Shown piece after piece: positions 1 to 38,254 of a stretch of DNA of 38,254 bases. The position numbers and the translations under genes were made by a program. The stretch's first letter is position 1; each line of letters starts with the position of its first letter. Source of the stretch: a virus (taxonomy: Duplodnaviria; Caudoviricetes); the IMG/VR virus record IMGVR_UViG_3300001749_000063, positions 1 to 38,254 of that record. One strand, 5' to 3'. The notes beneath the pieces were generated by a model, which saw nothing but the letters and a program-made list of their open reading frames with translations, made no database searches and had not been told where the DNA came from.

Positions 1-95
1 ACCATTAGTTTGTAGTCACTTGAATCAGCCATTACAGCTGCTGAGCAAGTTAGTAATGAGCCAAGAGCGATGGTTTTTAAAAGTGTACGTTTCAT
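1..95 (-). CDS. 5' end of a secreted protein, paralog of 1775..2182 (runs off window)
   Basis: Manual translation MKRTLLKTIALGSLLTCSAAVMADSSDYKLM, nearly identical to the N-terminus of 1775..2182; signal-peptide-like. Confidence 0.85.
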   Translation of the reverse strand, partial: MKRTLLKTIALGSLLTCSAAVMADSSDYKLM

Positions 96-143
96 GGTTT
101 GTCTTTCCTAATTAAGTTAGTCGCGCTTGTTGCCGACAACTGA

Positions 144-226
144 ACTTTAGAGTAATAGCTCAGCGCCGACAAACGAGAAAAACAAACTCAATAAGTGAAG
201 AAAATTAACCTATAGACTTTAGTCTA
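144..226 (-). promoter_or_regulatory. Sigma70-like promoter (TTGTCG-17-TAAAGT) with upstream palindrome TAGACTTTAGTCTA (213-226)
   Basis: -35, -10 and palindrome are identical in the paralog's upstream region while the 17-nt spacer differs. Confidence 0.65.
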
Positions 227-365
227 ATATACGTACAAATTTAAATGTTTAACAGCGTGTAAACCAGCGTAATTACTGCTTGTTTTGAAAAAGGTTTTAA
301 AACGAATCTTATGCTGTAGCTACGCAAACAAGCCTATGAGCTGTACAAAAATCAGTCTTTATAAT

Positions 366-1622
366 TTATTTTGTTTTTATGCTTTTGGCGACTTTTCCTA
401 CGCTCAAGCCTTGCACTAAAATTGAAAAAACCACCACCGCATAAGTTAAAGCCAATAATATATTACGCTGCGATCCATCAGGTAGCTGCAACACCAGTGC
501 CACCGAAATACCGCCACGTAACCCTCCCCAGGTTAACACTTTCCATGCACCGCTGGGCAGCTCGAGCTGTTTATTAAAAATAGTTGTTGTTAGGCCAACC
601 ACAATAAGACGTGCGCATAGCGCAATTAAAATGGTTAAAACGCCCGCCACCAGCAAATTAGCTGAGTACACAATCATTACCACTTCAAGGCCAATTAGCA
701 CAAATAAAATGGCATTTAAAATTTCATCAATTAGCTCCCAAAACAAATCAACATAGTGGCGAGTTTTATCACTCATGGCTAAATTACGGCCATGATTACC
801 CACCATTAATCCCACCATAACCATCGCAAGTGGCCCCGATAAGTGCCAGTGACTCGCCAATGCATAACCGCCTATAACACCCGCTAGCGTAAGTAATACT
901 TCTTCTTGGTAGCTATCTATTGCTTTTAATAAAGAATTTAAAGCACCGCCCAATATTAAACCAAATATTATACCGCCCCCCGCTTCAACAGCGAGTGTAT
1001 GAGCCACTGAGTATGTAGTTGGAATATCACCACTGGTTAAAATTCCTAATAAAAGCGCAAATACCACCACGCCTATACCATCATTAAATAGCGACTCCCC
1101 CGCTATTACGGTTTCAATACTTTTAGGCGCGCCAGCAGAGCGTAAAATACCCATCACCGCTATCGGATCGGTTGGCGAAATCAACGCACCAAATAATAAA
1201 CACCATATAAACGATAAATTAAATCCCAATAAAGGCACTACTACATATAACGCTGTAGCAATAATCACTGTTGAAACTAGCGTACCCACACACGCTAAAA
1301 TACCTATGGGTAATTTATAACGTCTTAAGTCACTTACATTAACGTGCAGCGCCCCAGCAAAAAGCAGCATTGAGAGCATGCCATCGAGCAATACATGAGT
1401 AAAATTGAGTTGATCAAGTAGGCTTACTTCGTAATCAATAAGTTCATCAAACCCTAAAAAGCCCAAAAATATGGCCGCAATAGACACTAAAAGCGAAATA
1501 ACCATCACCCCAATGGTGGTTGGCAGGCCAATAAACCGATGATTTATATAAGCAAGTAATGCGGTTAAAGATAAAAAAATCGCGCTAATTTCAAATATAC
1601 TCAACGTACTGGTGACATCCAT
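366..1622 (-). CDS. Na+/H+ antiporter, CPA1 (NhaP-like) family
   Basis: 418 aa polytopic membrane protein; FGALISPTDPIAV, GESLFNDG and WGGLRGGIS motifs. Confidence 0.93.
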   Translation of the reverse strand: MDVTSTLSIFEISAIFLSLTALLAYINHRFIGLPTTIGVMVISLLVSIAAIFLGFLGFDELIDYEVSLLDQLNFTHVLLDGMLSMLLFAGALHVNVSDLRRYKLPIGILACVGTLVSTVIIATALYVVVPLLGFNLSFIWCLLFGALISPTDPIAVMGILRSAGAPKSIETVIAGESLFNDGIGVVVFALLLGILTSGDIPTTYSVAHTLAVEAGGGIIFGLILGGALNSLLKAIDSYQEEVLLTLAGVIGGYALASHWHLSGPLAMVMVGLMVGNHGRNLAMSDKTRHYVDLFWELIDEILNAILFVLIGLEVVMIVYSANLLVAGVLTILIALCARLIVVGLTTTIFNKQLELPSGAWKVLTWGGLRGGISVALVLQLPDGSQRNILLALTYAVVVFSILVQGLSVGKVAKSIKTK

Positions 1623-1698
1623 AATCTAGCTCTCTTAAATTTAAAGCCTAATAGGTAGTTTCCACTTTCATGATTTGCACTTTTTAACCGTGCAACGC

Positions 1699-1738
1699 AA
1701 AAAGCCCATGTTAAGAATAAACCTAACATGGGCTTTTT
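1699..1738. terminator. Intrinsic terminator after 1775..2182
   Basis: AAAAAGCCCATGTTA...TAACATGGGCTTTTT inverted repeat. Confidence 0.8.
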
Positions 1739-1774
1739 ATACACTGGCTTAATTAAAGCATGTTTAGTGCTTTT

Positions 1775-2182
1775 TTATAGCGCAAGCTCTTCTTTAGCAA
1801 GTGTTAAATTATGCGATACCATTGTACTGTTAGACATTTGCGCTGCCTCGTACAAATCAGCAATGGCTGCTGTGTCATTATTTGATTTTAAGCGCGCAAC
1901 ACCTCGGTTACTTAACGCGAATGACGTAAGTTGGCGTACTTTAAATTTAGGGCCGTCTGCATCTTTTAAAAGTGCAATTGCTTTTGTACAAATTGCTTCA
2001 GCCTCTGCATAGTTTTTTGACTTAACATTCAGTGCGCAACTATTAAATGACTGCTCAATTGGCTGCGGTGCAGTCGCTTGTTCGATAACCATTAATTTGT
2101 AGTCACTTGTATCAGCCATTACAGCAGCTGAGCAAGTTAATAAAGAGCCAAGAGCGATGGTTTTGATAAGTGAGCTTTTCAT
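1775..2182 (-). CDS. Secreted TPR-like helical protein
   Basis: N-terminal signal peptide; TPR-like ALSNRGVARLKSNNDTAAIADLYEA. Confidence 0.7.
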   Translation of the reverse strand: MKSSLIKTIALGSLLTCSAAVMADTSDYKLMVIEQATAPQPIEQSFNSCALNVKSKNYAEAEAICTKAIALLKDADGPKFKVRQLTSFALSNRGVARLKSNNDTAAIADLYEAAQMSNSTMVSHNLTLAKEELAL

Positions 2183-2227
2183 GATTATATTCCTGTTGAG
2201 TTAGTCGTGCTTGTTGCCGACAATTCA

Positions 2228-2310
2228 ACTTTAGAGAATTAACACAAAACCGACAAACGATTAAAACAAAACCAATAAGTGAAGAAAATTAACTTATAGA
2301 CTTTAGTCTA
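2228..2310 (-). promoter_or_regulatory. Second copy of the TTGTCG-17-TAAAGT promoter with palindrome TAGACTTTAGTCTA (2297-2310)
   Basis: Direct comparison with 144-226. Confidence 0.65.
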
Positions 2311-2756
2311 ATGCAAATTACTAATTTAGGGCAATTAGTATTTATACAATCAGTAACCGAACCCGCTCTTTACTTAGTCCGTTCAAGTAGCTTAACTTTT
2401 CCATAACAGCTTCAAACTTAAAGCCTATGTCTGCAGCATCATTTATCCACCAAACCAGCTGTTAAAGCACCAAGTGCTTAGCAAATTTGCGTTTGATTTA
2501 CTTTGGACCGGTAATAACTATTTGCAAAAAGGTTAGCAAGCCATGGGCTATAACGGCGCGCCCCCTTACTTTTAATTCGTGATTGTGGATTGGAACAAAA
2601 CTCAAACTTGAGGTATTACTACAAAGTTCCATAACATCATTTATCACCCAAACCTATAAACTCCCTCGCCCATATGCCATAATCTAAATAATTCATTATT
2701 TTAGTAACTTGGCGCGTATTTAGGCGTTTATAAGTTAACTACTCAGGGTTTTCAGT

Positions 2757-2816
2757 ATGGCATATCAAGAGCAAAATCAAGCAACAATCTACTGGCACGA
2801 CTATACTCAAAACTAA
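2757..2816 (+). pseudogene. sbcB: Displaced native 5' end of exonuclease I gene, truncated by prophage insertion
   Basis: MAYQEQNQATIYWHDY then TQN-stop; ExoI proteins begin with a T-x-x-(W/F)HDYET motif. Confidence 0.85.
2790..2800 (+). repeat. Left attachment core TACTGGCACGA (may extend by CTAT)
   Basis: Repeated at 38244-38254, where the window ends. Confidence 0.9.
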
Positions 2817-2859
2817 TTAAATTATTGTTTTAAATGATTTAAATTAACCAGTAAAAATA

Positions 2860-2883
2860 ATTTATACACACATTTATACACAC
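2860..2883 (+). repeat. Tandem ATTTATACACAC x2, probable integrase arm-type sites
   Basis: Same TATACAC motif occurs three times at 38074-38121. Confidence 0.75.
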
Positions 2884-3250
2884 AACCAGTTCAAACCGTT
2901 TCGTAATCACTTCACTTACTCCACTTTTGGCGCTGCCAATCCTTTTTTGAAAGTACCGTTTTTAAATTTCAGTTTTGTTTTTTATTAAGCATCTGTTTTA
3001 TATTGATTTTGTCACCTGTCTTAAAATGTACTCTGATCCTCAAAACCTCACATAAACGAGCTAAGTTATTGTTTAATGGTTTCATTATTTTAAATTCATT
3101 ATGAATTACAGGCCCTTAAACTGTAAAACAGTGAAATTAATCACGATCTTTTCAGATCCTTGTTCCGCTAAGAACCTTATATAGGCCGCTGGCTGGCGGT
3201 TTAAGTGAAGTACTTAAAAACTGTAAAAATTTAACGATAAAGAGCGCGCA

Positions 3251-3269
3251 GGAGGGTGAGGAAGAGTGC
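3251..3269 (+). other. Candidate cos site GGAGGGTGAGGAAGAGTGC
   Basis: Purine/G-rich 19-mer loosely like the P2 cos, between the last tail gene and att as in HP1-type genomes. Confidence 0.4.
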
Positions 3270-3371
3270 GGATTCCGTGGCATACATTCTGTGTGGGGCT
3301 ATTTTCCGTGAGTGAAACTACGCTGGCCAACACAGACGCTGTTAACTTTGCTGCAGTGAGTGTCGGGCAAT

Positions 3372-3394
3372 AAAAAACCCAGCGGGGTGCTGGG
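3372..3394 (-). terminator. Terminator of the late tail operon
   Basis: CCCAGC-N5-GCTGGG stem followed by T6 on the minus strand. Confidence 0.8.
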
Positions 3395-3415
3395 CTTGTT
3401 TAGATAGCTTTGGTG

Positions 3416-4177
3416 CTATTTTGTTATTGGGTCGAGCCTTCCTTTTTGGTCGTCGGCTTGTGATGCTTGACCGCTGAAGTCACCTGCTTGTTCTGGTGCT
3501 TGGGTTTTTGCTGTTCCTGCAGCAACGCCCGGGTGTGTGTGGCTTGCACATGTATTAGCCAAGGCACTGACTGTTGCCATTAACTCTGATAATAACTTAA
3601 GTACGTTCTCGCCTTCACTGCCTAACCATGTTTTTGGGCTGCGGTGGTCTTGCTCTTTAGTTGCTATTACTTTGCGGGTTTCACATTGTAAGTCTGCTAA
3701 TTTGCCGATGATATCTTTTAATGATTCGTCGGTTTTGTTTTCAAAGTTGCCTTGCTCATCAATGCGTTGATAAACACCTTCACGTACTTGTGTACGGGTT
3801 TCACCTTCTTTGATTGCGGGTAGGTCCCAACCAAACGGTAGTACTGTTCTAATAAATGGTTTATCGGCTCGGCCATAGGCAAAGCCAATTTCTACAATAG
3901 AATTAATAGCCGGCGGTTCTAATCGGCCTGCTTTATCACCCGCACCTGGTAATGGTAACGGCACGGCTTGAAGTGGTTTCGATTTGGTATCTGTTCCGTT
4001 TTCGTCAATAAGCTGAACGTTAACAGCATAGCGTGGATAGAATGCATCGCTGCCGCGTTCGCCGTCTTCGGTGGGTAGTTCTGGCAATGCAACTACTCTG
4101 CCCCAGCGTGGCAAATGCAACTGGCCTGTTAGTTCGGGGAATAGTTTACGAATGATTCTATGAATTACTTTTTCCAT
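3416..4177 (-). CDS. Baseplate spike-like protein (HP1 Orf35 C-terminal part)
   Basis: Gp5/gpV-like OB region (IVEIGFAYGRADKPFIR), HTH (SHTHPG) tip motif, last tail gene. Confidence 0.7.
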   Translation of the reverse strand: MEKVIHRIIRKLFPELTGQLHLPRWGRVVALPELPTEDGERGSDAFYPRYAVNVQLIDENGTDTKSKPLQAVPLPLPGAGDKAGRLEPPAINSIVEIGFAYGRADKPFIRTVLPFGWDLPAIKEGETRTQVREGVYQRIDEQGNFENKTDESLKDIIGKLADLQCETRKVIATKEQDHRSPKTWLGSEGENVLKLLSELMATVSALANTCASHTHPGVAAGTAKTQAPEQAGDFSGQASQADDQKGRLDPITK

Positions 4178-4179
4178 GA

Positions 4180-4869
4180 TCACCAACTTATTTGCATGTT
4201 AGTGCCTTTGAACTCAACGGCGGTTATGCGCTCATCATTGGCGGTTACGTTTGGACGTACCATTGGGGCGGCTGGTATTGTGGCGGTTTTGCCTGCTTGA
4301 TGATCAGTCATTAGGCCGTTAGCAATTTTTACTGGTTTATCTGCCCAAAACGAGTCAGCATAACTGCCCACGTAAACTTTGCCATTGCCCTGTTGATACC
4401 ATACAAAATCATCAATCTTAAATGCGCGGCCTATGTTGTTTAACATGGCATAGCCTGAGCAATCGGAGTAAAAGCACGGTATTGCTGTATCAGCATAGCC
4501 AGCGCTTGGTATTACAAACTCAATACCTGTTTGTGCTGTAATTTCGTCAAGCACTTGGCGCATGGTTGGGTGGCGTAGCATTACACTTAAGTTATACGCG
4601 AGTGATGCGGACCATTCACGGCAAAACAGCGTGTACCAGCCATTAACCGACGGCATTGCACGTTCTACATAGCCACTAAAAACACGGTCAACCACATCGC
4701 CCCAGCCAAGATCAACTTTAACCTGTGCAAGCTTATCTGCTTTTTGATTAACGGTGATTTGGCATGTACCAGGCGTTGATGATTGAAGTACTACCCAGTG
4801 GTCTTTCATATCAACTTTTTCATCGTTGATATAAGCGCGGGCAATAAAGCGAGCGTTTGGGGTTGCCAT
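4180..4869 (-). CDS. Baseplate hub-like protein (HP1 Orf35 N-terminal part)
   Basis: Synteny; WYQQGNGKVYVGSYADSFW motif recalled from HP1/K139-type tails. Confidence 0.65.
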   Translation of the reverse strand: MATPNARFIARAYINDEKVDMKDHWVVLQSSTPGTCQITVNQKADKLAQVKVDLGWGDVVDRVFSGYVERAMPSVNGWYTLFCREWSASLAYNLSVMLRHPTMRQVLDEITAQTGIEFVIPSAGYADTAIPCFYSDCSGYAMLNNIGRAFKIDDFVWYQQGNGKVYVGSYADSFWADKPVKIANGLMTDHQAGKTATIPAAPMVRPNVTANDERITAVEFKGTNMQISW

Positions 4870-5360
4870 TATGCGGTTCTCAACTTTGCAAAATTATCGG
4901 TTAGATGCTGGTTAATATTCGCATATTGCACACCACTATCACCGCCCTGAACATTGGCCGTTGCATCGGGTGTACGTTCTTCAACCTTTTGCGGCACTGA
5001 ACGGTATTCAGCAAGGGTAAAACTGACCGCCCATTGGCGGGTTGTTTCTTGCTCGACCGCTTCAACTTTGCTGCTAAAGCGCACTTGCTTAACACCCAGT
5101 GCGCTGGCCGTGTTGTTACTAATGCGATAAATAGCACGGGCGCCGCTTTCGGTGGCTTCGGCCATGTTAAACAGCTCGGCTAAATGCTCTGCTTTGTTAA
5201 ATGGCAATAAGCCATTAACCGACAGCACTTTAGCCTTAATACCTGTTTCGGCCACGTCGGTGCTAGAGCTTTGCCCGCTGGCATCTTCGCTGGCAAGCTC
5301 TTGGCTTGCCGTAATGCGAAGTGATTTTAGAGTAATTGCAGTCGAGTTTAAAGAAAGCAT
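4869..5360 (-). CDS. Baseplate/tail protein (HP1 Orf34-like)
   Basis: EDASGQSSSTDVAETGIKAK motif; start set at ATG 5360, which has a GGAG SD. Confidence 0.65.
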   Translation of the reverse strand: MLSLNSTAITLKSLRITASQELASEDASGQSSSTDVAETGIKAKVLSVNGLLPFNKAEHLAELFNMAEATESGARAIYRISNNTASALGVKQVRFSSKVEAVEQETTRQWAVSFTLAEYRSVPQKVEERTPDATANVQGGDSGVQYANINQHLTDNFAKLRTA

Positions 5361-5370
5361 AATAAAACTC

Positions 5371-5601
5371 CTATTCAGTGCTTCTGTAATCCGAAAGGCT
5401 TTGAAGCGCCTCCTTATTGATGTCACCGCCCTGATAAATAAATGAACGATAAAAACAATCTATCGGCTCTTTATTTTCATCAACATAAACATCTACTCGA
5501 AAAGATGCTTTATTGTTTTTATCAAGTGCAATATCACCAATCATGTGTATTGCGTCAGTAACCATTAACCCGCTTTCTAACTCTCTATTTTTTATAAACA
5601 T
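5371..5601 (-). CDS. Small hypothetical protein, possible tail-fibre chaperone
   Basis: 76 aa, directly after the fibre gene, same AT-rich composition. Confidence 0.55.
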   Translation of the reverse strand: MFIKNRELESGLMVTDAIHMIGDIALDKNNKASFRVDVYVDENKEPIDCFYRSFIYQGGDINKEALQSLSDYRSTE

Positions 5602-5602
5602 T

Positions 5603-8395
5603 TTACACCTCTGCTTTCCAAATATATTCTATAAATTGTCCAACACTCCACGGCTGTCCATTTGCATTAATAACAGCTAAAGTGAATCCCGACGTTTGAT
5701 TTGCCACATCTTTAACAATTGGAATCGAAGAACCAATAATTCCCTTATTGTGAGTAATCGTTATAATAGGTTTTTTATGGAATGAGTTATCAAATGTTAT
5801 TGGCGATGTTGTTGCTGGGCCTTCACCTTCAGCTACCCAAATTGTACCTTTTCCTGACTGGGCAACTCCATAAACCGCTGTTTCGCTAGCAATCGATAAC
5901 CCATTACCAACTTTCCATAAGTCACTAGCATTCATTGATATACTTTTAGGTGCTAACCCCGATGCGGGAGAGATGGCAATCCCACTAATGGCTAATGGTG
6001 TTTCCGCAACAAAACCATCAGCATTAATTGACCATTCAACAACTGCTCCTCTATTTTTTAAAGTCAACGCTGACTTTTTATGTGCATCGCCTTTAGCTTT
6101 AACGTTCGAAAAATCAAGCACGCCACCAATTACACAATATTCCCCAAAAGAAACAGAGTTACCGCCAGCATCAATCATTCCTCTTGTAGTCGTGGTTCCA
6201 TACATAACCACTTCGGCACCTCTTAGTGAGTGTTTTGTGGATTTCATTTCTCCAAACTGCACGGGAACTAGATTCACCCTTGGCGAAACAACTTTAGTTC
6301 CAGGCGCTAGGTATGAATCGTGTCCGCTTGGATTATAACCTTGCAAAAACCCACCAAAACCACAACGTTCAGCATTTCCATGCATATTTGCTGCTTGCAC
6401 CCCTCCTTGCCCTGTTGTTGTTACACTTCCGCCGACAAAACAATCCCTGTTTATTGCATCGCCAACACTACCGCTACTCCCGTACGTAGCGCCGTGCCTC
6501 TCAGCATGAAAATCCCCATAAAACCTGCAATTTTGTGAGGCTGCTATTACTAATCCATAGTCAAGCCCGCTTGTTTTATCTGACTTTTGAAAGGCTCTCA
6601 TTCCTTTTCCATCACAGTTATATCCCCTGTTTACACTAAGCGCATGTGTACCTCCTAATAACTCAACATCTAACCCAGAAAAATCTCCCCCAATAACATT
6701 TTCCAGCTTAACTCCTAATAAAGAGCCATAAGCACCTTCATTTGTAATATTTACTTTTCCGCTAACTTTTATTTTCCTTGCAGGTAATTTTATAATTTTT
6801 GTCCCCGCTTCATAATTATCAAACAGCGGGCCATCAATTATCACATTTGGATTAATGTCTGTAACTTGATGGTACTCGCCCTTCCTATATGCGGCTCTAT
6901 ATCCAGACCATGATCCATCGACAGGACTCCAAATCGATATTACATCCCCCACTTTAAGTCCTTCATAGCTCCCTATATTTTGCACCCCTTCAGCCAAATC
7001 AAATGCTGTTACTCCAACTTCTGTTTGTCCAGCTTCACCAATAGTTACTACTGGCTTTACAAATTGGTGCTGGTCTTTATTTAAAACAAACTCAACTTCA
7101 CCAAAATCTATAGAATTAGGTTTTTCAAAAACTAAGGGCGCTGAAATTCTAATTTTTCCGCTAAACCCAAAAACATCTTTACCATTCGAAAACTCAGCAA
7201 TAGCTTTTAATTTTTCTGTTTCATCATTTGTTCCGGTTAAGTCTAATTTGAATTGACTAACATCAACTCCTTTATCACTGCTCTTTTCGCTTAAAATTAA
7301 AGGCTTATTATTGTTCTTTAGAAATAAAACACCTTGCTCTAAGTCTAAGCTTTCAATTATTCCATTCTGCTGGGGTATTAAAGTAAATAGAGTGTTTTTT
7401 TTATCGTTAGGCCATTTGTTAACCTGTAAGCCAGTATGGTCGAGAACTTCTTTTCCGATTAAACTGGATAATGTTCCAACCAATATCCCACCATTACCGT
7501 TTAGCATGTCTGCTTGATAAGCATTAACTTTTTCAACCCAAATTTTATTGGCACTTTCACTATCTGTTCTTAAATCTAAAACCGTATCAAATGCAGTTAC
7601 TTCAGCTAATTTATTAACGTAATGTTTGACACCTGCGGCATCGGTGTAATCATCTATCTCAGTGTCACTAACAGTGAACATTAAGGACGGCGACCACGTG
7701 CTGCTTGCATCGCCTTCAAACCAGGCATCTACATAAACAAATTTAGGGTAACTTTCTACGGTAAAAATATGCTCGTTCTCTAGTTCTACACGTAGGCCGC
7801 TTACGTAACCAACACCAGGTAATATTTTAAATGTATTTACCGTTTCTCTTGGTTCTACTTTAAAACCGTCATCAATAAACCAATCTTTACCATTCATATC
7901 AGCGGCTAACTGTTGGGTTAGTTTATCCATGCCTTGCAGGCGGGCGGTAAAGTCTAGCTGCCATGTTTCTGGGGCTACAGTAATACCGGTTAGGTCGGCA
8001 ATGCCTGAGTACTCAATACCAAAGTTACGATTTAGGGTGTTACCTGCAACACCTTCGGCGGTGGCGGTTTTTGGCGTAGTTGGTACATGGTTAATTGCAA
8101 CTAATGTATCGTTAATTGCTGAATACAAGCCTACCCAGTTAAATTCGAACGGGCCTGTAATGCTGTCGAGCACTGTTGAGTAAACCACTACGTTTTCGTT
8201 TATACGCCCATTTTGCTGCACTATTTGTTGGTGCACAATATGCTCAGTCGGTATACCCTCCTCGCGATTAACTGGCGCTGCTGGGTCTTGTCCTGGCACG
8301 TTTGCAAAAATAAATGTGTCTATGTCTAGTTGCTCATTAGCTTGTGCTTTAGCAGCAAAAAGTTTCTCACCTGCAATTGTAATTATTGAAGCCAT
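5603..8395 (-). CDS. Tail fibre/tailspike with tail-collar N-terminus and probable beta-helix body
   Basis: N-terminal GPFEFNWVGL and TWQLDFTARL motifs; Gly/Val/Asn-rich beta-type C-terminal two thirds. Confidence 0.85.
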   Translation of the reverse strand: MASIITIAGEKLFAAKAQANEQLDIDTFIFANVPGQDPAAPVNREEGIPTEHIVHQQIVQQNGRINENVVVYSTVLDSITGPFEFNWVGLYSAINDTLVAINHVPTTPKTATAEGVAGNTLNRNFGIEYSGIADLTGITVAPETWQLDFTARLQGMDKLTQQLAADMNGKDWFIDDGFKVEPRETVNTFKILPGVGYVSGLRVELENEHIFTVESYPKFVYVDAWFEGDASSTWSPSLMFTVSDTEIDDYTDAAGVKHYVNKLAEVTAFDTVLDLRTDSESANKIWVEKVNAYQADMLNGNGGILVGTLSSLIGKEVLDHTGLQVNKWPNDKKNTLFTLIPQQNGIIESLDLEQGVLFLKNNNKPLILSEKSSDKGVDVSQFKLDLTGTNDETEKLKAIAEFSNGKDVFGFSGKIRISAPLVFEKPNSIDFGEVEFVLNKDQHQFVKPVVTIGEAGQTEVGVTAFDLAEGVQNIGSYEGLKVGDVISIWSPVDGSWSGYRAAYRKGEYHQVTDINPNVIIDGPLFDNYEAGTKIIKLPARKIKVSGKVNITNEGAYGSLLGVKLENVIGGDFSGLDVELLGGTHALSVNRGYNCDGKGMRAFQKSDKTSGLDYGLVIAASQNCRFYGDFHAERHGATYGSSGSVGDAINRDCFVGGSVTTTGQGGVQAANMHGNAERCGFGGFLQGYNPSGHDSYLAPGTKVVSPRVNLVPVQFGEMKSTKHSLRGAEVVMYGTTTTRGMIDAGGNSVSFGEYCVIGGVLDFSNVKAKGDAHKKSALTLKNRGAVVEWSINADGFVAETPLAISGIAISPASGLAPKSISMNASDLWKVGNGLSIASETAVYGVAQSGKGTIWVAEGEGPATTSPITFDNSFHKKPIITITHNKGIIGSSIPIVKDVANQTSGFTLAVINANGQPWSVGQFIEYIWKAEV

Positions 8396-8396
8396 G

Positions 8397-9041
8397 TTAA
8401 TTCCTCTCGTTAGCTAATAAGCTGTTATTTGTTGCAATAATAAAATGTGATTCATTGTCCATAACCGCTAAGCCTAGTTTTGGGCTCATGTCGTCGCTGT
8501 ACTTGGCAAAGCCAGTTAGGCTATCAAGCGAAAAGTCATTAGGCGGTGCAATTAGTGGCATGCTGGCAATGGTGCTGTATTCATAACGGCGTGTGGTTCG
8601 CCCGTATTGCCTGCAAATGTTGTCTATCAGTTGGTTGCGCTCTGCTAAATCTGAGTCAAGCAGTTGCAAGCTAATTACGTCCCAATCTGTGGCGCTTACC
8701 CGTTCGTCTATGGTGATCCACGGGGTGCCGAGTTTTTCAAACATGTAATACCAGCCGTTTTTTGTGCCTGCGCCTTTGGCAAATTGCAGGGCGAACTTAA
8801 CGCGGATGCGGTAGGTTTGTTCTGTTTCGTTTGGTATTTGGGTAATGTCGCGTTCCCATGCTAGTAAGTGCACTAGCTCAAGTTCGGCGGTCATTGGGTC
8901 TAGTTGCTTGGCTGGCCATGCGAGCATGTCACTAACGCGCTGCCAAAATAGCACCGCGCCTTGGCGTAGCTTGTCTAGCTCGCTGTTTGGGCGGGCTAGC
9001 CAGTATTTAAGCTTTGTTATTTCGTGCCAATCAATGTTCAT
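8397..9041 (-). CDS. Baseplate wedge/tail protein (P2 gpI-like)
   Basis: LDPMTAELELVHLLAWERDI motif; follows gpJ. Confidence 0.8.
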   Translation of the reverse strand: MNIDWHEITKLKYWLARPNSELDKLRQGAVLFWQRVSDMLAWPAKQLDPMTAELELVHLLAWERDITQIPNETEQTYRIRVKFALQFAKGAGTKNGWYYMFEKLGTPWITIDERVSATDWDVISLQLLDSDLAERNQLIDNICRQYGRTTRRYEYSTIASMPLIAPPNDFSLDSLTGFAKYSDDMSPKLGLAVMDNESHFIIATNNSLLANERN

Positions 9042-10234
9042 ACATCGTTACCGTTTTCAATGGTGAGTGCGGTTAGGCGTGGCACGTTGTTTTGGCTGGT
9101 AATGTCGGTTTGTTGCCAGCTTAGTGAGTCGATGCCCGCAAACTCTTTGTGTAGCTCTTGGCCTAATCGGCTAAAGCTAAAGCGGCTATTTGGTTTGGTG
9201 CGTGTCACTGTGTAATCGGTGTTTTCTCTAAACGCGCTGCGGATAAAGTTTTCAACATTGGCAAGTAGCGCGGTGACCTCTTCGTCAAGCAAGTAAACAT
9301 GTGGGTAAACGGTAAGGCCTACGCTTACATCAACACCCGGCATAGCAAGTACCAATAAATCATCGCCGTGGCCGTGGTAGCCCTTTTCCATAATGTAGGT
9401 GTTTAAGTCGTCAATTAGGGTTTGGCTTGGTACGCCTGTGTCTAACAAAATAAAGGCGTTTGCTGTACCTGGACCACGGGGGGCGTCGTGTTCAAAATAA
9501 ATGTTGTCGGTGTCTAGGCCGCTGCGTTCGGTTAGCATTGAGCGGTAAACGGCGTCAATGTGCCAAGGGGCTGCGGCGGTAAATGCGTTGCGGGTGCGTA
9601 GTTTTAAATCTTGGTCTGATTCTGCATTAGCGCCGAGCACGTCTATCCAGTCGTGATCATTAAATACGCGGGCTATTCCGGTCACTGACTCGGGTAAAAT
9701 ATGGTAATAGCCTGCGCCTAAGTTGTAGGCTGCGCCTGCGTTTTCGGCAATTACGGCAACTAATACGCTGGCTTGGCCTTCTGGCAATATTACGTCATCA
9801 ACGGTTAGCACACGGTAAACCGTGCCGTTTATGGCATCGCTTTGTATTATTGTGCCGGCACTAATTAGTAAGCTTGGGCCAGTGCTGGCCGCACGGGTAA
9901 AACGCACTTTGCCTTGTGTGCGTTCTTCACTTTTACGGGTTAGGTCGTGCTCCCACGCTTTGGCTTCAATAAAGTCGCTGTCGGTGGCGGTTTGCAAAAA
10001 CAAGTTAGGGAGTATTTTTTCAATTAATACTTTGTTGACTATCCACGTTGCAGGCTTTGCTACAATGGCGCTAATCAATCGCCAAAAAGGTGAGTACGGC
10101 GAGTCGTTGGCTATAATGCTGCCTTGTGCATCTACCTCTTGCTTAAACAGCGTTTTCCACCCGCCTTCGGTTGTTGGTATGCCTGCGTTTTTTACAATGC
10201 GGGTAAAATCAATTGTTGGGGTTTCATCAGCCAT
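9038..10234 (-). CDS. Baseplate J/gp47 family protein
   Basis: GANAESDQDLKLR and APRGPGTANA motifs; synteny. Confidence 0.88.
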   Translation of the reverse strand: MADETPTIDFTRIVKNAGIPTTEGGWKTLFKQEVDAQGSIIANDSPYSPFWRLISAIVAKPATWIVNKVLIEKILPNLFLQTATDSDFIEAKAWEHDLTRKSEERTQGKVRFTRAASTGPSLLISAGTIIQSDAINGTVYRVLTVDDVILPEGQASVLVAVIAENAGAAYNLGAGYYHILPESVTGIARVFNDHDWIDVLGANAESDQDLKLRTRNAFTAAAPWHIDAVYRSMLTERSGLDTDNIYFEHDAPRGPGTANAFILLDTGVPSQTLIDDLNTYIMEKGYHGHGDDLLVLAMPGVDVSVGLTVYPHVYLLDEEVTALLANVENFIRSAFRENTDYTVTRTKPNSRFSFSRLGQELHKEFAGIDSLSWQQTDITSQNNVPRLTALTIENGNDV

Positions 10235-10570
10235 TTATTGTGCCTCTACTAATAACGATGAAATTTCACCGAATTGAATTGTTTGTGCGTACACCCACCA
10301 TTGGCCTTTGTTTATTTCGCTTTGCTGAACTCGAACCGTGCCTGGCATAATGCGAACGTCGTCTTCTACCAATAGTTTTATTTTTGTTTGCGTGTCGTTG
10401 GTTACGCTGGTTCCTCTATCGCTCACTAATAAGTTTGCAAGGCCGGTGTCTAAAATGGCGTGCACTATGTCTTGGGCTATTACGTCACGATCGGTTAAAT
10501 ACGTTGGGTTGCTACCGGCATCTAGCACCACGTCACCGTTTAATATGTGTAAGTCGCGGTAAATACTCAT
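10235..10570 (-). CDS. Baseplate wedge protein (DUF2590/gpW-like)
   Basis: IAQDIVHAILDTGL and VEDDVRIMPGTV; between tape measure and J. Confidence 0.75.
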   Translation of the reverse strand: MSIYRDLHILNGDVVLDAGSNPTYLTDRDVIAQDIVHAILDTGLANLLVSDRGTSVTNDTQTKIKLLVEDDVRIMPGTVRVQQSEINKGQWWVYAQTIQFGEISSLLVEAQ

Positions 10571-12741
10571 GAGTGCATCTCAACAAAGTTCATGTAATTG
10601 GTTTCGCCTTTGGCTGGGTACACGTTAACTGTGCCGACGCTGGTTGATTTTTGTTGGTTTGCGTTACTAATTTGCTGAGTAATACCGCCGCGCTCAACAC
10701 GGCTTTTAACGGGTGCTATAGCGTAAATACTTGGTATGCTCGCATGATATGGTGAAGGCATATCTCTGCCTGTGTATTGCTTTGCTATATTTGCATTTAC
10801 ATCAATATCTAAATCTTCAAATCCAAATAACTCACTAAATAAACCGATTGCATCTTTAACTAAATTTATCGCTCCCGTGAGTATTTCAATGAAAAACTGT
10901 ATCGGCATCAGCATTAAATTAAAAATAAACCCGATAATGCTACCAAATGTTTTACCTGCTTCCGCGAATCCGGCTAGCTCGTCAGAACTAAACCCTAACT
11001 GCTCACCAACCCAAGAAAACATCCCCCCTAGCGAATCTAGTAATCCTGAAAACGCACTTATTACAGGCGCAAAACTCTCTGTAAATCCATCCCAAAAACC
11101 ACCAAAAAAGGCCTTTATTGGTTTCCAGTATTTATAAACAGCAACAGCCAATAGGCCAACGGCCGCTATTATCAATGTGATTGGCAATACTGCTGCCGCC
11201 AAAGATGTAACAAAAGACCATGTTGAAACAGCCGCCCCCTTCATTACAGCGCTTAATGCAGGTAAGTAGCCGCCTGTAAAAGTTGCAATAGTATTAAATC
11301 GTGTTAATGCTAACCGTGCTCTATCTACGGCATTTCCGTATAACGTTGTTACTAATTGGCTTACAGCCATTGCTTTATTTTTTACCCACAATTTTGAGTA
11401 ATATGAAATTGTTGTAAATGTCAGCCATGACAGTCCTGTTCGTATACCTGTTAATACGGCCATGTAACCGCTGCCAATGCCTACGGCAGTTCCTAGCACT
11501 AGATTCCACGTAGTCATTGCCATGGTTGAGGCTCCCATAACAACTGAAACCAACCCGCCTGCCGCAACTAAACCGAGTATTCCCACAAAGGCGTAACCAA
11601 GCCATTTAGTCAGTTCTGGAAATTCTTCCGTAAAGTTAATAACGCTGGTTCCCATATCTGCAATCATGCCTACAAAGTCGTTAAATACCGGCAGTATTGC
11701 CGTGCCCCACGCTGCACGAATAACAAACCAGCTTTGGCTTAGTCGCTCGCTTTGGTCGGTCATGCTCATGGCCATTTTTTCGGCTTGTTGCATGCCCGTT
11801 ACATCACCTAGGTCGTTTATTGATTTTCCTAGACCGTCAATGTCATTCATTAGTAATTTTATAGTGCCGACGGCCTCACTTGAGCCGAATGCTTTTTTAA
11901 GTTCGTCGCCCTCAGCTACGTCTATGGTTTCGCCGTATTTGCCTTTAATTTGGTTTAGTATGTCAACCATTGGCAGCATCGCGCCTTGGCTGTCGGTAAA
12001 ACTTAAATTAAGGGCATCTTGCGCTTTACCTACACCGGCTAAAAACGATTTATATTTTGTACCGGCTTCGCTGCCCGACATAGTCGCTTGCAACGTACCG
12101 AGTATGGCCATTTGCTCGTTCATACCAATACCGGCGCTTGTTGCTTCAGCACCAATTGATGTAAACGCCGATGACATTTCAGCGCCTGTTGTTTTAAACG
12201 CTTGTACGGCGGTAGCCGTCATGCCTGTTAGCTGCTCTACCCACTCACTTTTACCCATAGCATTAGCTTGGTTTTTAAAAATTCCATACATGGTGCCCAT
12301 GTAATTGGTAATAGTGCCTGCATCAGCTTTGGTGGCTGCGGCCAGTACGTTGCTCGACATAGTAAACGCTGACAGGTCGTTGTCGTTCAATCCAGCAATG
12401 GCGCTTTGTATGTCGTAGCTTGATTTAACAAATTCGGTAGACGATTTACCGTATTTAAGGGCAAATTCGTAAGAGGTATCGGTAAGTTGTTTTAAGGCCG
12501 ATTCGCGCACACCCAGAGATTTAACCTCGCCTAATGCGCGGTCCATTTCAATGGCTGGCATTAATGCGTTTTGTAGTGCATAGCCGCTGGCAGCAATACC
12601 CGCAACGCCCGACGCCATTTTCATGGTGCCGCGTTGGTAGTCGTTGGTTAACCCATTTAAGCTATTGCTTACTTTGGCAATAGGCTTTGTTATTTGGTCA
12701 ATCATGCCAACGGTAAACATTAGCGGTTGCGGTAAACTCAT
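10567..12741 (-). CDS. Tail tape measure protein
   Basis: 724 aa Ala/Gly-rich helical; MSGSEAGTKY motif; follows chaperone genes. Confidence 0.92.
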   Translation of the reverse strand: MSLPQPLMFTVGMIDQITKPIAKVSNSLNGLTNDYQRGTMKMASGVAGIAASGYALQNALMPAIEMDRALGEVKSLGVRESALKQLTDTSYEFALKYGKSSTEFVKSSYDIQSAIAGLNDNDLSAFTMSSNVLAAATKADAGTITNYMGTMYGIFKNQANAMGKSEWVEQLTGMTATAVQAFKTTGAEMSSAFTSIGAEATSAGIGMNEQMAILGTLQATMSGSEAGTKYKSFLAGVGKAQDALNLSFTDSQGAMLPMVDILNQIKGKYGETIDVAEGDELKKAFGSSEAVGTIKLLMNDIDGLGKSINDLGDVTGMQQAEKMAMSMTDQSERLSQSWFVIRAAWGTAILPVFNDFVGMIADMGTSVINFTEEFPELTKWLGYAFVGILGLVAAGGLVSVVMGASTMAMTTWNLVLGTAVGIGSGYMAVLTGIRTGLSWLTFTTISYYSKLWVKNKAMAVSQLVTTLYGNAVDRARLALTRFNTIATFTGGYLPALSAVMKGAAVSTWSFVTSLAAAVLPITLIIAAVGLLAVAVYKYWKPIKAFFGGFWDGFTESFAPVISAFSGLLDSLGGMFSWVGEQLGFSSDELAGFAEAGKTFGSIIGFIFNLMLMPIQFFIEILTGAINLVKDAIGLFSELFGFEDLDIDVNANIAKQYTGRDMPSPYHASIPSIYAIAPVKSRVERGGITQQISNANQQKSTSVGTVNVYPAKGETNYMNFVEMHS

Positions 12742-12939
12742 TTACTTGCCCCCAAAGGCCTTGCACACAGCATTGGTTATTATGTTTTCTAGGTTTTCGC
12801 GCTGGTTTTTATACAGCCAACCAGCGCGGGCTAGGTTTTGTTCGTCGTCTTGCTCATGTGGCAAAAAGTGACGGCGTAAAATAAACAGTTGTTCAAGCTG
12901 ATTCGAGTCGATTGAATCAATCAGCCCTTCTATTTTTTT
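12742..12939 (-). CDS. -1 frameshift extension of the tail assembly chaperone (E'/T equivalent)
   Basis: Start-less frame KKIEGLIDSIDSNQLEQLFILRRHFLPH...CKAFGGK-stop begins at A_AAA_AAA (12933-12939) and abuts the tape measure ATG. Confidence 0.8.
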   Translation of the reverse strand, partial: KKIEGLIDSIDSNQLEQLFILRRHFLPHEQDDEQNLARAGWLYKNQRENLENIITNAVCKAFGGK

Positions 12940-13196
12940 ACGGCAATTTCCAGCACAGGCGAAAACTCAGCTTTAAGCGTCGACGCAATTTGCAGCTCAG
13001 AACCTGGTGAGCTTTCAAGTACCTTTTTAAGATCGGCTTTTTGTTTGTCGTCAATGGTGCGCATTACCATATTGTGTGACGCTGCGGTCATTGAGCCACC
13101 GCGGGCAACAAGGTCTACAAAGTCGCTGTGATCTTGCACTGTCATGTTAAAAGTAAAGTCAGTAGCAGCGATGGTTAATATAATTGCTTGTTTCAT
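12930..13196 (-). CDS. Tail assembly chaperone (gpE/G equivalent)
   Basis: 88 aa upstream of tape measure; ends GTA AAA AAA TAG. Confidence 0.8.
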   Translation of the reverse strand: MKQAIILTIAATDFTFNMTVQDHSDFVDLVARGGSMTAASHNMVMRTIDDKQKADLKKVLESSPGSELQIASTLKAEFSPVLEIAVKK

Positions 13197-13199
13197 GGG

Positions 13200-13445
13200 T
13201 TAATCCTTAGATTTGGTTAATAGTCTTTCGAGTGTGTCAAATCCGTTTTGTAATTGGCGCTCCATGCGTTCGGTTAATTTGTCAAAATCGGTTTTAGTGG
13301 CGTAAGTTTCGGCCACATGGGTTTTATGATCGCTTAGCTCTTTGGCTGTATCTTTATTTGCTCTGCTCAGCGCCACAATAATGGGCACTAATACACTCAA
13401 AATTAACGCGGCTGTTGATATAGCAACCATTATCCACTGTGTCAT
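13200..13445 (-). CDS. Small membrane-anchored coiled-coil protein in lysis cassette
   Basis: One N-terminal TM segment and a helical charged tail. Confidence 0.6.
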   Translation of the reverse strand: MTQWIMVAISTAALILSVLVPIIVALSRANKDTAKELSDHKTHVAETYATKTDFDKLTERMERQLQNGFDTLERLLTKSKD

Positions 13446-13831
13446 TTTGCTACTCCTTTAATTTTTTCGACTGTCCTTAGACTTGCTAGGCCAAGTAATG
13501 CTAGGGTTAATTCCATCATTACATCGGTTGGCAGTTCTGGCGTTCCTGCATCAGGCATAATCCATTGCAAAATAGGGTTAATTAAAAACGTGAACAGAAA
13601 GCCAAAGCCACATACCCACAGTAAAAAAGGGCGAGCGCCCGCTACAAACGTTGAGCGGTGTTGTGCTGCATGGGTATTAGCCAGTGCTTGCATTAGCATT
13701 GGCTTTTGCTTAATTTCTTCTAAATCATTGCTTAGCTGCTGGCGTTCTTCGTCTGATGTAAATAACGCATCGCCGGCTTTACCAATCGCTTCAATTGGGT
13801 TGCCACCCACTAAGTTTGATAACCAGCCCAT
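13442..13831 (-). CDS. Holin, GTA 3TM-holin family
   Basis: LFTSDEER, FVAGARPFLLWVC and LRTVEKIKGV motifs. Confidence 0.8.
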   Translation of the reverse strand: MGWLSNLVGGNPIEAIGKAGDALFTSDEERQQLSNDLEEIKQKPMLMQALANTHAAQHRSTFVAGARPFLLWVCGFGFLFTFLINPILQWIMPDAGTPELPTDVMMELTLALLGLASLRTVEKIKGVAK

Positions 13832-13833
13832 AA

Positions 13834-14385
13834 CTAATGCCCTGCCTGTTTTAAGTAACTTGCTTCACGCCAGCGGCGCGTGGTGTATCGGTCGCCAAAA
13901 TCAACAAGCTCTCTGATCATGGCTTGAGTATTTTGCGTTATGGCGTAGCGCCAAAAATTAGGGCAACGCTTGGCCAAATGACCGTACTGAAAAGCAACCG
14001 ATGCAATCACGGTTTGCATCGGTTCGCTTAGTTGTTCAAATTCAACCGTTGAGTGCTGGTTGTAAGTAGCAACTAGGTAATCGGTTGATTGCTGCTTTAC
14101 ACATAAATCAATAATGGTTGCTTCGTTTTCGTTAATGCTAAGCGGGTTCTGCTTACAGGCTTTTAGTGCCTGTTCGCCTTTTAATAAGCAAAAGCGCTTT
14201 AATTTGTTAGCGATAAATTCGGGCAATAAGTACTTAAGTGCCGCTTCATCGCATTGGCCAATATCAAATCCGGTGGCAATAGTAACCCCCGAATTAGAAT
14301 GTTTAGCATCGGGCACATAGCCGGATAGCTGTGGGCCACCTTCCAGTGCGGCGATAAACTTAAAATTCACTTTGATATTGTTCAT
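13834..14385 (-). CDS. Endolysin, pesticin C-terminal-like muramidase
   Basis: LEGG...GYVPD...SGVTIATGFDIGQ, QTVIASVAFQYG, RRWREA. Confidence 0.85.
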   Translation of the reverse strand: MNNIKVNFKFIAALEGGPQLSGYVPDAKHSNSGVTIATGFDIGQCDEAALKYLLPEFIANKLKRFCLLKGEQALKACKQNPLSINENEATIIDLCVKQQSTDYLVATYNQHSTVEFEQLSEPMQTVIASVAFQYGHLAKRCPNFWRYAITQNTQAMIRELVDFGDRYTTRRWREASYLKQAGH

Positions 14386-14389
14386 TTTG

Positions 14390-14590
14390 CTACTCGCTTA
14401 ACGATTGGCACGGTACACAACGCTGCACACCGGGTACTGCTTTGCGTCGTGCTTTAGGTATTAGGTCGCCGCAATCAATGCAATCCGTTGCACTGATTTT
14501 ATTGGCGTTGTTAAGTCCTTTTAGGCGCTGATCAACAAGCTGTTGTTCGGCGCGTTCCTGTGCAATGGTTAGGTGGTCTATAAAGTCCAT
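14390..14590 (-). CDS. TraR/DksA C4 zinc-finger protein
   Basis: DFID N-terminus; CIDCGDLIPKARRKAVPGVQRCVPC. Confidence 0.9.
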   Translation of the reverse strand: MDFIDHLTIAQERAEQQLVDQRLKGLNNANKISATDCIDCGDLIPKARRKAVPGVQRCVPCQSLSE

Positions 14591-14602
14591 TTACTAACTA
14601 CC

Positions 14603-15052
14603 TTATTGCACTATGTTTTCAATTTCGTCGGGGCGCAGATACGGCACACCGTTAATGTTTACAAAGTCGGGGTCGGTTACATCAAACGGAATTTTAAACA
14701 GGCTGGCGCTGCCGCCTTTTTTGTCTATGTCTAAAATGTCGCTTAGCTTAATGCGGCAACCAAAGGCTTCTACTTTCATTTCGTCTTGGCTGGTTTTGGC
14801 GTAAAACATAATGTCGAACGGTTCCATACCACGCCACGAACCGGCACTTTTTGCAGCATCCGATATAAGCGCAAAGTTACTCGCGTTAACCGACAGTTCG
14901 CCGCTGGCCGATACATCGCCATCAACTGAGCCATCGGGTACGCCACTGGTTTGGCTTACCGCACTGTTGTCGGTAATCGCCAGTGAAGCGGTGTCAACTT
15001 GGACCATAATGTCGCCCAAGTTCACGTTAAAATTCATTCCTGATAAACGCAT
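14603..15052 (-). CDS. Tail tube protein (DUF2597-like)
   Basis: RLSGMNF...VTDPDFVNINGVPYL; follows sheath. Confidence 0.85.
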   Translation of the reverse strand: MRLSGMNFNVNLGDIMVQVDTASLAITDNSAVSQTSGVPDGSVDGDVSASGELSVNASNFALISDAAKSAGSWRGMEPFDIMFYAKTSQDEMKVEAFGCRIKLSDILDIDKKGGSASLFKIPFDVTDPDFVNINGVPYLRPDEIENIVQ

Positions 15053-15063
15053 GGTGAGTGCTC

Positions 15064-16170
15064 CTAGTTGCTGCTTAAATCAAGCAAAATATTTACGGTA
15101 ATTTCTTTTGGGCTGTTGTATGGGCGCAGCACCATGTAAATAACCACGCTTTTATTGCTGGTCCATTCAATGGTTATGTCGCCTTCAACCGGTGGCTGTA
15201 TTTCACCAGGGAACTGCGTGCCTAAAATGGTGGTACTCTTGCTCATGGCGCGTAGTGGGCGCATAAAATACGCCTTGTTTAGTTCAATACTATTTGGTGT
15301 TGAGTTAAGGGCACGGTTGGCAATACGGCGAATAGCAAGCACACGTACTTCGCGGCTGGCTTTATGCACTGGGCGTAAATGCTCAAGGTATTGGTAGTCG
15401 CCGCCGGCGGCATCTAGCGTTTGTGCATCGCTCCAATAGGTCCCTTCAAAATCGCTGTACCACTGCGGTACGCTCATACGGGCATTGGCTAGCGTTTCTA
15501 ATGTGGCAAGTGATAGGGGGTCGCCGTTCGTATCAACCGGTGCATCGCCTAAACCTAATACGCTGCCTGTTGCTACGCGCATTGGGCTATCAGCAATGCT
15601 TACGCTGCGGTTGCATAGTCGCCCTGCTAATACGCCTACGTTATTAGCGTGTAACTGTGGTACGGGTACCACTAAGTGCGCGGCAATATCAGCTTGCAGC
15701 GCAATGGTTGCGGCTTCATATTGCGACCATGTTTGTGTAGCTACATCAATACCAGGTACTGCAACCAATGCAGATACAAAACGCCCTAATGTCGCTTGCA
15801 ATGATGTTAGGTGGTCGTGAATATCGGTTAAGCCTGAGCTGGTTGTTTGCTCATCACATACAACAACCATTTCAAAGCTTTGTACTTCGTTGGCTCGGTC
15901 AATGGCATCAGTAATGCTTTCACCTTCGGCCAGTGGGTAAACCGCTGCAGTCCAGTTTTGGCCTGCATTTAATTGCGCGGCTTTTACTATTTCAAGCAAT
16001 GGGCTGTCTGCAAAGGTGTCGGCTAATACTGTTTGAGCGCCTACGCTAAACAATTGGCTTTCTTCGCTTGCGTTACCAGCACGGCCAACAAACAAAAAGT
16101 GTCGTTCAACACCTTGGATGTCGCCTTGCCCTAAATTCAGATTGTTAACTTGCACTTTACCTAGTGACAT
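15064..16170 (-). CDS. Tail sheath protein (DUF2586-like)
   Basis: VQVNNLNLGQG...VERHFLF; IADSPMRVATG. Confidence 0.85.
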   Translation of the reverse strand: MSLGKVQVNNLNLGQGDIQGVERHFLFVGRAGNASEESQLFSVGAQTVLADTFADSPLLEIVKAAQLNAGQNWTAAVYPLAEGESITDAIDRANEVQSFEMVVVCDEQTTSSGLTDIHDHLTSLQATLGRFVSALVAVPGIDVATQTWSQYEAATIALQADIAAHLVVPVPQLHANNVGVLAGRLCNRSVSIADSPMRVATGSVLGLGDAPVDTNGDPLSLATLETLANARMSVPQWYSDFEGTYWSDAQTLDAAGGDYQYLEHLRPVHKASREVRVLAIRRIANRALNSTPNSIELNKAYFMRPLRAMSKSTTILGTQFPGEIQPPVEGDITIEWTSNKSVVIYMVLRPYNSPKEITVNILLDLSSN

Positions 16171-16174
16171 GGGT

Positions 16175-16831
16175 TTATCCTCGTTTATTGAGTTGGTTTA
16201 AAATTGTGGCTAGTTGCGCTTGCACGTTCGCGGTGGTATCGCCTAAAAATGGGCGCGCCTTTACAGGTATTTGCCAGCTTTTACGGCTTTTTTGGCCGCG
16301 TAATTCACTTAACACTAATGTGGCTTTGCCATGGGTTAAGCTCCCTGCAATTTCTTTTATTGTTGCGCGGCGATAGCCTTTACCTTTTGCTCTGCGTACT
16401 TTATAACCCTCGGCTGCCAATGCTTTTGCTTGGCTACGTGTACACGGTGCTTTGTAATCTGGCTTGCCATGAATACGGCTCATGCGTGTTGAGGTCATTT
16501 GCTCGCTGCCGCCTTCTTGGTGTAGTGCGGCAATACGCCCAGTAAGCCCGGCTTTATGTTTAAGCTCTAAGCGCTTACCGCCTTTTACGTAGGGCTCTAG
16601 TGTTTTACCCATGCGTTTAAGCATTTTGGTTTTTTTGCCATCAGTGCGACTTGCAAACTTATTACCCTCAACCGTGGTTTGTGTTTTTATCCGTTTGCGA
16701 GCGAGCTTTCGCTCATAACGCCCTAGTGTTTTGAGTACGCGAACACGCTTACCGTTTGGCAATGCTAATAGCTGCAACTGGTGCTTTGCGCTGAGCGCTT
16801 GTTTGCTATTTGGGGTGATCACTAAACTCAT
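16175..16831 (-). CDS. Virion morphogenesis/tail completion protein (gpS-like)
   Basis: Very basic; IAALHQEG and ARPFLG motifs. Confidence 0.75.
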   Translation of the reverse strand: MSLVITPNSKQALSAKHQLQLLALPNGKRVRVLKTLGRYERKLARKRIKTQTTVEGNKFASRTDGKKTKMLKRMGKTLEPYVKGGKRLELKHKAGLTGRIAALHQEGGSEQMTSTRMSRIHGKPDYKAPCTRSQAKALAAEGYKVRRAKGKGYRRATIKEIAGSLTHGKATLVLSELRGQKSRKSWQIPVKARPFLGDTTANVQAQLATILNQLNKRG

Positions 16832-17310
16832 GATTGCCCCTTAATATCTACGTCTACATCTTCGGCCACACTAATTGGCGCTAGCGATACGTAATAACGC
16901 GCATCGTTAAATAAAACAGGGCCGTTTTCAGCGGGTATTAGCTCTATGTCGTCAATTAGTTGCACGTCAATTAACACGGTGGCGTTGTCTTTACTTACAA
17001 CATCTATGTCTATTTCGGGGTCGTCTAGGCCGTACTCGTCACGTGGCCATTGGCTGTCGATTAAAAAGGCGCCCACCATCGCAAGTAAGTTATAAGGGTT
17101 TACTTTGCGGTGCGGGAATTTTTCTATTGCGATTACGGCGGTGTGTTTCCATTTGGCAACTGCGTAGCCGTCTTGACCTTTGTCTTCGCCGCTCATTATT
17201 AAAGTGCCGCGTTCTTGCCAGGCGTCTATGTTGTTAGTGTGAATAGCCCCTTTTAAACTGGTGTTTAAAAAGTCGGTTAGTTGCTGCAATTGGGTAATAG
17301 TTTGGCTCAT
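16828..17310 (-). CDS. Tail completion protein (gpR-like)
   Basis: Synteny after gpL; acidic 160 aa. Confidence 0.7.
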   Translation of the reverse strand: MSQTITQLQQLTDFLNTSLKGAIHTNNIDAWQERGTLIMSGEDKGQDGYAVAKWKHTAVIAIEKFPHRKVNPYNLLAMVGAFLIDSQWPRDEYGLDDPEIDIDVVSKDNATVLIDVQLIDDIELIPAENGPVLFNDARYYVSLAPISVAEDVDVDIKGQS

Positions 17311-17756
17311 AGTGTATGCACTCCGCCGCGGCCAAGGCCAAGCAGTAAACGAATGCTGCGGTTAGACTGCGCTAATATCGCATCTTGCTGATCAACACTA
17401 TCGGCTTTGTTGTTGCCCGCTTCTTTTTGGTCAACCGCTGAAAAGTACCCCATTAAATCGCTATGCGAACGGGCATACACTGCTCCGCGGTAAACGCTTT
17501 GCTGTGCGGCGCTAAAGTTAGGCACGCCGTTTGTTTGGGTGAAAGCAACATCCATGTTGTCTTTCATAATGTATTTAAGTATTTGTTGTTGTACTTCTAA
17601 TGCGCTGCGGTTTAATGAGTCGGCTATTACGGTTTCTTCATAAAATTCTGGTATGCGGCGATGATCGCGAAACTCGCCAGTGCTTAGCGCTGGCCAGCCG
17701 CTTGCAGCATCTATTTCAATACTGTTTTGTGCTGTTGCTTCAAATCCAAATGACAT
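17307..17756 (-). CDS. Head completion/stabilisation protein (gpL-like)
   Basis: GWPALSTGEFR, YRGAVYARS, SIRLLLG; synteny. Confidence 0.8.
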   Translation of the reverse strand: MSFGFEATAQNSIEIDAASGWPALSTGEFRDHRRIPEFYEETVIADSLNRSALEVQQQILKYIMKDNMDVAFTQTNGVPNFSAAQQSVYRGAVYARSHSDLMGYFSAVDQKEAGNNKADSVDQQDAILAQSNRSIRLLLGLGRGGVHTL

Positions 17757-17865
17757 ACCACATACCTTGTTCAATTAGGTTCAGTGCAGTTAGCGTCGAC
17801 GCGGTTATTAACGGTCGCCCGTTAAACGCTCGGCTAGTGCACTGGAGGGTTGGGAGTAATGGCTA

Positions 17866-18606
17866 TTACTGGGCGTTTAACTCGGCAATGGCTCTTAATC
17901 TCATGGCTATTTTGTTTCGTACTGTTTTAACGCCTGCGTGTTTATGTAGCTCTGCGGCTTTGGCTAAGTAGCCATCGGCTTGTTGGAGCCTTTGCACGTC
18001 GCCGACATGCGATGGCGAAACATCGCCGTTTTTGCTACGCAGTAACGCAAGGCCCGCAAACTTGTAGTACTTAGCCGTAACTTGCTCAGGTAATTTCCAA
18101 TGGTTTGCAACCTTGCTGAACACTTGCCCAAAATACGGCTCAATGCTGTTGCCTTTTTCAGCTTGGGTATCTGCCCAATCAAAAACAGTGTCGGCAATAA
18201 AACCAGGCCACTGGCGACGTATGTTGTTAGCCATGGGCTGATTGAGTTCAATGGCTCTAAAGCCAAACTCAATGCCACGGCTGAGGTCGCCAATATCAAA
18301 TAACCACACAGTGCAATAAGCAAAAATAGGATTGTCTTCATTTTGTTTGCCCTTTTTATTCAAGTATTCATCAACTATTGGCAACCACTTTGGCAATAAC
18401 ACATCACGTTTGTGGGTTATTTTGTCGGCGCGGCTTACAAAGCTTTTTAACCGTTTTAAGTCGTCTTCTAATTCAATGAGCTGTAAGTGCAGGCTTGGGG
18501 CGTATTGCCCTGAACCTGTTAGGCTTACTTTTTCGAGCTTTTTTTTGGCTCGGTTTTGCTCTTTGAATTGGAGGATTCTTGCGCCGCCGACGGCTTTTTT
18601 AGCTCT
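17866..18606 (-). CDS. Terminase small subunit (gpM-like) reading frame; no canonical start upstream of 18402
   Basis: KRDVLLPKWLP, VWLFDIGD, LPEQVTAKYYK, AGVKT motifs; frame open from TGA at 18609-18607. Confidence 0.85.
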   Translation of the reverse strand, partial: RAKKAVGGARILQFKEQNRAKKKLEKVSLTGSGQYAPSLHLQLIELEDDLKRLKSFVSRADKITHKRDVLLPKWLPIVDEYLNKKGKQNEDNPIFAYCTVWLFDIGDLSRGIEFGFRAIELNQPMANNIRRQWPGFIADTVFDWADTQAEKGNSIEPYFGQVFSKVANHWKLPEQVTAKYYKFAGLALLRSKNGDVSPSHVGDVQRLQQADGYLAKAAELHKHAGVKTVRNKIAMRLRAIAELNAQ

Positions 18607-19007
18607 TCAACCGTATCTTTTAAGTCGCTATTTGCGGCGTTAATGTCGTCGGCTTGGTAAGCTAGGTCGGTGGCTGCATCGCTTGCTTTATCTGCGGCGC
18701 TTTCAATTTCATCTGCAGCGTTGCTTGCGCTGTCTATGCTGGTGTTAAGTTCGTCGGTTGTATCTTCAACGGGTGAAACATCAACCTGTTCTTTTTCGCT
18801 ATCAACATGCAGAGCTGGCAGATCATCTTCACAAAAAAACTTAATATTTTGGTCAACGTATTGTTGGGCGGTTTCAATGGCTTTTGATTCGTCGCAACCT
18901 AGCAGTGTTGCAAGTAACGCAAGCGCTGTTACTGGCTTTGCTTGCTGATCACCTTGCTTGGCTTTTGCAGCTAGGCGGCGTTTTTTAAAATTAGCAATGG
19001 CACTCAT
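18525..19007 (-). CDS. Acidic protein with basic N-terminus; probable N-terminal frameshift partner of gpM
   Basis: 160 aa, directly after capsid gene; overlaps the gpM frame by 82 nt containing slippery runs. Confidence 0.75.
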   Translation of the reverse strand: MSAIANFKKRRLAAKAKQGDQQAKPVTALALLATLLGCDESKAIETAQQYVDQNIKFFCEDDLPALHVDSEKEQVDVSPVEDTTDELNTSIDSASNAADEIESAADKASDAATDLAYQADDINAANSDLKDTVEELKKPSAAQESSNSKSKTEPKKSSKK

Positions 19008-19078
19008 GGCATTGTTACCTTTTATAAATGGGTTAATTTGCTAGGCGGTTAACCTAGCAATGCATTTACCAATCGCGC

Positions 19079-20107
19079 TTAAGCGGCTGGTGCTGCGCCA
19101 ATGTTCATGGCTGCTTCGTCAACGGCGGCGTACACTTCAAACTCTTCAATTGCATAACCTTCGTTACGCCAGTATGAGTTTTCGTATTGCTTGCGGTCTT
19201 CTTCGTCTTTGGCTTTGCGGTGCGCGGTGCCTTTTTGCGTATAAATATGCAAATTGCTTAAAATGGTGACTGCAATGCGTTTACCTGGGAAGAACGGTGG
19301 CGTGTATGCGCGCATACCACCAATGTTTTTATCCATTTGCTGTGCGGCTACTTTTTCGCTTGGCTTGTCTGCTTGGTTCATCATTTTTGTTTGTGCTGTG
19401 GCTGTTAGGTCTGAGCCAACTAGCACAACTAGGCGCGGATCATTGCGTAATGATGGGTGAATAAACGTGTTTTTAAGCTCAGTAGCAATGGCGTCTAACG
19501 TTTTGTACTCACCATCTTTCAGCTCAGCGCTTGCATCAGGGTTAAAGTAAATTGGGTCTGTCATGATTTGATCAGGCGCTTTTTCTTTAACGATTTGATG
19601 CCAGCCTTTGTTTACGTCTTCACCATTTGGGTTAGCAACTGGGTCTGTTGTTGCGGCAGCTGATACACCATTAAAACCAACTCGCAGCATATCGAGTGCA
19701 AAACGTAGGGTTGCATTTTGGTTAATGAGCTTCATAAACTCATTTAAGTTACCGGCATTGGCCCATGTAGATAACAGTGCCCATGTGGTTGCTGAACATG
19801 AATCAGTTTCAACCAATTCATAAGTATTACCATCAACGCCTTGCTCTGATGTAAAACGGCCACCTGCTTTACGGCCTGTTGCAATGCCGTAATTGCCTAC
19901 TTTTACAACTTGGCCTTTAATTTGGTCTACTTGCATGGTGGTGATCATGCGTAAAAATTCGACCGACTCTAAAAGCGCCGCGCGCAGTTTTGTTTCCATT
20001 GGGTCTGAAATGGCAAATTTATGTGATGCGTCTTCTACACCAAATGATTTTGCTACTTGCACCGAGTATTTTTGTAAAAACCCAGTGGCTGTTTGATTTA
20101 AGTGCAT
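19079..20107 (-). CDS. Major capsid protein, P2 gpN family
   Basis: ALDMLRVGFNG, DVNKGW, PPFFP, RNEGY motifs. Confidence 0.95.
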   Translation of the reverse strand: MHLNQTATGFLQKYSVQVAKSFGVEDASHKFAISDPMETKLRAALLESVEFLRMITTMQVDQIKGQVVKVGNYGIATGRKAGGRFTSEQGVDGNTYELVETDSCSATTWALLSTWANAGNLNEFMKLINQNATLRFALDMLRVGFNGVSAAATTDPVANPNGEDVNKGWHQIVKEKAPDQIMTDPIYFNPDASAELKDGEYKTLDAIATELKNTFIHPSLRNDPRLVVLVGSDLTATAQTKMMNQADKPSEKVAAQQMDKNIGGMRAYTPPFFPGKRIAVTILSNLHIYTQKGTAHRKAKDEEDRKQYENSYWRNEGYAIEEFEVYAAVDEAAMNIGAAPAA

Positions 20108-20161
20108 GCGTTATCTCGCTCTGTTATGCATTAATAAAAGTAAACGTGGTTAAGCGTTTGG

Positions 20162-21082
20162 TTAAACCAGGTCTACGGTTTCGCCGCCTACTGGGTCGGG
20201 CTCTTGGCCGTTTTGCTCTTGGCTAAGGGCATTAAATTTGGTTTCTATGCCGTCTACCTTTTTACTAAAGCCGTCCATTTTGTCCATTAGCTGGCTAAAC
20301 TGCTCAGCGGTTACGCCTGCTGCGGTTTTATCGCTTTCAGGCTCGTCTTCTGGCTCTTCAACTGGCGGGGTTTCTTCGGCTTTTGGTGGCTTGGCGAATT
20401 TATTTTCAAGGTCGGTCACCTTGGCATCTAATCCGTCAAACTTGCCCATGAGGGCGTCAAACTGTTCTTGTTTCATGGTGTCTTCCTCGGTGATTTCATC
20501 TTGCTGATCGGCTGGCTGCTGATCACTAGAAAATAAGCTAAATAGTTGCGCCATTAAGCTTTGCGCTTTGGCGTGTTTGCTATTTGGGGTAGTTGGTTCG
20601 CTATTGGTGGTAATAAAGTCACTGTGTTGTAGCGTTTCGAGTTGGCTATATTCGTGATTTACTTCGTTATCACCAATAGAGAATTTTAAGCGGCTGGTGC
20701 CAGAGCTGGCTGGCGAGTCGGTAACGGCAAGGCCTTGTAGGTAGCAGCGCCCTTCGCTTTTGTAATCGGGGTTTGGCTCGATAGACATAAACAGCTTTTG
20801 GCCGTCTTTATTGGCAGCAAGCAGGTAGTCGTTAGCGGTAATTTTTACAAACAGGCGTAATTTACCCCCTTTTTTAGCGGCTTTTACTTCGTCAACAGTG
20901 CCCCAGTTTTTACCTTCGCTTGGGCCCCAACTTGAACGAAAATGCTCAGGCCAAATAAGCGCGGTATATTCATCAACCGAATACGATGCAGCCATTTGAG
21001 TGATCCACTCTTTTGAAATGGTTCGCCCGTCTACTGTTGCACCTTCTGTTGCTGCAATTACCCAACCTGATTGCTTAGCCAT
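20162..21082 (-). CDS. Capsid scaffolding/protease protein gpO
   Basis: ATEGATVDGRTI and YLQGLAVTDSPASSGT motifs. Confidence 0.93.
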   Translation of the reverse strand: MAKQSGWVIAATEGATVDGRTISKEWITQMAASYSVDEYTALIWPEHFRSSWGPSEGKNWGTVDEVKAAKKGGKLRLFVKITANDYLLAANKDGQKLFMSIEPNPDYKSEGRCYLQGLAVTDSPASSGTSRLKFSIGDNEVNHEYSQLETLQHSDFITTNSEPTTPNSKHAKAQSLMAQLFSLFSSDQQPADQQDEITEEDTMKQEQFDALMGKFDGLDAKVTDLENKFAKPPKAEETPPVEEPEDEPESDKTAAGVTAEQFSQLMDKMDGFSKKVDGIETKFNALSQEQNGQEPDPVGGETVDLV

Positions 21083-21116
21083 TATTTGCTTACCGCGTTA
21101 CTTAATATTTAAACGC

Positions 21117-21235
21117 AGCATAGCCATAAAAAAAGGCTGAATACATTGGTTAGCTTTTTGGTAATTCCTAGATTGAGGTTTTAGGAAAAGTGAGGTTTTT
21201 TATGCGGTTATAAGCTTATTGTAAACCAATACACT
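21117..21235. promoter_or_regulatory. Divergent late promoters with central inverted repeat TTCCTA-N11-TAGGAA (21165-21187)
   Basis: -10-like TATGCT (minus, 21122-21117) and TACACT (plus, 21230-21235) each start 54 nt from the repeat centre. Confidence 0.6.
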
Positions 21236-21274
21236 GTGCTCAGTTATCAATTATATGAGCACTTATATTAAGCA

Positions 21275-23059
21275 ATGGCTTATTCATCTGAAATACGCGA
21301 AGCAGCAAAACGGCTTTATTTGCGCCACCATACTCCCGACGAAATACGCGCGGAACTGGGGCTACCAAATAACCGTGTTATTTACTATTGGGCCGATAAA
21401 TACAATTGGCGCGATATGCTGCGCGAAGAAGACGTAGACGAAGCCATTGCACGGCGCATTTTAATACTTACCGATGTAAGCGACAAAACAGGCAACCAAA
21501 TAAAAGAGCTCGACATGCTGATAGAAAAGCATGTGAAGCTTAAAAAGCAACGTGCCCAGCAAGAAAAAGCAGCACAGGCCGAGCAACCCCACGGCACAAA
21601 CCAACCCAGTAATAAAAACAATAATCGCGGCGGTACCGACAGTAAAAAAAGCAAAGGCCGTAAGCGTAAAAATGATGTTAGTCATTTAACCGCTGAGGAT
21701 TTTGGCACCTGGTACGACTCGTTATTTGGGTACCAAAAAACGATGCACGAAAACTTGCATCAGCGTATTCGTAATATTTTAAAAAGCCGCCAAATTGGGG
21801 CAACGTATTATTTTGCGGGTGAAGCGTTTAAAGATGCGGTATTAAGTGGCGACCCGCAAATATTCCTCTCAGCTAGTCGTGCACAGGCTGAGGTATTTCG
21901 CAGTTATATTATTGCCATTGCGCAAGAATTTTTTGAAATAGAGCTAACCGGAAACCCCATTACATTGCACACCGCCCACGGTGATGCCGAACTACGCTTT
22001 TTAAGTACTAACAGCAAAACGGCGCAAAGTTACCACGGCCATGTTTATGTAGATGAATACTTTTGGATTGGTAAGTTTAGCGAGCTAAACAAATTAGCCA
22101 GCGCCATGGCCACGCACAAAAAGTGGCGTAAAACGTATTTTTCGACCCCTTCAACTAAAGCGCACCCTGCTTATACATTTTGGACGGGTGATCACTGGCG
22201 CCAAGGGCGTGCCGAACGCGAAGAAATTGAGTTCCCCAGCTTTGATGAATTACGCGATGACGGCAGGCTGTGCCCCGATAAACAATGGCGCTATGTAGTT
22301 ACTATTGAAGATGCCTTGCGCGGTGGCTGTGAGTTGTTCGACATTGAAGAACTGCGCGATGAATACAACGCCGATGATTTTAATAACCTGTTTATGTGCA
22401 TATTTGTGGACGATGCCGACAGTATATTTAAATTTAGCGACCTTGAAAAAGCCATGGTTGATGCCACCCGCTGGCAAGACCACAAACCCAACGCAGCACA
22501 ACCATTTGGTAACCGTGAGGTATGGCTGGGTTACGACCCCTCGCGTACTCGCGATAACGCCGCTTTAGTGGTTGTAGCACCACCAGAAAAAGCCGGTGAA
22601 AAATTTAGAATACTTGAAAAACACTATTGGCGCGGTATGAACTTTTCGCACCACGTGAGTGAAATTCAAAAAATTTATGCCAAATACCGTGTTACTTATA
22701 TTGGTGTAGATACCACAGGCATTGGCGCGGGGGTGTTTGACTCAATAAGCACGCTGTACCCACGTGAAGCCACCGCCATACATTACAGCGTAGGCAGTAA
22801 AACTCGCTTAGTACTTAAAATGATAGATCTTATTGAAGGTGGCCGTTTGGAATGGGATGCATCCCATAAAGATATTGCTATGAGCTGCCTTTCAATACGC
22901 CGCACCAGTACCGACTCGGGCGGCGCCATAACCTTTAAAGCTAGCCGCGATAACACTATAGGCCATGCAGACGTATTTTTTGCTATTAGCCACGCTGTTA
23001 TTAACGAACCCCTTAACCATGCACATAAGAGAAAATCACGATGGACCATGCAGAATTAG
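21275..23059 (+). CDS. Terminase large (ATPase) subunit gpP
   Basis: [10 protein letters not shown] Walker A, VYVDE Walker B, GYDPS nuclease motif, HADVFFA. Confidence 0.95.
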
Positions 23060-24081
23060 ACCAAAACGCTGAGCAGTTAACCCAGCAACCAGACGATCAG
23101 CAAGGTAAGCAAAATGCGCCCGTTGTGTTTGGCTTGCCTGAGCAAGTAATGCCCGACATGTGGCTAACCGATTATGACTCACTATTTTATAACGATACCG
23201 ACCAGTATTGGGAACCGCCAGTAGACCGCCATTTATTAGCCAACCTTACACGCCGTAATGCTCAGCACGGCGGCATTGTACAAAGCCGTGCAAACATGGC
23301 CGCGAGCCGTTTTATTAGTGGTGGTATGAGTGCGCAGCAAGTGCAAGCAGGCTTTTTAAACCTGGTGCAATTCGGTGATGTGGCACTACTTAAAATACGC
23401 AATGGTTTTGGGCAAATTGTAAGGTTGTTTCCGCTGCCTAGTTACCGTACTCGTGTTGGGGGTGATGGTGGCGCTGTGGTGCTTGAGCGAAATAGCCAAG
23501 TTAAAAAATATAAAAAGCGCGACATTATTTGGGTTCGCCAGTATGACCCCGTGCAGCAAGTGTATGGTTTGGCCGATTACTTAGGCGGGTTGCAAGCTAC
23601 ATTATTAAATGAAGACGCAACGCTGTTCCGCCGTAAGTACTTTTTAAACGGGGCGCACATGGGTTTTATTATGTACGCGACTGATCCTAACTTAGACCCT
23701 GACATTGAAGACGACATAAAAGAAAAAATTCAAGACAGTAAAGGCGTGGGTAACTTCCGCTCGTTATTTGTAAACATACCCAACGGTAAAGAAAAAGGCT
23801 TACAAATAATCCCTGTAGGTAATTTTGAAAGTAAAGATGAATTCATGAACGTTAAAAACGTATCGGCGCAAGATATATTAAATGCTCACCGTTTCCCACC
23901 AGGCTTAGCGGGTATTATTCCGGCTAACAATGCAGGCCTTGGCGACCCGACTAAATACGATGCCATGTATTTTAAAAACGAGACTAAACCGCTGATTAAG
24001 TTAATGAGTGATGAAGTAGCAAGGGATCCTGAAATTGGCAGTAAGTTGCAGCTAAATTTTGATTTAGAACCGAGTGCTTAA
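23041..24081 (+). CDS. Portal protein gpQ
   Basis: [44 protein letters not shown]. Confidence 0.95.
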
Positions 24082-24329
24082 TATTGGCTGTGCGCGGCAT
24101 CATGCTCTTTAATTTTTTCGACTAGTTCAGCATAGATATTTAAGGTTTTTAATGCCCGTGATAAATTTGGCGCGGGCACGTTATTTAACAGTGCTGCATG
24201 GGTTTTGCTCATGCCTTTTACTAGATGATCACTGGCGGCGGCTTTTATGTCGACGCTTTTAATTTTACACATAGCCAATAACCAGTTTAACCGCTCTTGT
24301 GTTTGTGACCCTTTAAACAAATATTGCAT
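24078..24329 (-). CDS. PapB/FocB-like transcription regulator
   Basis: ERLNWLL...IKSVDIKAA..DHLVKG...NLSRALKTL pattern. Confidence 0.7.
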   Translation of the reverse strand: MQYLFKGSQTQERLNWLLAMCKIKSVDIKAAASDHLVKGMSKTHAALLNNVPAPNLSRALKTLNIYAELVEKIKEHDAAHSQY

Positions 24330-24409
24330 GCTAAAACCCCTAAATTAATTATCACTTAAGTGATAACTTATTTATTTTAGGGTTATACCCACTATTTGTA
24401 AATGCTTAT

Positions 24410-24443
24410 TTGTTATGCACAAAATCACTGTATATAATAACAG
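24410..24443 (+). promoter_or_regulatory. ogr promoter (TTGTTA-17-TATAAT) overlapped by LexA box CTGTATATAATAACAG (24428-24443)
   Basis: Exact CTGT-N8-ACAG match covering the -10. Confidence 0.8.
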
Positions 24444-24471
24444 TGTATTTTATTAACGATTGGTGGTTATT

Positions 24472-24717
24472 ATGGCGCGGGTTACTTGTCCAAATTGCGA
24501 AGCTAAAGCAACAATTACATCACGCGAAAAGCAAAGCGCCCATGTTGTTAATTTATATTGCTCGTGCACCAATACAAAAGAATGCGGGGCTACGTTCCGT
24601 ATTACCCAATCGTTTGATCACTTCTTAAATCCTCCTGTAAAAAGCACCCAGCAATTGGCCGCATCGCTTATTAAAAATCTATCTCGTGAACAGCAATTAG
24701 AATTGGTTGGCTTGTAA
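24472..24717 (+). CDS. ogr: Ogr/Delta-family zinc-finger late activator
   Basis: CPNC...LYCSCTNTKECGATF. Confidence 0.9.
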   Translation: MARVTCPNCEAKATITSREKQSAHVVNLYCSCTNTKECGATFRITQSFDHFLNPPVKSTQQLAASLIKNLSREQQLELVGL

Positions 24718-24730
24718 AATACATAGCCAT

Positions 24731-24761
24731 AAAAAAGGCCGCTAATTTAGCGGCCTTTTTT
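24731..24761. terminator. Bidirectional terminator between ogr and the early operon
   Basis: AAAAAAGGCCGCTA-ATT-TAGCGGCCTTTTTT. Confidence 0.9.
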
Positions 24762-24772
24762 GTGGGTGGTGG

Positions 24773-25147
24773 TTACTGGCGCTGTTGGCCGTATTGTTGT
24801 GGTGCTGAGTGTTGGGGTGCGTATTGCTGCTGATCATACTGCCCCTGATATTGCTGTGGTGCATACCCTTGGTTTTGGCTTGGGTGGTTTTGGCTTTGGT
24901 TGTTGTGCGCTTGGCCGTTTTGGTTTTCGCTTTCCCAAAAAATATACAGCTTTAACGGGCCTTGGTGGTTAATTGGCATAGTGTCGAGCTCTATCTCTAC
25001 GCTATCGCTGCCGCCTTGCTGGTTGCTTGGCCATTTAGTGGCGCGGCCTAATGTGGCGTAGCGGTTTTTGGTCGTATTGCCTTGCTGATATTTTTCAGCA
25101 ATACAGGCTACACGGCCTTTATCAAGTGGTTTATTTTGTTGGTGCAT
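24773..25147 (-). CDS. Hypothetical protein, possibly ssDNA-binding, with Q/N-rich tail
   Basis: KNRYATLGRA...IELDTMP beta core plus low-complexity C-terminus; downstream of gpA. Confidence 0.5.
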   Translation of the reverse strand: MHQQNKPLDKGRVACIAEKYQQGNTTKNRYATLGRATKWPSNQQGGSDSVEIELDTMPINHQGPLKLYIFWESENQNGQAHNNQSQNHPSQNQGYAPQQYQGQYDQQQYAPQHSAPQQYGQQRQ

Positions 25148-25241
25148 GGTTCGTATCCTTTTTAGTTAATGTTGTATTTAATGATTTGTACTTAACAACT
25201 GAGTGGTACACCCAGTTGCGACGTTTAACGTTTGGTTTCAT
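25131..25241 (-). CDS. Small basic ORF (36 aa) not in the ORF track
   Basis: MKPNVKRRNWVYHSVVKYK...; GGTGA SD; fills the operon gap. Confidence 0.5.
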   Translation of the reverse strand: MKPNVKRRNWVYHSVVKYKSLNTTLTKKDTNHAPTK

Positions 25242-25244
25242 TGA

Positions 25245-25643
25245 TCACCATAATTCGCTTAATTCTTTTTCTAACTGCATTTGCATTAAGCGCTCTTCTA
25301 GCAGTTCGCGCTTTGACTTGCTGCGCTGCTGGTATTGCGGGCGCGGCTCTTGGTTTTCGTGGTGCGGCATTTTGGCCGGTGCGCTTACTGTTTTTGGTGA
25401 AACAATTCGCGCCTTTTTAGTGCTTGGTTTTGCTGTTGTTTTTATTTGGCCGGTGCGAAATTTATATTCTTTTCGCTCGCAACCGCAGCCCTGGACATGA
25501 CCTAAATTATCTTTGCGCACTACGCGAGTGGTGCCGCATACGCATTTACACATAAAATGCTGCGCCCCTCGGTTGCGGCGGTCTTCGTTTAGTACTGTCC
25601 AATTATTGAAAACGTCACCTGCTGTTATTTTACCTGTGGCCAT
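25245..25643 (-). CDS. Cys-rich protein resembling the N-terminal module of AP2/HNH phage endonucleases
   Basis: GDVFNNWTVL...CKCVCG...GCGC; no HNH or AP2 domain visible. Confidence 0.6.
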   Translation of the reverse strand: MATGKITAGDVFNNWTVLNEDRRNRGAQHFMCKCVCGTTRVVRKDNLGHVQGCGCERKEYKFRTGQIKTTAKPSTKKARIVSPKTVSAPAKMPHHENQEPRPQYQQRSKSKRELLEERLMQMQLEKELSELW

Positions 25644-25860
25644 GGCTGATCTCCTGAAGCTTACCCTCTATTTTTTTAATGATTTCTTTAAGCTCTTTAT
25701 CAAAAGTTAGCAGCTCCATTGGGAGCAAATGCTGATCATGAACAAGCGTTACACCTTTAAGATGCTCGCCATTAAAAACAACCCTTCCATCTTTAATCGC
25801 GGTAAAAATATCGGTACCGCAAAAAACCCTTTTCTCGAACGCAGTCTCTAGGTTAAACAT
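25630..25860 (-). CDS. Hypothetical protein
   Basis: Start set at MFNLET with GGAG SD; overlaps neighbours. Confidence 0.6.
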   Translation of the reverse strand: MFNLETAFEKRVFCGTDIFTAIKDGRVVFNGEHLKGVTLVHDQHLLPMELLTFDKELKEIIKKIEGKLQEISHGHR

Positions 25861-26134
25861 GGCTATTACTCCCAACCAATAAACGTGGGCGCTTAAATAG
25901 CAATGCGGCATTTTGTAACTGGTCAATAGTGACGCTGCGGCCATCAATGGCCGTTACTTTTATGCACTTAATTGGGCTTTCTTTAATTTCGACTGTGTAA
26001 CGATCGTTGTTACAAATGTTTTTTATGCAGCGCGCTCCACTTACAGCCGACTCGCCAAATGCGCGAGCTAATAAAACTTCATTATAAAATAACCCGGTTG
26101 AAAGCATTTTTTCTGCTGCTGAGTGAGTATTCAT
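25853..26134 (-). CDS. Hypothetical protein
   Basis: ATGA-coupled to the upstream gene. Confidence 0.65.
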   Translation of the reverse strand: MNTHSAAEKMLSTGLFYNEVLLARAFGESAVSGARCIKNICNNDRYTVEIKESPIKCIKVTAIDGRSVTIDQLQNAALLFKRPRLLVGSNSHV

Positions 26135-26397
26135 AATGTCACCTGCTGTTTTGGTTGTGGTCTGTTAGTTACTGTAAATACGTTGGCGTTAGGTTCTTGC
26201 TGATAACCGGTGCAAATTTCGGTAGCAAAAACGCTGTTATTGGTTTTACCGCACTGGCCGTATTGGGTTTTAGGCGCGGGCTTATCGAATTTTGTAACAA
26301 ACGGGCTATGCTGATCATCTGCAAAACCTTTTGGGCAAAATGCCTGGCAACTAATACATGCCCTTGGCATGAGTACTTTTGAAATTTTAATAGTCAT
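26131..26397 (-). CDS. Hypothetical Cys-rich protein
   Basis: CISC...GQC...C pattern; operon context. Confidence 0.65.
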   Translation of the reverse strand: MTIKISKVLMPRACISCQAFCPKGFADDQHSPFVTKFDKPAPKTQYGQCGKTNNSVFATEICTGYQQEPNANVFTVTNRPQPKQQVTL

Positions 26398-26408
26398 TTT
26401 CTTAGGCC

Positions 26409-26687
26409 TTATATTTTATAAATGCATTTATATTCGAACTCATAACCACCGCTTTCGGCTTTTACTTCTGTTCGCGTTAAATAACCTTTATCTCTTAGTT
26501 TTTTTAGCCTTAAGCTTATTGATTGAACGCTGGCAACAAGCCTGTTTGCTATTTTGCTACTCGTGTTTTCGCCCATAGCAACGCAAAACAAAATATCTTC
26601 ATCGCCATTGCTAATCTCTAGCTGCTTTATTTGCAACCTAGTTACTGGGTTTAACATTGCTAATCTAATATCTAAGTTATCCATCAT
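26409..26687 (-). CDS. Winged-helix DNA-binding protein
   Basis: TSSKIANRL..SVQSISLRLKKLRDKGYLTR. Confidence 0.7.
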   Translation of the reverse strand: MMDNLDIRLAMLNPVTRLQIKQLEISNGDEDILFCVAMGENTSSKIANRLVASVQSISLRLKKLRDKGYLTRTEVKAESGGYEFEYKCIYKI

Positions 26688-26693
26688 GCTCTC

Positions 26694-29600
26694 CTACGCC
26701 ATTAAGTCGATTGACCACCAATCGTTATCGCTGATTGCTGATGCTTCACCAGCTAGAACAAGCCTAGCCATTTCAAGGTCGCCAATTACATCAGCGTGAC
26801 CGTGTTTAAATTGGGTGCTTGATGGCGCGGTTCGGCCATCAAGCTCGGCATACATTGTTGCTAAGTCGTATAGCTCACGGGCATATGCAATCTGTTGCTC
26901 TGTTGGGTTTAGCGTTATTTGCTTTTTAGGTTTTTCCATATCGAGCTTTTCAAAGCTGTGCAGTTCGCGCTCTTGCAGGTGGTAAACGCGGTTACCAATA
27001 ACCACAATACCGCCTTGGTTAAGGGTGCTTATTTGTGCAGGGGTAAAGTCACTGATCTTATTTTTACACGGTACTGATGTTTGCTCGTCTGCTGCTGGGG
27101 TGGCTTTTTTGGCTTCGGTGCGGGCTATTTCGTCAATAGCTAGGCGGCGCTGCTCTTGGCGCTGCGCTTTTTCGTCTAATGTGACTAAATGGCCGTCTTT
27201 TATTAGGTAAATAAGGCCGTTATTTTTAACCCGCTTACCTGCTAACAGATCCTTTTTAACGCTTGCGATCTGTTTTTTTGTAAAACCGATCATATCTAGC
27301 AATAATTCGTCTGTATGCCCTACAGCTAAAGGCGTACGATTATTCCCACTAGTCCAAGATAGGTCGGCTGCGCCGACGTTGTTAGCATCCTGCCCACCAA
27401 TAACGGTGGTGTTGTTATTAGCTGCGGTGCCTATGGTTTGCTTAGACCAGGTATGAACGCGAGTCACTAACGTGCAAAGCCCAAAGGTGTCTTCAACACC
27501 TTTTAGGGTTTTAGTAAATTCGGCGTATTGGTTGCCGTATTCGGTATGCTGGTAGGCAGGTTTAAAACGAGCATCGCGACCAATACCAAAGCCACCCATT
27601 AAAGTAACAAAGGTTTTAAAGTCGCCTTTGTCGGCGGCTTGGCGTACTTGTTCTAATTGCTCGTTGCCTTGTACCTCTTCGCGCACTCGGCGCAACTCGC
27701 GCCAAATGGTAATAGAAGGTGATTTTTGAAACTGAAATTGCCTAATGCCCCACGTGCTGGCCCATGCTTTAACCGGGTTAACCGCTTGGGTTAGCTTTTC
27801 GCCTGTTTCGGCATCGTATTCATTTGCCAGTGCAAAGCCATCTATATTTTTACTTACATACTTAGCAACATAAGCCGCTGCCCCGCCTGTTTTTTTGCCG
27901 TCTTTATCTTCTTTTGCAGGTAGCATTTTAATGGCGGTATAACGTGGGCCGCTTGGTGTGTAGTCTTTTTTAGGTTCGCGGGTATAAATACCTTTTGATT
28001 TATTTAAACCCCAAATACGGCGCGCTTTTGTATAGCGTGCGCGTAATGCTTTGCGGTTTTTAAAACGCTGAAAAAATACCTCACGGTCGTCGCGGGTAAA
28101 GTAGCGGCGTAGTATGTGGTTAACTTTGTCGTAGTAACGTGCTGGCATCCATAAAAGCATGTGCCAGTGAGTGCAACCGTCTGCATGCGGCTCGGCTACA
28201 CGAATACCAAAGTACGGTATTTCTTCGCGGTCTAATTTAGCGCGTGCTTGTGAGTAAAGTTTATTTAAATAAAGGCTGGCGTCTTTTGGGGTTGAGCCAT
28301 CCCAATTATTTGAATTTGCATGAAAACGGCTCGGCGCAGTAATGTTATAAAACCCGCCTGTGTAGCCCATTTCATCGGCTAGTTCTTCGGTTTCGCGTAT
28401 GCGTAGCATTAACTCGTTACGCATGTTTTCGGGGTTGGCAACACCTGCCTCAACCGCTTTCATTAGCGATATAACATCGCTTTGCTCGTTTACTAACTCT
28501 AGGCTTTCTAGGTAGCGCTGCCCGCGCTCGCGGTTTGTGGTGTATTCGGCAACCGCTTGTTTAGAACAGTACGCACTAATACCACGGCGTTTAGTTGTTT
28601 TTTCCCCTTTTTTATCGGTGCTGGTAAATAAATCACGGCCTACTTCGCCGGTGGCAATTTCTAAATGTTCAAGGTAGCGGCTGCGAATCGTTTTGAGCTT
28701 ACGCGCCCACCACTTATGATCTTGCGCTTTTAAAAGCGCTACTTCGGCATCGGGTACGGTTAAGTAATCGCCCTTTTCAGCAAACTGCAATTGCACAGTA
28801 AATTGTGCAGCGTATTCGTTAACGCTTGCGTGAATGTCGGTTGCATCCCACGTGGGCTGCTCTTTTGCAAGGTCGGCTATTATTTCGGCCACTTGCATTG
28901 CCAATACATTTGCATGCTTTTTGGTTTTATCGGCATTGGCTAATATGTGCCAAGGCAATGGCATAGTATCGGTAATGTGCTTAAGTATTTTTAAGCGCGG
29001 CGCTAATGTTTTTACCGTGCGGCGTAACCAACTGTTAGCTTTTTGCTGCTTACGAATTGCCGTAACAGTAACTTGTGCTTTGCTTTGTATCGTGCTGTTG
29101 CCCGTAAAGTCGTAATGTTTACGGCTAGCATTAATTAGCCGCTCGTTATACTGCGCGTTTGTTTCGTTTTGTGTTTGGCCTGCGTTTTTAAGGTTGGCGC
29201 TGTATTTATCAATAAAGCGTTTTGCTACACGCATTTGCAGTGGCTTAGGCACTTTGCTTAAACAGTCGTAAACAAAGGCGACCTCTTCTGCGTCATCAAT
29301 TGCATTAATAACCGACATAGCCGATTTAGATACCTGCTCGCCAACCTGCTGCTGTAAATGCTGGTTTGGGGCAGGTTGTGGCTTTTTTACGTGGCGTTGC
29401 TTGTTAGCAAATTCCATATTGCTGGCTGTTTGGCGCACAAAGCTGGCTTGTATGCTAGGTGCACGGCCACTTTCTACAATATCTTTAACAATGTAATTAT
29501 GAATATTATTGTTATGCACTTTTTTAAGCGCGGCTTTAGCAGCTGCACTTATTTTTAAGTTTGTTACATCAATGCGGTGTTCAATACTTTTAAGCTCATC

Positions 29601-29834
29601 ATAAAGCCAAGCGTTTGCTTTTTCGCTTGGGTTTATGGGCTCGTTTTTATACCAGGCATCACTAGGCGGGGTTATTTTAGCCATATACTGCTTAACCATT
29701 TTATATTGGCTGTACGCAGTAAAACGGCTAAGGCCGTTTATTAAAAATGCTCTATGCTCAACATCGTCAACGGCTTTAACCATGGTTAAAGCCGCTGTTA
29801 TAACGTCAAAACTTACAACGGGCCACATGCTCAT
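26694..29834 (-). CDS. Rolling-circle replication endonuclease gpA
   Basis: ITAPSRFH, EPHADGCTHWH (HUH), YVAKYVSKNIDG (two Tyr), WASTWGIRQFQF, WRELRR. Confidence 0.95.
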   Translation of the reverse strand: MSMWPVVSFDVITAALTMVKAVDDVEHRAFLINGLSRFTAYSQYKMVKQYMAKITPPSDAWYKNEPINPSEKANAWLYDELKSIEHRIDVTNLKISAAAKAALKKVHNNNIHNYIVKDIVESGRAPSIQASFVRQTASNMEFANKQRHVKKPQPAPNQHLQQQVGEQVSKSAMSVINAIDDAEEVAFVYDCLSKVPKPLQMRVAKRFIDKYSANLKNAGQTQNETNAQYNERLINASRKHYDFTGNSTIQSKAQVTVTAIRKQQKANSWLRRTVKTLAPRLKILKHITDTMPLPWHILANADKTKKHANVLAMQVAEIIADLAKEQPTWDATDIHASVNEYAAQFTVQLQFAEKGDYLTVPDAEVALLKAQDHKWWARKLKTIRSRYLEHLEIATGEVGRDLFTSTDKKGEKTTKRRGISAYCSKQAVAEYTTNRERGQRYLESLELVNEQSDVISLMKAVEAGVANPENMRNELMLRIRETEELADEMGYTGGFYNITAPSRFHANSNNWDGSTPKDASLYLNKLYSQARAKLDREEIPYFGIRVAEPHADGCTHWHMLLWMPARYYDKVNHILRRYFTRDDREVFFQRFKNRKALRARYTKARRIWGLNKSKGIYTREPKKDYTPSGPRYTAIKMLPAKEDKDGKKTGGAAAYVAKYVSKNIDGFALANEYDAETGEKLTQAVNPVKAWASTWGIRQFQFQKSPSITIWRELRRVREEVQGNEQLEQVRQAADKGDFKTFVTLMGGFGIGRDARFKPAYQHTEYGNQYAEFTKTLKGVEDTFGLCTLVTRVHTWSKQTIGTAANNNTTVIGGQDANNVGAADLSWTSGNNRTPLAVGHTDELLLDMIGFTKKQIASVKKDLLAGKRVKNNGLIYLIKDGHLVTLDEKAQRQEQRRLAIDEIARTEAKKATPAADEQTSVPCKNKISDFTPAQISTLNQGGIVVIGNRVYHLQERELHSFEKLDMEKPKKQITLNPTEQQIAYARELYDLATMYAELDGRTAPSSTQFKHGHADVIGDLEMARLVLAGEASAISDNDWWSIDLMA
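27334..27362 (-). other. Probable replication origin/nick site within gpA
   Basis: TCTTG/GACTAGTGGGAATAATCGTAC resembles the P2 ori (CCTCG/GAGTCCTGTCAATAACTG) at the equivalent place in A. Confidence 0.6.
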
Positions 29835-30383
29835 TTATGCTAGTGCCTTGTAAATGGCTGATACATATTTGGCTTGATGAATAGCATCGTCTAATGCGTT
29901 GTGTGCCGTGCCTGCAAATGGCATATCACGCTTAGGATCAAAGCCTTTAAGTGTGCGGCCTAATTCGACAACGGTTCTAACATCTCGGTCATTCCAAAAC
30001 GCCCACGGCTTTTCCCAGCTTGCCGTTTTAAATGCGGTACCAATAATTACATTGTCGAAGCTTGAACCATTCCCCCAAACAACACGGCTCTTAAAGTCTT
30101 CTATTTGTGAGATCCACTTTGTAAAACCAGATAATGCATCAAGTAAATGACAGGCACTTTTACTCGTAATCTCAGCACGCGCTTCATCGCTTTGCTTTAA
30201 CCACCAAAGCACTGTGCTTGGGTCAATTTCTCCGAATTGTGCGGCGCTTTCTAGGTCAATTTTTCTATAAAAAGTATCGCCAATTTCACCTGTGGTTGGC
30301 TCAAAAAATACCGCACCAATAGCAACAATCGCAGCGTTATTACCCTGCCCCATAGTTTCTAAATCAAGCATTACGTGGTTCAT
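29835..30383 (-). CDS. DEDDh 3'-5' exonuclease (DUF5051-like)
   Basis: MLDLET, VWGNGSSFD, RDVRT, HNALDDA. Confidence 0.9.
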   Translation of the reverse strand: MNHVMLDLETMGQGNNAAIVAIGAVFFEPTTGEIGDTFYRKIDLESAAQFGEIDPSTVLWWLKQSDEARAEITSKSACHLLDALSGFTKWISQIEDFKSRVVWGNGSSFDNVIIGTAFKTASWEKPWAFWNDRDVRTVVELGRTLKGFDPKRDMPFAGTAHNALDDAIHQAKYVSAIYKALA

Positions 30384-30396
30384 AGCTTTCTCCTTT

Positions 30397-30681
30397 TTAT
30401 AGTTCAAGTTCAATTAGGTCAAAATCACAGCCGCGTTGTACTGCGTCGAGTGTTTCGCTTAGGCGGTCGTAAATTGGCGCGTATTCAATGTGGTCAACCG
30501 CAATTAATTGCACTACTGGCATAAGGTCAGTTAGGCAGTTTTCACACTCAATAAGCATGGAAACCGTTGGGCGCTTGGCTAAATTTTTAATAGTAAAGTT
30601 GGCTTGGTCGATAGCGTGTTCAACAATGCTTTTAAGTAATTGCTGGTTTTTAGAGTGATCTTGGTCTTTGATAGGGTTCAT
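30397..30681 (-). CDS. Hypothetical protein
   Basis: 94 aa in early operon; AAGGA SD. Confidence 0.65.
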   Translation of the reverse strand: MNPIKDQDHSKNQQLLKSIVEHAIDQANFTIKNLAKRPTVSMLIECENCLTDLMPVVQLIAVDHIEYAPIYDRLSETLDAVQRGCDFDLIELEL

Positions 30682-30714
30682 TTTTAGTATTCCTTTGGGT
30701 GTTTTTTTAGGGCG

Positions 30715-31305
30715 TTAAATTACAAAAAGCTCGGGCGCTAGCGAGTAGCCTTTGCAAAATACAAAGTGGGCGTATTCGGTTGAATCGGTTTTACTTGGCT
30801 TTTGCGGGTCAAAGCCTGGGCGTTTGCTATGCACATACACCGCCGCTAATGGCAGTTTTTGCCACATGGGTTTGCGCTTTTGGCTACCTAACCAATTAAG
30901 GCGTTGCAGCATAATGACCAAACCGCCCGCACGAACAATTTTTAATGCATGCTCTGTAAACGCTTGCGCTACGTTAAACGGTGGGTTTGTGATAATTACG
31001 TCGTGATAATTTGGCGTTGGATTCGTTTTCAAAAAATCACAACCTCTAATAAGAGCACGTGAGTCTTCGCGAATATCCCAGCTATCAACAATAGTAAAGC
31101 CGTGCTTTTCTAATACGGTTGGGTAGCTCATTGGATATTGCTCACACCCGCCCGCACTTGGGTCGAGTATTCTTGGGTATGCTTGTTCGTCAAAGTTAAA
31201 GCGGCAATTTTCGCTAAATGCTGCTAAAAAATCCTCAATTAGCCAATGCGGTGTTACGTAGTAATCATCTGCATTGCGCTGGGTTCCGCGATTAGTTGAG
31301 CTCAT
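30715..31305 (-). CDS. Orphan amino (N6A/N4C) DNA methyltransferase
   Basis: DYYVTP, ILDPSAGG (SAM binding), IITNPPF. Confidence 0.88.
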   Translation of the reverse strand: MSSTNRGTQRNADDYYVTPHWLIEDFLAAFSENCRFNFDEQAYPRILDPSAGGCEQYPMSYPTVLEKHGFTIVDSWDIREDSRALIRGCDFLKTNPTPNYHDVIITNPPFNVAQAFTEHALKIVRAGGLVIMLQRLNWLGSQKRKPMWQKLPLAAVYVHSKRPGFDPQKPSKTDSTEYAHFVFCKGYSLAPELFVI

Positions 31306-31314
31306 GATCAATCC

Positions 31315-31710
31315 TTAGTGTGAACTAACGGTTAAGTGTGAATAGTCGGTGCTGGTATTTTCACGCGGGGCGTTTTGCAAAAACTTAGCCGGTGCCATGG
31401 CGTTGGCATCGGTGAATGCTTTAACCAGTTCTTGTAACTGCAAAATGGCTTTGTGAATTTTTAAGCGAGTATCGGCGTTAAAATTGGCAAAGCCTTTTTC
31501 AAGATCATGGCGTTTTAGGCCTGCAGCAAAACACACTATTGTTCGCTCTTGCTCGCTCAACACTTTAGTATATACGTACTCTGGTGTGTGGCGTTCGCTA
31601 CCCATTAATGCTTTTATTTCAGCAAGGCCTTTTGGTATGTGGCGCCCTTCTACTGCTTTTAATGGTGCTGGTTGTGCGTTATTGGTGTGTTTAACAAGTG
31701 CATTAGCCAT
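31315..31710 (-). CDS. Hypothetical early protein
   Basis: LSEQERTIVCFAAGL motif recalled from P2-like early genes. Confidence 0.65.
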   Translation of the reverse strand: MANALVKHTNNAQPAPLKAVEGRHIPKGLAEIKALMGSERHTPEYVYTKVLSEQERTIVCFAAGLKRHDLEKGFANFNADTRLKIHKAILQLQELVKAFTDANAMAPAKFLQNAPRENTSTDYSHLTVSSH

Positions 31711-31712
31711 GG

Positions 31713-31985
31713 TTATACCCCTTGTGCTTGTTGCTGCGGTTTAGATAAAGCTTGTGTTTTTAACCAGTACACGGCTTTTTGTATGGTTTGGTTTTCGTTG
31801 CCGTGGCAGTAAATAGGTAATGGCAACTCGCCAACAACGGCTTGTAAGCACGGTTCAAATTCAACTGATTTACAATTAACGGCTTCTTTGGTGCTTATTT
31901 GGCACGTAAGTAAATACTCAGCTTTGGCGGCTAAGTTAGGTAATGCGTTATACGTGGCTTGGTTAAATATTTTGTATGTGCTCAT
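31713..31985 (-). CDS. Hypothetical protein
   Basis: 90 aa, GGAG SD, operon context. Confidence 0.65.
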   Translation of the reverse strand: MSTYKIFNQATYNALPNLAAKAEYLLTCQISTKEAVNCKSVEFEPCLQAVVGELPLPIYCHGNENQTIQKAVYWLKTQALSKPQQQAQGV

Positions 31986-31996
31986 TGCCTTTGCTC

Positions 31997-32290
31997 CTAG
32001 TTATTAACTTGCTGTTGGTAGCTTTTTCTAAACGCGATTAGCTCGTTAATGCGGTAGTAGTTGGTTTTGCCAAACTGCACTGGTTTTGGGAAGTCTTCGC
32101 GCTTGGCAAGTTTCCACATTTTTGCACGGCCACACCCAAGCACTTCGCAGGCTTCGTCGGTTTTTACTAGGCGGTCTTTTTGCTCTTCTAGCTCAGCGCG
32201 TAGCTGGTTGTTTTCTTGTAGTAGTGCAAACAACACCGCTTTTGCGTCTGGGTGAATATCTAGCAAGATTATTTGTTGTTCAGTGCTCAT
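31997..32290 (-). CDS. AlpA-family HTH protein, probable excisionase/RDF
   Basis: LVKTDEACEVLGCGRAKMWKL...DFPKPVQFG. Confidence 0.8.
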   Translation of the reverse strand: MSTEQQIILLDIHPDAKAVLFALLQENNQLRAELEEQKDRLVKTDEACEVLGCGRAKMWKLAKREDFPKPVQFGKTNYYRINELIAFRKSYQQQVNN

Positions 32291-32309
32291 GTGTTGCTCC
32301 CTGCTTTAA

Positions 32310-32771
32310 TTAAATTAACTGACATGATTGTTTGCCTTTCGGCGCAGCTATTTTCACTACTTTTATGCCTTGGCTCATTGCGTAGCGGCATACCTGGGCG
32401 TTGTCGTCTACCCATAGGTTTATTTGCTGTGCAAATTCGTCAATAAACGCTTTTTTGTATTCAAACGGGCTTAACTCGTCATCGGCTTGGCGTTCAATAA
32501 CACCGTATGGCACTAAACTGTGCTTTTTACACCAATCAGCTGTACCAAATTGTGAGCTGGTTAAAATAATTGGTTGATATGCGCTGTTGAACAATGCAAT
32601 ACCTTGTTCTATTGGTAAGCCATGTTCGTTAGCGTCACGTTGCCAGTTGTGCCAATTTTTATTTATGCGTGATGCATTACCACGCGGCGCTAAAAAGTTG
32701 CTTTTGGTTACATCTCTTAGCGTGCCGTCTAAATCAAACACGTTCATACTGGTCATGTTTTGCAAGTTCAT
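32310..32771 (-). CDS. HAD-superfamily phosphatase (PNKP phosphatase-like)
   Basis: FDLDGTL, ILTS, K, WVDD motifs. Confidence 0.8.
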   Translation of the reverse strand: MNLQNMTSMNVFDLDGTLRDVTKSNFLAPRGNASRINKNWHNWQRDANEHGLPIEQGIALFNSAYQPIILTSSQFGTADWCKKHSLVPYGVIERQADDELSPFEYKKAFIDEFAQQINLWVDDNAQVCRYAMSQGIKVVKIAAPKGKQSCQLI

Positions 32772-33160
32772 GCTGCATCGTCCTTACCTAATTTATGTAA
32801 AATCCCTCTCTGTTTTGGTATGTTGCAAGTGCGAATATTCACAAACCAAAACAAAGAGGAAAAACTCATGTCAAACCCAATCTTGAGCGACTGCATAAAA
32901 GCGCTAACAAGCCGCGAGACTCCCATTAAAGGAATTGATGACGCACTTGAAGAGTCAAAAGCAAAAAGCTTATTTAAAGCGCTCCACAAAAAAGGCTTTG
33001 CCTTTGATGAAGATGAAGTGCTCGCGCTGGCTATCGAAAACAACTGGCCTGAAAAACACGCCAAAAAACTAGCGAAACTGGCACAACATATTGGTGATGG
33101 TGGCCGCGTTGTTATTAAGCGCCCAATAAATTGGGGGGAAACCGCCGCAGAAAAAATCAT
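32768..33160 (-). CDS. Operon-coupled ORF antisense to the DUF1889-like gene
   Basis: ATGA overlaps with both flanking minus-strand genes; no recognised domain. Confidence 0.45.
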   Translation of the reverse strand: MIFSAAVSPQFIGRLITTRPPSPICCASFASFLACFSGQLFSIASASTSSSSKAKPFLWSALNKLFAFDSSSASSIPLMGVSRLVSAFMQSLKIGFDMSFSSLFWFVNIRTCNIPKQRGILHKLGKDDAA

Positions 33161-33182
33161 ACGTAATCACCGGGGTAATTAA
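32868..33182 (+). CDS. DUF1889/YoaC-like protein
   Basis: ESKAKSLFKAL...NW...GGRVVIK pattern recalled from YoaC; GAGGA SD and TGGTATGTT extended -10 upstream. Confidence 0.7.
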   Translation: MSNPILSDCIKALTSRETPIKGIDDALEESKAKSLFKALHKKGFAFDEDEVLALAIENNWPEKHAKKLAKLAQHIGDGGRVVIKRPINWGETAAEKIIRNHRGN

Positions 33183-33585
33183 GATCCCATTTTGAATCGT
33201 GCCAACTAACGGCTAAATCAGCCATTTGTATTGGCGAGTATTTTAAGTGGAACGCCTCACCATTGGCGTTTAGCAGCGCTTTAAACTCTACAGCTGCTAG
33301 CGCCGTTTGCTCTGCTATTGTTAACTCACTGGCAGGCTTTAAGCTCAGCTCGTTTGGTATGTCAGATGCCAACCACTCTTCTATAAAGCCAAGTAAATGC
33401 TTTAAAAATCCATCAATACCGCCAAAACGTGCAGCGTATTCAGGGTCATGCATTGCGTTCCAATACTCAGTAACGGCTTGGCAAAGCTTATCGGTAAGCG
33501 TAAACGCGTCGAATTGGCGCAGCATGTCTGTAAGGACACTAATGTCCATTACATCAATTGGGTCTACTTCAATTTCAGTGCTCAT
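33157..33585 (-). CDS. Hypothetical protein after cro
   Basis: 142 aa, ATGA-coupled to cro. Confidence 0.7.
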   Translation of the reverse strand: MSTEIEVDPIDVMDISVLTDMLRQFDAFTLTDKLCQAVTEYWNAMHDPEYAARFGGIDGFLKHLLGFIEEWLASDIPNELSLKPASELTIAEQTALAAVEFKALLNANGEAFHLKYSPIQMADLAVSWHDSKWDLNYPGDYV

Positions 33586-33800
33586 GCTGCATCTTCCTTT
33601 TTGCTTTTTTGGTGATCGGCGAGTAAATCGTTTACCGATACTTCGCCGTTTGTTAGTTCTGAAATACGCGGGATGTATTTCGCTGGGGCTTGGCCGTGGC
33701 GGTTAATCCAGTAAAAAACCGCTGTTTGGGTAGTCCCTAAACATTTTGCTAATTTTGTTTGCCCACCAATTAGGCAAACTGCTTTTTCAATGGCAGACAT
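33582..33800 (-). CDS. cro: Cro-like repressor (YdaS family)
   Basis: GGQTKLA...TQTAVFYW...TNGEVSVNDL; divergent from cI. Confidence 0.85.
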   Translation of the reverse strand: MSAIEKAVCLIGGQTKLAKCLGTTQTAVFYWINRHGQAPAKYIPRISELTNGEVSVNDLLADHQKSKKEDAA

Positions 33801-33817
33801 AAAAAACCTCTTAAAAT

Positions 33818-33960
33818 ATAACTTTTACTTATCCTATGATCCAATAATGTTATTGTCAACTCAATTTAAAACATTATGTTATTAAAATATAAGTTTTGCT
33901 TATTTGACTGAGATAACATAAAGCTGTGATAATCTTCCGAACATAATCACTTAAAGTTAT
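33818..33960. promoter_or_regulatory. Lysis/lysogeny switch: leftward TTGACA-17-TAGGAT, rightward TTGACT-18-GATAAT, with ATAAC-W5-GTTAT-like operators
   Basis: Promoters at 33859-33831 (minus) and 33904-33933 (plus); six related 15-mers. Confidence 0.7.
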
Positions 33961-33983
33961 AAAAATAAATAAAGGGAATTTAT

Positions 33984-34604
33984 ATGGATATCGCAGATAG
34001 AGTTAAAAAACGTCGTAAAGAGCTAGGACTTACTCAATACGAACTCGCTGATTTAGTGGGGATTGCTCAAACAGCAATACAGAGACTAGAAAAAGGTGGA
34101 ACTAAAAACCCGCGTAATATTGAAGCTTTAGCCCGTGCATTGCAGTGCACTCCCGAGTATTTACGCTTTGGAATTAGTGACAACATAAATAGCAACGTTG
34201 CACCAGGCCCAACACTTAAAGCGGCTGTGCCGTTAATTAGCTGGGTGCAAGCGGGTGCTTGGTCAGAGATTAATGAAATACGTGAATTTGATGCCGACCG
34301 CTATCTATGCCCAGTTAAGTGCAGTGATAAAACCTTTGCACTAAAAGTCCAAGGCGTGAGCATGGAACCGAAGTTTTATGACGGTGATTTAATATTTGTA
34401 GATCCTGAAGCTGAATGCATACATGGTTCGTACGTAGTAGCGCGCCTAGACGATAATAACGAAGCGACCTTTAAACAGCTAATTATTGAAAGCGGCCACA
34501 AATTTTTAAAAGCCGCCAACCCCAACTGGCCTGAGCAATTAATCCCAATCAATGGCAATTGTACGCTGGTTGGCAAAGTGGTGTTTGCGGGTAAGTCGCT
34601 TTAA
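33984..34604 (+). CDS. cI: CI repressor, HTH plus S24 autoprotease
   Basis: XRE HTH; VQAG cleavage site; GVSM serine and TFK lysine. Confidence 0.93.
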   Translation: MDIADRVKKRRKELGLTQYELADLVGIAQTAIQRLEKGGTKNPRNIEALARALQCTPEYLRFGISDNINSNVAPGPTLKAAVPLISWVQAGAWSEINEIREFDADRYLCPVKCSDKTFALKVQGVSMEPKFYDGDLIFVDPEAECIHGSYVVARLDDNNEATFKQLIIESGHKFLKAANPNWPEQLIPINGNCTLVGKVVFAGKSL

Positions 34605-34613
34605 TTAAACACC

Positions 34614-34650
34614 AGGCACAAAAAAGCCCGCGTTATGCGGGCTTAGTTTT
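34614..34650. terminator. Bidirectional terminator, copy 1
   Basis: AAGCCCGC-GTTAT-GCGGGCTT. Confidence 0.85.
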
Positions 34651-34659
34651 ATTTGTTTA

Positions 34660-35283
34660 TTAAATCCATTTCTTTAATTTTAGCAGTATTACTGCTGACT
34701 CTGAAAGTGGCTGGTTTGCCGTTAATTGCTGATCGCCACCTAAATAGAATTCATCAAGCTCGGCGGTCAATTCATTAGCATATGGCTTTAAGTCATCCAT
34801 TTTTTTAATGTTATTCATAATTTTTGGCGAAAGCGTTTTCTCTGTCCAGAAATGCGCTAGAACGTTGGCAGAAATAGCCAACCTTTGATCGCTTGTATAG
34901 CTAGCCCAATTTTTCCCATTCATTTCTCCATAGCTTAATTTAATATCATGGGCGTACCATTCTTTTTTACTTTTCTCTTTTTGCTCTACTGCTATTGGTT
35001 TTGTTGTTGACTCAGAGCCACTACCACCGCCAATTGCCGCGGCAATAATAATTAAAACTAACCCAAATATATTCGCTCCTTTTTGGGTTATTTCTGCATG
35101 AGTCACGCCCTTTTCTTCAGACGATTTTTTATTCGCTGCATTAATTTTATTTAAGATTGGTGGTATTAAACAACCAATAGCGAAAAAGCATATAATACCC
35201 GCTAGCACTTCACCATTATCAAAATGCATTCCTACACCAGCAATTGCTAGCACCCCTAGTATCCAACCAATTACTTTAACCAT
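34660..35283 (-). CDS. Accessory membrane protein (3 predicted TM plus soluble C-terminal domain)
   Basis: Hydrophobic segments near aa 3-19, 26-43 and 71-84. Confidence 0.75.
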   Translation of the reverse strand: MVKVIGWILGVLAIAGVGMHFDNGEVLAGIICFFAIGCLIPPILNKINAANKKSSEEKGVTHAEITQKGANIFGLVLIIIAAAIGGGSGSESTTKPIAVEQKEKSKKEWYAHDIKLSYGEMNGKNWASYTSDQRLAISANVLAHFWTEKTLSPKIMNNIKKMDDLKPYANELTAELDEFYLGGDQQLTANQPLSESAVILLKLKKWI

Positions 35284-35351
35284 GCCTTATCCTTATATTT
35301 TCCATAATGTTGCAAAGACACAGATTAAGTTTTCATTCAGGTTTTAACAAC

Positions 35352-35380
35352 CTGTGTATTTATACAGTCAATGCTATACT
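35352..35380 (+). promoter_or_regulatory. LexA box CTGTGTATTTATACAG (35352-35367) before extended -10 TGCTATACT
   Basis: Exact CTGT-N8-ACAG match. Confidence 0.8.
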
Positions 35381-35416
35381 GCGGTGAAGAAAATAGATTG
35401 ATTGGGCAGGTTAAGC

Positions 35417-35731
35417 GTGGGTAAACAACATAATTATTTAGCGGTGCATGCTGATCATGCCGCGCCTTTTTTAAATAAAATAACTAACGGGGCTATTTGC
35501 CCTGTGTGCAAAACAGGTGAGCTTAAATTTTTGGGTAATGAAAACGAGTTAATTGGTGTGCATGAGCTGCCGATTGATTGCTTTACTGCTAGCTATAAAA
35601 TCGACACCGCTAACGTGCCTGTTTTTACGCTTGTTTGCTCTGAGTGCTTTATTCACCAAACCGTAAACGCTAGGCTATTTTTAAATGTTTTGCATGATAA
35701 TGCTGATTTTAGGCACAAAAAAGCCCGCTAG
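35417..35731 (+). CDS. Zinc-ribbon protein (CPVC...CSEC)
   Basis: Two CxxC pairs; GTG start with AGGT SD (TTG at 35402 is an alternative). Confidence 0.7.
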   Translation: MGKQHNYLAVHADHAAPFLNKITNGAICPVCKTGELKFLGNENELIGVHELPIDCFTASYKIDTANVPVFTLVCSECFIHQTVNARLFLNVLHDNADFRHKKAR

Positions 35732-35744
35732 ATGCGGGCTTTTT
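35711..35744. terminator. Bidirectional terminator, copy 2
   Basis: AAAAAGCCCGC-TAGAT-GCGGGCTTTTT. Confidence 0.88.
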
Positions 35745-35758
35745 CTTCTATGCCTATA

Positions 35759-36283
35759 TTAGAGCTTAAGCTCTCTATTACCTACCTTTAAACCTCTATG
35801 TGCCACTTTTTCAATACCATCTTCAAATTGCTCGACTGACTCACCAACCGTTAACTTGTTTATTAAAATTCTAAACGAAGATACTAGAATAATAATAAGG
35901 GTACATAATAAGGTCGTTAATGGGGCACGCTTCAATATAATTGTCGCCCCCATATTAATTATGTTTTTACATTGTTTTCTCTGTGATTCTGACAGCTCTG
36001 GTAATGATTGCGGTATCGCAAGCTCTGTTCTTTTAGCCTTTTCCTTTTTACTAGATTTCTGAAATACAACGTAATAGGTAACAAATACCATTAGATACGC
36101 GTCAGTACAAATACTAAAAAACGAGTAAACCATTTTTTTGTGTTCTTCAGGCGCATCAGAAGCAAGAAAGCTTTCTAGCTCGTCTGCCATTTTCTCTCTT
36201 GTGTTTAATGCTGCGCCTCTTCTCCACAGATTATAGCCAAGCAACAAAACAAAAATAATTGGTATAAACACTAGTTCATTCAT
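35759..36283 (-). CDS. Accessory membrane protein
   Basis: 174 aa, 2-3 hydrophobic segments, AT-rich, TAATG-coupled to upstream gene. Confidence 0.75.
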   Translation of the reverse strand: MNELVFIPIIFVLLLGYNLWRRGAALNTREKMADELESFLASDAPEEHKKMVYSFFSICTDAYLMVFVTYYVVFQKSSKKEKAKRTELAIPQSLPELSESQRKQCKNIINMGATIILKRAPLTTLLCTLIIILVSSFRILINKLTVGESVEQFEDGIEKVAHRGLKVGNRELKL

Positions 36284-36582
36284 TATTTACTGCCTCCATT
36301 TGCTGGTTGAGATTTTCTTTGTTGTTTATCTCTTTTTGCCTGCATTCTAATTTCGTAAGCTTTGATTTTCATTTCTCTTAAGTGTTTACGTTCTTCAGAC
36401 TGCATTCGTTCTCTTTCAGTCAGTTGTTTACTTTTTTGTAAGTAAACCTTAACACTTAAAATCATTAAAAGAGCTATCAAGGGCGAGTACCATGGTAACT
36501 CTTGTACTTTGCTGAGTAACGTATCCAAAAAACCCAATTCGGTTTTAGTAATAGTTAAATCAGTAGCAGATTGAGATGGCAT
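36283..36582 (-). CDS. Accessory single-TM protein with basic coiled-coil tail
   Basis: WYSPLIALLMILSVKVYL followed by E/R/K/Q-rich helix. Confidence 0.7.
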   Translation of the reverse strand: MPSQSATDLTITKTELGFLDTLLSKVQELPWYSPLIALLMILSVKVYLQKSKQLTERERMQSEERKHLREMKIKAYEIRMQAKRDKQQRKSQPANGGSK

Positions 36583-36848
36583 TAATTACAAGTCCAATTT
36601 GTAGTTATTAGTTTAATTAAAGGGTTTTTAAGGTACGTTTAAAACATATAAACAACCAACCCATGTACAAACATTAGCACTATGATGCTGAAACAACAAG
36701 CACGGCATAATACATAAAGAGACTCATATAAACAATAAAACATCAAAATATATAATTTAATATTTTAAACCAGCTTAGCAAAGATCGTAATAGCCGGAAT
36801 TAAAACCCACGCTGAATAGCACACTATTTATTTTTATGGGATATGCTA

Positions 36849-38066
36849 TTACCTCTTTGCCAGCTCTGCTGTTATAGCTTTTTCTATGAGTTTGCAATAA
36901 AGCTCGTACCCTTCTGCTTGTTCTTTTATCCAATCGTGTTTGTTGTATACGGCCATTACTCCGCGCATGGTATGACCTAACATTTTTTCGGTTACGTGTG
37001 GTGCGACACCATTTTCACTTAGTAATGTTGATAGTGATCGGCGGGCATCATGTGGCAGGAACTTGGGCATTTTATACTTAGTAAATAGGTGATCCCACAT
37101 TCGGCAGCAATATCGGTTTATGCTGTGCGTGGTCATTGGTTTTTGTGGGTTGTTGCCTGGAATTAAGTAGCCGTTTTTACCATACACCATGGCAAGTGTA
37201 TTTAATATGTTGTGCATTTTTTTTGATATGGGCCTACGGATTGCTTTGTTGGTTTTTGAGTTTTCAGGCGGCACGGTCCATATGTTGTTGGCAAAGTCGA
37301 AGTGTTCCCACTTAGCTAAGCGAACCTCTGATTGCCTAGCGCCTGTTATATAAATTAATTGCAAACATGCTTTGGTTGCTGGCGTGGCTTTTGAGCTTTC
37401 TATTTGTATCCACAGTTTTGCTATTTCATCAAAGCGCATTACGCGCTGGCCTATTGATGCTTGTTCACCTACGTCGTTTACATTTAAGGTTAGTACTGGG
37501 TTGAATGGTTTTACTTCGCCGCGTTTTTCAGCCCAGCCTATTATTGATTTTATTCTTACTAGTATTGTGCCTGCAGTTTTCGCGCTACCTTGTGCTTTTA
37601 CATCGTCAAAATAGCTGAACCAGTCTTTGACTGTCATTAGGTCGAGTGGTTTTGTTTCATCATTTAACAGCGGCACTATCCATTTTCCCACTTGGTTTGT
37701 GTATAAAGTTTGGGTTTTTTGTTTTAGCTCTGGTACTTTTTTATTTAGCCAGTCGGTGGCTATTTTTGCCATGGTTGGTAGGCCCTTAGCTTGGTTACGC
37801 ATTAATTTTAGTTCTATGCGCGGGTCTTTGCCTTGGCTTATCCAGTTTTGAAAATGAGGTATGTAGTCTTGCGCTTCTTTTATACTTAGCCCCGGGTAAC
37901 GCCCAAGTGAGATTATTACTTGCTTACCATCAACACGACAACGATATTGCCATGTAATTGTGCCTTTGGCTGATACTCTTACACTTAAACTATCTCTATG
38001 CGATAATACGCTCGGTGTTTGATTTTTATCTAGCAGCTTTCTTAATTTGGTGTCACTTATCGCCAT
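36849..38066 (-). CDS. int: Tyrosine integrase with N-terminal arm-binding domain (P4-like)
   Basis: SLGRYPGLS arm motif; catalytic GAR, K, HDARR, LGH, VY; adjacent to att. Confidence 0.95.
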   Translation of the reverse strand: MAISDTKLRKLLDKNQTPSVLSHRDSLSVRVSAKGTITWQYRCRVDGKQVIISLGRYPGLSIKEAQDYIPHFQNWISQGKDPRIELKLMRNQAKGLPTMAKIATDWLNKKVPELKQKTQTLYTNQVGKWIVPLLNDETKPLDLMTVKDWFSYFDDVKAQGSAKTAGTILVRIKSIIGWAEKRGEVKPFNPVLTLNVNDVGEQASIGQRVMRFDEIAKLWIQIESSKATPATKACLQLIYITGARQSEVRLAKWEHFDFANNIWTVPPENSKTNKAIRRPISKKMHNILNTLAMVYGKNGYLIPGNNPQKPMTTHSINRYCCRMWDHLFTKYKMPKFLPHDARRSLSTLLSENGVAPHVTEKMLGHTMRGVMAVYNKHDWIKEQAEGYELYCKLIEKAITAELAKR

Positions 38067-38073
38067 TTAATTT

Positions 38074-38121
38074 TTTATACACAGTTAGCAAAAAATTTAT
38101 ACACGATACTATACACACAAC
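38074..38121 (+). repeat. Three TATACAC repeats, probable arm-type sites upstream of int
   Basis: TTTATACACA, TTTATACACG, CTATACACAC; match 2860-2883. Confidence 0.75.
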
Positions 38122-38204
38122 GTGCATATTGCAATAAACATAAGAATACAGCAGCATACAAAAGCACATTAAAAACCCGCATCATATAAGGGCTAAAAGA
38201 CTAA

Positions 38205-38254
38205 ATGAGCGAACCAACATACTATGAAAACCAACCCACGATATACTGGCACGA
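38205..38254 (+). CDS. sbcB: Phage-supplied 5' end of reconstituted exonuclease I gene (runs off window); includes right att core 38244-38254
   Basis: MSEPTYYENQPTIYWH(D), in the same frame through the core as the native MAYQEQNQATIYWHD. Confidence 0.8.
   Translation, partial: MSEPTYYENQPTIYWH

What the first reader, a model, noticed from the sequence alone, without database searches (positions are those of the whole stretch)
17866..19007. Terminase small subunit appears to be made by programmed -1 frameshifting
Seen: the gpM frame is open for 68 codons upstream of the first GTG (18402), which lies inside the conserved KRxxLP motif; that stretch has no ATG/GTG/TTG. The frame opens two codons before CTA AAA AAG (A_AAA_AAG, 18600-18594) of the upstream 160 aa ORF, followed at once by GCCG-TCGG-CGGC; a second run CCA AAA AAA AGC (18546-18539) lies in the same overlap. 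The upstream ORF begins MSAIANFKKRRLAAKAK, like a gpM N-terminus. Established: A_AAA_AAG is the dnaX/IS -1 slippery motif. Inference: an abundant acidic 160 aa protein and a rarer ~380 aa fusion terminase subunit come from one locus. I know of no such recoding for P2 gpM.
Basis: partly seen in the sequence, partly recalled or inferred. Interest (0 to 1): 0.85.

Follow-up and report, generated by a model that had tools for sequence, protein, structure and literature searches.

The report
Frameshift-made phage small terminase subunit
In a clade of marine P2-like phages the gene for the small DNA-packaging subunit has lost its normal start codon and is likely made when ribosomes slip back one base at an invariant slippery site in the gene before it, which would give an abundant short protein and a rarer fused terminase from one locus.

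Summary
Confirmed and conserved. The window is a P2-like prophage; gpM is 97% identical to Pseudoalteromonas phage C5a. ORF-A (19007-18525, 160 aa) sits between the capsid gene and gpM, whose conserved frame has no ATG/GTG/TTG for 68 codons. All 103 distinct ORF-A-bearing loci (window included) carry an in-register heptamer (101 A_AAA_AAG, 2 A_AAA_AAA) contiguous with gpM; the 62 complete loci without ORF-A have an ordinary ATG-started gpM. The heptamer changes twice along a 91-edge spanning tree, against about 8-12 changes per base nearby, and silent change moves from the 0 frame to the -1 frame at it. The split form is one clade and occurs in two phage records, C5a and PY3. Best reading: programmed -1 ribosomal frameshifting giving a 380-aa ORF-A-gpM fusion (about 0.82). 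Main rival: initiation at a conserved AUC behind a GG-N-GG motif (about 0.12). ORF-A's first helix resembles a duplicate of gpM's. No protein evidence exists. I found no description in ten literature searches, and the scan had not noted this on other DNA.

The parts
19079..20107 (-). Major capsid protein gpN, the gene directly upstream
   Evidence: PF05125 E 1e-97; phrog_70
18525..19007 (-). ORF-A, 160 aa, pI 4.6: basic N-terminal helix, small helical hairpin, acidic heptad-repeat coiled coil, Lys-Lys at the slip site, 22-aa polar tail. 0-frame product.
   Evidence: no Pfam or PHROG family at significance; family of about 40 clusters at 50% identity, all ending x-K-K plus tail where complete
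18954..19007 (-). ORF-A N-terminal helix, likely a duplicate of the gpM N-terminal helix
   Evidence: profile score: second best of 9,960 windows in the window's long ORFs is the post-slip helix; helix 3-18 in the model
18594..18600 (-). Slippery heptamer A_AAA_AAG, predicted -1 shift site
   Evidence: 101 of 103 loci A_AAA_AAG, 2 A_AAA_AAA; 2 changes on a 91-edge spanning tree
18525..18593 (-). Dual-coding overlap: ORF-A polar tail (0 frame) and gpM linker plus first helix (-1 frame)
   Evidence: 0.8 hydrophobic residues per tail against 4.7 in codon-shuffled controls; -1-frame silent changes dominate
18574..18588 (-). GG-N-GG motif and conserved ATC (Ile, 18576-18574); lies where single-ORF relatives have their start; basis of the rival AUC-initiation reading
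   Evidence: ATC in 101 of 103, ATT 1, CTC 1; SD-like motif in 98 of 103; anti-SD pairing peak
17866..18600 (-). gpM terminase small subunit frame (-1), no ATG/GTG/TTG before 18402
   Evidence: PF05944 E 2.4e-29, above cutoff; phrog_74 E 6.6e-60; model from the heptamer pLDDT 90.6
18539..18546 (-).
   Evidence: 1 of 103 loci
17307..17774 (-). Head completion protein gpL, the gene directly downstream
   Evidence: PF05926 E 2.7e-13

Best explanation
The small terminase gene of this phage clade has no ATG/GTG/TTG start and is likely expressed by a programmed -1 ribosomal frameshift at an invariant A_AAA_AAG in the upstream ORF-A, which would give a 160-aa ORF-A protein and a rarer 380-aa ORF-A-gpM fusion. 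Shown: the layout, the invariance of the heptamer, the switch of coding selection from the 0 to the -1 frame at the heptamer, selection on the 0-frame tail, and a single origin of the split. Inferred: tandem slippage of the two tRNA-Lys, as in dnaX. No conserved stimulator was found, so efficiency is probably low (a few percent; not measured). Inferred, at about 0.35 on its own: the locus works like the lambda G/GT pair moved into the head module. Many short ORF-A copies and a few fusions would co-assemble through the shared coiled coil and bring gpM to its partner at a fixed ratio. ORF-A likely arose by duplication of the gpM 5' end.
For: 1. All 103 distinct ORF-A loci have the heptamer in the gpM open frame; 62 of 62 complete loci without ORF-A have an upstream ATG; 2 loci are cut by contig ends. 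2. The codon before Lys-Lys varies among Leu, Ile, Val and Ala but ends in A in 103 of 103; background is 27% for Leu/Ile/Val. 3. The three heptamer wobble positions change 0, 0 and 2 times on the spanning tree; upstream wobbles average 22 (minimum 9), gpM wobbles 16.6 (minimum 4), conserved Lys wobbles 4-16. 4. Silent changes upstream: 227 of 533 in the 0 frame, 39 in -1. In the linker before the AUC: 16 of 126 in 0, 74 in -1, like gpM proper (117 and 595 of 953). 5. -1-frame stops lie within 6 codons upstream in 48 of 92 loci and within 6 downstream in 0 of 92. 6. Heptamer-to-Ile spacing is 7, 8, 9 or 28 codons, always whole codons. 7. L005 stops ORF-A right at the heptamer yet keeps the -1 linker. 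8. The most basal locus, L117, has GGAGG 13 nt upstream, an 8-bp hairpin 4 nt downstream and no SD-like motif before the Ile codon. 9. The phage records C5a and PY3 have the split. 10. A_AAA_AAG is described as highly shift-prone in E. coli and as the dnaX site (PMC5009743, passages).
Against: No protein, ribosome-profiling or reporter data. No conserved 3' structure, and the 5' SD-like pairing is strong in only some loci and weak in the window (-2.9 kcal/mol). The Ile codon is ATC in 101 of 103 behind the strongest anti-SD match of the region, so gpM could also or instead start there. No natural in-frame ORF-A-gpM fusion was found: one search covered only 400-2000 aa, and none of the 148 new hits matched the gpM profile. 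Loci are related, so counts overstate independence; the spanning tree only approximates it.
Confidence: 0.82

Rival explanations
1. gpM is a separate 236-aa protein that starts at the conserved AUC (18576), led by the GG-N-GG-N-G motif as a Shine-Dalgarno sequence. The weak start keeps terminase low, and the A-run acts as an enhancer or is incidental.
For: ATC in 101 of 103 loci and an SD-like motif in 98 of 103; anti-SD pairing peaks at about -6 kcal/mol just upstream; the position matches the start Met of single-ORF relatives such as L123 (by eye).
Against: It does not explain the wobble invariance of the heptamer. The motif's variable bases are mostly C, not the A of GGAGG (27 of 33). The Ala codon after it is invariant in the -1 frame with a free third base. 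One distinct locus has CTC (L010) and 5 lack the motif, among them basal L117. ATC is the only Ile codon that keeps the 0-frame tail polar, and L005, which has no tail, has ATT.
Confidence: 0.12
2. The fusion is real but arises by transcriptional slippage that adds an A in the run, not by ribosome slippage.
For: It gives the same product, and 2 of 103 loci have A7. The window has a private A8 run.
Against: The conserved run is A6 followed by G in 101 of 103, while slippage is associated with A-runs longer than 7 (PMC3711429, passage). Selection keeps the terminal G and the codon register. One RNA-library contig of a relative spans the site without an indel (weak, since contigs drop minor variants).
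Confidence: 0.04
3. The split is a sequencing error or a gene-killing lesion in a defective prophage, as an earlier scan note found for an E. coli P2 gpM.
Against: The same layout is in 103 distinct loci down to 57% gpM identity, in one clade, with both frames under purifying selection, and in the phage records C5a and PY3.
Confidence: 0.01

Closest known systems
P2-family small terminase gpM (PF05944, phrog_74)
   Same: Same family above the curated cutoff, same place between capsid and gpL genes.
   Different: Here it has no ATG and is preceded by ORF-A. The 62 complete loci without ORF-A, including an Aliivibrio prophage, start gpM with ATG, in the 33 I inspected within about 65 nt of the capsid stop.
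Lambda gpG/gpGT tail assembly chaperone frameshift
   Same: Low-level -1 shift giving an abundant short product and a rare long one at a set ratio in a morphogenesis operon (PMC5009743, passages).
   Different: Head module, not tail; the -1 part is a terminase subunit; no sequence likeness found. This phage has its own separate G/GT-type site at 12939-12933.
E. coli dnaX -1 cassette (A_AAA_AAG with 5' SD and 3' hairpin)
   Same: Identical heptamer and register; basal locus L117 has both stimulator-like elements.
   Different: Stimulators are not conserved across the clade. The shift yields the longer product here and the shorter in dnaX (PMC3711429, passage).
Streptomyces phage Hau3 terminase bypassing
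   Same: The only recoding of a terminase gene met in the searches (PMC5009743 and PMC10732093, passages).
   Different: UUA-triggered bypassing of 10-nt inserts inside one gene, not a -1 slip joining two ORFs; unrelated phage group.
Lambda gpFI packaging chaperone
   Same: Accessory protein that helps terminase-DNA meet the prohead (PMC4856287, passages). Its place right after the capsid gene and its acidity are recalled, not from a call.
   Different: No family match for any of 36 ORF-A proteins; gpFI is not known to me as fused to terminase. An analogy only.

Membership tests
Bacterial -1 PRF cassette (dnaX / IS3 type) | X_XXY_YYZ heptamer in the register of the 0 frame, leading into the -1 ORF | tested here: met
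   103 of 103 loci
Bacterial -1 PRF cassette (dnaX / IS3 type) | Heptamer conserved beyond protein need | tested here: met
   0, 0, 2 changes at its wobble positions against means of 22 and 16.6
Bacterial -1 PRF cassette (dnaX / IS3 type) | Coding selection switches frame at the site | tested here: met
Bacterial -1 PRF cassette (dnaX / IS3 type) | 5' internal Shine-Dalgarno stimulator about 10-14 nt upstream | tested here: inconclusive
   Mean pairing peaks there (-4.0 kcal/mol) but is -10 in 6 of 38 loci, near -1 in 13 and -2.9 in the window
Bacterial -1 PRF cassette (dnaX / IS3 type) | Conserved 3' stem-loop or pseudoknot | tested here: not met
   No consensus pairs in 34 sequences; window z-scores -0.06 to -1.5 and +0.5; an 8-bp hairpin only in L117; pseudoknots not tested
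Bacterial -1 PRF cassette (dnaX / IS3 type) | Trans-frame protein detected | not testable with these tools
   No proteomic or ribosome-profiling data available
P2 gpM small terminase | PF05944 above gathering score | tested here: met
   102.4 bits against 29.4
P2 gpM small terminase | Head-operon order O-N-M-L with divergent P-Q | tested here: met
   ORF-A is inserted between N and M
P2 gpM small terminase | Own ATG start directly after the capsid gene | tested here: not met
   No ATG upstream of the core in 102 of 103 ORF-A loci; in the other the ATG is inside the core motif
G/GT tail assembly chaperone | Lies before the tape-measure gene in the tail operon | tested here: not met
   A separate such gene is at 13196-12742; this locus works like it but is not a member
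Lambda gpFI packaging chaperone | Sequence family match | tested here: not met
   No such hit for 36 ORF-A proteins in Pfam or PHROGs
Lambda gpFI packaging chaperone | Binds capsid lattice and DNA | not tested
   ORF-A against capsid protein was not modelled

The most novel reading that the evidence does not exclude
A clade of marine P2-like phages has rebuilt its terminase small subunit as a recoded two-product system. A duplicated gpM helix on a length-variable acidic coiled coil is made in excess as a packaging adaptor or decoy, and the only working gpM is the rare frameshift fusion carried on the same stalk: G/GT logic applied to DNA packaging.
Probability: 0.3. Interest if true: 0.87.

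Novelty: new variant of a known kind. Interest (0 to 1): 0.72.

Why it matters
Programmed frameshifts in tailed phages are known mainly from tail chaperones and capsid or tail extensions. A conserved one that supplies an essential packaging subunit would add a new gene class, in the well-studied P2 family. It corrects annotation: C5a and PY3 records start gpM about 70 codons late, inside its conserved domain, and list ORF-A as hypothetical. It also uncovers a new head-module protein whose ratio to terminase appears fixed by recoding. It is directly testable with isolated phages and standard reporters, and natural variants (no tail, full stimulators, longer linker) are ready-made controls.

Tried and rejected
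3' stimulator: single-sequence folds and RNAalifold on 34 sequences gave nothing conserved; downstream windows fold somewhat better than gpM background on average (-11.2 against -7.8 kcal/mol) but with no shared structure. A canonical internal start is rejected: the first ATG/GTG/TTG falls anywhere from codon 26 to 125 across 72 loci. Natural in-frame fusion: none (only 400-2000 aa searched, so 280-400 aa was missed) or among the hits. ORF-A family or fold: Pfam and PHROG hits are weak coiled-coil matches; the Atlas gives only its own unnamed clusters; the monomer model is poor (pLDDT 64) and was not fold-searched. The gpM model has no PDB match at E <= 0.001 (weak TPR-like rows) and one viral terminase match. 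A complex prediction of ORF-A 1-58 with gpM 30-244 returned no verdict and is not used either way. RNA runs are contigs of relatives with small shares and say nothing about level or slippage. P0179 had no locus in viral contigs. The promoter and terminator scan gave nothing on the coding strand at the junction. The 61 loci of the motif scan were not analysed further and are in no count. The careful tree did not finish; the quick tree is cited. The gpFI paper was not held.

Full report
Setting. The window is a P2-like prophage or phage, rated 100% complete, with integrase, gpA-type replication protein, terminase large subunit, scaffold, capsid and gpL. Its gpM is 97% and 96% identical to those of Pseudoalteromonas phages C5a (Peduoviridae, Catalunyavirus) and vB_Psp_PY3, so the host is likely Pseudoalteromonas (inference). 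Between the capsid gene and gpM lies a 160-aa ORF, here ORF-A.

Observation. The gpM frame is open from 18606; the first ATG/GTG/TTG is codon 69, inside a conserved motif; Pfam and PHROG matches begin at residues 43 and 20. A_AAA_AAG at 18600-18594 is in register, and the predicted fusion is 380 aa. Of 5 in-register A_AAA_AAG sites in the window's long ORFs, only this one opens a long -1 frame. Contigs from three DNA or untyped runs cross it without an indel; one may be the source sample.

Conservation. Of 360 loci held, 357 had a gpM match and 167 were distinct. 103 carry ORF-A (window included), 62 lack it and have an ATG-started gpM, and 2 are cut by contig ends. Loci were mostly found with gpM or ORF-A protein patterns and classed by ORF-A score, not by the heptamer. 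All 103 have the heptamer in the gpM open frame: 101 A_AAA_AAG and 2 A_AAA_AAA. The preceding codon is CTA 51, TTA 31, ATA 9, GTA 8, GCA 4. Named hosts include Pseudoalteromonas, Colwellia and Rheinheimera; ORF-A homologues are also named from Shewanella and Alkalimonas. In a quick tree of 71 gpM proteins the 40 split ones form one side of a branch (SH-aLRT 99) against 31 single-ORF ones, which fits one origin. In a 401-genome sample of the order, 29 genomes had a gpM match and 3 were of the split type.

Where selection changes frame. For 92 loci without indels I counted changes along a minimum spanning tree (11 loci with other spacing or motifs left out). The heptamer has 2 changes in 7 bases; flanks have about 7-12 per base. 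Upstream, 227 of 533 changes are silent in the 0 frame and 39 in -1. Between the heptamer and the Ile codon, 16 of 126 are silent in 0 and 74 in -1, as in gpM proper (117 and 595 of 953). -1 stops lie within six codons upstream in 48 of 92 loci and downstream in none. Spacing from heptamer to Ile is 7, 8, 9 or 28 codons. L005 ends ORF-A on a stop right after the heptamer and keeps the -1 linker.

Both products look selected. The 0-frame tail is 19-24 codons in 101 of 103 loci. In 33 representative loci it has 0.8 hydrophobic residues against 4.7 when -1-frame codons are shuffled, and it reaches 19 codons in 32 of 33 against 57% expected. So the short protein with its Ser/Lys tail is probably functional, though L005 does without the tail.

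Stimulators. An SD-like sequence about 13 nt upstream is strong in 6 of 38 loci and weak in the window. The most basal locus, L117, has both an upstream GGAGG and an 8-bp hairpin 4 nt downstream, a full dnaX-like cassette. I infer that most members rely on the heptamer alone and shift at a low rate; this is not measured.

The serious rival. Eight codons past the heptamer is an Ile codon, ATC in 101 of 103 loci, behind a GG-N-GG motif that is the best anti-SD match nearby. It sits where single-ORF relatives start, so it may be the relic start, and AUC initiation cannot be excluded from sequence. Against it as the main route: it leaves the heptamer unexplained; the motif's free bases are mostly C; the following Ala is invariant as an amino acid; one locus has CTC and five lack the motif; and ATC is the only Ile codon that keeps the tail polar, with the tail-less L005 relaxed to ATT. 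Both routes could operate. Transcriptional slippage is unlikely with A6 followed by G.

What ORF-A is. It has no significant family. The model shows a first helix (3-18), a small hairpin and a long helix (82-137) (low confidence). Heptad number varies, and the shortest members keep only the first helix, the heptads, Lys-Lys and the tail. A profile of 55 ORF-A N-termini scores the post-slip gpM helix best in 33 of 35 gpM products tested (every third of 103), second among 9,960 windows of the window's long ORFs, and often puts the N-terminus of single-ORF gpM near the top. ORF-A therefore likely began as a duplicate of the gpM 5' end. The -1 product folds confidently from the heptamer on, with helix 4-28, so the annotated GTG start would cut off two and a half helices. 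My working model, inferred and untested, is a G/GT-like pair: excess short stalks and a few gpM-tipped ones co-assemble and set terminase dosage or dock it at the prohead, as lambda gpFI assists docking (PMC4856287, passages). A decoy role against proteins that target small terminase is a speculative alternative.

Literature. Ten searches showed no description of this frameshift; most hits I saw only as listings. Read as passages: PMC5009743 (first 300,000 of 449,034 characters held; the terminase passage shown concerns Hau3 bypassing), PMC3711429 (no 'terminase' in the text; two supplement files searched without hits, file 1 not searchable), PMC10885494, PMC13100340 (P2-like virus survey, no 'frameshift'), PMC10732093, PMC4856287, and PMC10612066 (passages and section 3.6). 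Subscription papers, including a 2019 study of a Shewanella P2-family phage seen only as a reference, and unseen supplements could hold a prior mention. The scan's own index had no look-alike and one unrelated E. coli gpM lesion.

Verdict. A real, clade-wide recoding signal, most likely a programmed -1 ribosomal frameshift that supplies the small terminase (0.82). It is a new variant of a known kind: known mechanism, gene class not found described, and a new partner protein. Interest 0.72.

Noticed in passing
window 12939-12933 (- strand): The 88-aa gene before the tape-measure-like ORF ends in an in-register A_AAA_AAA followed by a stop, and the -1 frame stays open for 65 codons to 12742: a likely G/GT-type tail chaperone frameshift, so this phage would use two -1 shifts.
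   Followed up: partly
L191, L193-L196 (gpM N-termini); ORF-A inserts in L004, L073, L077, L101: A short G-V-D-L-A-S-G-x-D motif occurs as a variable insert in many ORF-A proteins and in frame in the N-terminus of a distant single-ORF small terminase lineage. Its likeness to the terminase nuclease motif is recalled, not tested.
   Followed up: no
window 18546-18538 (- strand): The private A8 run creates an in-register A_AAA_AAG in the gpM frame at 18544 whose -1 frame closes after 23 codons; it could lower full-length output in this phage only.
   Followed up: partly
L117:2417 onward: Most basal split locus, with a linker 20 codons longer than usual, both frames open, and a full SD-heptamer-hairpin cassette; best natural construct for a reporter test.
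   Followed up: yes
L005:2995-3010: ORF-A stops immediately after the heptamer, with no tail, in a Pseudoalteromonas obscura prophage.
   Followed up: yes
L343:370-1412 and 1755-2578: Capsid and gpM genes each appear broken by further frame changes not seen in gpM of its close relatives L344 and L345; probably sequencing errors or decay.
   Followed up: no
window 34660-36582: Several small ORFs between the repressor-like gene and the integrase, not examined; the position is typical of accessory cargo.
   Followed up: no
window 30715-31311 and 29835-30413 (- strand): ORFs that by eye look like a DNA methyltransferase (NPPF motif) and a 3'-5' exonuclease; not scanned.
   Followed up: no
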